Below the pieces are notes generated by a model, which saw only the letters and a program-made list of their open reading frames with translations, was not told the origin of the DNA and searched no databases. A stretch of 64,000 nucleotides of DNA from an uncultured Actinomycetes bacterium. GTDB lineage: Bacteria; Actinomycetota; UBA4738; HRBIN12. Shown here one piece after another: positions 1 through 64,000 of the stretch. How positions within the stretch are numbered: the first letter of the stretch is position 1; each line of letters opens with the position of its first letter. The position numbers were made by a program, and so were the translations under genes. The DNA is taken from the NCBI GenBank assembly GCA_964640085.1, contig CAZXFA010000014.1, positions 281-64,280 on the forward strand, given 5' to 3'.

Positions 1-527
1 CGACGGATCATCTCCTGGATGAGCACGGTCTTGCCCACGCCGGCGCCGCCGAACATGCCGATCTTGCCGCCCTGCACGTACGGCTCCAGGAGGTCGATCA
101 CCTTGATCCCCGTCTCGAGCATCTGCTGCTTGGGCTCGAGTTCCTCGAACGGCGGCGCTTCGCGGTGGATCGGCCAGCGATCGCTCGCGTGGATCTGGTC
201 GGCCGTGGTGTCGAGCGGCTCGCCGAGCACGTTGTAGACGTGGCCGAGGACGCCCTCCCCAACGGGGACGCTGATCGGCGCCCCCGTGTTCTCGACCGAG
301 GTCCCGCGCACCAGGCCGTCGGTCGGCCTGAGGGCGATCGCCCGCACGGTCCCCTCCCCCACGTGTTGAGCGACCTCGCACGTGATCGTCGTGGTCTGGC
401 CCTCGAGCTCAACGGCCACACGGAGAGCGGTGTTGATCTCGGGGAGCGACTCGGGCGGGAACTCCACGTCCACCACCGGGCCGATCACCCGGACGATCCT
501 GCCGTTGGGTCGGTCTGTGTCAGCCAT
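1..527 (-). CDS. atpD: F0F1 ATP synthase subunit beta (5' part, runs off the window edge)
   Basis: Reverse strand from ATG at 527 reads [26 protein letters not shown]...; Walker A region [18 protein letters not shown] near 1-60; follows atpG. Confidence 0.96.
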
Positions 528-590
528 CCGTTCGCTCACTCCCCCAGAGGCCCAGGGTGGGCCACCGCTCGCGCGTCCGCGCTCGCCGTG

Positions 591-1493
591 TCAGCCCCCC
601 GGACCCTCTGCAGCCTGAGACAGGGCCTCGGCCCCACCCACGATCTCCATGATCTCCGTCGTGATCTCGTCCTGGCGGGCGCGGTTCGCCTGCCGGGTCA
701 GCACCTTGATCAGCTCGTCGGCGTTGTCGGTGGCCGCGGCCATCGCCCGTTGGCGTGCGGCGTTCTCCGAGGCCGCGGACTCGAGGAAGGCGAAGAACAC
801 CTTCGTGATGACGTACTGGGGCAACAGCTCGTCGAGGATCTGCGCCGGCCCCGGCTCGAAGATGTACTCGGCGTGCGGACGTCCGGGCTCTCCGGACACG
901 AGCTCCTCGGGAGCGATCGGAAGGAACCGCTGGTCCGTCGCGCGGAACGTGAACGCCGAGCGGAAGTCCGTGTAGAGGGTGTGCAGCTCGTCGATCCGCC
1001 GCGAGCCGAAATCCTCGATCAACCGCCGACCGATCTCCTCCGCGACCGCGTAGCGAGGGACCTCGGAGAACCCAGACCACGACGCCTCCATCGGCATGCC
1101 GCGGAAGCGCAGGTACGAGATCGACTTCTTGCCGGTCGCGTAGATGATCGGCTCCACCCCTCGAGCCCGGATCCGCTCGAGCACCCCCTCGCTCAGCTTG
1201 AGGACGTTTGCGTTGTAGGAGCCGGCGAGCCCGCGATCCGAGCTGAGGATCAGCACGCCGGCCCGCTCGGGTCGAACTCGCTCCTCGAGGAGCGGGTGCG
1301 CGAGCGAGCCTGTCTGGCGAGCCACGTCCTCCATCGCCCGCGTGAGCAGGTCCGCGTAGGGCCGGGCCTCGGCGACCCGCTGCTGCGCCCTGACGATCCG
1401 CGAGGCCGCGATGAGCTCCATCGCCCGGGTGATCTTCATCGTCGACTGGACCGAACGGATCCGTCGACGGACGACGCGGAGCTTGGCCCCCAT
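591..1493 (-). CDS. atpG: F0F1 ATP synthase subunit gamma
   Basis: RRIRSVQSTMKITRAMELIAASR N-terminus; SDRGLAGSYN; ARQDEITTEIMEIVGGAEAL C-terminus. Confidence 0.97.
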   Translation of the reverse strand: MGAKLRVVRRRIRSVQSTMKITRAMELIAASRIVRAQQRVAEARPYADLLTRAMEDVARQTGSLAHPLLEERVRPERAGVLILSSDRGLAGSYNANVLKLSEGVLERIRARGVEPIIYATGKKSISYLRFRGMPMEASWSGFSEVPRYAVAEEIGRRLIEDFGSRRIDELHTLYTDFRSAFTFRATDQRFLPIAPEELVSGEPGRPHAEYIFEPGPAQILDELLPQYVITKVFFAFLESAASENAARQRAMAAATDNADELIKVLTRQANRARQDEITTEIMEIVGGAEALSQAAEGPGG

Positions 1494-1499
1494 CGATCC

Positions 1500-3173
<1,674 letters not shown>

Positions 3174-3177
3174 CGGG

Positions 3178-3738
3178 TCACTCGCTCCCTCGATCTCGGG
3201 CCTCCGCCAGACGCTGACGGGCCTCGGCCAGCCGGCTCCGCACCGAGCCGTCGAAGACCTCCCCTCCGACCCTGGCGACGACCCCGCCGATCAGGCCCGG
3301 GTCGACCATCACCTTCACCTCGATCTTCCGCCCGGTGGCCCGCGACAGCGCGTCGGCGAGCCGGCGGCGCTGCTCCGCATCCAGCGGCACCGCGCTGCGG
3401 ACCTCGGCGATCTGATGCTCGCGGCGCTCGGCAGCCACGGCCGCGAGCTCCTCGACGATCCTGCCCAGCTCCCGTCCACGGCCCTGCTCCACGAGGAACC
3501 CGAGCAGGTTGACGGCCACCGGGTTCGCCCGCTCGCCGAGCGAGTCGCGGATCAGACCTCGCTTGTTCTCGGCCGGGAGCGCGGGGTCGATCAACGCCTC
3601 CCGCAACCTCGGCTCCCGCTCCAACATCTTCCCGAACGCGTACAGCTGGGACTCGACCGGTTCGAGCTCGCCCTCGGCCTCGGCCACGGCGAACAGCGCG
3701 TCGGCGTACCCGCGCACCAGGGAGTCCCGCTCGACCAT
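3178..3738 (-). CDS. atpH: F0F1 ATP synthase subunit delta
   Basis: From ATG 3738 [16 protein letters not shown]...; C-terminal [25 protein letters not shown]; lies between atpF and atpA. Confidence 0.93.
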
Positions 3739-3739
3739 C

Positions 3740-4294
3740 TCAGTTCCGTCCGTCCCCGCCCACCTGATCGATGTACTCGTCGACCAGCCGCTGGTGCGCG
3801 GCGGTGTCGAGCGAAGCGCCGACGACCCGGCCGGCGAGCTCGACGGCGATCTGGCCGACCTGGGTCCGGAGCTCCTCGAAGACGCGATCGCGCTCGGCCC
3901 TGATCTCCTCCTGGGCCCGCGCCACGATGCCCTGGGCCTCCCCCTCGGCCCGGTCCTGGAGCTCGCGGCGCAGCTGATCGGCCGTCCGGCGGGCCTCCTC
4001 GATGATCCGGTCCGCCTCCTCCCGAGCACCGGCCAGCTGAGCCCGGTACTCGGCCAGCTCTCGTTCCGCCGACGTCCGAGCCCCCTCCGCCTTCTCCAGG
4101 TCTCCCTGGATCTTCTCCGTGCGGGCCGCGAGCATCTTGTTCAGCGCGGGGAAGGCGAACCGCGCCAGGATCAGGAACACGATGAGGAAGGTGATCCCGC
4201 CGACGATCATCTCGACCGGCTCGGGCAGAAGCGGGTTCGGCGCCTCCTCAACGGCCTCGGCGGCCTCGGCGGCCGCGAGCATCGCCCAGGTCAT
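3740..4294 (-). CDS. atpF: F0F1 ATP synthase subunit b
   Basis: NPLLP motif, single transmembrane segment, long coiled coil, ends HQRLVDEYIDQV. Confidence 0.95.
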   Translation of the reverse strand: MTWAMLAAAEAAEAVEEAPNPLLPEPVEMIVGGITFLIVFLILARFAFPALNKMLAARTEKIQGDLEKAEGARTSAERELAEYRAQLAGAREEADRIIEEARRTADQLRRELQDRAEGEAQGIVARAQEEIRAERDRVFEELRTQVGQIAVELAGRVVGASLDTAAHQRLVDEYIDQVGGDGRN

Positions 4295-4304
4295 GTCGTC
4301 CCCC

Positions 4305-5357
<1,053 letters not shown>

Positions 5358-5361
<4 letters not shown>

Positions 5362-5810
5362 GCCTCCCGAGCAGCCAGCCGCTCGGCGGCCCGGGCGGCC
5401 GCGGGATCGGCCGGGATCTCGAGAGCCGCGCCCACGCCCCCGAGGGCGAGCTTCGCCTCGTAGGCCAGGAGCGCCAGGGTGCCGGGGACCACGGCCAGAC
5501 CGAACGCGACCGGTGAGAACCACGCGAACCGGTCGAGCGCGAACAGCAGCGCGACGATCGCCCCGAGCCGGACCACCACGCCGGCCAGCGCCACCACGTG
5601 GACGGCCGTGACGGAGATACCGGCCGCCCATGCGAGCGACAGCCCGTGCGCCGCGAAGTTCGACACGACCACGACGATCCCGATGACCGCCGAGGCCGCC
5701 GTGTCGGCGCCACCCGACCAGAGACCGATGACTCCGGCGAGCGCCACGGCCGTCGCACCGGGCACGAGGGCCCTGCGGATCATGTCCCGTTCAGGTCTCG
5801 TGTCGCTCAT
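5358..5810 (-). CDS. atpI: ATP synthase protein I-like 4-TM membrane protein
   Basis: Four hydrophobic segments; immediately upstream of atpB. Confidence 0.7.
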
Positions 5811-6012
5811 CGCTCCCGTACTTCAGGTACACCAGGTAGATCGAGGCGGAGACCCCGACCAGCATCCCGATCGGCAGGAAGAGCCATCGGAAGCCCACCA
5901 ACCGGTCGAGCAGGTACCCGACCCCGCCCCACACGAGGATGCCCGCGACGAGCGTCCCGGTCAGGGCCCAGGCCGTGCCCATCCCGCTCCAACCATCCCC
6001 GCGACCGGCCAT
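5791..6012 (-). CDS. AtpZ/AtpI family small membrane protein (first gene of the atp operon)
   Basis: GILVWGGVGYLLDRLVG...LPIGMLVG pattern typical of the ATPase_gene1 family. Confidence 0.8.
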   Translation of the reverse strand: MAGRGDGWSGMGTAWALTGTLVAGILVWGGVGYLLDRLVGFRWLFLPIGMLVGVSASIYLVYLKYGSDERHET

Positions 6013-6022
6013 GGGCGCGGGC

Positions 6023-6052
6023 AGTATAGCCGTGGCCCCGCTCGCACGTCAA
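6023..6052 (-). promoter_or_regulatory. sigma70/SigA-type promoter of the atp operon (TTGACG-N18-TATACT)
   Basis: Minus strand reads TTGACG (6052-6047), an 18-nt spacer, then TATACT (6028-6023), 10 nt upstream of ATG 6012. Confidence 0.75.
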
Positions 6053-6110
6053 AGCTCGCGACGCGCGTTTCCCCAGGTAGATGGCCATATCGGACCCGCC
6101 CTCGCGGAGC

Positions 6111-6128
6111 TTGTGAAACCCTTCACGA
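6111..6128. promoter_or_regulatory. Putative Rex (NADH/NAD+ sensor) operator
   Basis: TTGTGAA-ACCC-TTCACGA, one mismatch to the TTGTGAANNNNTTCACAA Rex consensus; AT-rich palindrome upstream of the atp promoter. Confidence 0.75.
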
Positions 6129-6140
6129 ACGTCTGGCGGG

Positions 6141-6998
6141 TCATGCCCGACGGCGGTGGACGAACGCGTTAGCCAGGGCCGCGATCACCCCTGCACCGAA
6201 CAGGATCGTCCCCACAACGTTCACCTGTGGAGGGATCCCGATCCGCTGCGCCCCGTAGACCCAGAGCGGGAACGTGTTGGTCTGGCCGGCGACGAAGTTT
6301 GTGATGACGAAGTCGTCCAGGGAGAGCACGAACGCCAGCAGGAACCCCGCCAGGATCGCCGGCGCGATCAGCGGCAGGGTTATCTTGTAGAACGCAACGA
6401 GCGGGGTCGCGAACAGGTCCTGAGCCGCCTCCTCGAGCGACCGATCCAGCCCCTGAACCCGGGCGCGCACCGTGACTGCTACGAAGGCGATCGAGAACCC
6501 GATGTGCGACAGCAGGATCGAGGACAGACCCAGCGGGAAGTCGGCCTGCACGAACATCGAGAGCAGCGACGAGCCGAGGACGATCTCGGGGACGGCGATG
6601 GCGAGGAAGATGACGAAGTCCACCGCCACGAGCCCGCGGAATCGGTAGCGCCCGATCGCCAAGCCGAACAGCGTTCCGAGCGCGGTCGCCAAGATTGCGG
6701 ACACCGGCGCCACGATCAACGAGTTCTTGACCGACTCGGACAACCCCTGTGGCGTGAAGATGTTCTTCCACCAGTTCAGGGTGAACCCCCAGAACCTGGG
6801 GGTCTGGGTCGGTCGGATGCCCTGGACGTCATTGAACCCGTACAGGATCATCACGAGGACCGGGCTCGCGAGGTACAGGATCATCACGATCGTGTAGGTC
6901 GGCAGGATGAACCGGGTCCATCGGCCGCTCGGCGGGTTCGGCGGCGGCAGCTCGCGCGTGTCCGCTCGCAGAGGCTCGGCGGTGACGGTCGCGCTCAT
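6141..6998 (-). CDS. Polyamine (PotC-like) ABC transporter permease
   Basis: EAA loop LDRSLEEAAQDLFATP; LSLDDFVITNFVAG; start ATG 6998 overlaps the upstream stop. Confidence 0.88.
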   Translation of the reverse strand: MSATVTAEPLRADTRELPPPNPPSGRWTRFILPTYTIVMILYLASPVLVMILYGFNDVQGIRPTQTPRFWGFTLNWWKNIFTPQGLSESVKNSLIVAPVSAILATALGTLFGLAIGRYRFRGLVAVDFVIFLAIAVPEIVLGSSLLSMFVQADFPLGLSSILLSHIGFSIAFVAVTVRARVQGLDRSLEEAAQDLFATPLVAFYKITLPLIAPAILAGFLLAFVLSLDDFVITNFVAGQTNTFPLWVYGAQRIGIPPQVNVVGTILFGAGVIAALANAFVHRRRA

Positions 6999-7936
6999 TC
7001 CACCCTCGCCGCAGCCGCCCTGGTGGCCTCTTCCGTCCCGAGGATCCGGGCGTAGACGCTGGCCAGGATCAGCATCGCCACCATGAGGATCACGGAGAGG
7101 GCGGCCGCCTCCGGGTAGTCGGCCTCTCTCAGGAACTTCGCCTGGATGATGTTGCCGATCATCCGGGTCCCGGCGCCGCCCAGCACCTCCGCGTTCACGT
7201 AGTCCCCGGTCGCCGGGACGAACGTCAACAGGAACGCCGCGAACACGCCGGGCAACGACAGCGGCCACACCACCTTTCGGAAGCCCTGCCACCGGGTGGC
7301 ATACAGATCCTTGGCCGCCTCGATCAGGCCTTTGTCGATCCGCTCGAGCGCCACGTACAGCGGCAGGGCGGTGAACGGGAGGTAGTTGTACGTGATCCCC
7401 GCCACCACGGCGAACGGCGTCGCGAGCACGCGGAAGTCGTCCGGGAGCAGGCCGATCCCCTTGAGAAGGCCGAGGACCGGTCCGTTGTCACCGAGGATGA
7501 ACCGCCACTGGATCGTACGGATCACGAACGAAACGAAGAAGGGCAACAGGATCAGCAGCAGCAGCGAGGCCTTCCACCGTCCTCCATAGAAGGCGATCCA
7601 GTAGACCATAGGGTAGGCCAGGATCAGCGCGGCGAACGTCACGATAAGCGAGTACACGAGGGATCGGAGGAAGTGCGGCTGGTACTGGGCCACGACGTCA
7701 GCGTAGTTGCCGAACTCCCACGTGAACCCGAAGCCTCCCGAGAACAGCCCGCCGCTCTCGAGCGACGTGTAGACCATGAGGCCTAGCGGGACCATGAAGA
7801 AGAGCAGGAGGTACGCCCCGGCCGGCGAGAGCAGGTAATAGGGGGTCAACCGCCGGCGCAGACGGGCCCGCCGCGGCCGCGAAGCGGCCGCCCAACCGTC
7901 GGCCGTGACCTCCTCCTCCACGCTCGGTCTTCCCAA
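6995..7936 (-). CDS. Polyamine (PotB-like) ABC transporter permease
   Basis: YNYLPFTALPLYVALERIDKGLIEAAKDL; TFVPATGDYV. Start uncertain (7936 or GTG 7921). Confidence 0.88.
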   Translation of the reverse strand: MGRPSVEEEVTADGWAAASRPRRARLRRRLTPYYLLSPAGAYLLLFFMVPLGLMVYTSLESGGLFSGGFGFTWEFGNYADVVAQYQPHFLRSLVYSLIVTFAALILAYPMVYWIAFYGGRWKASLLLLILLPFFVSFVIRTIQWRFILGDNGPVLGLLKGIGLLPDDFRVLATPFAVVAGITYNYLPFTALPLYVALERIDKGLIEAAKDLYATRWQGFRKVVWPLSLPGVFAAFLLTFVPATGDYVNAEVLGGAGTRMIGNIIQAKFLREADYPEAAALSVILMVAMLILASVYARILGTEEATRAAAARVE

Positions 7937-9274
7937 CTACCCCTGCGAGATCGGCAGGAAGATCGAGTCCCATTCATCCGCCGCTTCGTCGGTCCATTCG
8001 GAGAAGCCGAACGCTGTCCGCGACAGGAACTCCTCGTCCGGGAACAGGAAGGGGCTCTCGGCGGTCGACTGCAGCTTGTTCGCCCGCCCGCTGAGTCCCT
8101 CCTCCCTCGCTTCCTCCGCGTGCTGGAGGATGACATCCCTGGTCCCAACGACCGGCGACATGTACAGCACCCACTCTTGGAGCATGGTGGCCGGTTCGAC
8201 GTTGTAGTAGAAGTCCATCAGTTGCATCGCCCCCGCCGGGTTCTCGGACCCCGCCGGGATCATCATGTTGTCGATCCACAGCAGCGCCCCACCTTCGGGG
8301 AACTCGAATATGAGGTTCGAATAGAGGAGCCAGATGTTCGAGTACAACACGTCCCCGGACCACACCATCGCCGCCGACAGGTTCCCGTTCTGCATCTCAC
8401 CCAGATAGTCGTTCCCGTAGTAGGCGCGGACGGTTCCCGAGTCCTTCTGCATCTGGAGCCAGGCCGCCGCCTCCCGCCACTCGTCCGGGCCCGAGGTCGA
8501 GGGGTCGATCCCGAGGTTGATCATCACGAAGTTGGCCATGTCGCCCTCGAGCATGCCGACCTGTCCCGTCCCGACCTTGTCCGGGTTCGCCAAGTCGTCG
8601 AGCTTGGTAATCGCCCCGTTCGCCAGATCGGAGTTGTAGCCGATCCCCGTGATACCGGACTGCCAGCACATCCCGTAGGTGTTTCCTGGATCGAAGAACG
8701 GATCCTTGGCCCAGCTGGCCGCGTTCGCGTCGAAGTTCGGGCGCCTGCTCGGGTCGAGCGGATACACCCACTCGTTCAGGGCCAGCGCTTGGAAGTACCG
8801 ACCGTCCGAGATGACGATGATGTCCCATCCGGTGCTGTCGCCCGCGGCTAGCTGCGGCCGGAGCCGCCCGAAGAACTCCTCGTTGCTGTTGATGACGTCC
8901 TGGTAGTTCACGCTGATCCCGGTCTGCTCCGTGAACAGCCGGAGGGACGGGTTGTATACCTGCCCCTCGTCGTCCTTGGACTGGTCCATGTAGAAGGGCC
9001 AATTGGCGAAGTTCACGGTGTCGCCGACCTCGCCCGAGTAGATCTCCTCGAGATTGAACGGTCCGGTCGCACCGGTCGCACCGGTGGCGCCACCGCCACC
9101 ACCGCCGGTCCCACCCGGGGTTTCGCCGTCGCCGCCGCACGCTGCCAGGAACGACGCGAGGCTGAAGCCGGCCACCCCCATCCCGGCGCCCTTGAGCACG
9201 CTCCGCCTCGTCAGGCGGCGGCGCATGATCTCGTTCATCCGGCGGTCGCCGATCGGATCCTGGCGGTCAGGCAT
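7937..9274 (-). CDS. Polyamine (PotD/PotF-like) ABC substrate-binding lipoprotein with Tat signal
   Basis: LTRRSVLK twin-arginine motif, FLAAC lipobox, FANWPFYMD, WSGD, PEGGALLWIDNMMIP. Confidence 0.88.
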   Translation of the reverse strand: MPDRQDPIGDRRMNEIMRRRLTRRSVLKGAGMGVAGFSLASFLAACGGDGETPGGTGGGGGGATGATGATGPFNLEEIYSGEVGDTVNFANWPFYMDQSKDDEGQVYNPSLRLFTEQTGISVNYQDVINSNEEFFGRLRPQLAAGDSTGWDIIVISDGRYFQALALNEWVYPLDPSRRPNFDANAASWAKDPFFDPGNTYGMCWQSGITGIGYNSDLANGAITKLDDLANPDKVGTGQVGMLEGDMANFVMINLGIDPSTSGPDEWREAAAWLQMQKDSGTVRAYYGNDYLGEMQNGNLSAAMVWSGDVLYSNIWLLYSNLIFEFPEGGALLWIDNMMIPAGSENPAGAMQLMDFYYNVEPATMLQEWVLYMSPVVGTRDVILQHAEEAREEGLSGRANKLQSTAESPFLFPDEEFLSRTAFGFSEWTDEAADEWDSIFLPISQG

Positions 9275-9276
9275 GT

Positions 9277-10401
9277 CTACTCCTCCTCCAGCGTTAGGCC
9301 TTCCTGGGGCAGCACCGCGAAGGTGTGCTCCCACTGCCACGACAGCCGGACCCGGTCTCCGGGATGCGGGACCGGCTTGGTGCCGAGGTTCTGGACCCAG
9401 ACCGTGAGCTCGTGCTGGAGCGGGCCCTCGACCTTGTACTGATGGCTCACACCGATGTACGTGGACATCCGCAGCAGGCCGGCAACGCGGTTCCAGCCCG
9501 CCGCGAGGGTCTCGCCCTCGTCCTCGCGCTCGATCGTGATCTTCTCCGGCCGGACGCCCACCTTCACCGCCGTGCCCACCTCGTAGGGTGCCTGCTTCGC
9601 CGGCAGATGCACGGTGTCGCCACCGGCGAGGAGGACCGCTGCCACCCCGTTCCGGCGCTCCTTGAGCTCCCCGTCGAGGAGGTTGGAGGCCCCGAGGAAA
9701 CTCGCCACGAACTCCGTCTGAGGACGCTCGTACACCTCCTCAGGGGGGCCGACCTGCTCGATCCGTCCCAGCCGCATCACGGCTAGGCGGTCGGACATCG
9801 TCATGGCCTCCTCCTGGTCGTGCGTCACGTAGATGAACGTGATCCCGACCTCGTCCTGGATCCGCTTCAGCTCCAGCTGCATCTGCTTCCGAAGCTTCAG
9901 GTCGAGCGCGCCGAGCGGCTCATCGAGCAGGAGCACCTTGGGGTGGTTGACGAGCGCTCGGGCCAGCGCCACGCGCTGCTGCTGTCCGCCGGACATCTGC
10001 GAGGGTCGTCTCTTCTCGAAGCCCTGCAGATCCACCAGCCTGAGCGCACCCTGCACCCGGTCTGTGACTTTCTGGCCGTGGACCTTCTTCCGCCGCAGCC
10101 CGAAGGCCACGTTCTCGAACACGTCCAGATGCGGGAACAGCGCGTAGGACTGGAAGACGGTGTTCACGTCGCGCTTGTAGGGCGGCTGGTCGGTCACGTC
10201 GCGCCCGTCCAGGAAGATCGCGCCCCGCGTGGGCTCCTCGAAGCCCCCGATCATCCGCAGCGTTGTGGTCTTGCCGCAGCCCGAGGGCCCGAGCAGGCTG
10301 AAGAACTCGCCCTGGGCCACGTCGACCGAGAGGTCGTCGACCGCGACCGTCTCCCCGAAATCCTTCGTAACCCGCTCGAGCCGAACGTCGACCTCAGGCA
10401 C
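9277..10401 (-). CDS. Polyamine (PotA-like) ABC transporter ATP-binding protein
   Basis: [46 protein letters not shown]; C-terminal TOBE domain. Confidence 0.92.
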   Translation of the reverse strand: MPEVDVRLERVTKDFGETVAVDDLSVDVAQGEFFSLLGPSGCGKTTTLRMIGGFEEPTRGAIFLDGRDVTDQPPYKRDVNTVFQSYALFPHLDVFENVAFGLRRKKVHGQKVTDRVQGALRLVDLQGFEKRRPSQMSGGQQQRVALARALVNHPKVLLLDEPLGALDLKLRKQMQLELKRIQDEVGITFIYVTHDQEEAMTMSDRLAVMRLGRIEQVGPPEEVYERPQTEFVASFLGASNLLDGELKERRNGVAAVLLAGGDTVHLPAKQAPYEVGTAVKVGVRPEKITIEREDEGETLAAGWNRVAGLLRMSTYIGVSHQYKVEGPLQHELTVWVQNLGTKPVPHPGDRVRLSWQWEHTFAVLPQEGLTLEEE

Positions 10402-10526
10402 CGGACCACCCCCTCGCCCCTGGCTCGCACGCGCTCCTAGAGGGATGATGTTCCAGGCCTCCCATCATACTCAGCCGGTCTCCGCCGTTGCCAGGTCCAC
10501 CGGCCGGGTGAGTCCCGTCCAACCTT

Positions 10527-10543
10527 TTGTACGGGCTGGACAA
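10527..10543. promoter_or_regulatory. TTGT-N9-ACAA inverted motif upstream of the polyamine ABC operon (possible PucR-type regulator site)
   Basis: TTGTACGGGCTGGACAA; a candidate promoter TGGCAA-N18-TATGAT lies downstream on the minus strand (10493-10464). Confidence 0.4.
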
Positions 10544-10575
10544 GCAGAGAGGTTGCCGCCTTCGCGAATCGCTCG

Positions 10576-11769
10576 TCATGAGACCTCGCGAGCCCGGTCC
10601 ACATCCCGGCGCTCCCCCGGGGTCCGGGACGAGCCCCTGCCAGGCCGATGACGGCCGTTCCGCGAGATGGGCCGGTCGCTGCCCCGCGGGGCACGATCGC
10701 GGACCAGGCGAGGGAGCACCGTGGCGATCAGAACGGCCACCGCCACGATCCCGGCCACCAGCAGCCGCCCGTCGATGAACGCGACCGCCAGCGCGCAGCC
10801 GGAGATCAGCGCGCTCCACAGGTACATCAGCAGGACGGCCTGGCGGTGCGTGTGGCCGATATCCAGCAGGCGGTGGTGGATGTGCTCCTTGTCCGCGTGG
10901 GCGATCCCGAGACCCCGACGCATCCGCCGGCCGATCGCCAGGAGGACGTCCAGGATCGGCACCGCCAGGACCAGCAGCGGGACCGCGACCGGGATCGCGA
11001 CCACGGCCAGATCCCCGCCGCTCGGCCCCTCGAGGTTCCGGCCCACGCCCGAGATCGTGGCCACCGCCAGGACCAGCCCGAGCAGCAAGGCGCCCGAGTC
11101 CCCCATGAAGACCCGGGCGGGATGGAAGTTCCAGGGCAGGAACCCGATCGCCGCACCCGCGGCCACGGCCGAGAGCAGCGCCGCCGTGGACGGGTCGACG
11201 TCCCCACCCGGCGAGCGCACCATGTAGGCGAAGAACGCGCCCGCCGCGATCGCCACCATCCCCGCCGCCAGGCCATCGAGCCCGTCGATCAGGTTCACGG
11301 CGTTCACCATCGCCACCACCCACACGACGGTAAACGGGACCGCGAGATCCGCGGAGAGGGAGAGCACGCCCTGGCCGGGGAAGTAGAAGTACAGGAGCTG
11401 GACCCCGAGGAGGACGAGTATCCCGGCCACGAGCACCTGCCCCGCCAGCTTCGCCACGGCTGAGGCTCCGCGGGTGTCGTCGATCAAGCCGAGCGCCACG
11501 ATCGCCGTCCCTCCGATGATGGCCGCATCCAGGTCGGAGCTGGTCTCGTACAGCGAGGACAGGAAGGGAACGAACCGGGCCACCGCGAGCCCCGCGAGGA
11601 CCCCCAGGTAGATCGCGACTCCCCCGGCGGTCGGCGTGGGGACCGGATGCACCTTGCGGTCGGAGGGATGGTCGATCCAGCCCAGCCGGAAGGACAGCCG
11701 GCGGACGAGGGGCGTGGCCAGCAGGGTCACGCCCGCGCTCGCGCCGAAGACCAGCAGGTAGGGAACCAC
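10576..11769 (-). CDS. wecA: MraY/WecA family polyprenyl-phosphate GlcNAc-1-phosphate transferase
   Basis: DRKVHPVPTPTAGG, GLIDD, NAVNLIDGLDGLAAG, FMGDSG, ADKEHIHHRL; usual position between glyA and atp. Confidence 0.88.
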   Translation of the reverse strand: MVPYLLVFGASAGVTLLATPLVRRLSFRLGWIDHPSDRKVHPVPTPTAGGVAIYLGVLAGLAVARFVPFLSSLYETSSDLDAAIIGGTAIVALGLIDDTRGASAVAKLAGQVLVAGILVLLGVQLLYFYFPGQGVLSLSADLAVPFTVVWVVAMVNAVNLIDGLDGLAAGMVAIAAGAFFAYMVRSPGGDVDPSTAALLSAVAAGAAIGFLPWNFHPARVFMGDSGALLLGLVLAVATISGVGRNLEGPSGGDLAVVAIPVAVPLLVLAVPILDVLLAIGRRMRRGLGIAHADKEHIHHRLLDIGHTHRQAVLLMYLWSALISGCALAVAFIDGRLLVAGIVAVAVLIATVLPRLVRDRAPRGSDRPISRNGRHRPGRGSSRTPGERRDVDRAREVS

Positions 11770-11812
11770 GCTCTGGCGGATGCTACCGCGACCGATCGTC
11801 CGGCGGAGGCCG

Positions 11813-13078
11813 TCAGCCCGGGTAGACGGGGTACCTCGCCACGAGCTCGGCCACCCTGGCGCGACACGCATCCTCGACGCGTCGGTCATCCGACGCGCGC
11901 AGAGCGTCTCCGAGGATGTCCGCGATCTCCTTCATCTCGGGTTCGTCCATGCCCAGCGTGGCCGGCCCCGGCGTTCCCAGCCGCATGCCCGAGGGATCGC
12001 GGGGCGGCCGCGGGTCGAACGGGATCCCGTTCTTGTTGACCGCGATGCCGATCCGGTCGCACACGGTCTCGGCGTCCTGCCCGCCGATCCCCAGCGGCCG
12101 CAGGTCGCAGAGCACCAGATGGGAGTCCGTCCCGCCGGAGACGATCCGCACCCCCCGGTCGGCCAGTCCCTCGGAGAGCGCCCGAGCGGTGCGCACCGTC
12201 CGCTCCGCGTAGCTTGCGAAGTCGGGGCTCATCGCCTCCTTCAGGCACACGGCCTTGGCCGCGATCACGTGCTCGAGCGGTCCTCCCTGCATCATCGGGA
12301 AGACGGCCTTGTCGAGGGCCGCGGCATGCTGCTCACGGCACAGGACGATCGCGCCCCGAGGACCGCGGAGGGTCTTGTGGGTGGTGAACGTCACGACGTC
12401 GGCGTGCGGCACCGGGTTCGGGTAGGCCCCTCCGGCGCACAGACCGATGAAGTGCGACGCGTCCACCCACAGGATCGCCCCGACCTCGTCGGCGATCTCC
12501 CGGAAGGCCGCGAAGTCGATCATCCGCGGGTAGGCGGTGAAACCCGCTAGGAGGATCTTCGGCCGATGCTCCAGCGCCAGATCGCGGATCCGATCCATGT
12601 CGAGCTGCTCGGTCTCCCGGTCCACCTCGTAGGCGACGAAGCGGAACCACATCCCCGAGACGTTCACCGGCGAGCCGTGCGTCAGATGGCCACCGTGCGG
12701 CAGGGCGAGCGCGAGGACCGTGTCGTCCGACCGCGGCTCCAGGAACGCACCGAACACGGCTAGGTTGGCCTGCGCACCGGCATGCGGTTGGACGTTCGCG
12801 TGCTTGGCCCCGAACAGCTCCTTCGCCCGCTCGATCGCCAGCTCTTCCGTCCTGTCCACGAACGCGCATCCTCCGTAGTAGCGCCGCCCCGGGTATCCCT
12901 CCGCGTACTTGTTGTTCATGGTCGAGGCCTGTGCCGCGAGCACGGCCGGGCTCGCGTAGTTCTCCGATGCGATCAGCCGCAGGGTGGCTCGCTCGCGCGC
13001 CAGCTCTCCGGCGATCGCGTCGGCCACCTCGGGGTCATCCCGCTGGAGCGCCTCCCAATCAGCCACGAACTCCCTCAT
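11813..13078 (-). CDS. glyA: Serine hydroxymethyltransferase
   Basis: LIASENY, NKYAEGYPGRRYYGGC, HGGHLTHG, TTHKTLRGPRG (PLP Lys). Confidence 0.97.
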   Translation of the reverse strand: MREFVADWEALQRDDPEVADAIAGELARERATLRLIASENYASPAVLAAQASTMNNKYAEGYPGRRYYGGCAFVDRTEELAIERAKELFGAKHANVQPHAGAQANLAVFGAFLEPRSDDTVLALALPHGGHLTHGSPVNVSGMWFRFVAYEVDRETEQLDMDRIRDLALEHRPKILLAGFTAYPRMIDFAAFREIADEVGAILWVDASHFIGLCAGGAYPNPVPHADVVTFTTHKTLRGPRGAIVLCREQHAAALDKAVFPMMQGGPLEHVIAAKAVCLKEAMSPDFASYAERTVRTARALSEGLADRGVRIVSGGTDSHLVLCDLRPLGIGGQDAETVCDRIGIAVNKNGIPFDPRPPRDPSGMRLGTPGPATLGMDEPEMKEIADILGDALRASDDRRVEDACRARVAELVARYPVYPG

Positions 13079-13521
13079 CGCTCTCCCCGTTCGATCTGAC
13101 CGATCCGCTCGACGCGCCGGGCGTGCCGTCCCCCATCGAAGGGCGTGGCCAACCACACCCGCACGATCTCCCAAGCGAGGGGCGCCGCGACCACGCGCCC
13201 CCCCATCGCCAGCACGTTCGCGTCGTTGTGTCGACGCGAGAGCTCCGCGAGGTACAGGTCGTGGCACAGGGCTGCCCGGATCCCGCGGACCTTGTTCGCG
13301 ACGATCTGCTCCCCTTGACCGGACCCGCCCAGCACGATCGCCCGGTCGGCCAACCCGTCGACCACCGCTCGGGCGGCCGCGGCGCAGAAGTCCGGGTAGT
13401 CGACCGGCTCCTCGGAGTCGGTGCCCAGGTCACGCACCGCGTGCCCCTCCTCCTCCAGGAAGACCTTGAGGGACTCCTTCAGGGGGAACCCGGCGTGGTC
13501 GGCTCCGAGCGCGACCCTCAC
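13075..13521 (-). CDS. rpiB: Ribose 5-phosphate isomerase B
   Basis: GADHAGFPLK, VDYPD, GGSGQGEQIVANKV, RRHNDANVL, FDGGRHARR. Confidence 0.93.
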   Translation of the reverse strand: MRVALGADHAGFPLKESLKVFLEEEGHAVRDLGTDSEEPVDYPDFCAAAARAVVDGLADRAIVLGGSGQGEQIVANKVRGIRAALCHDLYLAELSRRHNDANVLAMGGRVVAAPLAWEIVRVWLATPFDGGRHARRVERIGQIERGER

Positions 13522-14126
13522 CCCGCGCTCCCCGCCCGAGCGTCGGCCGGAACCTGCTCGCGACCGAACAGGGCGGCGACGAGCCGCTCGCACCAGGTCT
13601 CCAGCTCCCAGCCAACGGCTCGGAAGGTCTCCAGGGGCATCCCGAGTGGATCCTCGACGTCCTCGTCGTGGACCTTGCCGCGGAAGCTCGACCGGCGGAG
13701 GGCGTCGGCACCGGAGACCCGCAGGTGCAGGCGGTGGTCCACATCGCCGGACCCCGCGGCGGACGCCGGGACTGCCTCCAGCAGCTGGACCAACTCCTTG
13801 AGGGTGAAGGTCCTCGCCGCGGCGTCGGGCGCGGCGCCGACGACGGCGTCGCGGTGCTCGCCGGTCATCGTCACGATGAGGTCGGCCGTCTGGGTCAGGT
13901 CAGCCCGCAGCCGGCGCGCGATGTGGCCCGTTATGTCGACGTCGCGCTCGGCTGCCGCGCGCACCGCGCCGGGCTCGGGATGGGTGCCCTCCCGGGCGAT
14001 CAGGCCCGCCGACGCGACCAACGGGGCGTCGGGTCCGAGCCGCCGCGCCAGCCCCGCGCGCAGGAAGCCCTCGGCCATCGGCGAGCGACAGATGTTGCCG
14101 GTGCAGATGACGAGGATAGAGGCCAT
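13518..14126 (-). CDS. Low-molecular-weight protein tyrosine/arginine phosphatase
   Basis: N-terminal P-loop ICTGNICRSPMAE; DVEDP general-acid motif. Confidence 0.88.
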   Translation of the reverse strand: MASILVICTGNICRSPMAEGFLRAGLARRLGPDAPLVASAGLIAREGTHPEPGAVRAAAERDVDITGHIARRLRADLTQTADLIVTMTGEHRDAVVGAAPDAAARTFTLKELVQLLEAVPASAAGSGDVDHRLHLRVSGADALRRSSFRGKVHDEDVEDPLGMPLETFRAVGWELETWCERLVAALFGREQVPADARAGSAG

Positions 14127-14185
14127 GGGAAACGAGGCGAGTCTAGCATCGGCCCTCCGCTCCACCGATCCGTGAGCCGAGCTCC

Positions 14186-14782
14186 TCAGGGCGCGAGCGC
14201 GCCCAGGATCTCGCGCTCGGCGACGGCGCCGCGGCGCAGCACCCGTGGCTCCCGTTGGGCGAGGTCGACGACCGTGGAGGGGCGGCCTTCGAGCGGTACC
14301 TCCTCGCACAGGTACACGTCGACGGAGGCCCCGAAGATCGCGCGCAGCTCCTGGCACGTCGACGGCGTCGATCGGCCGCTCCGGTTGGCGCTCGTCACCG
14401 CGAGCGGTCCGGTCCTCGCCAGGACGGCAAGGGCGAGCGGGTGATGGGGGACGCGCACGCCGATCGTCGCGGGATCCCCACCGAGATCCCACGCGGCGCT
14501 CGCCGGCGTCCTCGTCAGCACCAGCGTGAGCGGTCCCGCCCAGAACCGTGTGGCCAGGATCTCGGCCCGCTCGTCGAAGGCCGCGATCTCCCGCGCGGCG
14601 GCGGTCCCGGGGACCAGGACCGGCAGCTCCAACTCCCGCGGGCGTCCTTTGACGTCGAACAGGCGTGCGGTCGCGGCCGGATCGTCCGGGCGGGTGCCGA
14701 TCCCGTACACGGTGTCGGTGGGGATCACGATGAGGTTCCCGGACGTGGCCTCCCGAACGGCCACCAGGATGGGGTCACTCAC
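14186..14782 (-). CDS. tsaC: L-threonylcarbamoyladenylate synthase (TsaC/YrdC, short form)
   Basis: IPTDTVYG, KGRP, GPLTLVL, TSANRSG, PSTVVD. Confidence 0.9.
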   Translation of the reverse strand: MSDPILVAVREATSGNLIVIPTDTVYGIGTRPDDPAATARLFDVKGRPRELELPVLVPGTAAAREIAAFDERAEILATRFWAGPLTLVLTRTPASAAWDLGGDPATIGVRVPHHPLALAVLARTGPLAVTSANRSGRSTPSTCQELRAIFGASVDVYLCEEVPLEGRPSTVVDLAQREPRVLRRGAVAEREILGALAP

Positions 14783-15615
14783 GGCCGGCGGGCCAGGAGC
14801 ACCCGATCGCGACCGGCGAGGTCGCGGTCCACGCGGACGTCCATGAACGTATCGGCCAGCATCGAGACGATGCGTTCGCCCTGCGCGGCGCCGATCTCGA
14901 CCGCGAGCACGCCCCCGTCCCGGAGCCACCGCAGCGCCTCGGTCGCCAACCGCTCGTACACGTGGATCCCTCCGACGAGCGCCCCGAGGGGATCGGCTTT
15001 CACGTCGGCCGGCAGGTCGTCGTATTCGTCCGGCTCCACGTACGGTGGGTTGCTCACGATCAGGTCCAGCCATCCACGGAGCTCATCCGGGAGCGGCGAG
15101 AGCTGGTCCCCCTCGAGGACCGTCACCTCCAGTCCCAGCCGGGCGGCGTTCGCGCGGGCGAGCTCGACCGCCTCCGGCGAGCGGTCCGTCGCGAACGCCC
15201 GCGCGTCCGGACGTTCATCCTTGATCGCGAGCGCGACGGCGCCCGTGCCGGTCCCGACGTCGACGACCACCGGCGCCTCGAAATCGACCAGGGCCTCGAG
15301 GGCTCGATCGACCAGGACCTCGGTCTCCGGCCGCGGCACGAACACGCCGGGCCGGACCTCCACAGTGAGCCGTCGGAACCGCTGCTCGCCGACCAGGTGC
15401 TGGAGCGGGGTCCCGGCGCACCGCTGGCACAGCGCCCTGCCGAACATCCTGGCCTGCCGGGCATCGAGCCCATCGGACCGCGTGTAGAGCCCCGCCCGGT
15501 CCGTGCCGAGGACGTGCATCAGGAGCCGTTCGGCGTTGACGCGCGGGCTCTCCACGCCGTGACGCTCGAGGTACTCGGTGGCTCGACGCACGATCTCCGA
15601 TGGGGAACGCGCCAC
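14779..15615 (-). CDS. prmC: Release factor glutamine methyltransferase
   Basis: VFVPRPETE, DVGTGTG, SNPPY; downstream of prfA. Confidence 0.95.
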   Translation of the reverse strand: MARSPSEIVRRATEYLERHGVESPRVNAERLLMHVLGTDRAGLYTRSDGLDARQARMFGRALCQRCAGTPLQHLVGEQRFRRLTVEVRPGVFVPRPETEVLVDRALEALVDFEAPVVVDVGTGTGAVALAIKDERPDARAFATDRSPEAVELARANAARLGLEVTVLEGDQLSPLPDELRGWLDLIVSNPPYVEPDEYDDLPADVKADPLGALVGGIHVYERLATEALRWLRDGGVLAVEIGAAQGERIVSMLADTFMDVRVDRDLAGRDRVLLARRP

Positions 15616-15618
15616 GGC

Positions 15619-16698
15619 TCAGCCCTGCCGGTCCCCCGCCAGCTGGGCGGTCCGCTCGGCGGCCAGGAGTGCTTCCACGAACGGCTCGATCCCCCCGGCG
15701 AGCACCGCCGGGAGCTGGTGGAGCGTGAGCTTCACCCGATGATCGGTCACCCGACTCTCGGGGAAGTTGTACGTGCGGATCTTCTCCGCCCGCTCCCCCG
15801 TCCCCACCTGCGAGCGACGGGTCGCGGCCTCCCTGGCGGCGGCCTCCTCTTGCGCGCGGTGGAGCAGGCGGGCCCGCAGGTGGCGCATCGCCTTCTCGCG
15901 GTTCTGGAGCTGCGACCGCTCTTCCTGGCACGCCACGACGATCCCGGTGGGCCTGTGCGTGATCCGCACCGCCGAGTCGGTGGTGTTCACCGACTGACCC
16001 CCCGGACCCGACGAACGGTAGACGTCCACCTGGAGATCCTCGGGGCGGATCTGGACCTCCACCTCCTCGGCCTCGGGCAGGACGGCCACCGTGGCCGTCG
16101 AGGTGTGGATCCGACCGGAGGACTCCGTGACCGGGACCCGCTGCACCCGATGGACGCCCGACTCGTGCTTGAGGCGCGAGTAGGCGCCCTTCCCGCGGAT
16201 CTCGAGCACGATCTCCTTGAACCCACCGAGGTCCGAGGGGGACGCGGAGAGGACCTCGCTCTTCCACCGGTTGCGTTCGGCGAAGTGCCGGTAGAGCTCC
16301 GAGAGCTCGGCCGCCCACAACGCGGCCTCTTGGCCTCCCGCGCCGGCCCGGATCTCCATGACCACGTCCTTCGCGTCGTTGGGATCCTTCGGGACGAGCA
16401 TCCCCTCCAACCGGGCGCGCAGGTCGGCCGCCCGGGCCTCGGCCGCGCGGGCCTCCTCGCGCAGGAAGGCCGCCATCTCCGCGTCGGTCTCTGCCCCGGC
16501 CAGCGCGAGGGCCTCTTCGGACTGTCGGACGGCCTCTCGGTACTGGCGGAAGGGGACGACGATCTCCTGCAGATCGGCCAGGTCCTTGCCGAGCCTCCGC
16601 AACCGCTCGGGCTCGGCGGCCGTCTCCATCGAGGCCAGATCGGCCTGCACCTGCTCGTATCGGGCCTCGACCTCCGCGAGCTTCGCTTCCAGGTCCAC
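15619..16698 (-). CDS. prfA: Peptide chain release factor 1
   Basis: HRVQRVPVTE (PxT specificity motif of RF1), SSGPGGQSVNTTDSAVR, KIRTYNFP; start trimmed to GTG 16698. Confidence 0.96.
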   Translation of the reverse strand: MDLEAKLAEVEARYEQVQADLASMETAAEPERLRRLGKDLADLQEIVVPFRQYREAVRQSEEALALAGAETDAEMAAFLREEARAAEARAADLRARLEGMLVPKDPNDAKDVVMEIRAGAGGQEAALWAAELSELYRHFAERNRWKSEVLSASPSDLGGFKEIVLEIRGKGAYSRLKHESGVHRVQRVPVTESSGRIHTSTATVAVLPEAEEVEVQIRPEDLQVDVYRSSGPGGQSVNTTDSAVRITHRPTGIVVACQEERSQLQNREKAMRHLRARLLHRAQEEAAAREAATRRSQVGTGERAEKIRTYNFPESRVTDHRVKLTLHQLPAVLAGGIEPFVEALLAAERTAQLAGDRQG

Positions 16699-16738
16699 GC
16701 CCCGATCATCCCAGGCGGGGCACCCGATCGCGTAGGGG

Positions 16739-17539
16739 TCAGCCGCTGGGTTCTTCGTCCTCCTCGCCCCAGGACAGGTCCAGCGGCGGCAGATCAGGAA
16801 CCTGGAGGTGGATCGTATCGGTCCCCTCCCACAGCTCCTCGTACGAGGGGACGGCGGGGACGTCGAAGAGGTCCTCCCCGCCCGCCGTCCCGGAGCCTCC
16901 CTCCCGGGCGACGTCGACCACCTCGCTCGTCGACGCAGGCTCGGTCGCCGAGGCGACCCCACCGGGTCCCGGCCCTTCGATGGCGCCCTCCAGATCGCGC
17001 GCCACGCCGATCAGCCGCTCCTGCATCTCCGTGAGCTGGCGCACGAGCGCGTCCCGCTGGGTGCTCAGACCGGCGATGGTCCGATCCGCCTGCTCGCGGG
17101 CATACCGCAGCCGGTGATCGGCCTCGGACCGCGCCTCGTCGGCCTTCGCGTGGGCATCGGTCCGGATCCTGTCGGCGTCCGAGCGGGCCTCGCGGAGCAC
17201 GCGCTCGGCCTCCTCCTGCGCGTCGGCACGGAGCCGCTCGGCCGTACCCTCCGCCTCACGGATCAGGGACGCCACCCGCTCACCGAGCTGGTCGTACGGA
17301 TCGGACCGGGGGCGGGGAGGGGGAGCGCTGCTGAGGGCCGCGGCCTCGAGGCGAGCCTCGCGGATCATGGTCGCCATGCGCTCCACCTGGTCGGCGAGCT
17401 GTTCGAGGTAGTTGCGGACCTGGTCGGGGTCGTACCCACGGCGGACCGTCACGAACTCGCGGCGCCGGATCTGCTCCGCCGAGATGAGGACAGGGAGGTC
17501 GAGCTCGGTCACGGGCATCGGGGAAGCCTCCTCGTTCAC
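16739..17539 (-). CDS. DivIVA domain-containing coiled-coil protein
   Basis: ISAEQIRRREFVTVRRGYDPDQVRNYL matches the DivIVA N-terminal motif; long coiled coil and acidic tail. Confidence 0.8.
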   Translation of the reverse strand: MNEEASPMPVTELDLPVLISAEQIRRREFVTVRRGYDPDQVRNYLEQLADQVERMATMIREARLEAAALSSAPPPRPRSDPYDQLGERVASLIREAEGTAERLRADAQEEAERVLREARSDADRIRTDAHAKADEARSEADHRLRYAREQADRTIAGLSTQRDALVRQLTEMQERLIGVARDLEGAIEGPGPGGVASATEPASTSEVVDVAREGGSGTAGGEDLFDVPAVPSYEELWEGTDTIHLQVPDLPPLDLSWGEEDEEPSG

Positions 17540-17614
17540 AGCGTCGGATGCGTCGACACGCTACACCCCCATCCGGCCGGATCCAAGGATCTCCGGCGTC
17601 GGCGCCCGCGCCCC

Positions 17615-18517
17615 TCACGGCTCGGCGGTTCGGAGCTCGCCCTCCCGACGCACCACCTCGTTGAAGGACGCGATCGCGACGGCGATCTGATCGCGGTCCG
17701 GCGGCTGGGTGGTGATCTTCTGCAGCCACAGCCCGGGGGTCATCAGGGCTCGGACCAGTCGGGACCCTGGGAACCGCGCTCCGAGGCGGAGCAGCTCGAA
17801 CGCGATCCCCGCGATGATCGGGATCGCCAGGATCCGCGATCCGATCCGCCACCAGAGCCCGGGGTTCCCGAACACCGCGAAGACGAAGATCGTGATCACC
17901 ATCACCAGCAGCAGGAAGTTCGTGCCGCACCGGACGTGGAGCGTGGAGTAGCGGTCCACGGCCGAGGGCTCGAGCACCTCATCGTGCTCGTACGCGGCGA
18001 TCGTCTTGTGCTCGGCGCCGTGGTACGCGAAGACGCGTCGGATGTCCCTCGCGCGTCCGATGAGCAGGAGGTATCCCAGGAACAGCGCGACCCGGAACAC
18101 GCCCTCCATCGCGTTCACCGCCAAGCTCGAGTCCACCCGCCGCCCCACCCATCGGAACGCCGCCGCGGGCAGGACGATGAACAGGAGGAGGAAGATCGCG
18201 AGGGCGAGCACCATCGAGAGGGCCATCTGGCGGGACGAGAGCTGTTCCCCTTCCTCGGCCGCCTCCCGAGCGGAGATCGAGAGGGCCCGGAACCCGATGG
18301 CCAGCGCCTGTCCCAACGCGATTACCCCGCGGATGAACGGCTTCGCCAGGACCGGGTGGCGGCGAGCCACCGACCGGATCTCGTGCGACTCGATGTGGAG
18401 GTCCCCGGACGGCTTGCGGACCGCGATCGCCCAGACGTCGCGGCCGCGCATCATCACGCCCTCCACGACGGCCTGGCCGCCGTAGTGATGGTTGTGCTTG
18501 GCCGCCTCCTCCGCCAT
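17615..18517 (-). CDS. DUF1385 family membrane protein (putative metal-dependent enzyme)
   Basis: YGGQAVVEGVMMRG, YHGAEHKTI, HVRCGTNF, PGLWLQKITT. Confidence 0.88.
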   Translation of the reverse strand: MAEEAAKHNHHYGGQAVVEGVMMRGRDVWAIAVRKPSGDLHIESHEIRSVARRHPVLAKPFIRGVIALGQALAIGFRALSISAREAAEEGEQLSSRQMALSMVLALAIFLLLFIVLPAAAFRWVGRRVDSSLAVNAMEGVFRVALFLGYLLLIGRARDIRRVFAYHGAEHKTIAAYEHDEVLEPSAVDRYSTLHVRCGTNFLLLVMVITIFVFAVFGNPGLWWRIGSRILAIPIIAGIAFELLRLGARFPGSRLVRALMTPGLWLQKITTQPPDRDQIAVAIASFNEVVRREGELRTAEP

Positions 18518-18531
18518 CGGACGGGATCGGC

Positions 18532-18810
18532 TCAGTTGTCCTCGGGGGGAGACTCGCCCGTCGAGACGTCGGCCGGCTTGGCGGCGCGCGCCGATGCGGG
18601 CGCGCTGCCGCCCTGTTTCGCGTACCGCCGCTGGAACCGTTCGACCCGGCCCCCCGAGTCGACCAGCTTCTGCTTTCCCGTGTAGAAGGGGTGACAATTC
18701 GAGCAGATCTCGACGCGGAGCTCGGATCGCGTGCTCCGGGTCTGGAAGGTGTTCCCGCAGGCGCATTGGACCGTCGCCACGCCGTACTCCGGATGGATGC
18801 GTTGTTTCAT
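18532..18810 (-). CDS. rpmE: 50S ribosomal protein L31, zinc-binding type
   Basis: [32 protein letters not shown]. Confidence 0.96.
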
Positions 18811-18846
18811 GTTGCCTCGACTCCTCGCAGGTGATGGCGCTCCAGC

Positions 18847-20430
18847 TTACGAGGCCGGCGCCTTGGCGATCTCCTTGAGGAACTGCTCGTTGGACTTGGT
18901 CGAGCGGATCTTGTCCGTGAGCAGCTCGAGGGCCGCCCCCGGCTCGAGCGCGTGGAGCACCCGCCGGAGCCGCCAGACCAGCGCGAGCTCCTCGGGGGGC
19001 ATGAGCAGCTCCTCCTTGCGCGTGCTGCTCGCCTCCACGTTGATCGCGGGGAACAACCGTTTCTCAGCGAGCTGCCGATCCAGCCGCAGCTCCATGTTGC
19101 CCGTTCCCTTGAACTCCTCGAAGATCCCCTCGTCCATCCGGGAGCCGGTCTCCACCAACGCGCTCGCGATGATCGAGAGGGATCCGCCCTCCTCGATGTT
19201 CCGGGCGGCCCCGAAGAACCGCCGGGGCGGGTAGAGGGCGGTCGAGTCGATGCCCCCGGACAGGATCTTGCCCGAGGCCGGGGCCGCCAGGTTGTACGCG
19301 CGCGCCAGCCGCGTGATGGAGTCCAGGATGATGGCGACGTCCTGGCCCATCTCGGCCAGGCGCTTGGCCCGCTCCAGCACGAGCTCGGTTACCTGGATGT
19401 GCTGATCCGGCGGCTTGTCGAACGTCGAGTACACGACTTCGGCGGCCTCGACCGTTCGCTGCCAGTCGGTGACCTCCTCCGGACGCTCGTCCACCAGCAG
19501 CACGATCACATGGGTCTCGGGGTTCGAGTTCAGGATCCCGCTCGCGATGTTCTTCAAGACGGTCGTCTTGCCAGCCTTCGGCGGCGAGACGACCATCCCG
19601 CGCTGTCCCTTCCCGACCGGAGCAACCATGTCGATGATCCGGCCGGTGACGTCGGTGGGACCGGTCTCCAGACGGAAGCGTTCGTGCGGGAACAGCGGGG
19701 TGAGCTTCTCGAAGTTCGGCCGCCGCTTGGCCTCCTCCGGATCCAGCTCGTTCACCGACTCGATCTGGAGCAGGGCGAAGTACTTCTCGTTGTCCTTGGG
19801 CTGCCGCACCTTGCCGGTCACCGTGTCGCCCTTGCGCAGCATGAACCGCCGCACCTGGGAGAGCGAGACGTAGATGTCCTGCGACCCCGGCAGGTAGCCG
19901 GACGTCCGGAGGAACCCGTATCCCTCCGGGAGGATGTCGAGCAGCCCGGTGGCCGTCGGGGCGTTGGCGATCTCCTCCTCGCGCATCTCCAGCTCACGCT
20001 GCCGACGCTCCTCGCGCTGGCGGCGCCGCTCCTCGCGCGACGGACGTCGTCGTCCGCCTCCCCCCTCGCGTTCCCGACCAGACTCCGGTCGCGTCCCGTC
20101 GGGGCGTGCACCATGCGGACGGTCACGCCGATCGGGCTGCGTCTCCTGCGCGGCGCCGCCCTCGCGCCGCTCTCCGCCCCCCGGCTCGCGGTCCGCATGC
20201 TCGGGGGTAGCCGTCCGGGCGCCCGCGCCCCGATCGCCGTTGTCCGTCTCACGCTCCGATGCGGTCTCGGTCGCAGGGGCGGCGGTGTCGCCGTTCGCGT
20301 GGGCGAGGATCAGCTCGACCAGGTCCGCCTTCTTCAGTCCTCTGTGCCCCTCGATCCCGAGGTCGGACGCGATCTTGTGCAGCTCCGCCGCGACCTTGCC
20401 CTCGAGGGTGCTCCTGTCGATCGTGGCCAC
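18847..20430 (-). CDS. rho: Transcription termination factor Rho (with low-complexity N-terminal insertion)
   Basis: [49 protein letters not shown]. Confidence 0.97.
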
Positions 20431-21093
20431 TCAGGCTCCTTTCCCCAGCTCCCCCTGGAGGGCCTTCCAGTCCTGGAGGAACTTGTCCAACCCGATGTCG
20501 GTCAACGGGTGCTTCACGAGTTGCTTGAACACGTCATGCGGCATCGTGGCGATGTCGGCGCCAGCCAGCGCCGCCTCGACCACGTGCATCGGATGCCGGA
20601 GCGAGGCGGCGAGCACGTTGGTCTCGTACCCCTGGATCTCGTAGATGTCGCAGATCCTGCGCAGCACCTCCATGCCGTCGGAGCCCACGTCGTCCAGACG
20701 TCCGAGGAAGGGCGAGACGATGTAGGCGCCGATCTCGGCGGCCAGGAGCGCCTGCGCCGGCGAGAAGACGAGCGTGACGTTGATCCGGATCCCGTCGGCG
20801 ACCAGGCGCCTGCCGGCCGTGAGCCCGTCGGGCGTCACCGGGACCTTGACGACGGCGTTCGGGGCCATCCGGGCGAGCTCGACGCCCTGCTCGTACATCG
20901 GCCCGGCCTTTGGCTCGGTGGTCTCGAGCGAGATCGGCCCGTCGACCTCCGCAAGGATCTCCTTCCAGACCCGTTCGGGATCGTCGGCCTCCTTGGCGAC
21001 GAGCGACGGGTTCGTCGTCACGCCCCCGAGGACGCCCCACGCGCTGATCTCGCGGATCTCCTGGATGCTGGCGGTGTCCAGGAACAGCTTCAC
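20431..21093 (-). CDS. Transaldolase / fructose-6-phosphate aldolase family (short form)
   Basis: KLFLDTA, GVTTNPSL, VVKVP, NVTLVFS, SPFLGRLDD, AASLRHP; GTG start overlaps the stop of the 2-phosphoglycerate kinase gene. Confidence 0.92.
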   Translation of the reverse strand: MKLFLDTASIQEIREISAWGVLGGVTTNPSLVAKEADDPERVWKEILAEVDGPISLETTEPKAGPMYEQGVELARMAPNAVVKVPVTPDGLTAGRRLVADGIRINVTLVFSPAQALLAAEIGAYIVSPFLGRLDDVGSDGMEVLRRICDIYEIQGYETNVLAASLRHPMHVVEAALAGADIATMPHDVFKQLVKHPLTDIGLDKFLQDWKALQGELGKGA

Positions 21094-22067
21094 CGCTTCC
21101 CCCCTCCTTCGGTCGTACCGGCGACTCGGACCGCGTGCTGGGTCGCGCGGGCGGTCGCGTGCTCCATGACGAGGTCGATGACCGCGGCGAGCGCGCGATC
21201 GAAGTTGTAGTTCGGGATCACGGGGACGCCGTGCGAGAGGGCCTGGCTCTTGATGTACCGCTGCACCCGGCGGATGTTGTCGAACGCCTCCATGTACCGC
21301 CCGGCCGGGCGGCCGGCGTGGTCGGCGGCGCGCACCAGGAAGTGGTTCCGGTGGACCTCCTCGTCGTCCACCGTGAGGATCAGGGGCACGACGAGCACCC
21401 GATCCTCCCAGGCGGACAGGTCCACGAATCCGGGCACGACGTGCGCGCCCTCGATGATCACGCTCGTCCCCTCCATCGCCGCCCGGTCGAGCAACGCGTG
21501 CAGGCCCACCGCCACGGCGGCGGTCTGCTCGCGGAAGCCGACGATCACGGCGTCGCGGGACGGCGGCTCGCGGAGCACCGAGCCCGCCTCGAACGAGGAC
21601 GCGTGGAGCGCGGGCATCAGCTCCCTCGAGAACAGGGCCCGCATGACCTCGCGGACCGCGTCGGTCGCGACCACGCGCACGATCCCCAGCCGCGTGGCGA
21701 GCTGGGTCGCGATCGTGGACTTGCCCACCCCAGTCGTGCCTCCGATCAGCACGACCATCGGGACGTCCAGCGCCTCGACCTCCTGCCACCGGAGGAAGTT
21801 CTTCGCGTATCGCTCCCCGGCCAGCTCCTCGATCGCCTGGAGCGCGATCCGCCGGAGGTCGTCGGAGGAGATGGAGGGCAGGCCGAGATCGAGCAGGCGC
21901 TCCTCGACCGCCTCGGCGACCTGGTACGCGCGGTACGGGGACAGGCCAGTCACCATCACCTGCGAGGCCATCAGCCCCTTGGAGTAGGGCAGCCCAGTCT
22001 CCCCGTCGGAGATCAGGATCTGGGGGTTCTTCGGGTCCTTCCGGGACCCGGATGCGTCCTGCGTCAT
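21090..22067 (-). CDS. pgk2: 2-phosphoglycerate kinase (ATP-cone plus P-loop)
   Basis: N-terminal ATP-cone-like PYSKGLMA..AYQVAEAVEERL; IGGTTGVGKSTIATQLATRLGI..TDAVREVMR; LHASSF; IIEGAHVVPG. Confidence 0.88.
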   Translation of the reverse strand: MTQDASGSRKDPKNPQILISDGETGLPYSKGLMASQVMVTGLSPYRAYQVAEAVEERLLDLGLPSISSDDLRRIALQAIEELAGERYAKNFLRWQEVEALDVPMVVLIGGTTGVGKSTIATQLATRLGIVRVVATDAVREVMRALFSRELMPALHASSFEAGSVLREPPSRDAVIVGFREQTAAVAVGLHALLDRAAMEGTSVIIEGAHVVPGFVDLSAWEDRVLVVPLILTVDDEEVHRNHFLVRAADHAGRPAGRYMEAFDNIRRVQRYIKSQALSHGVPVIPNYNFDRALAAVIDLVMEHATARATQHAVRVAGTTEGGGKR

Positions 22068-23392
22068 CTGCGGCTCTTCCGCTCTTCCGCGAGCTCGATC
22101 GTCTCCCCCAACGCGGTGGGGAGATCGGTCGCTCCGTCCACCACGACGGCCCGGTTGTCGGCGAAGACGACCTCGGCCCCACGTGCCAGGGCGCGCTCGC
22201 AGGCGACGTCCACCGCCGCGGCCTTCAGCTCCGTGAGGAGGATGTCGTAGGCCTCCGCACCGTCCATGTCCTCCACCAGCCCGGCGCGGTCAGCCAGGCG
22301 GGCGCTCCACCCCACCACACGGCACCCGTGCGCCCGTTCCAAGACCTCGGCCTGCCTCGCGGCGACCGCGCCCGGAGCCGTGGTGGCGAAGAACACGTCC
22401 CTGCCCCGGACATCCCCGAGCGGCTGTGGTTCGAAATCCGTAACGATGAATCGCGCATCAGTGCGGAGCCGCTGGACGTGGGACCTGAGAGCAGGAAGGT
22501 TCTCGAGCCCGGTTGGGCTGCGACCCATCGTAACAACCACCAGGTCCGATAGCAACAGGCGGAACGGACCGAGGTACCCACCCAGGTACTCGGGCGGTGC
22601 GGTCGCCGGCACGACCAGGACCCCCGCGTCCCAGGGAACCGTCGGCACCGAGGCGCCGCTGCCCTCGAGCACGATCAGCCCTGCACCGAGGTCCACGGCG
22701 AGCTCAGCCGCGTCACGCACGTTGGTCGCCATCGGCCGCCCCGCGAGCCCCCCGCCGGCCCGCCGAGCACCCACGGTGGTCACGCCGCTCGTGACGGCGT
22801 CCTCGAGGTAGTCGGAGGCGGCGTGCTCCCCGCGCCGCACCAGGTCGAGCAGGCGGTCGAGGGTCACGCCCCCCGCCTCGGCCACCTGCGGGCGGGGGGG
22901 GCCGCCGCGACCCATCGCGACGACCACCGGGTTCCGACCCGCGCGCGCCGCCACCCGCGCGACCTCACCGCCGATCGCGGTCTTCCCGGTCCGCTTCCCG
23001 GTGCCGATCACGGCCAGCGTGGCCACGGGGAGGGGCGCCCCCTCGATCGGCGGATCCAGGCGGAAATCCGGTCCCAGGTACGGGATCCCACGGGTCAGCG
23101 CCACTGCGGCCAGCTCCATCCGTTCTCGGTACCCGAGCACCGGCTCATCCGACAGGTCCAGCACACCCTCGGGCGAGAGCTCCTCGATCGCGGTCGCGAG
23201 CGCCTCCATCCGCCCACGCGAGACCGTGAGGATCGGCACGCCGAGATCCACTGCCTCGTCCGGCCGGACCTTCTCGACGCCGCCGACGAGGAGCGCCGCC
23301 ACCGGCTCGTGACCCGACCCCCGAGCTGCCTCGATGCCCCAGCGGGTGACCGGTGGGTAGTGTTCGCCGTCGACCAAGACGAGCACCCTCAC
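22064..23392 (-). CDS. cpgS: Cyclic 2,3-diphosphoglycerate synthetase
   Basis: LVDGEHYPPV, DLSDEPVL, IGTGKRTGKTA, VAMGRGGP, HAASDYLEDA, RRAGGGLAG, EGSGA, TELKAAAVDV match family motifs as I recall them; SD GGAGG upstream of GTG 23392. Confidence 0.9.
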   Translation of the reverse strand: MRVLVLVDGEHYPPVTRWGIEAARGSGHEPVAALLVGGVEKVRPDEAVDLGVPILTVSRGRMEALATAIEELSPEGVLDLSDEPVLGYRERMELAAVALTRGIPYLGPDFRLDPPIEGAPLPVATLAVIGTGKRTGKTAIGGEVARVAARAGRNPVVVAMGRGGPPRPQVAEAGGVTLDRLLDLVRRGEHAASDYLEDAVTSGVTTVGARRAGGGLAGRPMATNVRDAAELAVDLGAGLIVLEGSGASVPTVPWDAGVLVVPATAPPEYLGGYLGPFRLLLSDLVVVTMGRSPTGLENLPALRSHVQRLRTDARFIVTDFEPQPLGDVRGRDVFFATTAPGAVAARQAEVLERAHGCRVVGWSARLADRAGLVEDMDGAEAYDILLTELKAAAVDVACERALARGAEVVFADNRAVVVDGATDLPTALGETIELAEERKSRR

Positions 23393-23433
23393 GGTGTTCC
23401 CTCCGCCCTCCGAGATGGCGTGGTCGCTTCGGC

Positions 23434-24237
23434 TCAGTTCCCTTGCTGCGCCGCGGCGGTTCGCAGCGGCTGCTGCACGGGCGGCTCGAGCTCCCGGTAG
23501 AACTGCTCGCCCGTGGACAGCGCGAAGTGCGCGATCGCGCTCCCGCCGCCGAACGGGTAGCGGCGCGTGATCTTCACATCGTCGCCCTCGAACTCGAGCA
23601 CGTTGTAACAGGGCTTCGTGTAGCCCCGGAGCCGGAGCGAGGCGACGGTCCCGGCGTTGGCTACGTACAGATCCTCCAGCCGCCACACGTAGGGGACGTG
23701 CTTGTGCCCGGACAGGACGATGTTCACGCCGGCCGAGATCAGCTCTTCGAGCAGATCCCCCGCGTCCATCACGGTGCTCCGTTCTCGGCCGGTGCCGGGG
23801 ATCGGCAGGAGGTGATGATGGAGCACGAACACCTTGAGATCGGCCGCAGCCCGGAACTGCTCGCGGATCCACGGATAGCGTTCGCGGCCGACCTGACCCT
23901 CGTTGACGTCGGGCTCGCTGGAGTCCACGCCCACGATCCGAACCCCCTCCACGTCCACGCACCAATGCCGCTCGCCGATCAGCTCCTCGAAGTGCAGGTA
24001 TCCCACGTTGCGCGCGTCGTGGTTACCGGGGATCGTGTGTATCGGCGCCCGGATCCGATCGGCGTAGGCCACCCAGTTCTTGTACTCCTGCCGGAACCCC
24101 TCGTTGGTGAGGTCCCCGCTGCAGATCACGACGTCGGGCTGGAGCTCGTTCAGCTCGACGATGACCCGGTTCATCAGGTTCGGGACGAAGTAGGGGGATC
24201 CAACGTGCGGGTCGGAGATGTGGGCGACCGTGACCAC
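23434..24237 (-). CDS. Calcineurin-like metallophosphoesterase (CpdA/Icc-like)
   Basis: HISDPH, SGDLT, PGNHD, HHH, SGHKH metal-binding motifs; GTG 24237 preceded by TACACT 6 nt upstream. Confidence 0.9.
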   Translation of the reverse strand: MVTVAHISDPHVGSPYFVPNLMNRVIVELNELQPDVVICSGDLTNEGFRQEYKNWVAYADRIRAPIHTIPGNHDARNVGYLHFEELIGERHWCVDVEGVRIVGVDSSEPDVNEGQVGRERYPWIREQFRAAADLKVFVLHHHLLPIPGTGRERSTVMDAGDLLEELISAGVNIVLSGHKHVPYVWRLEDLYVANAGTVASLRLRGYTKPCYNVLEFEGDDVKITRRYPFGGGSAIAHFALSTGEQFYRELEPPVQQPLRTAAAQQGN

Positions 24238-24300
24238 GGCGTCAGTGTATCCGCGGCCGAGGCGGCGGCGCCCGACACCGCGTGGGACCATACGGACGCC

Positions 24301-25470
24301 GTGAACGGGCTCGATGCGTTCCTGCTCGTCCTGCTGATCCTGGCCGGCCTGTCGGGGTTCCGGCGTGGCCTCGCGCTCCAGACGCTCAGCTTCGGGGGCC
24401 TCCTGGTCGGGCTGGCCGTGGGAGCCGTGATGGCGCCGCTGCTCGTCGGTCTGGTGGAGAGCCCTGCGGCGCGGGCGACCACCGCCGTGCTGGTGTTGGT
24501 GGGGTTCGGCGTTGCCGGGGACGCGGCGGGCTGGCTCCTGGGGGACCGTCTGCGGACGCGGGCACGAGCGACGCGCTTCGGTCGAGCCGACGCGATCGGG
24601 GGGTCCGCCGTGGCGATCCTCGCGTCGCTGGTCGCGATCTGGTTCCTGGCGCTGAACCTCGCCAACGGGCCCCTTCCCGGCGTGGCCGCCGAGATCCGAG
24701 GGTCGGCGATTGTTCGCACGCTCGACGACGCGCTCCCGCAACCCCCCTCGCTCCTGGCGCAGGTCCGGCGCTTCTTCAACCGGTTCGGCTTCCCCGATGT
24801 GTTCTCCGGGATCCCGCCCCTGCCCGCCGACCCGGTCGACCCGCCCTCGCGGGCGCAGGCCCGAGCGGCCTTCGAGGAGGCCGCTCCCAGCACGGTCCGG
24901 GTCGTCGGGCGCGCCTGCGACTCGGTGCAGGAGGGGTCCGGGTTCGTGGTCGCCGAGGGCTACGTGGTCACCAACGCCCACGTGGTGGCCGGGATGCCCG
25001 ATCCCCTGGTGCAGTTCGCGGACGGCACGAGCCTGCCCGGCACGACGGTGCTGTTCGACCCCCAGATGGACCTGGCGATCCTGTTCGTGCGGCAGGGGAT
25101 CGGCGATCCGCTCACCCTCGTCGGGGACGCAGGGCGCGGCGACACGGGCGTGGTGCTCGGGTACCCGAGAGGCGGGCCGCTCACCGGAGACGGGGCGGCC
25201 GTGCTGCGGACGATTGACGCCGTCGGTCGAGACATCTATGGACGGCGCGAGGCCGAGCGCGACGTCCTCGAGCTCCAGGCCGAGGTCCGGCCGGGCAACT
25301 CCGGGGGTCCATTCGTGCTCCTGGACGGTTCGGTCGCGGGCGTGGTCTTCGCGGCCTCGTCGACCGACGACGAGATCGGATACGCGATCGCCTCGCAGGA
25401 GGTCACGCCCCGGGTGGGACAGGCCCTCGGGCGGATCGACGAGGTCCCAACCGGTTCCTGCCTGCCCTGA
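24301..25470 (+). CDS. MarP-like membrane serine protease (CvpA TM domain plus trypsin-like domain)
   Basis: N-terminal TM helices; GSGFVV, TNAHVV, DLA, GYP, PGNSGGP catalytic triad motifs. Confidence 0.88.
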   Translation: MNGLDAFLLVLLILAGLSGFRRGLALQTLSFGGLLVGLAVGAVMAPLLVGLVESPAARATTAVLVLVGFGVAGDAAGWLLGDRLRTRARATRFGRADAIGGSAVAILASLVAIWFLALNLANGPLPGVAAEIRGSAIVRTLDDALPQPPSLLAQVRRFFNRFGFPDVFSGIPPLPADPVDPPSRAQARAAFEEAAPSTVRVVGRACDSVQEGSGFVVAEGYVVTNAHVVAGMPDPLVQFADGTSLPGTTVLFDPQMDLAILFVRQGIGDPLTLVGDAGRGDTGVVLGYPRGGPLTGDGAAVLRTIDAVGRDIYGRREAERDVLELQAEVRPGNSGGPFVLLDGSVAGVVFAASSTDDEIGYAIASQEVTPRVGQALGRIDEVPTGSCLP

Positions 25471-25548
25471 CCGCCCGTGTCGGGACCCGACGCTCCGCCG
25501 GGAGGCGCCCGACGTCGGCCGAACGGGCCACTTGAGGGGCGACACGGC

Positions 25549-25574
25549 CCACATCCTCCGGCCACATCCTCCGG
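25549..25574. repeat. 13-bp perfect tandem direct repeat (CCACATCCTCCGG x2)
   Basis: Read directly in the intergenic region upstream of the L,D-transpeptidase gene. Confidence 0.8.
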
Positions 25575-25616
25575 CGAGTTCTCCATCGGCGTGCCGGGGC
25601 CCCCGATACGGGCTGT

Positions 25617-26459
25617 GTGGGACGCCTCCGATCGCCGGTCCGCGTCGTCCTCGTGCTCGCGCTGGGACTCGTGCTCGCGCTGGGGCTCGTACCTATGGGT
25701 GCGGGTGGGGCCGGCCTGGCGTCCGAGCGACCCGGAGGCGGTGCGACAGGGTTCGCACCGGTCCCAGCCGGCTCGCGGACCCTGGCGACCGAGGCGCGGG
25801 AGGCGATGCTCATCGCGCGCCCGCCCGTCCGCACCGCCTCCGCCGAGGAGCGATCCATCGCCCACCTGCTGGTCCGGATCGAACGAGCCCTGCCGTTGTC
25901 CGCCCGACCGGGTGGCGGGAGGAGGGTCGGCATCCTGCCGGCCGGCTCCCGCTACTACGGGACACCGATCGTGGCATGGGTGCTGGAGGTCAGCCGGGAC
26001 GGACGGTTCGGGCGGGTCTCGATCCCCTACTCCGAGGGTCGGGCCACGGGGTGGGTCCGCCTCCGTGGCCTCGAGAGCCTGACCACCCGGGTGAGCGTGG
26101 TCGCTGACCTCTCGCAGCACCGCATCGAGGTCCGTCGTGGCGAGCGCGTCCTGTTCTCCGCCCCCGCCGCGACCGGAGCGCCGGGGTCCCCCACCCCTCC
26201 CGGCCGCTACTTCGTCACCGACCGGGTGGCGTTCCCGGCGGGCGGCGTGCTGGGGACCTTCGCGTTCGGGGTCTCGGGGATCCAGCCCCGGCTGCCCGTC
26301 GGGTGGACAGGTGGTGACCAGCTCGCGATCCACGGGACCAACGCACCGTGGACGATCGGGACCTCGTCCAGCGCCGGCTGCCTCCGCGTGTCCGATCGGG
26401 TGCTCGACCGTCTCCGACCGCTGCTGCGGCTCGGCACGCCGGTGATCGTGCACAGGTAG
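25617..26459 (+). CDS. L,D-transpeptidase (YkuD domain) with signal peptide
   Basis: TPPGRYFV, AIHGT, SSAGCLR (catalytic His and Cys); hydrophobic N-terminus. Confidence 0.88.
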   Translation: MGRLRSPVRVVLVLALGLVLALGLVPMGAGGAGLASERPGGGATGFAPVPAGSRTLATEAREAMLIARPPVRTASAEERSIAHLLVRIERALPLSARPGGGRRVGILPAGSRYYGTPIVAWVLEVSRDGRFGRVSIPYSEGRATGWVRLRGLESLTTRVSVVADLSQHRIEVRRGERVLFSAPAATGAPGSPTPPGRYFVTDRVAFPAGGVLGTFAFGVSGIQPRLPVGWTGGDQLAIHGTNAPWTIGTSSSAGCLRVSDRVLDRLRPLLRLGTPVIVHR

Positions 26460-26482
26460 GCACGACCGGCCGACCGCGAGCC

Positions 26483-28717
26483 CTACTCCTCCATCACGAC
26501 CCGCACATCGCCCTCACGGTCCAGGAGCGAGAACGACGTGATCTCGCCTTCCCGCCGGAACAGGAGGCTGATCCGGCTCTCGCCCACCAGCAGGTTGCGT
26601 ACCTCGACGGTGTTGAGCCAGGTCGGCAGGTGCGGCTGGTTCACGCGGAGAAGGTTCCGGTGGGCCCGGGCGGAGATCCCGAGCATCGCCTGGAGCATCA
26701 GGTACGGGGAGCCCGCCGCCCATGCCTGAGGGGAGCAGGCGATCGGGTAGCTGACCGGGCGGTTCGGCGTCCGACGCGTGAAGCCGCAGAAGAGCTCGGG
26801 CAGCCGGAGGTAGTCCGCGGTGATCGCCGCGTCGAACAGCGCCGTCGCCACCCGGTTCGTCGCTCGCGCGAGCCCGTACCGCTTCATCCCGGCCGCGATC
26901 AAGGCGTTGTCGTGCGGCCAGACCGAGCCGTTGTGGTAGCTCATGGGGTTGTAGGCGGCCGCCCCCTTGCTCATCGTCCGGATGCCCCAGCCGCTGAACA
27001 TGTCCGGGGAGAGGAGGCGCCTGGCCAGCGCGTCGGCCTTGTCGTCGTCGACGATCCCGCAGTACAGGCCGTGTCCCGGGTTCGACATCACCGTGCGCAC
27101 CGGCTGCTTCTCGCCGTCGAGGGCGGCGGCGAAGTAGCGCTCGTCCTCCATCCAGAAGACCTCGTTGAAGCGAGCCCGCAGGCGGAGCCCCTCGAGCTCC
27201 AGGCGGGTCGCCTCCTCCTCGCGCCCCAGGGCTCGGTAGACGTCGGCCATCCGCTGCTTGGCCAGGTAGACGTACGCCTGCACCTCCGCGAGCGCCATCG
27301 GCGGCTCCGCCGGGCGGCCGTCGTCGTGGACGATCGCATCGTGCGAGTCCTTCCACCCCTGGTTGCGGAGCCCGCGGGGCGACCGGCACAGGTACTCGAC
27401 GAAGCCGTCCCCATCGAGATCTCCGTACCGATCGATCCAGGAGAGGGCGGCCTCCGCCGCCGGCAGGAGCTTCTCCGCGAACGCGACGTCGCCCGTCCAT
27501 CGGAAGTGCTGCGCGTACACGATCAGGAACCACGGCGTGGCGTCCACCGACCCGAAGTAGGGGGTGTGGGGAACGACACCGGCCCGGGCGAGCTCCCCCC
27601 GACGGATCTCGTGGAGGATCTTGCCCGGTTGCTCGTCCCGCCAGTCGTCGACCTCCGTCCCCTGCTTGTCGGCGAGCAGCTGGAGGGCCTCGCGGGCGGA
27701 GCGCGTGTTCACCATCAGGAGCTGGTGGGCGGTGATCAGCGAGTCTCGGCCGAAGACCGTGACGTACCACGGGATCCCCGCGGCGAGGACGCCGCCGTCG
27801 GCGGTCTCCGTCCAGAGCGCTCGGAGGTCGCGCAGGCTCCGATCCAGGAGCTGGTTGTACAGCTCGTTGTCGGTCGCGATCCTGGTCGACCCGCGCTCCC
27901 ACTCCTCGTAGGACCGGCGGAGCACGTGGATCGCGTGATCGAAGTCCACGGCCGCGACGGGCCCGTCCTCCTCGACGGGCTCGACCGTCAGCCCCACGAG
28001 CTTGGTCTGGTACGGACCCAGGTGGAGCCGGAAGAGGGCCACCGCCGTGACCCCATCCACCTCGATCCGGTCGGGCCGGGCGGCGAAGGACACCCGGGTG
28101 GATCGTCGCACCCGATCGCGCCCCTGGCAGACGAACTCGACCGTCCCGCGGTCGATCGCGGGGGGGCGGGGCTGCTCCGGTACCTCGCGCGCCATGCCGC
28201 GCACCTCGAAGATGTCGGCGAAGTCGGCGGCGAACCGGAACTCCAGGTCGATCTCCACGGGTGACGGGTTGTAGTTCTTCACCCGGACCCGCTCGAACAG
28301 CCGACCGTTGATCGCCCGGATCCGGCGGATGTTGAGGGTCTGCTGCGGAACCACCACCTCGCCTTCGCGGAAGAGATCCGGGTTGGTGAGGTCGACGTGC
28401 GACATGTAGCCGCGCTCGGACGAGGACGACAGCAGCACGGGGTCCCGCCCGTTGATCGTCATCCGGAAGAGCGAGAGGAACCGCGTGTCCCGTGCGTACA
28501 GACCGAGTCCGAAGTCCCCGCCGTGATCCAGGTTCCCCTCGAGGTCCGAGTACAGGAAGGTGTCGCCCTCCTTGACCGAGAGCGTCTTGCTGGCGAGATC
28601 GGTGAGCAGGATGGGCGGGCTCCCCGGCTGGGGGTGGGAGGAAGCGGGGCGAACCTCCGCATGCGCATCCATCGAGGTGATCCTCGCGAGTCTAGGTTCG
28701 GTCTCGGGCACGTTCAA
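26483..28717 (-). CDS. Amylo-alpha-1,6-glucosidase / glycogen-debranching family (alpha/alpha)6 glycoside hydrolase
   Basis: GLYARDTRFLS, FADIFEVRG, AGIPWY..FGRDSLI, EQPGKILHE, NQGWKDS, YHNGSVWPHDN, PQAWAAG. Start may be 28672. Confidence 0.88.
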   Translation of the reverse strand: MNVPETEPRLARITSMDAHAEVRPASSHPQPGSPPILLTDLASKTLSVKEGDTFLYSDLEGNLDHGGDFGLGLYARDTRFLSLFRMTINGRDPVLLSSSSERGYMSHVDLTNPDLFREGEVVVPQQTLNIRRIRAINGRLFERVRVKNYNPSPVEIDLEFRFAADFADIFEVRGMAREVPEQPRPPAIDRGTVEFVCQGRDRVRRSTRVSFAARPDRIEVDGVTAVALFRLHLGPYQTKLVGLTVEPVEEDGPVAAVDFDHAIHVLRRSYEEWERGSTRIATDNELYNQLLDRSLRDLRALWTETADGGVLAAGIPWYVTVFGRDSLITAHQLLMVNTRSAREALQLLADKQGTEVDDWRDEQPGKILHEIRRGELARAGVVPHTPYFGSVDATPWFLIVYAQHFRWTGDVAFAEKLLPAAEAALSWIDRYGDLDGDGFVEYLCRSPRGLRNQGWKDSHDAIVHDDGRPAEPPMALAEVQAYVYLAKQRMADVYRALGREEEATRLELEGLRLRARFNEVFWMEDERYFAAALDGEKQPVRTVMSNPGHGLYCGIVDDDKADALARRLLSPDMFSGWGIRTMSKGAAAYNPMSYHNGSVWPHDNALIAAGMKRYGLARATNRVATALFDAAITADYLRLPELFCGFTRRTPNRPVSYPIACSPQAWAAGSPYLMLQAMLGISARAHRNLLRVNQPHLPTWLNTVEVRNLLVGESRISLLFRREGEITSFSLLDREGDVRVVMEE

Positions 28718-28752
28718 TGACCATCCTCACAGGACTACGAGCGGCGGCGAGC

Positions 28753-29613
28753 CTATCGCTCGACGATCTCCGGACCGGTGGCGCGGATCGAAACCGGCAG
28801 GACCCGCCACCCGTCCACCTGGTGGACCACCTCGGCGGGATCGCGAGGGAAGGCGAGCAGGGACGGCCCCGCGCCAGAGACGCAGATCGGCATCTTGGCT
28901 CCCAGGCGCTCGAAGACCTCCCCCACCTGCGGCACGAGCGAGAGCCGGACCGCCTGATGGAGCCGATCGCGGAGGGCGAGGTGCAGCAGCTCGCGGTCGC
29001 CCTCCACGAGGGCCTGGACCACCAGCGCTCCGTGGGCCACGTTGAAGACAGCGTCACCGAGGGGCACGCGTTCGGGCAGCGCGCGCCGGGCCTCCCCGGT
29101 CGGGAGTCGGGCGCGGGGAACGAGCACCACGGGCGTGAGCGCGTCCGAGACCTCGAAGCGCCGGACCCGCCCGTCTGCGATCACCGTCAGGCCTCCGAAG
29201 GCGGCCGGGGCCGCGTTGTCCGGATGACCTTCGAGCCCGGCGGCATGATCGAACACCGACGGCGGATCGAGGGCGGCTGGGATCCCCAGCAGGAGCCGGC
29301 CGATCGCCACCCCTGCGACCGCGGCGGCGGACGATGACCCGAGCCCGCGCTCCAGCGGGATCCGGTTCACGCCGCGCAGCTGCACGGGCGGGAGCGTCGA
29401 GCCAGCCTTCTGGGCGACCGACCGCATCGCCCGACTCACGATGTCGGTGCCGTCCACCGGGAGCTCGTCCGCGCCCTCGCCATCCCATCGCACCCCCGAC
29501 CCGGCTCCCGTCTCGACCGTGACCTCGTTGCACAGGTCGAGCGCGAGTCCGAAGCAGTCGAAGCCTGGGCCGAGGTTGGCCGAGGTGGCCGGGACCCGGA
29601 CGGTGACGCGCAC
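28753..29613 (-). CDS. thrB: Homoserine kinase
   Basis: VPATSANLGPGFD, PLERGLGSSSAA, EGHPDNAAP, SGAGPS. Confidence 0.94.
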   Translation of the reverse strand: MRVTVRVPATSANLGPGFDCFGLALDLCNEVTVETGAGSGVRWDGEGADELPVDGTDIVSRAMRSVAQKAGSTLPPVQLRGVNRIPLERGLGSSSAAAVAGVAIGRLLLGIPAALDPPSVFDHAAGLEGHPDNAAPAAFGGLTVIADGRVRRFEVSDALTPVVLVPRARLPTGEARRALPERVPLGDAVFNVAHGALVVQALVEGDRELLHLALRDRLHQAVRLSLVPQVGEVFERLGAKMPICVSGAGPSLLAFPRDPAEVVHQVDGWRVLPVSIRATGPEIVER

Positions 29614-29615
29614 GG

Positions 29616-30668
29616 CTACAGCCCGAGCTCGGCCGCGACCGCGTGTGGTTCGGGGGGCACGGTCGGCGGGTGCGCGGCCCCCGAGATCGCCCACTCCGGG
29701 TCCTTCAGCCCGTGCCCGGTGAGGACGCAGACGACGGTCGTATCCCGCGACAGTCCACCCTCCGCGGCCAGGTGCAGGAGCCCGGCCACGCTCGCGGCCG
29801 AGGCGGGTTCGACGAAGAGTCCCTCGCGGGCCACCCGTCGATAGGCCGCGAGGATCTCCCGATCCGTCACGGCCGAGATCGAGCCCTCGGACTCCTTGGC
29901 GGCGGCGACCGCCCGGTCCCACGAGGCGGGGTTGCCGATCCGGATCGCCGTGGCGATCGTCTGCGGCTCGGCGATCGGCTCCCCACGGACGATCGGCGCC
30001 GCGCCGGCCGCCTGGAAGCCGAACAGCCTCGGCGGCTCGTGGATCACGCCGTCCCGCAGGTACTCCGAGTAGCCCATCCAGTGGCTCGAGATGTTCCCGG
30101 CGTTGCCGACCGGGACACAGTGCAGGTCGGGCGCCCGTCCCAGCCCGTCGCAGATCTCGAACGCGGCGGTCTTCTGCCCCTCGAGCCGGTACGGGTTGAG
30201 CGAGTTCACCAGGGTGACCGGATAGTGCTCCGCGAGACCCCGGGCGAGGGCGAGGGACGCGTCGAAGTTGCCGTCCACCTCCAGAACGCGAGCGGCGTGG
30301 ACGAGCGTCCCGGCCATCTTGCCCAGCGCGACCTTGCCCTTGGGCACGAGCACGGCGCAGGGGATCCCCGCCTTGCCGGCGTAGGCGGCGGCGGACGCGC
30401 TCGTGTTGCCGGTCGACGCGCAGACCACCGCCTTCGACCCCTCCTCAAGCGCCTTGCTGATCGCGAGCGTCATCCCGCGGTCCTTGAACGAGGCGGTGGG
30501 GTTGGCCCCCTCGTACTTCAGCCACACCTCGCATCCCGTCTCGGCCGAGAGCGACTCCGAGCGCACGAGTGGCGTCCCGCCTTCGCCCAGGGTGATCACC
30601 TGGGTGGCGTCGGTGACCGGCAACCGATCCCGGTACTCCTCGATCACCCCACGCCAGGGGCGGGCCAT
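29616..30668 (-). CDS. thrC: Threonine synthase
   Basis: [45 protein letters not shown]. Confidence 0.95.
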
Positions 30669-31960
30669 CACTCCTCCGCCTCCACCCTTAGGATGCTCCG
30701 GATCTCGTGCACCGCCGGGACGCCCCGAAGCTCGCGGACCGTCGCCTGGAAGGCGCCCTCGCGCGCCCGATGGGTGACGAACACGAGCTGCGCGTCCTCC
30801 CCCGTCCCCTCCTGCCACACGCTCTTGATGGACACGCCGTTGCGGCCGAACACGCTGGCGATCTCCGCCAGGACGCCCGGACGGTCCTCGACCCGGAGGA
30901 GGAGGTAGTACTGGCCGGTCACCTCCGACATCGGCCGGATGCTCCGCTCGTGGAAGCAGGTGCACCCCACGCCACGCGTCTCGCCCAGAAGGTTCCGGGC
31001 GACGGTGACGAGGTCCCCGATCACCGCCGTGGCGGTCGGCTCACCGCCCGCCCCGCGGCCGTAGAACATCAGCTCCCCCACCGCGTCGCCCTCGACGAAC
31101 ACCGCGTTGTGGGCGTCGCGCACGGCCGCGAGCGGGTGGGTGCTCGGGATCATCGCCGGGTGCACACGGACGGCGATCCGGTCCTCCCCGTCGAGCTCCG
31201 CGATCGCCAGGAGCTTGACGACGTACCCGAGACGGTGGGCGAACGCGATGTCCTCGGCGGTGACGCGGTCGATGCCCTCCCGGAAGACCTCCGGTGCCGT
31301 GACGCGAGCGTTGAACGCGATCGAGGCCAGGATCGCGCACTTGGCGGCGGCGTCGTGCCCGTCCACGTCCGCGCCTGGATCGGCCTCCGCGTACCCCAAC
31401 CGCTGGGCCTGCGCCAACGCCTCGGAGAACGAGATGCCCTCTTCCGACATCCTCGTGAGGACGTAGTTCGTCGTGCCGTTCACGATCCCGGTGACCCGGC
31501 GGATCCGCTCGCCGGTGAGCGACTCCTTGATCGGGCGGATCAGCGGGATGCCACCCCCCACCGCCGCTTCGAAGTACAGATCGAGCCCCTTGGCGTCGGA
31601 GGCGTCGAACAGCTCGCGCCCCCGCGTGGCAAGGAGCTCCTTGTTGGCCGTCACCACCGGCTTGTCGCGCTCGAACGCGGCCATGACCAGCGAGCCGGCC
31701 GGCTCGCTCCCCCCGATCAGCTCGCACACGATGTCGACGCCGGGGTCGTCGACCACGGTCATCGGATCGGCCACGATCCGGGCGGGGTCCAGTGGCACGT
31801 CGCGCGGCCGGGAGGGATCGCGGACGGCGACCCGAACGACGTCCAGCCGGCACCCCGCGCGTCGGGCGATCTCGTCGACGTGGCCATCCAGCAGGCGGAC
31901 GACGGCCGCCCCCACGGTGCCGCAGCCGAGCAGGCCGACCCCTAGCGTCCGGTCGCTCAC
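30668..31960 (-). CDS. hom: Homoserine dehydrogenase with C-terminal ACT domain
   Basis: [47 protein letters not shown]. Confidence 0.95.
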
Positions 31961-33798
31961 GCACCCCCCGCATCCGGCCCCGGTTCGGGGCCGATCCAGA
32001 CCGCCATCAGGATCTCGTCCTCGTAACCGTAGGACTTCTTGGCGTGGCGCACGAGCCTGCCCTCCTCGACGAAGCCGAACCGCCGGTACAGGGCGATCGC
32101 AGGGCCGTTGTGCGGGTACACGGTGAGCTCGATCCGCTCCACCCCCATCGCGCGTCCCCAGCGGAAGGCCTCGGCCATCAGGGCCGATCCGATGCCCCGG
32201 CCCCGGTGCGAACGCACCACATGCATCCCGAGCGTGGCGACGTGGCGGATCGCGGGATGCTCGACGTGCCGGCGGATCGAGAGGCTGCCCACCACCCGAT
32301 CCCCGTCGACCGCGAGGAGGTGGGCTCCCTCCTCGTCCCACGAGCGGCGGAAGCGCATCCGGTAGCTCGAGACCGAGCGTTCCACCACCTCCGTCTGGAT
32401 CAGCCGTCCCTCCTCGGCGACGTCCCGGTATCCCTGGAGGAACGATCGCGCGTCGCGTGGTCGGGCGGGGCGGATCAGGACGCCGTCCGGTGGGACCGCG
32501 GACGGTGGGGTGGGCTCCGCGACCTCGAGCCGCTCGAGATCGGCGGCATCCTCGCGCCGGAGCCATCGACGGCTGGCGGCGTCCCGGACGGCGACGACCG
32601 TCGGGCGGCCGACCCGGTTGTAGGTGCTGGCCATGGAGTACGTGTAGGCACCGGTCGCCGCGAACGCGATCAGGTCACCCGGCCGGAGGTCCTGCGGGAG
32701 CTTCACGTCTTCTGCCAGAACATCCCCCGACTCGCAGTGACGCCCGACGATGTCGACCACGGCCGGGGCTGAGGCGCGCCGGGGTCCGGCGACGGCCACC
32801 GTGTACCGGGCGCCGTAGAGCATGGGCCGGATGTTGTCGGACATCCCGCCGTCCACCGCGACGATCGCCCGCCCGTTCGGCGAGTGCTTAACCGTTCCCA
32901 CGCGGTACAGGGTCAGCATCGAGGTACCCACCACCGCCCGCCCCGGCTCGACCAGGACGTGGGGGGCGGGTAGACCACGCTCGCGGGCGCCCTGCCGGAC
33001 CCGTTCGACGAGGGCCGGGGCGAGCTCGTCGAGCGCGAGCGGCGCCTCGTCCGTGTACGCGACCCCGAAGCCACCGCCCACGTCCACCAGGTCGGCCGAG
33101 AAACCCGTCTCTTCCCGCAGCCGCACCAGGAGATCCAGAAGCACGTCGACCGCCGCCAGGTACGGCCCCGGCTCGAGCACCTGGGACCCGATGTGCGCGT
33201 GGATCCCCACGAGCCGGACGTGCTCCAGCTCCATCGCCTGTCGGACGGTGGCCGGCACGAGCGACAGCGCCGTCCCGAACTTCGATCCGGCCGCGCCGGT
33301 CACGATCTTGCGGTGCGCCCCGGCGCCGACCTCCGGGATCACCCGCAGCATGATCGGCTGGACCGCGCCACCCACCGCGGCGATGCGATCGATCCGCTCG
33401 AGCTCCTCGGGGTTGTCCACGTTCACCAGCCGCACACCCGAGGCCACCGCGAAGCGGAGCTCCTCGTCCGTCTTGTTGTTCCCGTGCAGGACGATGCGGT
33501 CGCCGCCGACCCCGGCGCGCAGGCAGGCCTCCAACTCTCCGCCGGTCGAGACCAGCAGGTCCAGCCCCTCCTCGGCGACCAGCCGGATCGCCGCGCGTGA
33601 GGTGAAGGCCTTCACCGCGTACAGCGGGTGCGGGAACAGGGCCGCGAACGCGCGCACCCTGGTCCGCAGGTGCTCCTCATCCACGACCAAGAGCGGCGTC
33701 CCGTACCGACGAGCCAGCGCCTCCGCGGACGTCCCCGCGATCCGGAGCCCGTCCGGCGCGAACGTCGCGTGGTCGGGCCACGGCCCGCCGCTAGCCAT
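31957..33798 (-). CDS. lysA: Diaminopimelate decarboxylase fused to a C-terminal GNAT acetyltransferase
   Basis: YAVKAF, HGNNK, HAHIGSQ, EPGRA, HCESGD, GAY..SMAS.YN, then a Pro-rich linker and GNAT motifs (HRGRGIGSALM, NGPAIALYRRFGF) in the same frame. Confidence 0.9.
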   Translation of the reverse strand: MASGGPWPDHATFAPDGLRIAGTSAEALARRYGTPLLVVDEEHLRTRVRAFAALFPHPLYAVKAFTSRAAIRLVAEEGLDLLVSTGGELEACLRAGVGGDRIVLHGNNKTDEELRFAVASGVRLVNVDNPEELERIDRIAAVGGAVQPIMLRVIPEVGAGAHRKIVTGAAGSKFGTALSLVPATVRQAMELEHVRLVGIHAHIGSQVLEPGPYLAAVDVLLDLLVRLREETGFSADLVDVGGGFGVAYTDEAPLALDELAPALVERVRQGARERGLPAPHVLVEPGRAVVGTSMLTLYRVGTVKHSPNGRAIVAVDGGMSDNIRPMLYGARYTVAVAGPRRASAPAVVDIVGRHCESGDVLAEDVKLPQDLRPGDLIAFAATGAYTYSMASTYNRVGRPTVVAVRDAASRRWLRREDAADLERLEVAEPTPPSAVPPDGVLIRPARPRDARSFLQGYRDVAEEGRLIQTEVVERSVSSYRMRFRRSWDEEGAHLLAVDGDRVVGSLSIRRHVEHPAIRHVATLGMHVVRSHRGRGIGSALMAEAFRWGRAMGVERIELTVYPHNGPAIALYRRFGFVEEGRLVRHAKKSYGYEDEILMAVWIGPEPGPDAGGA

Positions 33799-35464
33799 CC
33801 GAGCGCTCCATCGACTCCGGGGCGGACACGCCCACGAGCTGCAGCAGGATCGCGATCACCTGCTTCGTTGCCACACAGAGCCACAGACGAGCCTGCGTGA
33901 GCGGGTCGTCATCGGAGATCACGGGGCAGTCGGTGTAGAAGCGGTGGAACCGAGCGGCGACGTCCTGGGCGGCGTGCGTGAGCCGGTGGGGGGCGCGGAG
34001 CTCGGCCGCGCGGCGGATCTCGGCCGGCACGTCGGCCAGCGCACGGAGCAGTTCGAGCTCGGGCTCGGTCGTCAGGAGCGCCAGATCGGCCTCCGCCGCC
34101 GGGCGCAGCTCGACTCCTCGCTCGGCGGCCCTGCGCATGATCGACGCGATCCGAGCGTGCCCGTACTGCACGTAGTACACGGGGTTGTCCATGGAACGGC
34201 GCTTCACCGCCTCGATGTCGAAGTTCATCGTCACGTCGTTGCTGAACATCAGCAGGTGGAACCGCGTGGCGTCGACCCCCACCTCGTCGAGCAGCTCGTC
34301 GAGCGTCACGAAGTTGCCACTCCGCTTGCCCATCGGGACGGGGGCACCCTCGCGCAGGAACGCCACCCACTGGTAGATGACCATCTCGACTTGCTCGGGG
34401 TCGAAGCCCAGCGCCTGCGCCGCGCCGCGGACGCGGGCGACGTCGCCGTGGTGATCCGCCCCCCACACGTACAACAGGTGATCGAACCCCCGCGAGAACT
34501 TGTCGATCACGTAGGCGCAGTCTGCCGCGAAGTACGTGTGGGCGCCGCTCGAGCGGATCAGGACCCGGTCCTTGTCGTCGCCGAACGCCGTCGAGCGGAA
34601 CCACACGGCCCCCTCCGCGTCGTAGGCGTACCCGGCTTCGCGGAGTCGGGCGACCGCGACGTCGATCTCCCCGCGCTCGGCGAGCGAAGCCTCGGTCGTG
34701 TAGACGTCGAAGCGCACGTCGAACCGATCGAGCGTCGTCTGGATCCACCCCAGGACCCGTCGCACCCCTTCCACCCGCAGCCGCGCCGATCGGTCGTCGG
34801 GGCGCAGGTCGGCCAAACCGGGGCCCTGGGCGTCCAGGATCTGGCGAGCGAGGTCGGCGACGTAGTCGCCGTGGTAGCCGTCCTCGGGCACCTCGGCCTC
34901 GCGCCCGACGAGCTGCAGGAAGCGGGCCTCGATCGAGGAGCCGAACCGATCCATCTGGCCTCCGGCGTCGTTGAAGTAGTACTCGCGCTCGACCTCCCAC
35001 CCGGTGAAGGACAGCAGGCGCGCGAGCGCGTCGCCGATCGCAGCGTTCCGAGCGTGGCCGAGCGTGAGCGGCCCCGTCGGGTTGGCGCTCACGAACTCGA
35101 CCTGAGCCCGGCGGCCGGTGGGCTCGGCGCGCCCGTAGTCCCCTCCGCGGTCTGCCACCTCCCGCAGCACGGCGTGCAGCCACGCGCGCGTGAGCCGGAA
35201 GTTGACGAACCCGGGTCCCGCGGGCTCGGCGGACGCGACCGCCTCGTCGGGTGGGAGGCGCTCCACGATCAGCTCCGCCACCTCGCGCGGGGACCGTCCG
35301 ACCCGCTCGGCGAGCACTAGCGCGACGTTGGTGGCGAGGTCCCCGTGCTCCTTCTGCCGAGGCTTCAGGAGGACGACCGGGGGCCAGGGGCCCTCGATAC
35401 CGAGCTCGTCCGCGCTGGCCGCGAGCGCCTCGCGCACCAGCTCGGCCAGCCGTTCCTCGATCAC
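33791..35464 (-). CDS. argS: Arginine--tRNA ligase
   Basis: HGDLATN, GPGFVN, EFVSANPTGPLTLGH, GADHHG, MGKRSG, NPVYYVQYGHAR, APESM. Confidence 0.96.
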   Translation of the reverse strand: MIEERLAELVREALAASADELGIEGPWPPVVLLKPRQKEHGDLATNVALVLAERVGRSPREVAELIVERLPPDEAVASAEPAGPGFVNFRLTRAWLHAVLREVADRGGDYGRAEPTGRRAQVEFVSANPTGPLTLGHARNAAIGDALARLLSFTGWEVEREYYFNDAGGQMDRFGSSIEARFLQLVGREAEVPEDGYHGDYVADLARQILDAQGPGLADLRPDDRSARLRVEGVRRVLGWIQTTLDRFDVRFDVYTTEASLAERGEIDVAVARLREAGYAYDAEGAVWFRSTAFGDDKDRVLIRSSGAHTYFAADCAYVIDKFSRGFDHLLYVWGADHHGDVARVRGAAQALGFDPEQVEMVIYQWVAFLREGAPVPMGKRSGNFVTLDELLDEVGVDATRFHLLMFSNDVTMNFDIEAVKRRSMDNPVYYVQYGHARIASIMRRAAERGVELRPAAEADLALLTTEPELELLRALADVPAEIRRAAELRAPHRLTHAAQDVAARFHRFYTDCPVISDDDPLTQARLWLCVATKQVIAILLQLVGVSAPESMERSDG

Positions 35465-35478
35465 GGCCGGGTCGCCAC

Positions 35479-35750
35479 TCAGCCCGCCACCTCGACCGCG
35501 TGACGGACCGCCTCGATCCCGTCGGCTGCGTCGGTGGGCTTCGTCGGGTGCGCGAACATGTCCGAAGGGTATCCGGGGTCCGTCCGGGTGTGGCGATCGA
35601 TCCCGCTCAGCACGACGGCCGGCACCTCGACGTCCTCGGGGAGCTCGCGGAGACGACGGACGACCTCGGCCGGGAACAGGTGAGCTCGAGCAGCCCGAGA
35701 AACACCGGGTCGTCCTCGACGATCAGGACCTGTGGAGCCACGTCCGACAC
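35479..35750 (-). pseudogene. Degenerate response-regulator receiver domain (internal deletion plus frameshift)
   Basis: One frame reads VAPQVLIVEDDPVFLGLLELT. After a frameshift near 35680 another frame reads EVVRRLRELPEDVEVPAVVLSG...TKP...AVRHAV*. The beta2-beta3 region with the phospho-acceptor Asp is missing. Confidence 0.65.
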
Positions 35751-35802
35751 AGGATAGGCCCCGTTCCCGGACCCTCGGGCCCGGTTGCTAGACTCGGCTC
35801 GA

Positions 35803-35874
<72 letters not shown>

Positions 35875-35896
35875 CGATCCCGATCCGAGGAGGCCC

Positions 35897-36310
35897 TCAG
35901 GCCGCGCGGTCGCCGGCCTCCAGCTCGAACCGTACTTCCGGGACTTGCACGATCGAGTTGTGCACCGTGCAGTGCTCGACCACCGCCAGGAACCCGGCCC
36001 GCCGCTCCTCAGGGAAGGCATCGGGCAGGTGCACACGGAGCGTCATCTCACCCACGCGCGCGGGCCGATCCGGCGCCAACGCCCACGAGCAGTCGACGGC
36101 CAGCCCGGACTCAGGGAGCCGGTGCCGGCGGAGGTACCGGCCCGCGTAGAAGGCCACGCAGGACGCGAGCCCGGCCACGAACAGTTCGGTCGGGGTCGGC
36201 GCGGTGTCCCCGCCACCGTCGGCGACCGGCTGATCCACCTCGACCTCGTGCCCGCGGATCGCGATCACGTACCGGTCGTCGTGGTCCTGTCGAACCCGGA
36301 TCGTGCCCAT
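35897..36310 (-). CDS. OsmC family protein
   Basis: DQP..GG.DTAPTPTELFVAGLASC and a second Cys in HCTVHNS. Confidence 0.88.
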   Translation of the reverse strand: MGTIRVRQDHDDRYVIAIRGHEVEVDQPVADGGGDTAPTPTELFVAGLASCVAFYAGRYLRRHRLPESGLAVDCSWALAPDRPARVGEMTLRVHLPDAFPEERRAGFLAVVEHCTVHNSIVQVPEVRFELEAGDRAA

Positions 36311-36448
36311 GGATCCTCCGTCATCCTCCAGCCAGGTTCGGGGCCGAGCCCGGCGGCGGCGTGGGCCGGATGGCCCCCGCTCCACGGGCCGGATCGGGCC
36401 GAAGGACCCGGTCGGCGAGGACGTCCGCGCGGTATCGTTCGCAGCCGG

Positions 36449-37795
36449 ATGAACGCCGAGGAGCTCCGCGCCGCGGTCGCCGACGGGATGCCTCGGACCA
36501 TCGAGGACCTGTCCCGATTGATCCGGATCCCCTCGATCGCTTTCCCCGGCTACGACCCGGCCCCGGTCCGGGCGGCCGCCGAGGCGACCGCCGAGACCCT
36601 CGAGGAGGCCGGGTTCGGTGGGGTGCGGCTGATCGAGCTCCCCGACGGCGCGGAACACCCTGCGGTCTACGGCGAGATCGCCGGGCCGGCGAGGGCGCCG
36701 ACCGTCCTGCTGTACGCGCACCACGACGTCCAACCCGAGGGACCGGTCCAGGAGTGGACCAGCCCACCGTTCGAGCCGGAGGTCCGTGATGGTCGCCTGT
36801 ACGGGCGGGGGAGCGCCGACGACAAGTGCGGGATCGCGATGCATGCGGGGGCGCTCCGGGCGTGGAGCGGGAGCCCGCCGATCACGGTCAAGGTGATCGT
36901 GGAGGGTGAGGAGGAGGCCAGCACCGCCCATCTGCCGTTCCTGATCGAGGGCAATCGGGATCTGTTGGCGTGCGACGTCGTCGGGGTCGCCGACGGTGGG
37001 AACTGGCGGACCGGCGTCCCCACGCTGGACACCAGCATGCGCGGCGTCGTGGATTGCCGGGTCACGGTCCGGGTCCTCGATCTCGCCGTCCACAGCGGTG
37101 AGTACGGGGGGGCGATCCCCGACGCGCTCTCGTCGCTGGCTCGGATCCTGGCCAGCCTGCACGACGAGCGCGGGGATGCAGCGATCCAGGGCCTGAGCCG
37201 CTCGCCCTGGGAAGGGGTCGAGGTCACCGAGGACGACCTGCGGGACCAGACGCCCATCCGTCCCGGGGTCCAGCTGATCGGCACCGGTTCGATCGCGGAG
37301 CGTCTGTGGTCGGGACCGGCCGTCTCGGTGCTGGGGATCGACGCCCCCCGCGTGCGCGAGGCCTCGAACCAGCTGGTCCCGGTGGCCACAGCCAAGGTGA
37401 GCCTCCGGATCCCGCCGGACGAGGACCCCGTGCGGGCCCGCGACCTGCTCGCCCGCCATCTGGTCGAGCATGCCCCCTGGGGAGTCGAGGTGCAGGTCGA
37501 CGGGGGCGAGGCGGGGGCAGGGATGCGGATCGGGACCGACGGTCCGGCGTTCGCGGCGATGCTGCGCGCCATGGAGCGGGCCTACGGCCGGCCGCCGGTC
37601 CAGAGCGGAAGCGGCGGCTCGATCCCGCTGATCCCCGTCCTGGCAAGGGCGTTCCCGCAGGCGGAGATCCTCGTGTACGGGGTCTCGGACGACAAGAGCC
37701 AGTACCACTCGATCGACGAGAGCGTGGATCTGGCCGACCTCGAGCGCGCCGTCCTGGCCGAGGCCCTCCTGTTCGAGGAGCTCGCCACCCCCTGA
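36449..37795 (+). CDS. M20 family dipeptidase
   Basis: LLYAHHDVQP, GRGSADDK, EGEEE, HSG.YGG, GGSIP, HSIDES. Confidence 0.9.
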   Translation: MNAEELRAAVADGMPRTIEDLSRLIRIPSIAFPGYDPAPVRAAAEATAETLEEAGFGGVRLIELPDGAEHPAVYGEIAGPARAPTVLLYAHHDVQPEGPVQEWTSPPFEPEVRDGRLYGRGSADDKCGIAMHAGALRAWSGSPPITVKVIVEGEEEASTAHLPFLIEGNRDLLACDVVGVADGGNWRTGVPTLDTSMRGVVDCRVTVRVLDLAVHSGEYGGAIPDALSSLARILASLHDERGDAAIQGLSRSPWEGVEVTEDDLRDQTPIRPGVQLIGTGSIAERLWSGPAVSVLGIDAPRVREASNQLVPVATAKVSLRIPPDEDPVRARDLLARHLVEHAPWGVEVQVDGGEAGAGMRIGTDGPAFAAMLRAMERAYGRPPVQSGSGGSIPLIPVLARAFPQAEILVYGVSDDKSQYHSIDESVDLADLERAVLAEALLFEELATP

Positions 37796-37824
37796 GGCGA
37801 CCGGGGCGCTGCTAGGCTCGGGCC

Positions 37825-38313
37825 ATGGACGACGCGCGTATGCCGGAACCCCCGCAGCCGCCGGCGCCGGCGGAGCAACCCGGCGGATCGGCGGACGAGG
37901 CGCCCCAAGAGTCCATCACCCAGCCCACCAAGCTCCTGCGGATCGCGAGCATGGTGCGCGAGCTCCTCGAGGAGACCCGCCAGGCCACCCTCGACGAGCC
38001 AGGACGCATCCGCCTGCGACAGATCTACGAGCGATCCCTCGGCGAGCTCACGGATGTGGTGTCGCCGTCCCTCCGGGACGAGCTCGCGGCGCTCGCGCCG
38101 CCGATGTCCGGCGTCCCCTCCGACGCGGAGATCCGCGTCGCGCAGGCGCAGCTGGTAGGTTGGCTCGAGGGGCTGTTCCACGGGATCCAGGCCGCATTGT
38201 TCGCGCAGCAGGCGGCCGCTCGCGCCCAGTTCGAGGAGCTTCGCCGACGCGGCCTGCCTGCCGGACAGGGGCAGCCCGAGCCATCGAAGGAGCCTCGCGG
38301 GCAGTACCTATAG
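37825..38313 (+). CDS. bpa: Bacterial proteasome activator (Bpa/PafE)
   Basis: PTKLLRIASMVRELLEE, AQAQLVGWLEGLFHGIQ, C-terminal GQYL HbYX motif. Confidence 0.93.
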   Translation: MDDARMPEPPQPPAPAEQPGGSADEAPQESITQPTKLLRIASMVRELLEETRQATLDEPGRIRLRQIYERSLGELTDVVSPSLRDELAALAPPMSGVPSDAEIRVAQAQLVGWLEGLFHGIQAALFAQQAAARAQFEELRRRGLPAGQGQPEPSKEPRGQYL

Positions 38314-38328
38314 GCGGACCGCGGACGC

Positions 38329-39150
38329 CTACCTCGCACCCCCGCCCAGGCGCGTCTCGGCGGGGTCGCGCGCCAGGATCTGCGCGATCAGGATCGGCAC
38401 GAACGTGATCGCGATCGCGAGCATCGCGACGACGTTGGTCACGGGCTTGGCGCGGGGCCGGAACAGGATCGAGAAGATGTAGATCGGGAGGGTCTGCTGC
38501 TGTCCGGCGGTGAAGGTCGTCACGATGATCTCGTCGAACGAGAGGGCGAACGCCAGGATCCCCCCGGCCAGGATCGCCGTGACGAGGTTCGGCAGCACCA
38601 CGTATCGGAACGTCTGCAGGCCGGAGGCGCCCAGATCCGCAGAGGCCTCCACCATGGTCGACGACATCCTGCGGAGACGCGCGACGACGTTGTTGTAGAC
38701 GATCACGATGCAGAACGTGACGTGGCCGATCACGATCGTCCAGAAGCCGAAGCTCACGTCGGCCAGGGATAGGGTCGAGCGCAGCGCGATCCCGGTGACG
38801 ATGCCCGGCAGGGCGATCGGGAGCACCACGATGAAGGCGACCAGATTCTTGCCGAAGAACCGCGCCCGGTAGACGGCCCCCGCCAGCAACCCGCCCAGCA
38901 CGATCGACGAGACCGTGGCGAGACCTGCGACCGAGAGCGACAGCCGCAGCGCCTCCCACATGTCCTCGTCCTGGAAGGCGACCTCGAACCATCGCGTCGT
39001 GAACCCGGGCGGTGGGAACGTGAACGCCGCGGACTGCGTGGTGAACGCATACAGCACGATGATCAGGAGCGGGAAGTACAGGAACAGGAACACGAACCCC
39101 GTCGCCAGCCGCACCCCCCAACCCGCGGCTGCCGATCCCGACGCGCTCAT
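38329..39150 (-). CDS. Polyamine-type ABC permease (YdcV/PotC-like)
   Basis: EASADLGA, ALSFDEIIVTTFTAG. Confidence 0.87.
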   Translation of the reverse strand: MSASGSAAAGWGVRLATGFVFLFLYFPLLIIVLYAFTTQSAAFTFPPPGFTTRWFEVAFQDEDMWEALRLSLSVAGLATVSSIVLGGLLAGAVYRARFFGKNLVAFIVVLPIALPGIVTGIALRSTLSLADVSFGFWTIVIGHVTFCIVIVYNNVVARLRRMSSTMVEASADLGASGLQTFRYVVLPNLVTAILAGGILAFALSFDEIIVTTFTAGQQQTLPIYIFSILFRPRAKPVTNVVAMLAIAITFVPILIAQILARDPAETRLGGGAR

Positions 39151-40085
39151 AGCGCCTCGAACGCTCCCGCTCGCTTGGCGGCGCCGAGGTAGAGCATCAT
39201 GACCGCCATCGCCACGAACGTGAACGCGGCAGCCAGCGGCAGATTGCCTGCCACGCCCTGCTGCACGTACACCATCTGGCCGAGGAAGAACTCGGAGGTT
39301 CCGAAGATCTGCGGCAGGATGAAGTCGCCGAGGGTGAGCGAGAAGGTGAAGATCGAGCCGGCCACCAGCCCCGGCTTGGCCAGCGGCAGGACGATCCGCC
39401 GGAACGTCGTCCCCGGGCGTGCCCCGAGGTCGTTCGAGGCCTCGAGGAAGCTCACCGGTACCCGCTCGAGGGCGGCCTGGACGGGCAGGATCATGAACGG
39501 CAGCCACAGGTAGACGTAGACGATGAACAGGCTGATCTTCGACTGAACCAGCGTCGGCCCCCCCACGATCGGCACGCCGAGGAGGGCCCGGACCACGCCA
39601 TCCAGCCCGACCCGCTCGAGCGCCCACATGAGGAACCCCTCCCCGGCCAGGATCGAGCGCCAGGCAAGCGCCCGGACCAGATAGCTGGACCACAGGGGCA
39701 TGATCACCGCGAGGTACAGGAAGGTCTTCATCCGCGGAGACGCGTAGCGGGCCATGTACGTCGCGAACGGGAACGCGAGGACCGCGCAGGCGATCGTCAC
39801 CGCGGCCGCCATCCCGGCCGTCCGCAGGACGATCTCGTAGTTCGCCGGCTCGAGGAGCTCTCGGTAGGTCGAGGTGGTGAGCTCCCGGACGACCAGGCCG
39901 GTGAACTCCTCCAGCGACCAGAGGCTGTAGACGACGAGGGATCCGAGCGACCCGATGTACAGCACGCCGAGCCACAGGAGCCCGGGGAGGAGGAAGAGCA
40001 CCAGCCGCACCCCGGGATGGCGGTAGAAGAACGCCCCGATGCGATGGGCCGGCGAGCTCGGGACGGCGGGCGCGGTCACGGACAC
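39147..40085 (-). CDS. Polyamine-type ABC permease (YdcU/PotB-like)
   Basis: MPLWSSYLVR, WLPFMILP, EASNDLGA, FSLTLGDF. Confidence 0.87.
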   Translation of the reverse strand: MSVTAPAVPSSPAHRIGAFFYRHPGVRLVLFLLPGLLWLGVLYIGSLGSLVVYSLWSLEEFTGLVVRELTTSTYRELLEPANYEIVLRTAGMAAAVTIACAVLAFPFATYMARYASPRMKTFLYLAVIMPLWSSYLVRALAWRSILAGEGFLMWALERVGLDGVVRALLGVPIVGGPTLVQSKISLFIVYVYLWLPFMILPVQAALERVPVSFLEASNDLGARPGTTFRRIVLPLAKPGLVAGSIFTFSLTLGDFILPQIFGTSEFFLGQMVYVQQGVAGNLPLAAAFTFVAMAVMMLYLGAAKRAGAFEAL

Positions 40086-40112
40086 AGCTGTTGCTCCCCG
40101 TTCCGGCGGAGC

Positions 40113-40140
40113 GGGATGGGACCCGCAGGGGTCCCATCCC
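40113..40140. other. Perfect 12-bp GC-rich stem-loop between the SBP and permease genes
   Basis: GGGATGGGACCC-GCAG-GGGTCCCATCCC; no U-tract, so more likely an mRNA-stabilising hairpin or partial terminator. Confidence 0.75.
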
Positions 40141-40161
40141 CACTGCCGCGCGGGATCCGGC

Positions 40162-41400
40162 TCAACGGCCGCCGATCACCGCGACCATGTTCGTGACCCA
40201 TTCGTGGTAAGGAACGCACTCGGTCGCCGCGTCGTCGTCGAAACAGTCCGACTGCGGCGTCTTCCAGAAGTGGATCCGGTCGAAGTTGTCGATCCCGTTG
40301 ATCTGGCAGCCCTCGGGCCCGAGCAGCTCGTTGCCCTCACAGGCCGCGGGGACCGCGGGGACCGAACCGAACCAGGCCGCCAGGTCGCCCTGGACCTTGG
40401 GGTTCAGCGACCATTCCATCCACTGGTAGGCGCAGTTCGGGTTCGGCGCCTGCGCGTGCATCATCGTCGTGTCGGCCCAGCCCGTCGCGCCCTCCTCGGG
40501 CACCACACTCGTGATCGGCTGCTCCTCGAAGAACGCGAGGTAGTTCACCTGGAACGGCCACGAGGAGCTCGCCACCGCCTCGCGGTTCGCGAAGTCCTCG
40601 ATCTGCACGAAGGCGTCGTGCCAGTAGCGACCGACCAGCTCTCTCTGCTGGCGGAGCAGGTCGAGCGCGGCGTCGAACTGGTCGCGGTTCAGCGCGTAGG
40701 GGTCGGTGATGCCGAGCTCTGGGTTGTGCGCCATCAGGTACAGGCCCGCGTCTGCGATGTAGATCGCGCCGTCGTAGGCCTGCACCCTCCCGGCGTTGCT
40801 CTGACCGTCGGGTAGGGTCGTCTCCTCGAAGACCACGTTCCAGCTGGTCGGCGTCTCGTCCCCGAAGACCTCGGTGTTGTACATGAGGACGTTGCTGCCC
40901 CACTGGTACGGCGTGCCGTAGTGCTCCGCCGTCCCATCGCCGTCCGTGTCGACCGCGTGCCACGGCGCATCCTGGAGCCGCTCGTCCACGGTCGAGAAGC
41001 TCGGGATCAGATCCACGTTGACCGGCTGGACCGTCCCGCCCGAGATCAGCCGCAGGCTCGCGTCACCCGAAGCCGTCACGAGGTCGAACTGGCCCGCGCC
41101 CTCCTGCATCAGAGCGACCATCTCGTCCGAGGTGTTGGCGACCTTGACATTGACCTCGCACCCGGTGTCGCTCTCGAACTGCGTGACCCAGTCGTACGCC
41201 GGGTCCGTGGACCCGTCTTCGATGTAGCCGGCCCAGGCGATGATGTTGACCTGGCCCTCGCCCTCGCCGACCTCGCTGATGATGCCCCCATCGCCGCCGT
41301 CGCCTCCCCCGCCCCCGTCGCCGTCCCCGTCGCCGCCGCACGCCGCCGCGACGACCGCGAGGACCGACAGGAGCGCGAGGAAACGCATGAGCTTGGTCAT
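40162..41400 (-). CDS. Polyamine-type ABC substrate-binding lipoprotein (YdcS-like)
   Basis: VAAAC lipobox, [37 protein letters not shown]. Confidence 0.88.
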
Positions 41401-42509
41401 GCCTCCCCCTCCTCCGGGTCTTGCGACCCATCCGAACCGGCCTCGAGCGGCCGGTTGTTCTCCCGGCTCCAGGTGAGCCGTACCGCGCTCCCCTTCACCT
41501 GCAGCGCCTCCATCGACGAGGTGGCGAGGTTCTGCTGGAAGACCACCAGCTCCCCGCCGGCGTCGAGTTCGACGATGTACTTGGTGAGCGCACCGATGTA
41601 GACGACCTCCCGGACGTGGCCCATCGCGGTGCACTCGCCCGGACCCACCGGCGAGTCCGGTCCGTGCATCCGGATCTTCTCCGGCCGGATGGTGAACGGC
41701 TCGGAGGTCCCGGCCACCTGCCGCGCCACTTCGCCCGAGAGCACGTTGGAGGTTCCCACGAAGCCGGCCACGAAGCTGGTGGCCGGCCGCTCGTAGACGT
41801 CTGCGGGGGTCCCGACCTGCTCGATCAGGCCATGGTTGAACACGGCAAGGCGGTCGCTCATCGTGAGCGCCTCCTCCTGATCGTGGGTGACGTAGAGGAA
41901 CGTCAGGCCCACCCGCTGCTGGATCTCCTTGAGCTCGATTTGCATCGCCTGTCGGAGCTTCAGGTCGAGCGCCCCGAGGGGCTCGTCCAGCAGCAGCACC
42001 TTCGGGCGGTTGACCAGCGCACGGGCCAGGGCCACCCGCTGGCGCTGACCGCCCGAGAGCTGTGCGGGCTTGCGGTCGGTGAATCCCTCGAGCTGGACCA
42101 TCGCGAGCGCCTCGGCCGTACGCTCCTCGCGTTCCGCCCGCGCCACCTTCTTCACCTTGAGGCCGTACTCGACGTTGGCCCGCACCGACATGTGCGGGAA
42201 CAGCGCGTAGTCCTGGAAGACGGTGTTCACGTCGCGCTCGTAGGGCGGGAGGTCCGTGACGTCCCGACCGCCGAGCACGACCCGGCCGGTCGTCGGCGTT
42301 TCGAATCCGGCGATCAGTCGCAGGGAGGTCGTCTTGCCCGACCCCGAGGGCCCGAGCATCGAGAAGAACTCCCCCTCGCGCACCTCGAGGTCGATCCCGT
42401 CGACCGCGATCACCTCGCCGAAATGCTTCCGGATGCCGTCCAGCCGCACGGCATCCGGGCCCTCCGGGGCGGCCACGACGGCATGGATCCGTGCCTCCGG
42501 TTGCGCCAC
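41397..42509 (-). CDS. Polyamine-type ABC ATP-binding protein (YdcT/PotA-like)
   Basis: [31 protein letters not shown]; start taken at GTG 42509 (ORF track opens at 42551). Confidence 0.9.
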
Positions 42510-42624
42510 GTCCTCACTCCGGGTGTCGGGGGCGGTGCAGAACCGCGACATCTTGAACGGGAATCAGGCCCGGGGCAACCCGGCGACCCGTCGAACCGGC
42601 AAGCCGCCCGTGCACCATCCCGGA

Positions 42625-43620
42625 CTACGTCGTCGAGAGATCGGTGCCAGCCCGCTCCCGCAGCGCAGCGCCGATCCCCCGCGTGAGCTCCCCCACGATC
42701 CCGGGTCCCCGATAGACCAGGCCCGTGTAGAGCTGGACCGTGGTCGCCCCCGCATCCAGGCAGGCGAGCGCGTCGGTCGTGGTCGCGACCCCGCCGCAGG
42801 CGTTGATCGTCAGTTGGCCGCCGGTCTCGGCGCGGACCTCTCTCACGATCACCGGTGTCCGGGCCGCGAGCGGTGCCCCCGACAGCCCGCCACGCCCCCG
42901 GGCGAGCCGGGGCTCGAGGACGGTCCGCGCGTTGGAGCACGTCAGTCCCCAGGCGCCGCGCTCGGCGGCGACGCGGGCCATGGCGAGGACGCCGACCCGC
43001 TCCTCCGGGGTCTCGAACGGCGGTAGCTTCACGAACACGGGTTTGCGCGTTCGTTCCAGGAAGCCGTCGAGGATCGCCCCCACCCGCCCGACGTCGTGGG
43101 CCCACGTGGCGTTCGGCGAGCTGGCGTTCAGCTCGAACCCATCCACCAGCGGCTCGAGCAGGTCGAGCATCGTCTGGACGTCCTCGGGCTCCTCATCGGC
43201 CAGGCTCGCCAGGCGCGGCACCGTGCGCTCGCCCCTGCGAAGGGTCCGGGCGACGACCGCCGCTCCGGGGTTCGGCAGTCCCATCGCGTTCACCAGCGCC
43301 CCGGGTGCCCGGCGCACGATCCTCGGCTTCGGATGCCCTGCCCGCGGCCGCAGCGTGAACGACCCCCCCACCACGTACCCGAACCCCAGCCGGCCGAGCG
43401 CATCCAGGCGTCGACCGGTCTTGTCGAACCCCGCCGCCAGGCCGATCGGATTCTCGAGCTCAAGGCCGGCGACCGAGATCCGCAGGATCGGGTCCCGGAC
43501 GGCCCCGCCGACCCGCTCCCAGGGGAGCGGCCACCCGAGCAGGTGGGTCGCGAGGTCGTGGGCCGCCTCGGCGGGGAGCGCGAAGAACAGGGGTCGCGCC
43601 AGGCTCCGATACAGGCCCAT
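42625..43620 (-). CDS. pyrD: Dihydroorotate dehydrogenase (quinone, class 2)
   Basis: AEAAH, NPIGLAAGFDK, NAMGLPN, NASSPN, VKL, GGLSG, QLYTGLVYRGP. Confidence 0.88.
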   Translation of the reverse strand: MGLYRSLARPLFFALPAEAAHDLATHLLGWPLPWERVGGAVRDPILRISVAGLELENPIGLAAGFDKTGRRLDALGRLGFGYVVGGSFTLRPRAGHPKPRIVRRAPGALVNAMGLPNPGAAVVARTLRRGERTVPRLASLADEEPEDVQTMLDLLEPLVDGFELNASSPNATWAHDVGRVGAILDGFLERTRKPVFVKLPPFETPEERVGVLAMARVAAERGAWGLTCSNARTVLEPRLARGRGGLSGAPLAARTPVIVREVRAETGGQLTINACGGVATTTDALACLDAGATTVQLYTGLVYRGPGIVGELTRGIGAALRERAGTDLSTT

Positions 43621-43641
43621 CGGGCGCCTATGCTACGCGGG

Positions 43642-44166
43642 ATGTCCGACGACCTGGCCGCCCGGCTGCTGCAAGCCTCCGAGATCCACGGCGACTTCGT
43701 GCTGTCCTCCGGCACGCGTTCGGCCGTCTACTTCGACAAGTACAGGTTCCTCACCGATCCGTGGCTGCTCCGCGAGACTGCCCGAGCGGTCGCGGACCTG
43801 CTGCCGGATGGGGCGACCCACCTGGCCGCGCCGGAGGGCGCGGCCACGCTCCTCGTGGCCGCGGTCTCGCTGGACACCGGGCTGCCCACGGCGGTCGTCC
43901 GAAAGGAGGCCAAAGCCTACGGCACGAGGTCACGGGTCGAGGGCCATGCCCCACCCGACGCGCGGATGGCGCTGATCGAGGACGTCTCGACCACCGGTCA
44001 CCAGGTGCACGAAGCAGCCCGCGCGCTCGAGGAGCTGGGGTGCCGGATCGCGCGCATCGTGCTCGCGATCGATCGCGGCGGCGGGTCGTACCTGCGCGTG
44101 GCCGGGTACGAGGTCGCGGCGGTCGTGGAGGTCCGACCCGACCTCGGGGAGACCGCGTCGAGCTAG
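43642..44166 (+). CDS. pyrE: Orotate phosphoribosyltransferase
   Basis: GDFVLSSG..YFDKY, RKEAKAYGT, LIEDVSTTG PRPP motif; divergent from pyrD. Confidence 0.88.
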   Translation: MSDDLAARLLQASEIHGDFVLSSGTRSAVYFDKYRFLTDPWLLRETARAVADLLPDGATHLAAPEGAATLLVAAVSLDTGLPTAVVRKEAKAYGTRSRVEGHAPPDARMALIEDVSTTGHQVHEAARALEELGCRIARIVLAIDRGGGSYLRVAGYEVAAVVEVRPDLGETASS

Positions 44167-44909
44167 TCCGTCACGGAGACGGGCGGCATCTCGCAACGCC
44201 AGACCTGGAGCCGCCAGAGCAGTCGGCTACCCCGAGCCCGGAGGTCCAGGACCCCCTCCCGCATCATCTGCGCCACGGCCCGGGACTTGGCGACCACGTC
44301 GGGAAGGGGGAACTCCCGCTCCAGGAGCGATTGCAGGTTGGCGGCGCCGAAGATCCGGCGCGCCACCTCGAGGATCTTGCCCTCGGCCTGGATCGTCCCG
44401 GTGGGGAGGTACAACCGCCCACCTGGCCGCAGGCACCGGTTCTCGCGGATGCTCTCGAGCATCGCCGCGGGGAGCTCGGCCCCCGTCGGCCCGCCGGCAC
44501 GCCCGTCGGGGAACCAGCCCGACACGGCGGCAATCTCGTCGGGGATGCCGGAGACGTCCCCGATCACGACGTCCGCCTGGATCCCTCGCACGGGCTCCAG
44601 GAGGTCGCCGACGCGGAACTCCACCCGGTCCGCGTGACCAAGAGCCTCTGCGTTCCTGCGGGCCACGGCGATCGCCTCATCCGACAGGTCCACGCCGTAG
44701 ACCCCGCCGGCGCCGAGCCGCGCCGCCACGAAGGACAGCACGCCGCTCCCGCAGCCGACGTCGATCACGGTGTCGCCGGGCTGAATCTCGAGCGCGTCGG
44801 CGATGGTCCGGCTGGTGTGGGTGGGGGCGAAGACGCCCGGATCGATCTCGATCGTGAAGGGACCGGTGCGACCCTTCCACTCGAGGCGGTGCTCCGATCC
44901 GGGGCTCAT
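44163..44909 (-). CDS. Class I SAM-dependent methyltransferase (MTS/PrmC-like)
   Basis: PGVFAP, VIDVGCGSG, GVDLS, GDLLEP; lacks the NPPY motif. Confidence 0.8.
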   Translation of the reverse strand: MSPGSEHRLEWKGRTGPFTIEIDPGVFAPTHTSRTIADALEIQPGDTVIDVGCGSGVLSFVAARLGAGGVYGVDLSDEAIAVARRNAEALGHADRVEFRVGDLLEPVRGIQADVVIGDVSGIPDEIAAVSGWFPDGRAGGPTGAELPAAMLESIRENRCLRPGGRLYLPTGTIQAEGKILEVARRIFGAANLQSLLEREFPLPDVVAKSRAVAQMMREGVLDLRARGSRLLWRLQVWRCEMPPVSVTD

Positions 44910-44952
44910 GACCGCTCATCCTGCGTGCAGGAACGGTTGCGAGTCAACCCGT

Positions 44953-45450
44953 TCACGCGACCGGGGGATCGAACCGTGCCTGCTCGCCGGGGATCAGCTC
45001 GCCCCGTTCGACGGCCGTCGCCAGACGGTCCGCGGCCTCGACCAGGCCAACCGTGTCCACGCCGCGATGCCCCGGCGGGTACCGCCGCACCCGCCCGGCG
45101 CCGCGGCGGAGCAGCCGGACGCATCCGTGGGCGTTCCCCCGGAGCAGGTGCACGAGCCCCGCGCCGAGCTGGGACAGGCCCTTGTAGAGCTCGGCGTCGG
45201 GCGTGTCCCGGGCCTGCTTCCACGCGGTCTCCCACGCCTCATGGGCAGGGAAGTACCGCCCGGCGTTCAGGTGCTGCAGGCCGAGGCGATGGTTCTCCTC
45301 GAGGCTCAGCGCGTCGTAGTCCTCCAGGTGGAGGGTGCTCTCCACGCCCCACGGCAGCGGACGTCCCAGGTGGTCGCGCGGCCGTTCGGGCTTGTTCCTG
45401 GCCTCCGTGGGCCTGCCGGTCTTCCCGCGTGCTTCCCGGGGCATGTGCAC
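44953..45450 (-). CDS. DUF309 family protein
   Basis: GRYFPAHEAWETAW...YKGLSQLGAGLVH.RGN..G pattern. Confidence 0.82.
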   Translation of the reverse strand: MHMPREARGKTGRPTEARNKPERPRDHLGRPLPWGVESTLHLEDYDALSLEENHRLGLQHLNAGRYFPAHEAWETAWKQARDTPDAELYKGLSQLGAGLVHLLRGNAHGCVRLLRRGAGRVRRYPPGHRGVDTVGLVEAADRLATAVERGELIPGEQARFDPPVA

Positions 45451-45506
45451 ATGGTAGTGGGCCGGAACGCTGGCGCCTCCGGGGGACGCTGGCTACGCTG
45501 CTCGGC

Positions 45507-46757
45507 ATGGACCCAGCCCGCACATCCGAGGAGGCCCTCCTGGCCGAGACCCAGGCCCGCGGCGCGGAGGAGGTGGGTGGTCCGCCGCAGGGCGCGGGTG
45601 CTGATCGGATGCCCACATGGATCCCTCGTCTCCTGCTCCTGACCGTCCTGACCTTCTTCGCGGCCTACGCCGGGTTCTCCCTGTTCCGGCGTCTGCGGGA
45701 CCTTTTCGTGTGGCTCGTAGCGGCGCTATTCCTCTCCTTCGCGCTCGAGCCGGCGGTCAACTGGCTCGTGCAGCGCGGATGGCGCCGCGGGGCGGCCTCC
45801 GCTCTCGTGCTGTTCGGGTTCCTGTTGGTCGTCATCGTCCTGATCGCGGCGATGGTCCCCCTGGTGATCGCTCAGGTGGAGGAGTTGATCGACCGAGCCC
45901 CCGGGTGGCTAGAGCAGGCCAGCGTGTACACGGAGCGGTGGTTCGGGATCGAGCTCACCGGGGAGCAGCTGCGGGGGGCGATCGCGAGCGCTCAGGCGGA
46001 TATCGCGAGCCTGGCATCGAACATCGCGTCCGTGGGCGCGTTCCTCCTCAGCCTCGTCTTCCAGATGCTCACCATCGGCCTGTTCACCTTCTACCTCGTG
46101 GCCGACGGGCCACGGTTCCGCCGCGCGGTCTGCTCGGTGCTCACGCCCCGTCGTCAGCGCGAGGTGCTCACGGCCTGGGACGTCGCGATCGACAAGACCG
46201 GCGGCTACCTCTACTCGCGGCTGCTGCTCGCGATCGTGAATGCCTCCGTCACGTTCGCGGTCCTCACCCTGCTCGGGATCCCGTTCCCGATCCCGCTTGC
46301 CCTGTGGCAGGGGTTCGTGTCGCAGTTCATCCCGGTGGTCGGAACCTACATCGCGGCGGCGATCCCCCTGCTCGTCGCGCTGCTCGAGGACCCCATCGCC
46401 GCGATCGTCTTCGTTGGCTTCGTGGTCGTCTACCAGCAGGTGGAGAACTACCTGCTCGCCCCGCGGATCACCGCCCGGACGATGCAACTCCATCCGGCGG
46501 TCGCGTTCTTCGCGGCTCTGGCCGGCGGATCGATCAGCGGATTGCTCGGGGCGTTCATGGCGCTGCCCGCCGCAGCCGTGATCCAGGCGACCGTTTCCAC
46601 CTACCTCACCCGGCACGAGGTCGTGGAATCGGAACTGACGCGCGAGTCGGAGCCCGCGCCCGCCGCCGACGGTCCCGGCGCCACCGAGGGTCGACGCGCC
46701 AGCGTCTACTCCCGCCTGTCGGGCCGCCTTCGCCGCGACCGCCCTTCCGACACATGA
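45507..46757 (+). CDS. AI-2E family (PerM/UPF0118) transporter
   Basis: ALEPAV, FIPVVG, QQVENYLLAPRI, LHP, ALPAAA. Confidence 0.88.
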   Translation: MDPARTSEEALLAETQARGAEEVGGPPQGAGADRMPTWIPRLLLLTVLTFFAAYAGFSLFRRLRDLFVWLVAALFLSFALEPAVNWLVQRGWRRGAASALVLFGFLLVVIVLIAAMVPLVIAQVEELIDRAPGWLEQASVYTERWFGIELTGEQLRGAIASAQADIASLASNIASVGAFLLSLVFQMLTIGLFTFYLVADGPRFRRAVCSVLTPRRQREVLTAWDVAIDKTGGYLYSRLLLAIVNASVTFAVLTLLGIPFPIPLALWQGFVSQFIPVVGTYIAAAIPLLVALLEDPIAAIVFVGFVVVYQQVENYLLAPRITARTMQLHPAVAFFAALAGGSISGLLGAFMALPAAAVIQATVSTYLTRHEVVESELTRESEPAPAADGPGATEGRRASVYSRLSGRLRRDRPSDT

Positions 46758-47566
46758 GCGGACGGGCGGGCGGCGATGCGTCCTCCGTCCGGCTCGAGCG
46801 GTTGGGGGACATCGTCCGGCGGATGCGGGGGCGGCGGTGGAGGATCGTCCCGCACCCGGGCCCGATCCATCCCGATCGACGGGCGACCGGGAAGTCCGGC
46901 TCGCTCCGCGCGGCCATCTTCGGGGTGAACGACGGGCTCGTCTCCAACGTTTCACTAATCTTCGGCGTCGCGGGGGCGGGCGTCCAGCCAGAGGTGATCG
47001 TCCTGGCCGGCGTGGCGGGGCTGCTGGCCGGGGCCTTCTCGATGGCGGCGGGCGAGTACATCTCGGTCCGGGTCCAGCGGGAGGTCTTCGAGCGCCTGAT
47101 CCACCTCGAGGCGCACGAGATCGGCTCCCAGCCGGAAGCCGAACGCGAGGAGCTCCGCCTCCTCTACATCCGCAAGGGGTTGTCGGCCGAGCTCTCCGGG
47201 CGCCTGGCCGAGGAGATCATGCGCGACCCTGAGATCGCCCTCGACACCCACGCCCGCGAGGAGCTCGGCCTGGATCCCGAGGAGGGGTTGGGATCCCCGT
47301 TGGCGGCGGCTGGTTCCTCGTTCGCGATGTTCGCGGTCGGCGCGATAGTACCCCTGATCCCGTTCGTGATCGGCTCGGGCACGGGAGCGGTGATCACCTC
47401 GGCCGTCGTCTCCGGCATCTCGCTGTTCGCCGTCGGCGCATCGATGACGGTGCTGACCGGGCGCCCGCTCCTACGTTCCGGCGCCAGGATGCTGGCCGTG
47501 GGGACCGGCGCAGCTGCGATCACCTACGGGGTCGGAACGCTCCTGGACGCGGGGGTGGGACCCTAG
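46754..47566 (+). CDS. VIT1/CCC1 family Fe/Mn transporter
   Basis: LRAAIFGVNDGLVS, AGAFSMAAGEYISV, HAREELG. Confidence 0.9.
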   Translation: MSGRAGGDASSVRLERLGDIVRRMRGRRWRIVPHPGPIHPDRRATGKSGSLRAAIFGVNDGLVSNVSLIFGVAGAGVQPEVIVLAGVAGLLAGAFSMAAGEYISVRVQREVFERLIHLEAHEIGSQPEAEREELRLLYIRKGLSAELSGRLAEEIMRDPEIALDTHAREELGLDPEEGLGSPLAAAGSSFAMFAVGAIVPLIPFVIGSGTGAVITSAVVSGISLFAVGASMTVLTGRPLLRSGARMLAVGTGAAAITYGVGTLLDAGVGP

Positions 47567-48249
47567 GGGAGAGCCTCGATCCGGCCGGCGGCCGCCTCGT
47601 CGGCCAGGATCAGCGATCGGGCCCCGCGGATCCGTCCGGCCGGGATCGATGCATCACCCGCCACGAGCCTGTACAACGCCTGCGCCTTGTCCGCCCCGGT
47701 CACCAACCACAGGAGGCGATCGGCCCGGGCGATCCCGCGGTAGGTGAGGGTCATGCGTCGATGTCCTCGGTACTCTCCCGTGACGGCGACGTCGCGATCC
47801 TCCATGTCCAGCGCCGGGTCGCCCGGGGCCAACGAGGCGGTGTGACCGTCCTCCCCCAGCCCGAGGTGCATGAGGTCGAGGACCCCTGGGAGCGCCGCCT
47901 CGTACCGGCTCGCCGCCGTCGTCAGGTCGTCCTCGTCCACCGGCATCGCGTGGATGATGGGCACAGCCCCGGCGGGCAGGCTCTGCACCAGGTGGAAGAG
48001 GTTGCGGTCCGGGTCTCCCTCAGGGGCCACCCGTTCGTCGACCTGCCACAGCTCCACGTGGGCCCACGGCACGTCCTCGTCGGCCAGATGGCCGAACATG
48101 GCCCACGGCGTCCGACCTCCGCTGACCGCTGCCGAGAACCGGCCCCGCGCCGCGACCGCCGCCCGTGCGGCGTCTGCGAAGACCTGGGCACCCCTCCGGG
48201 ACACCGCTTCCGGGTCGGGGAGGACCTCGAGCTGGTGGAGTGGGATCAC
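47563..48249 (-). CDS. pgl: 6-phosphogluconolactonase
   Basis: SGGRTP, VDER, LGLGEDGHTASL, RMTLT, GADKA. Confidence 0.88.
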   Translation of the reverse strand: MIPLHQLEVLPDPEAVSRRGAQVFADAARAAVAARGRFSAAVSGGRTPWAMFGHLADEDVPWAHVELWQVDERVAPEGDPDRNLFHLVQSLPAGAVPIIHAMPVDEDDLTTAASRYEAALPGVLDLMHLGLGEDGHTASLAPGDPALDMEDRDVAVTGEYRGHRRMTLTYRGIARADRLLWLVTGADKAQALYRLVAGDASIPAGRIRGARSLILADEAAAGRIEALP

Positions 48250-48256
48250 GGTCCCC

Positions 48257-49786
48257 TCACCAGCGGAGACCCTCGAGCTCGTCGAGGGACACGCGGACCG
48301 CGCGCCGGCCCCGGGCCCGCAGCGCCTCGAGATCGCCCGCAGCCTGCGCGGTCAGGAGGGCACCGAACGTGTGGTCGCGGCCGGGAACATCGAGGTCCTC
48401 GACCGGCTCCGCGAGCACCTGGATGCAGACCACCGACCCCGGGCCCCCCTTGTGGAGCTGCCCGGTCGAGTGGAGGAACCTCGGGCCGAACCCGAGGGTG
48501 GTCGCCACGCGGCGATGGTCCCGGATCCGGTGCCGCACCGCCTGCAGGCGAGCAATCCGGTCCGGATCCTGCGGCACGAACGCCTGGATCGCCACGTAGT
48601 CCCCGGGCCCGATCGCCTCCGCCAGGACCGCCGGGTCGCCGGGTTCCACCGCGGCGGGGCCTCCCGAGGCCAGGATCCGCGCCGTCGCATCCTTGGCCGC
48701 CTGCACGTCCGGCTGGTCGAAGGGGTGGATGCCGAGCACGTGACCGGCCACCGCCGTGGCCAGCTCCCATCGGAACATCGCGCCCCCGAGCTGGACCGGC
48801 TCCCGCACCGTCGAGCGGACCGCGGGGTGGCCCGCGCGCTCCAGCCGCCGGACGGTCGGAGCCTGCTCGCCGTCCTCGCCGACCACGAACAGGCGATCGG
48901 CTCCGTACACGGACGGTGGGCCGAGCGCCTCGCCCTCGATCGGCACCGAACCGGTACCGTCCTTGCCCGTCGACTCGGCCACCAGTTGCTCGACCCATCG
49001 GGCGAGGGCGGCCACCCGCCCGCGGAAGGCGAGCGTGAGCTTATCCCGGCCGGCGAGGACGCCCTCGCCGATCCAGGCCCCGAGCACGGTCGCGGCGTTC
49101 TCGCCGGCCGGGACGTCAGGACCGGAGGCTGACGCCGCCTCCGAAGCCCCTGCGAGCAACCCCTCGAGGTCGGCGCCGACGAGGGCCGCCGGCACCAGCC
49201 CCACGTACGACAGGGCGCTGTAGCGACCGCCCAGATCGGGGGGGTTCTCGAAGACGCGCCGGAAACCGCGCTCCGTGGCGACCTGGGCGAGGGGGGTCCC
49301 CGGGTCGGTGATCGCCGCGAACCGAGCTCCTCCTGGCGCCCGCCGCCAGAAATGCTCCAAGTGCGATCGGGTCTCGATCGTGGTTCCGGACTTGCTCGCG
49401 ATCACGAACAGGGTCCGCTCCAGGTCGATCTGGTCCTCGATCGCGAGGATCGCGTCCGGGTGCGTCGTGTCGAGCACGATCAGCTCGAGCATGCCCTCGC
49501 CCACGCCGAAGCTCTCCCCGAACACCTCGGGCGCGAGGCTCGAGCCGCCCATCCCGCACAGCACCACCCATCTGAGCCCATCGTCGGCGCACCCCCGCGC
49601 GAACGCCCGGAGCTCCTCGATCCGGCCCGCCATCTCGCGGTGCACGTCGAGCCAGCCGAGACGGTCCGAGATCTCGATCGGCTCGGGGCGCCAGACGGTA
49701 TGGTCGCGCGCCCAGATCCGTTCGATCACGCGGTCCTCGGTCAACCGTGCGAGCCGATCACGGACCGCCCCGGCGAGCTCGCTCAC
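48257..49786 (-). CDS. Glucose-6-phosphate isomerase-like protein (type seen as the PGI half of Tal-Pgi fusions)
   Basis: RLGWL, GMGGSSL, SKSGTTIET, ITDPG, GGRYSALS, EQLVAESTGK, PFDQPDV..AK, GPRFLHSTGQLHKGG. Confidence 0.85.
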   Translation of the reverse strand: MSELAGAVRDRLARLTEDRVIERIWARDHTVWRPEPIEISDRLGWLDVHREMAGRIEELRAFARGCADDGLRWVVLCGMGGSSLAPEVFGESFGVGEGMLELIVLDTTHPDAILAIEDQIDLERTLFVIASKSGTTIETRSHLEHFWRRAPGGARFAAITDPGTPLAQVATERGFRRVFENPPDLGGRYSALSYVGLVPAALVGADLEGLLAGASEAASASGPDVPAGENAATVLGAWIGEGVLAGRDKLTLAFRGRVAALARWVEQLVAESTGKDGTGSVPIEGEALGPPSVYGADRLFVVGEDGEQAPTVRRLERAGHPAVRSTVREPVQLGGAMFRWELATAVAGHVLGIHPFDQPDVQAAKDATARILASGGPAAVEPGDPAVLAEAIGPGDYVAIQAFVPQDPDRIARLQAVRHRIRDHRRVATTLGFGPRFLHSTGQLHKGGPGSVVCIQVLAEPVEDLDVPGRDHTFGALLTAQAAGDLEALRARGRRAVRVSLDELEGLRW

Positions 49787-50223
49787 GCCCCGGCGCCCTC
49801 CGTGGCGGTGCCCACCAGCTCCTCCAGCGAACCTCGGAGCCCCTCGTACCGCCGGTCCCCGAGCTCCCGCCTGGCCCGAGCTTCGACCGCCGCGACCGCC
49901 CGGCGGGTCTCCGCCGCGTAGCGGCGGCCACGCGCGGTGAGCCGGACGATCTTGGATCGGGCATCGAGCGGGTCGGGCACGCGGCGAACGAAGCCCCGGT
50001 TCTCGAGATCGTCCACGATGAGCATCATGCCCTGCTTGGTCATGCGGGCGCGGCGCGCGAGATCGACCAGCCGGGTACCCGAGCGCCTGTCGATGTGCAG
50101 GAACGCCGCGGCATGGCTCGGTCGCGCTTCCGGGAACCCGCGCTCGTCCAGATCGGCGACCAGCTCCGCGCCGAGCGTCCGCGAGGCCTCCAGCAGCAAC
50201 CGGGAGAGGTCGGGCTCGCCCAT
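49783..50223 (-). CDS. MarR family transcriptional regulator
   Basis: LARRARMTKQGM..VDDLE..GFV.R.PDP.D.RSKIVRLT..G. Confidence 0.87.
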   Translation of the reverse strand: MGEPDLSRLLLEASRTLGAELVADLDERGFPEARPSHAAAFLHIDRRSGTRLVDLARRARMTKQGMMLIVDDLENRGFVRRVPDPLDARSKIVRLTARGRRYAAETRRAVAAVEARARRELGDRRYEGLRGSLEELVGTATEGAGA

Positions 50224-50291
50224 CGAGGGCCATCCTCCGCCGCCGAGAGCCGCGGGGTCAACGTGATTGACGGCGGGTACCCTCGTCGTCG

Positions 50292-50792
50292 ATGGGGATC
50301 CGGATACGACCGGCTCGATCCGAGGAGTACGACGAGGCGGGGCGGGTGACCGCGCTGGCCTATCGCGAGTTCGTCCGGCCGGGCGACGGCTCGTGGCACG
50401 CGTACCTGGCACGGATCGCCGACGTGGCCGGTCGCGCGGATCGCACGACGGTGCTGGTGGCGCTGGACGACGAGCGAAGGATCGTGGGCAGCGCCACCCT
50501 CGAGCTCGGGGAGCGGATCGACGAGGACGATCCCCCGCTCGCTCCCGACGAGGCGCACATCCGGATGCTGGGCGTGCACCCGGAGAACCGGAGCCGGGGC
50601 ATCGCCCGGGCGCTCATGGAGGCCTGCTTCGAGCGTGCGCGCGCGGTGGGCAGGACCCGCATGACTCTCCACACCACCGAGCGGATGCGAGCGGCGCAGG
50701 CGATGTACGAGGGGATGGGGTTCGAGCGGCGACCCGATCGCGTGTTCCCCGATGGGTTCGTCCTGCTCACCTACGAGAAGCCGATCGTGTGA
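50292..50792 (+). CDS. GNAT family N-acetyltransferase
   Basis: IRMLGVHPENRSRGIARALM, AQAMYEGMGF. Confidence 0.88.
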   Translation: MGIRIRPARSEEYDEAGRVTALAYREFVRPGDGSWHAYLARIADVAGRADRTTVLVALDDERRIVGSATLELGERIDEDDPPLAPDEAHIRMLGVHPENRSRGIARALMEACFERARAVGRTRMTLHTTERMRAAQAMYEGMGFERRPDRVFPDGFVLLTYEKPIV

Positions 50793-50799
50793 GGTCGGA

Positions 50800-52770
50800 T
50801 CACCCGCCGGCCGGGACGATCTCCCCGGTGGACAGGATCACGCCGTCCTCGCACTCGGCCTGGACCAGCCCGCCGCGGAACTGCTGCTCGTACAGCCTCG
50901 CGTAGAGGCCGCCGCGCTCGAGCAGCTCGGCGTGCGTCCCCCGCTCGAGGATGCGACCGCGATCGACGACGAAGATCACGTCTGCCGAGAGGATCGTGGA
51001 GAGCCGGTGGGCGATGGCCAAGGTCGTGCGCTCGCGCATCAGCGGCTGGAGCGCCGACTGGACCAGACGTTCGGACGTCGTGTCGAGCGACGAGGTGGCC
51101 TCGTCCAGGATCAGGATGCGTGGGTCTTTCAGGATCACGCGGGCGATCGCCAGCCGCTGCTTCTCGCCACCGGACAGCTTGTATCCGCGCTCGCCCACCA
51201 CCGTGTCGTACCCCTCCGGCAGCTCGAGGATCCGCGTGTGGATGTTCGCGGCCCCCGCGGCGGCCTCGAGCTCGTCCTGGGTGGCGTCGGGCCGGCCGTA
51301 CAGGAGGTTCCGGCGGATCGTGGTGTGGAACAGGTACGTCTCCTGGGTGACGACGCCGATCAGCTCGCCCAGGGACGCCAGCCGGATCTTCCGGACATCG
51401 ACCCCGTCGATCTCGACCGCTCCACGCTGCAGGTCGTACAGGCGGGGCACGAGGTAGGTGATCGTGGTCTTCCCCGCACCCGACGGACCGACGAGCGCCG
51501 CGAGCTGCCCCGGCTCGATCTCGAGCGAGATGCCCTCGAGCGTCCACTCCCGCCGGGAGCCGTCCCCGGCGGCCAGGTCCGAAGGCGAGACGGGGGTTCC
51601 GCGATCCTCCGGCGGCGCCTCGTAGCGGAACCAGACGTCGCGCAGCGCGACGTGCCCACGGACCCCGTCCGGCGACAGCGTGACCGCGTCGGGCGCGTCG
51701 TGGATCTCCTGATCCATGTCCAGGTACTCGAAGATCCGATCGAACAGCGCCATCGAGGACTGGACCTCGGTGGAGACCTGGAGCATCGAGCCGATCGGGA
51801 AGAACAGCCGGGACTGGAGCGTGGTGAAGGCGACGATCGTCCCCGCCGTGATGCTGGCCCCCGTCGGGTTCCCGTCGATCACCCATCCGGCCACCAGGTA
51901 GACGAGCGCCGGCGTGATCGAGAAGAAGGTCCCGACCACTGCGAAGAACGATCGGCCGATCATCGTCTGGCGGATCTGGAGCCCGGTGAGGCGCTCGTTC
52001 TCGTCACGGAACCGCCCGATCTCGTGCCGCTGTCGCCCGAACGCCTTCGAGAGGAGGATCCCCGAGACCGAAAGCGTCTCCTCGGTCACGGCCGTGAGAT
52101 CAGCGAGGGTCTTCTGCGTGCTGCTCGCCACCTCCCGCCTGGCGCGTCCCACCTTCACGGTGAGCCACAGGAACAACGGCAGGAGCGACAGCGAGAGAGC
52201 GGTCAGCTGCCACGACAGCAGGAGCATCGCGATCAGGGTGCTCATGATCACGACGACGTTGGACAGCACGTTGGACGCGGTGTCGGTGACCACCGATTGC
52301 ACCCCGCCGACGTCGTTCGCGAGCCGGGACTGAATCTCGCCGGTGCGCGTCGTGGTGAAGAACCGCAAGGGCATGAACTGCAGGTGGCTGTAGAGCGAGT
52401 TCCGCAGATCCTGCATCACGCGGAGGCCCACGAGGTTCGCGAGGTAGGTCTGCCCGATCCCGATCAGGCCGGTGACGATCGGGATCGCCACCATGAGCCC
52501 CACGCCGAGGTACAGCGCATGCAGGTTGGGGCACGTCCCCGCATCGCAGACGCCAGGCGGGTTCCCGAACAGCGCTCGATCGAAGATCCACTTGATCAAC
52601 AGCGGGTTCACCACGCCGAGCCCCGAGGTGGCGACGATCGCGAGCGCCACCAGCCCCACCTTTCCTCGGTAGGGGCGGAACGTGGCCACCACCCGACGCA
52701 CGGTCTGGCGGCGGATCGGGCGCAGGTCCTCCTCGTTCGGGACGCGGAACAGGCGACCGTGGCCTCGCAT
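50800..52770 (-). CDS. ABC exporter, fused permease and ATP-binding domains
   Basis: TGEIQSRLANDVGG, GPSGAGKTT, LSGGEKQR, LDEATS, AHRLST. Confidence 0.92.
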   Translation of the reverse strand: MRGHGRLFRVPNEEDLRPIRRQTVRRVVATFRPYRGKVGLVALAIVATSGLGVVNPLLIKWIFDRALFGNPPGVCDAGTCPNLHALYLGVGLMVAIPIVTGLIGIGQTYLANLVGLRVMQDLRNSLYSHLQFMPLRFFTTTRTGEIQSRLANDVGGVQSVVTDTASNVLSNVVVIMSTLIAMLLLSWQLTALSLSLLPLFLWLTVKVGRARREVASSTQKTLADLTAVTEETLSVSGILLSKAFGRQRHEIGRFRDENERLTGLQIRQTMIGRSFFAVVGTFFSITPALVYLVAGWVIDGNPTGASITAGTIVAFTTLQSRLFFPIGSMLQVSTEVQSSMALFDRIFEYLDMDQEIHDAPDAVTLSPDGVRGHVALRDVWFRYEAPPEDRGTPVSPSDLAAGDGSRREWTLEGISLEIEPGQLAALVGPSGAGKTTITYLVPRLYDLQRGAVEIDGVDVRKIRLASLGELIGVVTQETYLFHTTIRRNLLYGRPDATQDELEAAAGAANIHTRILELPEGYDTVVGERGYKLSGGEKQRLAIARVILKDPRILILDEATSSLDTTSERLVQSALQPLMRERTTLAIAHRLSTILSADVIFVVDRGRILERGTHAELLERGGLYARLYEQQFRGGLVQAECEDGVILSTGEIVPAGG

Positions 52771-52826
52771 GGTCCCAGGATACGGCCGCCCGCCGATACG
52801 CCCCGCGACGGGGGTAGGCTCTCGGA

Positions 52827-53288
52827 ATGGACGCTTCCGTCCAGCTCACGCTGCTCGGGCGGGCGGCCCTGGCGGCCCTCCTCGGCTTCGCGATCGGGAT
52901 GGAGCGCGAATACCGAGGCAAGTCCGCGGGCGAGCGAACCTTCGCGCTGCTCGCGCTGGGAGCCGCCGGGTTCACGGGGGGCGGCACCCTGCTGGCCAGT
53001 CCGAACGGGACGTCGCGCGTGATCCAGGGCGTGGTGGCGGGGATGGGATTCCTCGGCGCGGGCGTCATCTTCCGCCGGGCGGAACGGGGCGTGAAGGGGC
53101 TCACCACCGCGGCCGGCGCGTGGGCGGCCTCGGCGATCGGCGTGCTCGTCGGGCTGGGCGCCTACCTGGCCAGCGTGCTGATCACGCTCCTCGTGCTCTT
53201 GGTGCTCGAGCTTGACCAGGTGCCCGTGCTACGGCGGATCCGCGACCTCGCCCTCCAGCAGGAGGGCGAGGACCAGGAGCGGGACTGA
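52827..53288 (+). CDS. MgtC/SapB family membrane protein
   Basis: IGMERE..KSAG.RT, V.GMGFLGAG, GLTTAA. Confidence 0.9.
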   Translation: MDASVQLTLLGRAALAALLGFAIGMEREYRGKSAGERTFALLALGAAGFTGGGTLLASPNGTSRVIQGVVAGMGFLGAGVIFRRAERGVKGLTTAAGAWAASAIGVLVGLGAYLASVLITLLVLLVLELDQVPVLRRIRDLALQQEGEDQERD

Positions 53289-53978
53289 TCAGCGGCCGAG
53301 CTCCACGGCCCGTGCGAGCACCTCGTCCAGCATCTGCGGCGTGAGCCTCCCCGTGAAGGTGTTCTGCTGGCTCACGTGGTAGCAGCCGAGCAGCCGGTAC
53401 GGCCCCACCTGGACCTCGGCGCCGTGTCCGAAGCGGGGCTTCGGACGGACCCGGTGCCCGTGCGCGGCGAGGGCCCGGAGCGCCCCGTCCCATCCGAACC
53501 CTCCGAGCGCGACGATCACCTCGAGACGCTCGAGCGCCGCGATCTCGCGCTCCAGGAACGGGAGGCATCGATCCCGCTCCGCGGCCGTGGGGCGGTTCCC
53601 CGGCGGCGCGCACCGGTTCACCGCGGCGACGTAGGCGTGCCGGAGCCGGAGCCCGTCGTCCCGAGACACCGAGGTGGCCTGGTTCGCGAGCCCGCATCGG
53701 TGCAGCCCCTCGAAGAGGAAGTCGCCCGATCGGTCGCCCGTGAAGATGCGGCCCGTCCGGTTCCCTCCGTGGGCCGCGGGAGCCAGCCCGACCAGCATCA
53801 CGCGGGCGGCCGGATCCCCGAACCCGGGCACGGGGCGCCCCCAGTACTCCTGGTCGGCGAACCGCGCCACCTTCTCCCGAGCCGCGCGCTCCCGCCAGGC
53901 CACCAGGCGCGGGCACGCGCGGCAGACAACGATCTCCGCCTTCAGCCGGTCGAGGTCGTCGGCGCGGTCCCGGCCCAT
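53289..53978 (-). CDS. udgB: Family 5 uracil-DNA glycosylase (UdgB)
   Basis: CRACPRL, GLAPAAHGGNRTGRIFTGD, RCAPP, YHVSQQNT. Confidence 0.9.
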   Translation of the reverse strand: MGRDRADDLDRLKAEIVVCRACPRLVAWRERAAREKVARFADQEYWGRPVPGFGDPAARVMLVGLAPAAHGGNRTGRIFTGDRSGDFLFEGLHRCGLANQATSVSRDDGLRLRHAYVAAVNRCAPPGNRPTAAERDRCLPFLEREIAALERLEVIVALGGFGWDGALRALAAHGHRVRPKPRFGHGAEVQVGPYRLLGCYHVSQQNTFTGRLTPQMLDEVLARAVELGR

Positions 53979-54052
53979 GACCTCGATGGTAGGCCCGCGA
54001 CCTGGGTGGTTGTCTTCCCCGGCCAGGATGGTAAGAAGGGAACCCTCCCCCC

Positions 54053-55609
54053 ATGGCCGAACCCAAGACCGTCGCCCGCGCGTCGCTGCGCGTCGCCGTC
54101 CTGTTGGCGACGACCGCCTCGATCCTGGCGGGAGTCCCGCTCTCGCCCGGGGGTACGACCCCCGAGACGGTGGTCCGGACGGTTCGCGTCTCCACGGCCG
54201 CGCTGGCGGGTGCTTCCCTCGGCCCCGGCCTGCGGCTGGTGGGCGGCGAGCTCCACGCCGCCAGCCCCGAGCGAACCGCGACGACCCGCGTCTGCGCACC
54301 GATCTGGGCGACCGGCCTCGGCGTCACGTGGCGCCAGCACGGCGGTGGCGATGTCGTCGTCGGGGTGCGTCCCGAGGACGACCGGGACCGTGCCGGGGCG
54401 GTCGTGCATCTGGATGCTGGCGACGACGCCGATCCCGCCTCGCCCGACGCCGCCTCGGGACGACGGGGCTCGGGGTTCCTGTGGACCGGTGGATCACGGT
54501 GCGTCCGACTCTCGATGGCGCTGCCCCGGGGAGCGGCGATCGCGGGCGTGCGGGTCGTGTTCGTGAACGCGTCCGGCACCTCGGCCGGTCCGGGAACCGG
54601 CCCGCCCGATCTGGAGCGCGCCGGAGAGAGCCTCCCGACGGCGTCCGCGCTGGCCCGTCGACCCCGGATCATGACGCGCGAGCGGTGGGGCGCCGACCCC
54701 GACCTGATGAACTGCACACCACTGATCGCCGACCAGGTCCGGATGGGCTTCGTCCACCACACCGCCGGCTCGAACGACTACTCGCGCGCGGAGGCCGACG
54801 ACGTGGTCCGCGGGGTGTACGCGTACCACACGAACGGTCGGGGCTGGTGCGACATCGGCTACAACTTCCTGATCGACCGGTTCGGGACCATCTACGAGGG
54901 ACGCTCGGGCGGGGTCGAGCTCCCGGTGATCGGCGCGGCGCAGATGGGGTTCAACACGCGTGCGTTCTCCGTCTCGGTGATGGGCAACTTCGAGATCGCG
55001 GCCGTCCCCAGGGCGGTCCGGCGCGCCCTCGTCCGGTTGCTCGCCTGGCGACTGGACGTGGCGCACGTGAACCCTCGCGCCCGCGCCACGATGATCTCGG
55101 CCGGTGGGAGCACCACGCGCTACGACGCCGGCGATACGGTCCGGCTGGCCACGATCTCGGGTCACCGGGACACCGGCTACACCGCGTGCCCGGGAGCCCG
55201 GCTGTACCCGCTCCTGCCCAAGATCCGGGACCGTGTCGCGCGCCGGGGTCTCCCGAAGATCTACAAGCCGCGCCTCTCGATCGCCGAGCTGACCGCGGGC
55301 GTGCCGGCCGACCTCCGGATGAGGGCGCGGGGCTCCGGACCCCTCCTGTGGTCGGTGACGCTCCTCGGACCCGACGGCGCGGTGGTGGCTCAGCTCGGCG
55401 AGGCCTCGGGTCGAGAGCTCGACCTCACCTGGCCGGGGATCGGGCCGCCCGCCCAGCCCACGACGCCGGGCGCGTACTCGATCGCGATCGCCGCGATGGC
55501 CCCCGACGGGCGGCTCGCACGGTCGGCGTTCTTCTCGCTCACGGTGCTTTCCGCGCCCACACCGACGCCCTCGCCGCCCCCCTCCCCCTCGCCGTCGTCC
55601 CCACCCTAG
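54053..55609 (+). CDS. Secreted N-acetylmuramoyl-L-alanine amidase (Amidase_2/PGRP-like)
   Basis: Signal peptide; FVHHTAG, GWCDIGYNFLIDRFG..YEGR, GHRD..TACPG; Pro/Ser-rich tail. Confidence 0.88.
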   Translation: MAEPKTVARASLRVAVLLATTASILAGVPLSPGGTTPETVVRTVRVSTAALAGASLGPGLRLVGGELHAASPERTATTRVCAPIWATGLGVTWRQHGGGDVVVGVRPEDDRDRAGAVVHLDAGDDADPASPDAASGRRGSGFLWTGGSRCVRLSMALPRGAAIAGVRVVFVNASGTSAGPGTGPPDLERAGESLPTASALARRPRIMTRERWGADPDLMNCTPLIADQVRMGFVHHTAGSNDYSRAEADDVVRGVYAYHTNGRGWCDIGYNFLIDRFGTIYEGRSGGVELPVIGAAQMGFNTRAFSVSVMGNFEIAAVPRAVRRALVRLLAWRLDVAHVNPRARATMISAGGSTTRYDAGDTVRLATISGHRDTGYTACPGARLYPLLPKIRDRVARRGLPKIYKPRLSIAELTAGVPADLRMRARGSGPLLWSVTLLGPDGAVVAQLGEASGRELDLTWPGIGPPAQPTTPGAYSIAIAAMAPDGRLARSAFFSLTVLSAPTPTPSPPPSPSPSSPP

Positions 55610-56010
55610 CGCCGGTTCGAGCGCAGCTCGCGGAACCGCTCCGCCGCCCCCTGGAAGGCCTCGAGCGGGGCGATCAGTTCCCCCACCAGGCCGATCAGCG
55701 CCTCGAAGCCTTCGGGCTCCGAGGCCTCCAAGCGGAGCCGCTCGGCGAGCCCTCGCGCCCGGCGGAGCCCGTCGCGGGCCTCCACCCACTCGGTCTCAAC
55801 CTCGGGGGTCCGCCAGCCCTCCATCCCCGCCTCCACCTCCCGGAGTCCCTCCTCGAACCCGAGGACGGTGTCGGCGAGGGGGCGTCCGGGCAGCCGCGTG
55901 CCGGGGACGGAGTCCGTGAGGGAGTGCTTGGCCACCTCGAGCTTGGGCACGAGCGCCCGGAAGGCCTCGTACGGCCCAACGAGGTGGTCGGGCAGCCGGC
56001 GACGGCTCAC
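55606..56010 (-). CDS. Hypothetical helical protein
   Basis: Protein-like composition; co-oriented immediately downstream of the GDPD gene. Confidence 0.6.
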   Translation of the reverse strand: MSRRRLPDHLVGPYEAFRALVPKLEVAKHSLTDSVPGTRLPGRPLADTVLGFEEGLREVEAGMEGWRTPEVETEWVEARDGLRRARGLAERLRLEASEPEGFEALIGLVGELIAPLEAFQGAAERFRELRSNRR

Positions 56011-56020
56011 GGCGCCGGGC

Positions 56021-56803
56021 TCACGCCGGGCGAGCGCGGTCTGTCAGGCACCCCATCGCCATCCGTGGATCGTTCGAGGCGATCGCGTCGAGCCCACGAT
56101 CCAGGAGCATCTCCAGCGTCGGGCGGTCGTCGACCGTCCAGGTCCCCACGCGGAGACCGGCCGCGTGCACCTCGTCGACGTAGTCGGGACCGGCCGGGAT
56201 CAGGGACCAGGTCCCCGGCAGCACGAGGTCGTGACCCTCCTTCGCGGCGTAGGCGAGGGCATCGCGCGGATCTACCGGATGGGTGGACAGGAACCCCGTC
56301 GGAACCTCGGGCGCCATCGCTTTCGACGCCTCGATCGAGCGAGGATCGAACGACAGGATCAGGACCGGACCCGCGAACGAGCACCGCTCGAGCTCGGCGT
56401 GCGCCGCCTCCACGAGCGCCTCCCGGTCGGAGTGGTTCGGCTCACCCGGGAGGCTCTTGATCTCCAGCGCGACGGCCGCCCGACCCGAGATCAGCTCGAG
56501 CGCGTCCGCGAGGGTCGGGACCGGCTCAGGCGCCCGCGGCGTCCCGGCGTTCAGCTCTGCCAAGCGCGAGGCCGGGAGTTCGTGCACCAAGCCAGCTCCG
56601 TCGGTGGTCCGGGACACGTCCGGATCGTGCATCACGACAGCCGCCCCGTCGGAGGTCAGCCGAACGTCGAGCTCGATCACCGGGACGCCGAGCTCCAGCG
56701 CGGCCCGGAAAGCGGTCAGCGTGTTCTCAGGGTGCGTCGCCGAGGCGCCACGGTGCGCCACGATCGCGGGGAAGGCATCGTCCGGGAACCCATGGGCGGC
56801 CAT
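56021..56803 (-). CDS. Glycerophosphodiester phosphodiesterase
   Basis: VAHRGAS..PENT, ELDVRLT.DG..VVMHD, EIK, WTVD. Confidence 0.92.
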   Translation of the reverse strand: MAAHGFPDDAFPAIVAHRGASATHPENTLTAFRAALELGVPVIELDVRLTSDGAAVVMHDPDVSRTTDGAGLVHELPASRLAELNAGTPRAPEPVPTLADALELISGRAAVALEIKSLPGEPNHSDREALVEAAHAELERCSFAGPVLILSFDPRSIEASKAMAPEVPTGFLSTHPVDPRDALAYAAKEGHDLVLPGTWSLIPAGPDYVDEVHAAGLRVGTWTVDDRPTLEMLLDRGLDAIASNDPRMAMGCLTDRARPA

Positions 56804-56830
56804 GGCGCCGGAACCCTACCAAGCCCGCGC

Positions 56831-57487
56831 TCAGACCTCGCTGGAGGGACAGAGATGGTTGACGGGACACTCGCTGCAGCGCGGTCGGCGCGCCTGGCAG
56901 AGCGCGCGACCGTGATCGATCAACACGTAGGTGAAGTCGAACCACCGCTCCCTCGGCACCAGGCGCATCAGGTCCTGTTCGATCTTGTCCGGATCCTTCT
57001 GGGTGCTGAAGCCGAGCCGGTTCGCCAGCCGTTTCACGTGCGTGTCGACCGCGATGCCCTCGACCTTCCCGAAGGCGTTGCCGAGGACGATGTTCGCCGT
57101 CTTCCGGGCGACACCGCGCAGCGTCAGCAGGTCCTCCATCGTGTCGGGGACCTCCCCGTCGTACACCTCGACGATGCGCCGGCACGCCTCTCGGATCGAG
57201 ATGGCTTTCTGGTTGAAGAACCCGGTGGGCTTGATGTCGCGCTTGAGCTCCTCCTCGGGCACGCGGACGTATCCCTCTGCCGTCCGGTACTTGCGGAAGA
57301 GCTCGTCCGTGACCTCGTTCACCTTCTCGTCGGTGCACTGGGCCGACAGGATCGTGGCCACGAGCATCTCGAGCGGGTTCGAGAACCGGAGCGCGACCCT
57401 GGCGTCGGGGTAGGCATCCGAGAGGAGCCCGACGATCCTCGGCGCGCGGGCCTCGATCGGGTCGTCCCGGGTGAGCGCGGGCGCCAT
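56831..57487 (-). CDS. nth: Endonuclease III
   Basis: LSAQCTD, GVARKTAN (HhH), AVDTHV, C..RRPRCSECP..LCP [4Fe-4S] motif. Confidence 0.95.
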   Translation of the reverse strand: MAPALTRDDPIEARAPRIVGLLSDAYPDARVALRFSNPLEMLVATILSAQCTDEKVNEVTDELFRKYRTAEGYVRVPEEELKRDIKPTGFFNQKAISIREACRRIVEVYDGEVPDTMEDLLTLRGVARKTANIVLGNAFGKVEGIAVDTHVKRLANRLGFSTQKDPDKIEQDLMRLVPRERWFDFTYVLIDHGRALCQARRPRCSECPVNHLCPSSEV

Positions 57488-57491
57488 CGGG

Positions 57492-58220
57492 CTACGCGGC
57501 GAGCGCCAGCTCGAGCTCGAAGGCGTCGCGGTGCCGGTACGTCGACCACTCGCCGCGCATCAAGACGTGGATCCCGCCTCGGCCCATCACGGTCCACCTC
57601 CGTCCGTCCCCGACCATCGCGGTCTCCTCGTCCAGGCCCACGAAGACCTGGCCGTCTCGAACCGAGCCGACCACGAACTCGGTCGCTCCGGCGATCCAGG
57701 TGTCGATGATGTCCCAGTGCGGCCCGAACAGGGCGTCGCGAACGTACCCGAGCCCCGGTGCCCAGACGGAATCCAGGCTGTCGACGTCGCTGTCGTACGT
57801 CACGTCGGTGAGGCACGCGACCCCGGCGCTGCACCCCGCGTACGGGAGCCCGTCCCGGATCGCCTCGCGCAGCGCCGCCCAGAAGGGCGTGTCCCCGATC
57901 ACCTCCGTGAGGCGGGCGGGGTTCCCACCCGAGAAGAACACCATCGAGGCGTCGTCGAGCCGGCGCACGATCTCGTCCCGGTTCGCGTCCACGCGGGCCT
58001 TCAGGGGCAGCACCTCCGCGGGAATCTGGAACTCGCGATAGTGATCCAGGCCCTTGCTCCCCCACGAGGCGAACGAGTCATCGCCCTCGTGCGCCGCGGC
58101 GGTCGGGACCACCAGCACCGGCCCCCCGGGGGTGCGGGAGCGTTCGACCAGCCAGCGCTCCACGGGCTCGGACCAGGGGTCGAACTCGCCCGAGCCGAGC
58201 AACCCGATCCAGGTGGTCAC
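57492..58220 (-). CDS. Peptidase S51 (peptidase E/cyanophycinase-like) family protein
   Basis: LLGSGEF, PTAA, FSGGNP, AGCSAG nucleophile elbow, PHWD, GLDEETA. Confidence 0.8.
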   Translation of the reverse strand: MTTWIGLLGSGEFDPWSEPVERWLVERSRTPGGPVLVVPTAAAHEGDDSFASWGSKGLDHYREFQIPAEVLPLKARVDANRDEIVRRLDDASMVFFSGGNPARLTEVIGDTPFWAALREAIRDGLPYAGCSAGVACLTDVTYDSDVDSLDSVWAPGLGYVRDALFGPHWDIIDTWIAGATEFVVGSVRDGQVFVGLDEETAMVGDGRRWTVMGRGGIHVLMRGEWSTYRHRDAFELELALAA

Positions 58221-58942
58221 GACCTCTCCTCGCCCAGACGGAACCCCTCGAACGACATCTCGCGCCACCACGTCTCTTCTCCGACGGCCTCGACGATGGA
58301 CTCGACCTGGCTGACGTGCGCCCTGATCGCCTCCACCTTGAGCGCCAGGATGTCCTCCGGCAGCTGGTACTCGATCGACAGCTCCTCGCGCTGGGTGATC
58401 GGGGGCGTCCCCGGCCGGAACACGTTGAACGGCTCCCACACCGGGAGGAACTCCTCCGCCCACTCCGGCGTCACGGTCGCGTAGTGGAGCCTCGATCCGG
58501 GCCTCCCGACCTCCCGGAAGGCCCGGGTCGCCCAGCCCGAGACATCCTTGTGGGCGGCGTGGTCGGTCATACCGTCCGGGCCGAAGGTGAGGACCGTGTC
58601 GGGCTGGACCTCCGCCATGATGTCCCGAACGCGCTCGTATCCGTGAGCCGGAAGCCCGGTGTCCATGTCGATGTCCGGGAAGTCGAGCCAGATGTGCTCC
58701 TGCACCCCGAGGATCGCCATCGAGCGTTCCATCTCGGCGGTCCGCACCTCGCCCATCTTCTCGGGTGGCCACTTCTCCTCGTCCATCGAGCCGCCCTCGC
58801 CTCGCGTCGCGGTGACGCAGACCACCCGCGAGCCGTTCCGCACCGCCCTGGCCATCAGGCCCGCCGCCAGGTAGGTCTCGTCGTCCGGGTGCGCCCAGAC
58901 CCCGAGGATCGTTGCGCCCAACTCGTCCATGTGTTCCCCCAC
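58217..58942 (-). CDS. PIG-L family deacetylase (MshB/Mca-like)
   Basis: WAHPDDE, ATRGE, TFGPDGMTDHAAH, AHVSQ. Confidence 0.88.
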   Translation of the reverse strand: MGEHMDELGATILGVWAHPDDETYLAAGLMARAVRNGSRVVCVTATRGEGGSMDEEKWPPEKMGEVRTAEMERSMAILGVQEHIWLDFPDIDMDTGLPAHGYERVRDIMAEVQPDTVLTFGPDGMTDHAAHKDVSGWATRAFREVGRPGSRLHYATVTPEWAEEFLPVWEPFNVFRPGTPPITQREELSIEYQLPEDILALKVEAIRAHVSQVESIVEAVGEETWWREMSFEGFRLGEERS

Positions 58943-58954
58943 CTCCGTCGTCGC

Positions 58955-59338
58955 TCAACCCACCGGCCGGACGAAGTGATAAGCGATGGTGTGTCCGCCG
59001 AAGGACAGCGGGATCATCTCCGTCTCGGCCTGGAACGTCGATCCGTCCTTGCGAACCCCGCGGAACCGGAGCGTCGCGGGGAAGGCCAGCCGCTGGACTC
59101 GGTTCCAGTAGTGCCAGGAGAACATCTCCTGATCGTCGTCGTGCACCAGACGTTGGAGCAGGTATGGGGTGTTCTCCAGCTCGCCGACCGTGAACCCGAA
59201 CATCGATGCGAGCTTCTCGTTGCAGGTCCAGTGTTCCTCGTCCAACCACACGTACACGCCGTCGGGGCTGGACTCGAACACCGGACCGAGATGCTCGGCC
59301 AGCCGTGGGATCACCTCATCGTGCGCGATCGGCTCCAT
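58955..59338 (-). CDS. Stand-alone PAS domain protein
   Basis: VFESSPDGVYV, CNEKLASMFGF, LVHDDD, RKDGSTF (PAC-like end). Confidence 0.75.
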   Translation of the reverse strand: MEPIAHDEVIPRLAEHLGPVFESSPDGVYVWLDEEHWTCNEKLASMFGFTVGELENTPYLLQRLVHDDDQEMFSWHYWNRVQRLAFPATLRFRGVRKDGSTFQAETEMIPLSFGGHTIAYHFVRPVG

Positions 59339-59463
59339 CGATGCCCTTCCTCCCTCGAGGCGCGCATCATCCTAGGCCACGAACGGCGAGGGCGAGGCGG
59401 GGAACGGCTCCGCGAACGGGGGCGGTTCCGGATCCCGCACGAAGGAGGGGAACGCGGCAGACC

Positions 59464-59652
59464 TCAGTCGTGCTCGGGCCGCAGGCGCTTGCCCCGGTAG
59501 GTGGGGAACACCGCGTCGGCGTGCTGCCAGCAACGCTCGGACCTGTTGTAGATCGACAACCGGGTCCGGCAGCCCGGATGCGCGCACACGCGGTTGGCCC
59601 CGGCCGCCTTCGAGGCGGCGGGGACCCGGCCGGGTCTGGTTCCCTTGGTCAC
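59464..59652 (-). CDS. Small Cys/His-rich hypothetical protein (possible Zn-binding)
   Basis: RVCAHPGCRTRLSIYNRSERCWQH; start uncertain. Confidence 0.55.
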   Translation of the reverse strand: MTKGTRPGRVPAASKAAGANRVCAHPGCRTRLSIYNRSERCWQHADAVFPTYRGKRLRPEHD

Positions 59653-59735
59653 GGTCGGAAGGTACGGTCCGAAGGTCACGGGTCGGACTCCCCCGCTCGG
59701 CATTCGGCGCTCGACGGCCCCTGGTTCACCGGCCG

Positions 59736-59978
59736 CTAGGCGTCCGTGGGATCCACGAACAGCGAACGCATCCGCTCGGCGAACGCAGGGGGCACCGCGT
59801 CGCACCCGCACCTGGCCCGGAGGAGCTCCTTCAGGCGCCGCTGGAACTCGGAGTGATCCGAGCATGGCCCGCACCCGCCGAGGTGCTCCTCGATCTCGGT
59901 CCGGATGGACCCGTGCAGCTCACCATCTAGGTAGAGCTCGATCTGCTTCAGGGCCTCAAGGCAATCGATCGGAGACAA
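59736..59978 (-). CDS. Zinc-binding anti-sigma factor (RshA/RsrA-like)
   Basis: DC....YLDGE...[11 protein letters not shown] motif (HxxxCxxC); overlaps the end of the sigma gene; TTG start inferred. Confidence 0.85.
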
Positions 59979-60552
59979 GTCCTCGCTCCCGTACCGTTTC
60001 CCACAACGCCTTCTGCAGGGCTTTCCTTCCCCGGTGCAAGCGTGACATGACGGTGCCGATCGGGATGTCCAGAATCTCGGCGATCTCCTTGTAGCTGAAT
60101 CCTTCGACATCGGCCAGCAGCACGGCCATGCGGAAGTTCTCCGGCAGTTCCTCGAGTGCCCGCTGGACGTCCTCGTCGGGGATCCGCTCGAGCACCTCGG
60201 ACTCGGCCGAGGCCTCCACGCCGGCTCCGCCGAGGCGGTCGTACAGGTACCAGTCCTCGATGTCGTCGTCGTGGACCGTGACGGGCTCCCGCTGCTTCTT
60301 CCGGTAGGAGTTGATGAACGTGTTGGTGAGGATCCGGTACATCCACGCCCGCAGGTTGGTCCCCTCCTCGAACCCGCCGAACCCCCGATAGGCACGTAGG
60401 TACGCCTCTTGGACCAGGTCCTCCGCGTCCTGCTGGTTCCGCGTGAGCCGGAGGGCCGCACCGTACAGGTTCGGGAGCAGCGGGAGCACGTCCCGCTCGA
60501 ACCGCTCGCGCACGGCGGGGTCCTCGGGCGGCGCGGCCGGCTTACGGGCCAA
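59956..60552 (-). CDS. ECF sigma factor, SigH/SigR-like
   Basis: [69 protein letters not shown]. Confidence 0.92.
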
Positions 60553-60689
60553 CGCGGATCTCCATCACATGCGCACCCATCGGTCCCTCACCGGTCCTCG
60601 ACAGTCCGCATCCAACGGCCCCAGTATCCCGCATCGCGCCGATCGCCCGACTGTCGGACGTCGAGACCTGGTGGGAAGATGGAGGTCCG

Positions 60690-62753
60690 ATGGCGGGCGA
60701 CAACGAGCGTCGTGGCAGGTGGCAGGGGTTCGACCTGGGCGGGGGCGGGGGTCCCGGCCAGCCCCGCCGCATGCGCACGTCGCCCTGGATCTGGATCCTG
60801 GGCTTCCTCGTCATCCTGGTGCTGTTCAACTACCTGGCGGCCCCTCGCCCCAACGCGATCGACTACTCCGAGTTCCTCCAGCGGGTGGAGGACGACCAGA
60901 TCGTGGGCACGCTCCAGATCGCGGAGACCTCGGTGAGCGGTCAGTTCCGCCAGGGGTCGGAGACCGTGAGCTTCACCACCACGATCCCGCCGATCCTTCA
61001 GGGGACGCCACAGCTCACCGAGCTCTTGAACGACAAGGGCATCGACTATACGGGCGTCACGCCCAGCGGGTTCCAGAGCTTCCTCGTGGGGTGGGTGGTG
61101 CCGCTCCTGCTGTTCGGAGCCCTGTGGTTCTTCCTCATCCGCCGGATGAGCGGGGCACAGACGGGAGCGGCGCTCAACCTCGGGCGCAACCGGGTCCGGA
61201 TCTACGACCGGAAGGAGATGAAGACCTCCTTCGCGGATGTGGCCGGCGTCGACGAGGCGAAGGAGGAGCTCCGCGAGATCGTGGACTTCCTCAAGAACCC
61301 GAAGAAGTACCAGCGCCTGGGCGGCCGCATCCCCAAGGGCGTCCTGCTCCTCGGCCCCCCGGGGTGCGGCAAGACGCTGCTCGCGCGGGCGGTGGCTGGC
61401 GAGGCCGACGTGCCCTTCTTCTTCATGTCGGGCTCCGAGTTCGTCGAGATGTTCGTCGGTTTGGGAGCGGCCAGGGTCCGCGAGCTCTTCCAGCAGGCCA
61501 AGGAGAAAGCCCCCGCCCTGGTGTTCCTGGACGAGATCGACACCATCGGCAAGGGCCGTGGAGGCGCCCTCGGCGCCGGGTTCGGCGCGCACGATGAGCG
61601 CGAGCAGACCCTGAACCAGCTCCTGGTCGAGATGGACGGGTTCGACTCGTCCAAGGGCGTGATCATCATCGCGGCCACCAACCGCCCCGACGTGCTCGAC
61701 CCGGCCCTGGTGCGACCGGGACGGTTCGACCGTCAGGTGGTGGTCGACCGCCCCGACCTCAAGGGGCGAGAGGAGATCCTCAAGGTCCACACCCGGGGGG
61801 TCGCCATGGGTCCCGAGGTCGACATGCGGATCGTGTCCGCCCGGACCCCCGGGTTCACTGGGGCCGACCTCGCGAACGTCGTCAACGAGGCTGCGCTCCT
61901 GGCCGCCCGGCGGGAGAAGGACTCGGTGACCATGCTCGAGCTCGAGGAGGCGATCGACCGGACGGTCGCCGGCCTGGAGCGCAAGAGCCGTGTGATGTCC
62001 GACAAGGAGAAGGAACGGGTCGCGGTCCACGAGATGGGCCACGCGATCGTCGCGCTCACGGCGCCCACCGCCGACCCGGTCCACCGGGTCACGATCATCC
62101 CCCGAGGCGCCGCCGCGCTGGGGATGACGATGCAGCGACCACTGGAGGACCGCTACCTGCTCACGGAGCCGGAGCTGCACGATCGGCTCGCCGTCCTGCT
62201 CGGTGGACGCACGTCAGAGGAGATCGTCTTCGACCGAGTGGTGTCGACGGGAGCGCAGAACGATCTCGAGCGCGCCACCGAGATCGCGCGGGCGATGGTG
62301 ACCGAGTACGGCATGAGCCCGAAGGTGGGACCCCTCTCCTTCGGCGGGAACGGCTTCCGCGGCCCGGAGGGACGGTTGCTGTACCCGGGCGCCACGCCGG
62401 AGATGTCCGACGAGCTCGCCTCGTTGGTGGACGAGGAGGTGGCTCGGTTGGTGAACGGGGCACACGACCGTGCCGACGAGGTCCTGACCGAGCACCGGCG
62501 GTTCCTGGAGCAGATGGCGCAGATCCTGATCGTGGACGAGGTGATCGACGGCCCCGACCTCAAGGCCTACTTCGAGGGCAAGAAGGAGATCCCCACCGCC
62601 GAGCAACTCCGCGCCCGGGTCGTGGGGGACTCCAGTTCGGAGACACGCGAGGAGGCATGGGAGGCGCCGGACCTCCCGCCCGGCCCCGGCGTCATCGTCC
62701 AGCCACCCGGACCCGGATCCGCGGGCCCGTCCCGGCCGCCGCGACAGCCGTAG
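60690..62753 (+). CDS. ftsH: ATP-dependent zinc metalloprotease FtsH
   Basis: Two TM segments, [36 protein letters not shown]. Confidence 0.95.
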
Positions 62754-62762
62754 CTCGGCGGA

Positions 62763-63662
62763 TCAGGCTGGCGGCTCGACGAGCAGGTCGAAGCGTCCCC
62801 GGAAGCGCTCGAGGAACCGGTAGTAGTTCCGCTTGGACAGGCGGTCGCGCTCCTCCGGGAGCGTTCCGTGGTACATCCGATGCTCGTGCCGGCGGACCGG
62901 CACGCCCACGACGACGGCGCGGTACCCGGCATCCTTGATCCGGAACGAGCACTCGATGTCCGCCGTCCGGTACCAGCGGAACTTCTCGTCGAACAACCCG
63001 ACGTCGCGGATCACCTCGCGACGGAAGGCCATCAGGTACCCCTCGACGGCGTCCACCTCCGGACCGCGGCTCTCGTGGAACTCGCGCAGATCGGCTGTCG
63101 AGATGCCGAAGGGGCCGCACACGCCGATGGAGGGGTCGCTCAGGGCCTCATCCAGTGGACCGAGGACGTCACCCGTCGGCTCGACCGAGCCGTCCATCGC
63201 CACGACGATCCGCCCCCGCGAACGCTTGAGGCCCGCGTTGCGGGCCGCGCCCCACCCTGCGTCGGGTTCGAGCGGGAGCACGTCCACGCCCTCGCCGAAG
63301 ACGGCCGGATCGGTCTCGGTGAGGTCGGCGACCACGTACTGGACATCGCGGGATCCATGGTGCGCGCGGAACCCCGCGAGGGCGCGAAGGACGTCCTCGG
63401 GCCATCCCTCCACCACCCAGTGCACGCTCGCGTCGAAGGTCGCTGGCTCCGCGAGCTCGCTCTCCACGTCCCGAGCTCGGACGCGAGCCGGGCCGGTGGC
63501 CTCGAGCGGCTCGAGCTCGAACCCCTCCACGGAGTCCACCACGCGGAACCCCCGCTCGGCGATCGCATCCCGAAGGGCGTCGGCGCGTCCGAAGTCCTTG
63601 GCGGCCCGGGCGCGTCGGCGTTCTTCGCCGAGCTCTCGCACGTCGTCGGGAACGTCCGTCAT
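62763..63662 (-). CDS. Family 2 glycosyltransferase-like protein with an N-terminal CysRS C-terminal-like helical domain
   Basis: N-terminal ERRRARAAKDFGRADALRDAIAERGFRVVDS; GT2-like GWGAARNAGL, GYLMAFRR..VGLFDEKF, DIECSFR. Confidence 0.75.
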   Translation of the reverse strand: MTDVPDDVRELGEERRRARAAKDFGRADALRDAIAERGFRVVDSVEGFELEPLEATGPARVRARDVESELAEPATFDASVHWVVEGWPEDVLRALAGFRAHHGSRDVQYVVADLTETDPAVFGEGVDVLPLEPDAGWGAARNAGLKRSRGRIVVAMDGSVEPTGDVLGPLDEALSDPSIGVCGPFGISTADLREFHESRGPEVDAVEGYLMAFRREVIRDVGLFDEKFRWYRTADIECSFRIKDAGYRAVVVGVPVRRHEHRMYHGTLPEERDRLSKRNYYRFLERFRGRFDLLVEPPA

Positions 63663-64000
63663 CGGTTCCTCCGAAGGAAGTCCAGGACCACCTCGTCCGC
63701 GCGGTCCGCCTGCTCCGAGTGGTACACGTGTCCCGCGCCCTCAAGCAGCACGAGCTCGGCCCCCGGGATGCGCTCGGCCATCAGACGGGCGTTCCCGGCG
63801 TCGATCATCTGGTCCTCCGAACCGTGGAGCACCAGCGTCGGCACCCCGACCTCGGGGAGGCGGTCGTACGCGTCCCAAGCGCGCATCGCCTCCCACTGAC
63901 GACGCTGGCCCTCCGGGTGTTGCGGCTGCGCCTGCCCGACCCGCAGGTCCTCCTCGACGTGCTCCGGATGGGCCTCGGCGAACGACGGCGCGTACAGCTG
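63659..64000 (-). CDS. Alpha/beta fold hydrolase (3' part, start outside the window)
   Basis: VPTLVLHGSEDQMI, IPGAELVLLEGAGH. Confidence 0.85.
   Translation of the reverse strand, partial: QLYAPSFAEAHPEHVEEDLRVGQAQPQHPEGQRRQWEAMRAWDAYDRLPEVGVPTLVLHGSEDQMIDAGNARLMAERIPGAELVLLEGAGHVYHSEQADRADEVVLDFLRRNR

What the first reader, a model, noticed from the sequence alone, without database searches (positions are those of the whole stretch)
21090..24237. Complete cyclic 2,3-diphosphoglycerate (cDPG) module in an actinobacterium: 2PG kinase, cDPG synthetase and a candidate cDPG phosphodiesterase
Seen in sequence: cpgS (22064-23392) and pgk2 (21090-22067) overlap at an ATGA junction. A co-oriented metallophosphoesterase ends 41 bp upstream of cpgS, and a TACACT -10 element sits 6 nt before its GTG, which suggests one transcript. 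Established: 2PG kinase makes 2,3-DPG from 2-phosphoglycerate and cDPG synthetase cyclises it. cDPG is a thermoprotective or storage solute characterised in thermophilic methanogens (Methanothermus, Methanopyrus, Methanothermobacter). As far as I recall, bacterial homologues are annotated (e.g. Rubrobacter) but the product has not been well demonstrated in bacteria. Inference: this bacterium makes and turns over cDPG as an extremolyte, a phosphate/energy store or a signalling metabolite.
Basis: partly seen in the sequence, partly recalled or inferred. Interest (0 to 1): 0.88.

Follow-up and report, generated by a model that had tools for sequence, protein, structure and literature searches.

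The report
Bacterial cyclic diphosphoglycerate operon with phosphoesterase
A soil or sediment actinobacterium carries, in one tightly packed operon, the two enzymes that methane-making archaea use to build the unusual phosphate-rich solute cDPG, plus a phosphoesterase that may break it down, and the same gene set turns out to be common across this bacterial phylum although the compound has only been reported from archaea.

Summary
On the minus strand lie a metallophosphoesterase (MPE1, 23434-24237), cpgS (22064-23392), pgk2 (21090-22067) and fsa (20431-21093), then rho. The gaps are 41, -4, -4 and 0 nt.

- **cpgS:** it matches the solved Methanothermus fervidus cDPG synthetase over its full length (E 7e-92). 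Every catalytic residue named for that structure is kept.
- **pgk2:** it matches the 2-phosphoglycerate kinase model (E 1e-87) but scores below the curated cut-off.
- **Distribution:** the module is not special to this genome. Homologues of cpgS, pgk2 and the MPE occur in 228, 228 and 226 of 401 sampled genomes of the phylum, with almost identical per-family tallies.
- **Synteny:** MPE1 sits directly upstream of cpgS in 36 of 43 informative loci.
- **Expression:** metatranscriptome contigs from a close relative bridge every gene junction.

The MPE's role in cDPG turnover remains an inference. A paralogue lies beside a cNMP-binding gene, and related MPEs occur in archaea that lack cpgS. No held paper treats bacterial cDPG.

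Verdict: real, a bacterial operonic variant of a known pathway, biochemically untested, moderately to highly interesting.

The parts
24244..24249 (-). -10-like hexamer TACACT, 6 nt upstream of the MPE1 start codon, with no Shine-Dalgarno between them. This is the layout of a leaderless mRNA.
   Evidence: Sequence read. A TANNNT (mostly TAGACT or TACACT) lies 6-11 nt before the start codon in 41 of 41 order-level relatives with an intact 5' end, while the flanking bases are not conserved. It is found in 0 of 35 more distant loci, which carry GGAG-like sites instead. The sigma-70 consensus scan found nothing. The transcription start was not measured.
23434..24237 (-). MPE1: a 267-aa binuclear metallophosphoesterase of the GpdQ/Rv0805 fold class. 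Candidate enzyme for cDPG or 2,3-DPG turnover.
   Evidence: PF00149, E 5e-20. All five metallophosphoesterase motifs are invariant in 25 aligned relatives, plus the family motifs DSSEPD, PGTGRER and DAGD. AlphaFold model pLDDT 89.9. Best folds are GpdQ and Rv0805 (E 2e-16, 19-21% identity). It lies directly upstream of cpgS in 36 of 43 informative loci.
23393..23433 (-). 41-nt spacer between MPE1 and cpgS, with GGAGGG (23399-23404) 6 nt before the cpgS GTG.
   Evidence: One RNA-library contig of a close relative spans 23320-23479 across this spacer (run X2, record 15).
22064..23392 (-). cpgS: 442-aa homologue of cyclic 2,3-diphosphoglycerate synthetase.
   Evidence: PDB 8ORU/8ORK, E 7e-92, residues 2-436 aligned; 9SXB, E 6e-91. 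E40, K41, K133, R134, K137, T138, D194 and K390 correspond to M. fervidus E45, K46, K145, R146, K149, T150, D208 and K406, and are invariant in 18 diverse relatives. Single copy in the genome.
21090..22067 (-). pgk2: 325-aa homologue of 2-phosphoglycerate kinase, translationally coupled to cpgS (ATGA).
   Evidence: NF003259, E 1.3e-87, profile positions 5-298 of 306, 294 bits against a cut-off of 343. P-loop region by Pfam AAA_33. Single copy. Directly downstream of cpgS in 41 of 43 informative loci, and also in Natronorubrum and a Thermoplasmata MAG.
20431..21093 (-). fsa: 220-aa fructose-6-phosphate aldolase/transaldolase-type gene, coupled to pgk2 (GTGA) and abutting rho.
   Evidence: TIGR00875, 266 bits, above the cut-off of 246. 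PF00923. Present between pgk2 and rho in 34 of 40 loci. Replaced by glpX in a Rubrobacteraceae-type locus. Absent downstream in 4 of 4 f18 loci.
18847..20430 (-). rho (context): starts immediately after the fsa stop and may share the transcript.
   Evidence: Rho_RNA_bind, ATP-synt_ab and Rho_N domains. One RNA-library contig spans 20246-20565 across the fsa/rho junction (run X1, record 2).

Best explanation
MPE1-cpgS-pgk2-fsa(-rho) is one conserved transcription unit. In this lineage it is expressed as a leaderless mRNA.

**Proposed mechanism**
- Pgk2 phosphorylates 2-phosphoglycerate with ATP to give 2,3-diphosphoglycerate.
- CpgS uses a second ATP to close the cyclic pyrophosphate, giving cDPG, as in Methanothermus fervidus.
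- MPE1, a GpdQ/Rv0805-like binuclear metallophosphoesterase, acts on the same pool. It either opens the ring (cDPG hydrolase) or dephosphorylates 2,3-DPG, returning carbon and phosphate to glycolysis and gluconeogenesis.

**Likely role**
The carriers are mostly soil, groundwater, sediment and other non-thermal Actinomycetota. The neighbouring genes are sugar-phosphate and gluconeogenic genes (fsa, or glpX). The likely role is therefore a carbon, phosphate or energy buffer, or a stress solute, and not thermoprotection.

**Shown**
- Gene identities by homology.
- Conserved catalytic residues.
- Conserved operon structure.
- Co-occurrence across genomes.
- Presence in RNA libraries.

**Inferred, with my odds**
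- cDPG or 2,3-DPG is made: about 0.7.
- MPE1 acts on it: about 0.4.
- The physiological role as described: low confidence.
For: **cpgS**
- E 7e-92 over the full length to the solved, biochemically characterised cDPGS.
- All substrate, Mg and P-loop residues named by De Rose 2023 (passages) are invariant in 18 diverse relatives.
- In a 63-row tree, the 14 archaeal cDPGS-type rows, which include Methanobacteriaceae, form one group (SH-aLRT 90). It joins directly to a subset of actinobacterial rows on short branches.

**pgk2**
- E 1.3e-87 to the 2PGK equivalog.
- Its start overlaps the cpgS stop here. It lies directly downstream of cpgS in 41 of 43 informative loci and also in two archaeal lineages.

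**Co-occurrence in the phylum**
- cpgS in 228, pgk2 in 228 and an MPE homologue in 226 of 401 genomes, with near-identical per-family tallies. Examples: 0/21, 0/19, 0/13 and 0/10 for all three genes in four families, and 31/31 for all three in another.

**MPE1**
- Adjacent to cpgS in 36 of 43 informative loci. It stays with cpgS-pgk2 in f18, where fsa-rho is not downstream.
- MPE1 is as conserved as cpgS or more so (51-86% against 38-76% identity).

**Archaea**
- Homologues of this MPE subfamily (41-48% identity) are in 137 of 151 genomes of the archaeal phylum in which cpgS is in 140 of 151.
- In a second archaeal phylum they are in 4 of the 5 cpgS-positive genomes, against 15 of 116 cpgS-negative ones.

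**Transcription**
- Conserved leaderless-type -10 box.
- No terminator-like sites in 18400-24700.
- RNA-library contigs, 95-99% alike, bridge the MPE/cpgS, cpgS/pgk2, pgk2/fsa and fsa/rho junctions.

**Context**
- fsa here and glpX in a Rubrobacteraceae-type locus.
- Roberts 2005 (passages) describes cDPG in Methanothermobacter as a rapidly turned-over carbon and phosphate store linked to gluconeogenesis. It also notes cDPG in the mesophile Methanobrevibacter smithii.
Against: - No product has been shown in any bacterium.
- The held literature says cDPG is found only in methanogens (De Rose 2023 abstract and passages).
[quoted passage not shown] That assay was targeted. The NMR survey by Empadinhas 2007 is recalled only.
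- pgk2 scores below NCBI's curated cut-off.
- Making a synthetase and its hydrolase from one mRNA risks a futile cycle unless the enzymes are regulated.
- The genome has an MPE paralogue (51% identity) beside a cNMP-binding gene. I saw no MPE1-specific active-site signature in the alignment.
- Seven of 43 informative loci, two Natronorubrum genomes and one Methanobrevibacter genome have cpgS without this MPE nearby or at all.
- Fifteen archaeal genomes have the MPE without cpgS.
- In Methanobacteriaceae the MPE homologues are not next to cpgS.
- The cDPG hydrolase described in Methanothermobacter was membrane-bound (Roberts 2005 passage). The MPE1 model has no helix longer than 14 residues.
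- Related genomes are not independent, so all co-occurrence counts overstate the support.
Confidence: 0.6

Rival explanations
1. cpgS and pgk2 do make 2,3-DPG and cDPG, but MPE1 is an ordinary class III cyclic-nucleotide or general phosphodiesterase. Its position upstream is inherited gene order, not shared chemistry.
For: - The best sequence and fold matches are Rv0805 (a cyclic-nucleotide phosphodiesterase) and GpdQ.
- NCBIfam gives weak hits to the cAMP phosphodiesterase CpdA and the 2',3'-cNMP phosphodiesterase SpdA.
- The paralogue MPE2 sits divergently beside a cNMP_binding protein. It shares every invariant motif with MPE1.
- The MPE subfamily occurs in 15 archaeal genomes without cpgS.
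- cpgS-pgk2 persists without MPE1 in families f6, f13, f22 and f63 and in haloarchaea.
Against: - Adjacency holds in 36 of 43 informative loci across about 30 families, with gaps from -61 to +180 nt by my start calls, most under 60 nt.
- The three-gene cassette stays together in f18, where the fsa-rho context is lost.
- Of the 173 cpgS-negative genomes of the phylum sample, only 3 (by eye) have an MPE homologue at E <= 1e-50.
- In close relatives the promoter signal sits in front of MPE1, so MPE1 leads the operon.
Confidence: 0.25
2. The bacterial pair has drifted to another substrate. It could phosphorylate and cyclise, or ligate, a different phospho-acid, so the product is not cDPG. The family is known to hold enzymes with quite different chemistry.
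For: - Michimori 2024 (abstract and passages) showed that distant relatives of cDPGS are arginine synthetases (ArcE) that are widespread in bacteria.
- The 2PGK family includes a mevalonate-3-phosphate 5-kinase model (NF008996, E 8e-23 to pgk2).
- pgk2 is below the equivalog cut-off.
- No bacterial cDPG is on record in the papers found.
Against: - All residues that contact 2,3-DPG, Mg and the nucleotide in 8ORU are invariant.
- ArcE is described as having only low similarity to cDPGS, whereas this protein scores 311 bits over its full length.
- No arcB or arcC-type genes are among the neighbours scanned.
- The 2PGK model beats the mevalonate-phosphate kinase model by 65 orders of magnitude in E-value.
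- A haloarchaeal pgk2 beside cpgS scores the same 296 bits.
Confidence: 0.12
3. The operon supplies only 2,3-DPG, for example as the cofactor of a dependent phosphoglycerate mutase or as a regulator, and cDPG never accumulates. MPE1 and CpgS keep the pool small.
For: - Rubrobacter solute surveys did not report cDPG (recalled literature).
- The genes are co-transcribed with housekeeping rho.
- No experiment bears on pool size.
Against: - A dedicated, conserved cyclising enzyme with an intact active site would be pointless if cDPG were not made.
- I did not test which mutase type the genome has.
Confidence: 0.03

Closest known systems
cDPG pathway of Methanothermus fervidus and Methanobacteriales (2-phosphoglycerate kinase plus cyclic 2,3-diphosphoglycerate synthetase; PDB 8ORK/8ORU)
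   Same: - The same two enzyme families.
- Full-length alignment of cpgS to the solved enzyme, with the P-loop K/R/K/T, the Mg-binding Asp, K406 and the E45/K46 equivalents all kept.
- 37-44% identity to the homologues of 140 genomes of the archaeal phylum.
   Different: - The host is bacterial and its relatives come from non-thermal habitats.
- The genes are fused into one operon with overlapping stops and starts. In 10 Methanobacteriaceae-type loci (9 with full 6-kb flanks, 1 partial) neither pgk2 nor an MPE lies near cpgS; an eleventh, L094 of 1.9 kb, is too short to tell.
- An MPE leads the operon, and fsa and rho follow.
- Activity is untested.
GpdQ (Enterobacter aerogenes glycerophosphodiesterase) and Rv0805 (Mycobacterium tuberculosis class III cyclic-nucleotide phosphodiesterase)
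   Same: - The same binuclear metallophosphoesterase fold (Foldseek E 2e-16 to 5e-16, TM 0.65-0.71).
- The same five metal-binding motifs.
- Similar size, about 270 aa.
   Different: - Only 19-21% identity.
- MPE1 belongs to a separate subfamily marked by invariant DSSEPD, PGTGRER and DAGD motifs. This subfamily is shared with Methanobacteriaceae homologues.
- Its genomic partner is cpgS, not a glycerophosphodiester or cAMP system.
cDPG hydrolase activities of Methanothermobacter thermautotrophicus (van Alebeek 1994; Sastry 1992), known to me only as cited in Roberts 2005
   Same: This is the predicted reaction for MPE1, hydrolysis of cDPG to 2,3-DPG. No gene for the activity is named in the passages I read.
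   Different: - The described activity is membrane-bound and is inhibited by K+ and phosphate.
- The MPE1 model is a soluble-looking sandwich with no long helix.
- No sequence link exists, because the archaeal enzyme was never sequenced as far as the passages show.
ArcE arginine synthetase (Thermococcus kodakarensis TK2200)
   Same: It is a distant member of the same P-loop superfamily and is found in bacteria, including Actinomycetota (Michimori 2024 passages).
   Different: - It is described as only weakly similar to cDPGS homologues and was used with them as outgroup.
- The window protein is a close full-length match to true cDPGS.
- It sits beside a 2PGK gene, not beside arcB or arcC.

Membership tests
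[quoted passage not shown] | Full-length homology to the characterised M. fervidus enzyme, including its unique N-terminal domain of about 127 aa | tested here: met
   phmmer E 7.3e-92, query residues 2-436 against chain residues 5-452. PF27272 is listed for the window's own protein and all 120 listed relatives. The local Pfam and NCBIfam copies hold no model, giving 0 hits.
[quoted passage not shown] | Walker A/P-loop GxxGxGK[T/S], with K145, R146, K149 and T150 contacting 2,3-DPG, the nucleotide and Mg | tested here: met
   The window has GTGKRTGKT. K133, R134, K137 and T138 are invariant in 18 sequences. Residue roles are taken from De Rose 2023 passages.
[quoted passage not shown] | Mg ligand D208, K406, and E45/K46 supplied by the other subunit | tested here: met
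   D194 (HAASD), K390 (LTELKAA) and E40/K41 (GGxEK) are aligned and invariant.
[quoted passage not shown] | ATP-dependent cyclisation of 2,3-DPG to cDPG | not testable with these tools
   This needs an enzyme assay.
2-phosphoglycerate kinase (NCBIfam NF003259 equivalog) | Score at or above the curated whole-protein cut-off | tested here: not met
   294.1 bits against a cut-off of 343, although E is 1.3e-87 over profile positions 5-298 of 306. A haloarchaeal pgk2 beside cpgS scores 296.1 bits. The cut-off therefore seems tuned to methanogens.
2-phosphoglycerate kinase (NCBIfam NF003259 equivalog) | P-loop kinase core, and genomic or functional pairing with cDPGS | tested here: met
   AAA_33 and AAA_18 P-loop region at residues 105-206. 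ATGA overlap with cpgS. Adjacent in 41 of 43 informative loci.
Metallophosphoesterase (Pfam PF00149), GpdQ/Rv0805 class | Five metal-binding motifs: DxH, GD, GNH[DE], H, GHxH | tested here: met
   D9/H11, G41/D42, G71-N72-H73-D74, H140-H142 and G177-H178-K179-H180 are invariant in 25 sequences. PF00149, 73 bits against a cut-off of 21.5.
Metallophosphoesterase (Pfam PF00149), GpdQ/Rv0805 class | Fold closest to class III phosphodiesterases | tested here: met
   The top seven Foldseek matches are GpdQ and Rv0805 entries, using a model with pLDDT 89.9.
cDPG hydrolase (activity known from Methanothermobacter; gene unknown) | Membrane-bound enzyme inhibited by K+ and phosphate that hydrolyses cDPG to 2,3-DPG | tested here: inconclusive
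   The only testable feature is membrane association. The model has no helix longer than 14 residues, so there is no sign of an integral membrane segment. No dedicated transmembrane predictor was run. Activity cannot be tested here. The feature list comes from Roberts 2005 passages.
ArcE arginine synthetase | Clusters with TK2200-type proteins, not with cDPGS, and is often near arcB or arcC | tested here: not met
   - Close match to cDPGS.
- Groups with Methanobacteriaceae cDPGS-type rows in the tree.
- Neighbours are 2PGK, MPE, fsa and rho.
- No ArcE sequence was available to me for a direct comparison.
Fructose-6-phosphate aldolase/TalC (TIGR00875) | Score above the curated cut-off | tested here: met
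   266.4 bits against a cut-off of 245.95.
Leaderless actinobacterial transcript | A -10 TANNNT a few bases upstream of a start codon that lacks a Shine-Dalgarno site, with the transcript starting at the start codon | tested here: inconclusive
   The hexamer and the missing SD are present and conserved in 41 of 41 close relatives. The transcription start cannot be read from contigs.

The most novel reading that the evidence does not exclude
cDPG is not an archaeal speciality. It would be an ancient, widespread metabolite of Actinomycetota (over half of sampled genomes), made from one operon that sits beside rho. It would serve mesophiles as a carbon, phosphate or energy reserve tied to gluconeogenesis.

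The operon's first gene, MPE1, would be the cDPG hydrolase whose gene has been missing since the activity was described in the early 1990s. Its homologues, nearly universal in the cDPG-making archaeal phylum, would do the same job there.
Probability: 0.3. Interest if true: 0.8.

Novelty: new variant of a known kind. Interest (0 to 1): 0.62.

Why it matters
- **Challenge to current statements.** Every paper I could find treats cDPG as a solute of (hyper)thermophilic methanogens and says so explicitly. Here the complete biosynthetic pair, with an intact active site, is a conserved operon in more than half of the sampled Actinomycetota, most of them from ordinary soils, waters and sediments. If the product is made, the ecological range and the presumed function of this extremolyte need rethinking. 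Storage or buffering would fit better than heat protection.
- **New enzyme sources.** Mesophilic bacterial enzymes would become available for producing a compound of commercial interest.
- **A testable hydrolase candidate.** The conserved MPE gives a concrete, cheap-to-test candidate for the cDPG-degrading enzyme. No gene is named for that enzyme in the literature I read.
- **Limit.** The finding is not unique to this genome. The genes are already labelled in public annotation, so the value lies in the comparative pattern, not in this one locus.

Tried and rejected
**Checked and rejected**

1. *cpgS-pgk2 fusion in L021 (748 aa).* This was an artefact of my ORF-extension script. A TAA separates the two genes.
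2. *Fused forms in the protein database.* The 'longer' search gave 3 proteins of 775-2210 aa at E <= 1e-20, among 8000 candidates scored. P0125 holds an MPE part plus a fragment of cpgS. P0126 holds half of cpgS plus 39 residues of pgk2. P0124 holds cpgS only. They look like read-through of frameshifted contigs, not clean fusions.
3. *Thermoplasmata MAG L093.* It has cpgS-pgk2 followed 436 nt later by an MPE (36% identity locally). In the tree that MPE is a very long branch (3-4 changes per site), so it is not an orthologue and I do not count it.
4. *Consensus scans.* The sigma-70 promoter scan gave 0 sites in 18400-24700 (shuffles give a mean of 0.2). The terminator scan gave 0 sites (shuffles give 1.4). 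Both are uninformative for a 70% GC actinobacterium, apart from showing no obvious terminator.
5. *RNA coverage gaps.* Bins 24188-24661, just upstream of the MPE1 start, are uncovered in all three runs. Bin 22529-22765 inside cpgS is uncovered too, and 22766-23002 nearly so. Gaps in contig cover prove nothing. The three runs are sediment metatranscriptomes from one study and hold shares of 0.20, 0.11 and 0.06 of the words. Their contigs are 95-99% alike, so they come from a relative, not this strain. DNA carry-over cannot be excluded.
6. *MPE phyletic count.* At E <= 1e-50 it mixes MPE1 with the paralogue MPE2. In f13 the only hit is an MPE2 orthologue (66-73% to MPE2, 47-48% to MPE1). In f6 the hit is equidistant from both.
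7. *Direction of transfer between archaea and bacteria.* The tree is unrooted, because no ArcE outgroup sequence was available. No direction is claimed.
8. *Protein atlas.* It returned only 'metallophosphoesterase family protein' clusters.
9. *Literature searches.* Searches were swamped by common words (actinobacteria terms; 'CpGs') and gave nothing usable. One search found only Roberts 2005 for the hydrolase. The claim that bacterial cDPG is not in print rests, within the held library only. Supplements were not opened, and those of Michimori 2024 (distribution figures S10 and S11) may list actinobacterial relatives.
10. *Not computed.* Fisher tests and a table of MPE1-specific residues were planned but never run, because the script machine failed.

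**How the overlap counts were made**

The overlap counts between genome tables were read by eye:
- 223 both, 5 cpgS only, 3 MPE only, 170 neither;
- 131 both, 9 cpgS only, 6 MPE only, 5 neither;
- 4 both, 1 cpgS only, 15 MPE only, 101 neither.

**Unpublished genomes**

The tallies include 13-14 unpublished genomes (G001, G018, G048, G082, G088, G120, G148, G174, G226, G239, G268, G318, G343, G391). No locus was fetched from them. Leaving them out would change each tally by at most 14.

**Loci left out of counts**

- L027 has no room upstream of cpgS, because the contig ends there. It is left out of the MPE count.
- L005 is left out of the pgk2 count, also because of a contig end.

**Sampling and independence**

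- The 40 loci were picked by me from the 150 places listed, to spread over families.
- f18 was added later, 4 genomes of 28.
- In the named loci, I count 45 of 60 informative bacterial loci with an adjacent MPE. These are not independent of the first set, since several are the same contigs.

Full report
**What is there**

The window is 70% GC. It is contig C14 of a 2.73-Mb genome in 60 contigs, 96.9% complete. By third-position GC, the coding frames on the minus strand are as follows:

- a metallophosphoesterase at 23434-24237;
- cpgS at 22064-23392;
- pgk2 at 21090-22067;
- fsa at 20431-21093;
- rho at 18847-20430;
- then rpmE, a DUF1385 gene, a DivIVA-like gene, prfA and prmC.

The junction details:

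- The cpgS stop and the pgk2 start overlap as ATGA.
- The pgk2 stop and the fsa GTG overlap as GTGA.
- fsa abuts rho with no gap.
- 41 nt carrying GGAGGG separate the MPE stop from the cpgS GTG.
- TACACT lies 6 nt before the MPE GTG.

**Gene identities**

*cpgS.* It has no model in the local Pfam or NCBIfam copies. It matches the solved Methanothermus fervidus cDPG synthetase (8ORU/8ORK) at E 7e-92 over residues 2-436, and a third entry labelled cDPGS (9SXB) at E 6e-91. De Rose 2023 (passages) names E45 and K46 from the partner subunit, K145, R146, K149 and T150 of the P-loop, the Mg ligand D208, and K406. The aligned window residues are E40, K41, K133, R134, K137, T138, D194 and K390. All are invariant in an alignment of 18 relatives that are only 38-57% identical to the window protein.

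*pgk2.* It matches NCBI's 2-phosphoglycerate kinase equivalog NF003259 at E 1.3e-87 over nearly the whole profile. Its 294 bits fall below the curated cut-off of 343. A haloarchaeal pgk2 that also overlaps a cpgS scores 296 bits.

*The MPE.* It has all five metallophosphoesterase motifs and a confident model (pLDDT 89.9). Its closest folds are GpdQ and Rv0805, at 19-21% identity.

*fsa.* It passes the TIGR00875 cut-off.

**Distribution**

The first database search scored 8000 candidates. Of these, 7976 matched at E <= 1e-10. Many are already named 'cyclic 2,3-diphosphoglycerate synthetase [Actinomycetota bacterium]'.

In 401 genomes drawn evenly from the phylum:

| Gene | Genomes with a match | E threshold |
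|---|---|---|
| cpgS | 228 | 1e-20 |
| pgk2 | 228 | 1e-30 |
| MPE homologue | 226 | 1e-50 |

The per-family tallies are almost the same for all three genes. Four families score 0/21, 0/19, 0/13 and 0/10 for all three. One family scores 31/31 for all three. By eye, 223 genomes have both cpgS and the MPE, 5 have only cpgS and 3 have only the MPE.

Named relatives (448 confirmed among 600 pattern matches, best 80 kept) fall into these groups:

- The closest (75-78% identity) are soil, groundwater and similar MAGs labelled only Actinomycetota or Actinomycetes.
- Others are Euzebyaceae, Coriobacteriia, Rubrobacteraceae and Acidimicrobiia MAGs.
- Outside the phylum there is one Bacillota MAG, one contig binned as Burkholderiales, and archaea: Methanobacteriaceae, Natronorubrum and a Thermoplasmata MAG.

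**Gene order**

I fetched 44 loci from 44 genomes of the phylum sample, spread over about 30 families.

- pgk2 lies directly downstream of cpgS in 41 of 43 informative loci. The two exceptions are Rubrobacteraceae-type loci, where glpX (class II fructose-bisphosphatase) takes the place of pgk2-fsa. There a weaker pgk2 homologue lies elsewhere in the genome (E 1e-44 to 1e-53).
- The MPE lies directly upstream of cpgS on the same strand in 36 of 43 informative loci.
- In family f18 (4 of 4 loci) MPE-cpgS-pgk2 stays together although fsa and rho are not downstream. This marks the three genes as the conserved unit.
- In Natronorubrum and the Thermoplasmata MAG the cpgS stop again overlaps the pgk2 start.
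- In 10 Methanobacteriaceae-type loci (9 with full 6-kb flanks, 1 partial) neither gene is near cpgS; an eleventh, L094 of 1.9 kb, is too short to tell.

**The MPE in more detail**

The genome has a second copy, MPE2 (51% identity, contig C2). It lies divergently beside a cNMP_binding protein. The only MPE hit of family f13 is an orthologue of MPE2. That of f6 is equidistant from MPE1 and MPE2. The phyletic count therefore mixes paralogues.

In trees, the cpgS-adjacent copies mostly group together. MPE2 and the f6 type form a branch that nests, weakly supported, near the Rubrobacteraceae and f7 MPE1.

All copies share the invariant motifs DSSEPD, PGTGRER and DAGD beside the metal ligands. So do homologues from Methanobacteriaceae (40-43% identical over the whole protein; 33% for the most distant copy aligned). 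I saw nothing in the active-site motifs that sets MPE1 apart.

In archaea, by eye:

| Sample | cpgS | MPE homologue (E <= 1e-40) | Both | cpgS only | MPE only | Neither |
|---|---|---|---|---|---|---|
| Phylum of the Methanobacteriaceae genome, 151 genomes | 140 | 137 | 131 | 9 | 6 | 5 |
| Second archaeal phylum, centred on Natronorubrum, 121 genomes | 5 | 19 | 4 | 1 | 15 | 101 |

The two Natronorubrum genomes and one Methanobrevibacter genome have cpgS but no MPE homologue at E <= 1e-5. The association is therefore real but not obligatory. Related genomes are not independent samples.

**Transcription**

In all 41 order-level relatives with an intact 5' end, a TANNNT (mostly TAGACT or TACACT) lies 6-11 nt before a GTG or ATG that opens 'MVTIAHISDPH'. 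No Shine-Dalgarno site is present, and the flanks are otherwise unconserved. None of 35 more distant loci has the hexamer there; many show GGAG-like sites instead. The transcription start was not measured.

No terminator-like site lies between 24700 and 18400.

Three sediment metatranscriptome runs of one study hold contigs 95-99% alike to the locus. Single contigs bridge each junction:

- MPE/cpgS: 23320-23479;
- cpgS/pgk2: 22022-22458;
- pgk2/fsa: 21026-21382;
- fsa/rho: 20246-20565.

These come from a relative. Contigs cannot prove a single transcript, and DNA carry-over is possible.

**Phylogeny**

In a quick maximum-likelihood tree of 63 cpgS proteins, the 14 archaeal rows form one group (SH-aLRT 90). 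It joins a subset of actinobacterial families and the Bacillota MAG (95), without a long separating branch. The tree is unrooted, so no donor can be named. It gives no sign that the bacterial proteins are a functionally separate clade.

**Literature**

- De Rose 2023 (abstract and passages) says cDPG is exclusive to hyperthermophilic methanogens.
- Roberts 2005 (passages) adds the mesophile Methanobrevibacter smithii. [quoted passage not shown] No gene is named for that hydrolase.
- Michimori 2024 (abstract and passages) shows that distant relatives of cDPGS are arginine synthetases found in many bacteria. This warns against naming by family alone.
- All 13 listed of the 15 papers that hold 'diphosphoglycerate synthetase' deal with archaea or are reviews.
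- Of the 8 papers that combine 'diphosphoglycerate', 'cyclic' and 'actinobacteria' (7 listed), I read passages of two, and neither concerns bacterial cDPG.

**Reading**

The two biosynthetic genes are genuine members of the cDPG pathway families by every sequence test available. The only exception is NCBI's strict cut-off for the kinase. They form a conserved, translationally coupled operon.

I put about 0.7 on formation of 2,3-DPG and cDPG. I put about 0.4 on MPE1 acting on that pool. I give little weight to thermoprotection, given where the relatives live. A carbon, phosphate or energy reserve tied to gluconeogenesis (fsa, glpX) fits best.

The locus is not unusual within its phylum and is already annotated. 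The comparative pattern, and the candidate hydrolase it points to, appear unstudied.

Noticed in passing
G000 contig C2, 2809-4162 (locus L124): A paralogue of the operon's metallophosphoesterase (MPE2, 51% identity, 331-aa ORF with an N-terminal extension) lies divergently beside a 214-aa protein with a cNMP_binding domain. This looks like a cyclic-nucleotide phosphodiesterase and sensor pair.
   Followed up: partly
window 26483-28717 (-): A 744-aa protein with GDE_N_bis, mannosylglycerate-hydrolase-like (MGH1-like) and GDE_C domains. By tblastn it recurs on the same strand upstream of the cDPG genes in 14 of 40 loci, in several families only 2-3 kb away. A glycerate-releasing or glycogen-debranching enzyme next to a phosphoglycerate-consuming module may be more than coincidence.
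   Followed up: partly
L023 10818-11852 (G041, Rubrobacteraceae-type family f16): In this family glpX (class II fructose-1,6-bisphosphatase) lies between cpgS and rho where other families have pgk2-fsa. The pgk2 homologue is weaker (E 1e-44 to 1e-53) and lies elsewhere in the genome.
   Followed up: partly
window 24205-25470 (+): A divergent gene for a CvpA (Colicin_V) membrane domain fused to a trypsin-like protease. Relatives align only from about residue 27-33 of the listed ORF. Its true start is therefore probably near 24285-24300, leaving a divergent promoter region of about 50 nt shared with MPE1.
   Followed up: no
window 18974-19210 (inside rho): In the metatranscriptome runs this bin has a summed contig depth of 638, 12 and 43, against single digits elsewhere. 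Many very short contigs (31-32 nt) map here, so this is probably a conserved rho segment shared with other organisms.
   Followed up: no
L135-L139 (Methanobacteriaceae genomes G401, G402): These methanogen genomes carry two to three copies of a 250-264-aa metallophosphoesterase, 38-45% identical to MPE1 (40-43% in the whole-protein alignment), in two distinct groups, none next to cpgS. I found no functional description of them.
   Followed up: partly
PDB entry 9SXB: A third solved chain labelled cyclic 2,3-diphosphoglycerate synthetase (436 aa). It matches the window protein as well as the M. fervidus enzyme does (E 6e-91). Its organism and any paper are unknown to me, and it could be a non-methanogen enzyme.
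   Followed up: no

What the first reader, a model, noticed from the sequence alone, without database searches (positions are those of the whole stretch)
23434..24237. Metallophosphoesterase heading the cpgS operon may be the cDPG hydrolase
Seen: a full set of calcineurin-like motifs (DxH, GD, GNHD, HH, GHxH), no signal peptide, and first position in the putative cpgS-pgk2 unit. Established: CpdA-like enzymes open cyclic phosphate esters. A cDPG-hydrolysing activity was described biochemically in methanogens, and to my knowledge it has no assigned gene. Inference: this enzyme reopens cDPG to 2,3-DPG or dephosphorylates DPG, which would complete a synthesis/degradation cycle.
Basis: inference. 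Interest (0 to 1): 0.8.

Follow-up and report, generated by a model that had tools for sequence, protein, structure and literature searches.

The report
Phosphoesterase gene riding with cDPG synthesis genes
A two-metal phosphoesterase gene sits just upstream of the genes that make the protective solute cyclic 2,3-diphosphoglycerate in many Actinomycetota, which makes it a testable but unproven candidate for the enzyme that breaks that solute down.

Summary
Window 23434-24237 (minus strand) encodes a 267-aa calcineurin-like metallophosphoesterase (MPE). It has all the metal-binding motifs, no membrane segment, and lies 41 nt upstream of cpgS, which is followed by 2-phosphoglycerate kinase.

In 401 sampled genomes of the phylum, cpgS was found in 230 and this MPE family in 227. 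By my hand tally, 225 genomes have both and only 2 of 171 cpgS-negative genomes have the MPE family. The cpgS-adjacent copies form one clade in the first, 60-row tree. The pair stays together in three different genomic contexts.

Several points weaken the case:
- The block sits inside a larger inherited synteny (hom-thrC-thrB ... FSA-rho).
- The MPE was lost several times while cpgS was kept.
- Active-site residues are shared with paralogues and archaeal relatives.
- Ten Methanobacterium-like contigs carry a homologue with no cpgS nearby.
- The biochemically described methanogen hydrolase was membrane-bound.

No tool here tests activity. My estimates are about 0.4 for a cDPG-opening hydrolase, 0.15 for a 2,3-DPG phosphatase, and 0.3 for an unrelated phosphodiesterase. 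It is not a CpdA by curated score. The chemistry would be hydrolysis of a cyclic pyrophosphate, not of a cyclic ester.

The parts
23434..24237 (-). MPE-A: 267-aa binuclear metallophosphoesterase, first gene of the unit. Metal-ligand codons: D9 24211-24213, H11 24205-24207, D42 24112-24114, N72 24022-24024, H73 24019-24021, H141 23815-23817, H178 23704-23706, H180 23698-23700. The family-specific T-G-R-E-R loop is at residues 149-153 (R151 = 23785-23787).
23393..23433 (-). 41-nt spacer between the MPE stop and the cpgS GTG start. It holds a purine-rich GGAGGGCGGAGGG stretch ahead of the start.
   Evidence: Read directly. No terminator-like site was found in 18500-25000 (weak). One 160-nt contig from an RNA library (23320-23479) bridges it (weak).
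22064..23392 (-). cpgS, cyclic 2,3-diphosphoglycerate synthetase homologue (442 aa)
   Evidence: E 7e-92 to 8ORU/8ORK; E 6e-91 to 9SXB. Sources name its close homologues cDPG synthetase.
21090..22067 (-). 2-phosphoglycerate kinase homologue (325 aa). Its start overlaps the cpgS stop by 4 nt.
   Evidence: PRK04220 E 1e-87, below the curated cut-off; coordinates
20431..21093 (-). Fructose-6-phosphate aldolase/transaldolase-type gene. It is a conserved downstream neighbour and probably not part of the cDPG module.
   Evidence: TIGR00875 266 bits, above cut-off. It is absent from the relocated trios.
18847..20430 (-). rho, the downstream anchor of the inherited synteny
24300..25470 (+). Divergent MarP-family CvpA + trypsin-like protease (start approximate). 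It marks the upstream end of the unit in this order only.
   Evidence: It is not found next to the MPE outside the order.
26483..28717 (-). GDE-type glycoside hydrolase with an MGH1-like (mannosylglycerate-hydrolase-like) domain. In several other families it lies directly upstream of the MPE.

Best explanation
The gene encodes a soluble, two-metal phosphoesterase of a distinct subfamily, here called MPE-A. In most cpgS-bearing Actinomycetota sampled, MPE-A lies directly upstream of cpgS, usually followed by 2PGK, on the same strand.

Most likely it is the degradative partner of the pathway. A metal-bridged hydroxide would attack one phosphorus of the cyclic pyrophosphate of cDPG and open it to 2,3-diphosphoglycerate, returning stored phosphate and carbon to glycolysis.

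Shown: the fold, the metal ligands, and the genomic and phyletic linkage to cpgS. Inferred: the substrate, the product, co-transcription, and that these bacteria make cDPG at all. Pairing a synthetase with its hydrolase in one operon has precedents (ppk-ppx, glgCAP; recalled, not tested here).
For: 1. Order level. MPE-cpgS-2PGK-FSA lie in the same order and strand in 30 of 30 loci (3 of these are from unpublished genomes G021, G031, G041). The MPE is adjacent in 5 of 7 further loci.

2. Phylum sample of 401 genomes. cpgS is in 230 and the MPE family at E<=1e-25 in 227. My hand cross-tabulation gives both 225, cpgS only 5, MPE only 2, neither 169. The family tallies are all-or-none and match (for example f14 0/21 in both searches, f19 31/31 in both).

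3. Hand-picked cpgS loci. I chose 39 loci from about 33 families. The MPE is directly upstream on the same strand with a gap under 300 nt in 27, and 451 or 835 nt away in 2. A further 5 of 5 family-f21 genomes are adjacent although their cpgS is only 36-40% identical.

4. High-GC metagenome contigs found through the MPE. In 54 of 70, cpgS follows downstream on the same strand. 9 end too soon to tell and 7 have at least 0.9 kb downstream without it.

5. Tree. In the first tree the cpgS-adjacent copies form one clade (SH-aLRT 89) apart from the non-adjacent paralogues.

6. Contexts. The pair persists in three contexts: inside hom-thrC-(thrB)-...-FSA-rho; as a bare MPE-cpgS-2PGK trio with 5-10 kb of other flanks (L152 and ten metagenome contigs); and as MPE-cpgS without 2PGK in f19, where 2PGK lies elsewhere.

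7. Conservation. At tblastn identity the MPE was at least as conserved as cpgS in every locus holding both: 71-88% against 67-78% in the order, and 51-68% against 39-52% across the phylum.

8. Relatives. The nearest solved relatives are diesterases (GpdQ, Rv0805). That suits attack on a monoanionic, doubly substituted phosphorus. The family adds invariant basic and acidic residues near the site (T-G-R-E-R, D-S-x-x-P-D).

9. Literature. Searches found no gene assigned to cDPG hydrolysis.
Against: 1. The block is embedded in a wider conserved synteny, hom-thrC-thrB-(GDE)-[block]-FSA-rho. Adjacency may therefore be partly inheritance, and loss of adjacent genes together (or of one MAG contig) inflates the co-absence count.

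2. The cpgS-negative families may form only a few clades, so independent events are few. I had no taxon names and ran no corrected test.

3. MPE-A was lost with cpgS-2PGK kept in these cases:
- f9: 4 of 4 loci.
- f16: 2 of 3 loci.
- f25 and f66: 1 locus each.
- G058 and G042.
- G058 (85% complete) has no family member at E<=1e-8, and G078 has none better than E 4e-11.

4. Active-site and extra conserved residues are shared by paralogue clades B/C and by archaeal relatives; only 7 positions are A-specific. C-type copies occur in the 2 cpgS-negative genomes. Family members are named from Altiarchaeales, Wukongarchaeota, Diapherotrites and WOR-3, whose cpgS status I could not check.

5. 0 of 10 low-GC Methanobacterium-like contigs have cpgS or 2PGK near the homologue; 4 of them offer 8-10 kb of flank.

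6. In the larger second tree the 'adjacent' label needs 4 changes. An f19-like duplicate lies away from cpgS, and one soil lineage has an opposite-strand PAS-GGDEF-EAL gene between the two.

7. The hydrolase described in M. thermautotrophicus was membrane-bound (review passage), whereas this protein has no hydrophobic segment.

8. No data show that any Actinomycetota contains cDPG.
Confidence: 0.4

Rival explanations
1. It belongs to the same pathway but acts one step later. It would be a 2,3-diphosphoglycerate phosphatase that removes one phosphate to give 2- or 3-phosphoglycerate. That would either drain the intermediate or complete the return of cDPG carbon to glycolysis.
For: All the linkage evidence applies equally. 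After GpdQ and Rv0805, the next structural matches are purple acid phosphatases, which are monoesterases. An arginine-rich conserved loop would suit a penta-anionic substrate.
Against: The closest sequence and structure relatives are diesterases, not monoesterases. In f19 the MPE stays with cpgS while 2PGK, the producer of 2,3-DPG, lies elsewhere. That ties it more to the cDPG step. The inference is weak either way.
Confidence: 0.15
2. It is a general phosphodiesterase or pyrophosphatase with no role in cDPG metabolism (cyclic nucleotide, glycerophosphodiester, nucleotide-sugar or similar). It would sit beside cpgS only because this thrB-rho region has kept its gene order since an early actinobacterial ancestor.
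For: - Synteny extends to unrelated genes on both sides (hom, thrC, thrB, FSA, rho).
- Sources annotate homologues as CpdA/Icc.
- Catalytic and extra conserved residues are the same in paralogues and archaeal relatives that are not next to cpgS.
- The gene is dispensable in several cpgS-bearing lineages.
Against: - Only 2 of 171 cpgS-negative genomes carry any member of the family, against 225 of 230 cpgS-positive ones. That includes lineages (f9, f16, f66) where the only copy lies elsewhere in the genome, so adjacency cannot explain their co-presence.
- The trio occurs without its usual flanks.
- It fails the CpdA and SpdA curated cut-offs (46 against 225 bits; 45 against 400 bits).
Confidence: 0.3

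Closest known systems
GpdQ, glycerophosphodiesterase of Enterobacter aerogenes (PDB 2DXL, 2ZO9, 3D03)
   Same: It is the best sequence match among solved structures (E 1.6e-11) and the top Foldseek match (E 2e-16, TM about 0.65-0.71). It shares the binuclear metallophosphoesterase core and metal ligands and has a similar size.
   Different: Identity is only about 20%. GpdQ lacks the T-G-R-E-R loop and the D-S-S-x-P-D segment that are invariant in this family (alignments). There is no link to cpgS.
Class III cyclic-nucleotide phosphodiesterases (Rv0805, CpdA/Icc)
   Same: Same fold and motif set. Rv0805 matches at E 1.6e-9 by sequence and 3e-16 by structure. Sources label homologues CpdA/Icc.
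   Different: It scores 46.3 bits on the NCBIfam CpdA model against a 225-bit cut-off, so it is not a CpdA by that standard. Substrate is untested.
cDPG hydrolase activity of Methanothermobacter thermautotrophicus (Sastry et al. 1992; known to me only from a reference entry and a review passage)
   Same: This is the reaction proposed here, cDPG to 2,3-DPG. My searches found no gene assigned to it. Family members are named from Methanobacterium and Methanobrevibacter.
   Different: It is described as membrane-bound and inhibited by K+ and phosphate (PMC1224877 passage). This protein has no membrane segment. Whether M. thermautotrophicus has a family member was not testable here.
Metallophosphoesterases that cut pyrophosphate bridges (LpxH/LpxG, ADP-ribose/CDP-alcohol pyrophosphatase; recalled)
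   Same: They show that this fold can hydrolyse a P-O-P bond flanked by esters, which is the bond type in cDPG. There is a weak LpxG match (23 bits, E 3.5e-5).
   Different: There is no meaningful sequence relationship (the cut-off is 350 bits). The analogy concerns chemistry only.
ppk-ppx and glgCAP operons (recalled)
   Same: A synthetase and the enzyme that degrades its product are encoded in one unit for a phosphate or carbon store.
   Different: The protein families are unrelated. This is an analogy of logic only.

Membership tests
Calcineurin-like metallophosphoesterase superfamily (PF00149) | Motif blocks D-x-H, G-D, G-N-H-[DE], H and G-H-x-H that supply the ligands of two metals | tested here: met
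   D9/H11, D42, N72/H73, H141 and H178/H180 are present. PF00149 scores 73 bits against a 21.5-bit cut-off.
Calcineurin-like metallophosphoesterase superfamily (PF00149) | Beta-sandwich core flanked by helices | tested here: met
   AlphaFold2 model with mean pLDDT 91.1 and pTM 0.89. At least 429 PDB matches at E<=0.001; those listed are metallophosphoesterase-type entries.
CpdA/Icc 3',5'-cAMP phosphodiesterase (NCBIfam NF008359) | Score at or above the curated equivalog cut-off | tested here: not met
   46.3 bits against 225
CpdA/Icc 3',5'-cAMP phosphodiesterase (NCBIfam NF008359) | Hydrolysis of cAMP | not testable with these tools
   Needs an enzyme assay
cDPG hydrolase (activity described in M. 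thermautotrophicus) | Converts cDPG to 2,3-DPG | not testable with these tools
   Needs an assay with cDPG and 31P-NMR or a coupled read-out
cDPG hydrolase (activity described in M. thermautotrophicus) | Membrane-bound | tested here: not met
   No hydrophobic segment (highest 19-residue hydropathy 1.02). Peripheral attachment cannot be excluded.
cDPG hydrolase (activity described in M. thermautotrophicus) | Present in organisms that make cDPG | tested here: inconclusive
   In the phylum sample it occurs with cpgS in 225 of 230 cpgS-positive genomes. Family members are named from Methanobacterium and Methanobrevibacter. The classical producers could not be searched, because no archaeal genome handle was obtainable.
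cpgS-2PGK gene unit of Actinomycetota | Same strand, short spacer, position conserved across distant lineages and across different flanks | tested here: met
   41-nt spacer here; 30/30; 27 + 2 of 39; 5/5; 54/70; three contexts
cpgS-2PGK gene unit of Actinomycetota | Co-transcription with cpgS | tested here: inconclusive
   One 160-nt contig from an RNA library of a 95-99% alike relative bridges the spacer. Contigs do not prove a single transcript, and DNA carry-over is possible.

The most novel reading that the evidence does not exclude
The MPE-A clade is the long-missing cDPG hydrolase. cDPG would then not be a speciality of hyperthermophilic methanogens. It would be made and reopened as a dynamic phosphate, energy and osmolyte store by a large share of Actinomycetota, from a three-gene module (hydrolase, synthetase, 2-phosphoglycerate kinase) whose phosphoesterase's nearest relatives outside the phylum bear mostly archaeal names.
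Probability: 0.33. Interest if true: 0.8.

Novelty: new variant of a known kind. Interest (0 to 1): 0.62.

Why it matters
cDPG hydrolysis was described biochemically more than 30 years ago, and my searches found no gene for it. A concrete, cheaply testable candidate would close the synthesis/degradation cycle. It would also give a tool for controlling cDPG yields in production strains, since cDPG is being developed as a protein and DNA stabiliser (PMC12136491, abstract seen).

Separately, cpgS and 2PGK homologues occur in 230 of 401 sampled Actinomycetota genomes. This conflicts with the printed statement that cDPG is exclusive to hyperthermophilic methanogens (abstract of PMC10690619). It suggests an unrecognised solute or phosphate store in common soil and sediment bacteria.

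Tried and rejected
- Archaeal genome survey. The single genome-contig scan, anchored on a cpgS alignment, returned only Actinomycetota as its best 80. Metagenome loci could not serve as genome handles. Co-occurrence in archaea is therefore untested.
- Third homologue search, with the Methanobacterium protein. It listed only Methanobacterium or Methanobacteriaceae names, or none. It says nothing about Methanothermobacter, Methanothermus or Methanopyrus.
- Second homologue search, with cpgS. It listed only close actinobacterial relatives.
- ESM Atlas. It returned only the protein's own actinobacterial clusters.
- Promoter/terminator scan. Nothing was found on either count. It is uninformative at 71% GC.
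- Rfam on 18000-30000. No match.
- Neighbours of the B/C paralogues. No conserved neighbour across 10 loci. Pfam on the genes flanking the window genome's own paralogue gave only a short-chain dehydrogenase.
- RNA-library contigs. Some bins in 22601-23308 and 24194-24547 have no cover in one or more runs. I draw no conclusion from that.
- Sastry et al. 1992 is not held in the library.
- The whole-word search for 'cpgS' returned only CpG papers among the 15 listed. The 'diphosphoglycerate' + 'Rubrobacter' search gave nothing relevant.
- I considered and dropped a biosynthetic role for the MPE. The two known steps (2PGK, cDPGS) need no phosphoesterase (review passage).
- I did not run complex prediction, because no binding claim is made.

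Full report
WHAT IS THERE.

The window has about 71% G+C. Sources name its close protein homologues as coming from uncultured 'Actinomycetota bacterium' MAGs.

On the minus strand, 23434-24237 encodes a 267-aa protein with a GTG start. It carries every metallophosphoesterase motif: D9-x-H11, G41-D42, G71-N-H-D74, H140-H-H142 and G177-H-K-H180. Pfam Metallophos scores E 5e-20.

No 19-residue window is hydrophobic enough for a membrane helix (highest 1.02). The modelled fold starts at residue 2, so there is no signal peptide.

The neighbours, read downstream on the same strand and then upstream, are:
- cpgS (22064-23392), 41 nt downstream, with E 7e-92 to the solved M. fervidus cDPG synthetase over nearly its full length.
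- A 2-phosphoglycerate kinase homologue (21090-22067), with PRK04220 at E 1e-87, below the curated cut-off.
- A fructose-6-phosphate aldolase/transaldolase-type gene, then rho.
- Upstream, a divergent MarP-family protease.

WHAT KIND OF PHOSPHOESTERASE.

By sequence, the nearest solved proteins are GpdQ (E 1.6e-11) and Rv0805 (E 1.6e-9). An AlphaFold2 model (pLDDT 91) matches the same two best (E about 1e-16, roughly 20% identity), followed by purple acid phosphatases.

It is not a CpdA by NCBI's curated model (46 against 225 bits).

A search of 1.84 billion representative proteins gives a moderate family: 202 clusters at E<=1e-30 and 951 at E<=1e-10.

Outside the close actinobacterial set, the names attached to the clusters I looked up were:
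- Methanobrevibacter sp.
- Methanobacterium sp.
- Methanomicrobia and Thermococci MAGs (tandem two-domain forms of about 490 aa)
- Altiarchaeales, Wukongarchaeota and Diapherotrites
- A WOR-3 bacterium and a Gaiellaceae bacterium

Many clusters carry no name.

Beyond the metal ligands, the family has invariant D-S-x-x-P-D (105-110), G114, G117, T-G-R-E-R (149-153), D158, G-D (160-161) and W185. GpdQ lacks this loop in the printed alignment.

THE LINKAGE TEST.

(a) Within the order.
- cpgS was found in 58 of 61 genomes and the MPE in 57 of 61.
- All 30 loci returned show MPE-cpgS-2PGK-FSA in the same order. Three of these are from unpublished genomes G021, G031 and G041.
- Of 7 more loci, 5 keep the MPE. 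In 2 (G058, G042) it is missing between cpgS and the MarP gene.

(b) Across the phylum.
- In an evenly drawn sample of 401 genomes, cpgS is in 230 and the MPE family in 227. Both tallies include the unpublished genomes listed in those outputs.
- Comparing the two tables by hand gives both 225, cpgS only 5, MPE only 2, neither 169.
- The cpgS-only genomes are G078, G245, G326, G429, and G227 with a weak 5e-13 hit. The MPE-only genomes are G170 and G357.

(c) Hand-picked loci. I fetched 39 cpgS loci of my own choosing, about one per family with extras for f9 and f16.
- The MPE is immediately upstream on the same strand in 27.
- It is 451 or 835 nt away in 2.
- It is absent although upstream DNA is present in 8 (f9 x4, f16 x2, f25, f66).
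- The contig ends too early in 2.
- A fortieth, blind fetch held no cpgS and was dropped.

(d) In family f21, where cpgS is only 36-40% identical, 5 of 5 genomes are adjacent.

(e) A metagenome scan anchored on the MPE family returned 70 high-GC contigs.
- cpgS follows on the same strand in 54.
- 9 end within 150 nt of the MPE.
- 7 have 0.9-9.9 kb downstream without it.

PARALOGUES.

A first tree of 60 family members puts all 32 cpgS-adjacent copies in one clade (SH-aLRT 89). The non-adjacent genomic copies fall into two other clades (99 and 92).

The window's own genome has such a paralogue (G000 contig 2, 3329-4051, about 50% identity).

Lineages that lost the adjacent copy (f9, most of f16, f66, G042) keep only a B- or C-type copy elsewhere. 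The two cpgS-negative genomes with a hit carry C-type copies. G058 has no family member at E<=1e-8, and G078 has none better than E 4e-11.

A larger second tree shows two exceptions to 'A means adjacent':
- An f19-like duplicate that is not near cpgS.
- A soil lineage in which an opposite-strand PAS-GGDEF-EAL gene separates the two.

HOW MUCH THE ADJACENCY MEANS.

The block is not an isolated island. In many families it lies in hom-thrC-thrB-(GDE-type hydrolase)-MPE-cpgS-2PGK-FSA-rho. From memory, hom-thrC-thrB-rho is also the mycobacterial order. Part of the conservation is therefore inherited gene order, and adjacent genes disappear together in a deletion or a missing MAG contig.

Three observations go beyond that:
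- The trio MPE-cpgS-2PGK also occurs with 5-10 kb of unrelated flanks and no hom, thr, FSA or rho. This is seen in L152 from genome G272 and in ten metagenome contigs, which may represent one lineage.
- In f19 the MPE stays with cpgS although 2PGK and FSA are not there.
- Lineages whose only family copy is elsewhere in the genome are still cpgS-positive, while 169 of 171 cpgS-negative genomes have no family member at all.

I had no taxon names and ran no phylogenetically corrected test. The number of independent events may be small.

The MPE is under strong constraint. At tblastn identity it was at least as conserved as cpgS in every locus holding both.

EVIDENCE THAT CUTS THE OTHER WAY.
- Ten low-GC (0.30-0.48) Methanobacterium-like contigs carry a homologue (38-44% identity to the window protein) with no cpgS or 2PGK hit. 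Four of them give 8-10 kb on at least one side. Their neighbours, read by eye, include a geranylgeranyl-reductase-like gene, a membrane protein, a regulator and a pst-like transporter.
- Whether those organisms have cpgS elsewhere is unknown.
- The residues that would define substrate choice are the same in clade A, clades B/C and the archaeal proteins. Only R24, P145, E188, L203, C210, Y211 and R225 are A-specific.
- The one description of the methanogen hydrolase that I could read calls it membrane-bound and inhibited by K+ and phosphate (PMC1224877, passage).

EXPRESSION.

Contigs from three metatranscriptome runs of one sediment study, 95-99% alike, lie on FSA, 2PGK, cpgS and the MPE. One 160-nt contig spans the MPE-cpgS spacer. 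This is compatible with expression and co-transcription in a close relative, but contigs cannot prove either.

MECHANISM AND ODDS.

cDPG is a cyclic pyrophosphate. Opening it means hydrolysing a P-O-P bond whose phosphorus atoms each carry one ester and one charge (the anhydride nature is stated in PMC12136491, passage). That is formally like a diester and is within the known range of this fold (LpxH-type and ADP-ribose pyrophosphatases; recalled).

With diesterases as the nearest relatives, a conserved basic loop, and first position in a synthetase unit, my estimates are:
- cDPG-opening hydrolase: about 0.4
- 2,3-DPG phosphatase: 0.15
- Unrelated phosphodiesterase kept by synteny: 0.3
- Something else: the remainder

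LITERATURE.
- No paper in the library holds both 'diphosphoglycerate synthetase' and 'metallophosphoesterase'.
- Papers with 'cDPG' and 'hydrolase' (8), or with the synthetase name (14), give no gene for the hydrolase. I saw listings and passages only.
- The abstract of PMC10690619 states that cDPG is found exclusively in hyperthermophilic methanogens.
- The 25 listed of 43 papers naming 2-phosphoglycerate kinase showed none that addresses Actinomycetota.
- I did not see supplements.

VERDICT.

This is a new variant of a known enzyme kind with a specific, cheap, decisive assay.

Noticed in passing
window 21090-23392, with phylum-wide searches: cpgS homologues occur in 230 of 401 sampled genomes of the phylum. 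2PGK lies next to cpgS in most of the loci I fetched. The abstract of PMC10690619 calls cDPG exclusive to hyperthermophilic methanogens. Whether these bacteria make cDPG is untested.
   Followed up: partly
window 26483-28717 (minus strand): A GDE-type glycoside hydrolase with an MGH1-like (mannosylglycerate-hydrolase-like) domain. In several other families its homologue lies directly upstream of the MPE. That places a possible glycosyl-glycerate solute hydrolase beside the cDPG genes.
   Followed up: partly
G000 contig 2, 3329-4051 (locus L038): A second family member in the same genome, about 50% identical and of paralogue clade B. Across 10 loci it has no conserved neighbours.
   Followed up: partly
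proteins P0248, P0250 and about 25 further clusters: Archaeal proteins of about 490-550 aa made of two tandem copies of this phosphoesterase domain (about 31-35% identity each). Those I looked up are named from Methanomicrobia and Thermococci MAGs.
   Followed up: no
L229 3575-7222: In one soil lineage an opposite-strand PAS-GGDEF-EAL gene is inserted between the MPE and cpgS. Related contigs L187, L231 and L235 show 1.6-2.3 kb gaps.
   Followed up: partly
L037 (G040 contig 3, 419000-434000): The MPE, cpgS, 2PGK, FSA and rho all align in several frame-shifted pieces. This looks like indel errors in a long-read assembly rather than gene decay.
   Followed up: no
L160, L163, L164, L166: The Methanobacterium-like homologue keeps a small conserved neighbourhood: a geranylgeranyl-reductase-like gene, a membrane protein, a regulator, and a pst-like phosphate transporter a few kb away. 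These were read by eye from ORF starts.
   Followed up: no
PDB entry 9SXB: A third solved chain named cDPG synthetase (436 aa) matches the window's cpgS at E 6e-91. I do not know its source organism.
   Followed up: no
window 18847-20430: The Rho protein carries a long Arg/Glu/Gly-rich insert (roughly residues 45-150) between its N-terminal domain and its RNA-binding domain. From memory this is usual for Actinomycetota.
   Followed up: no
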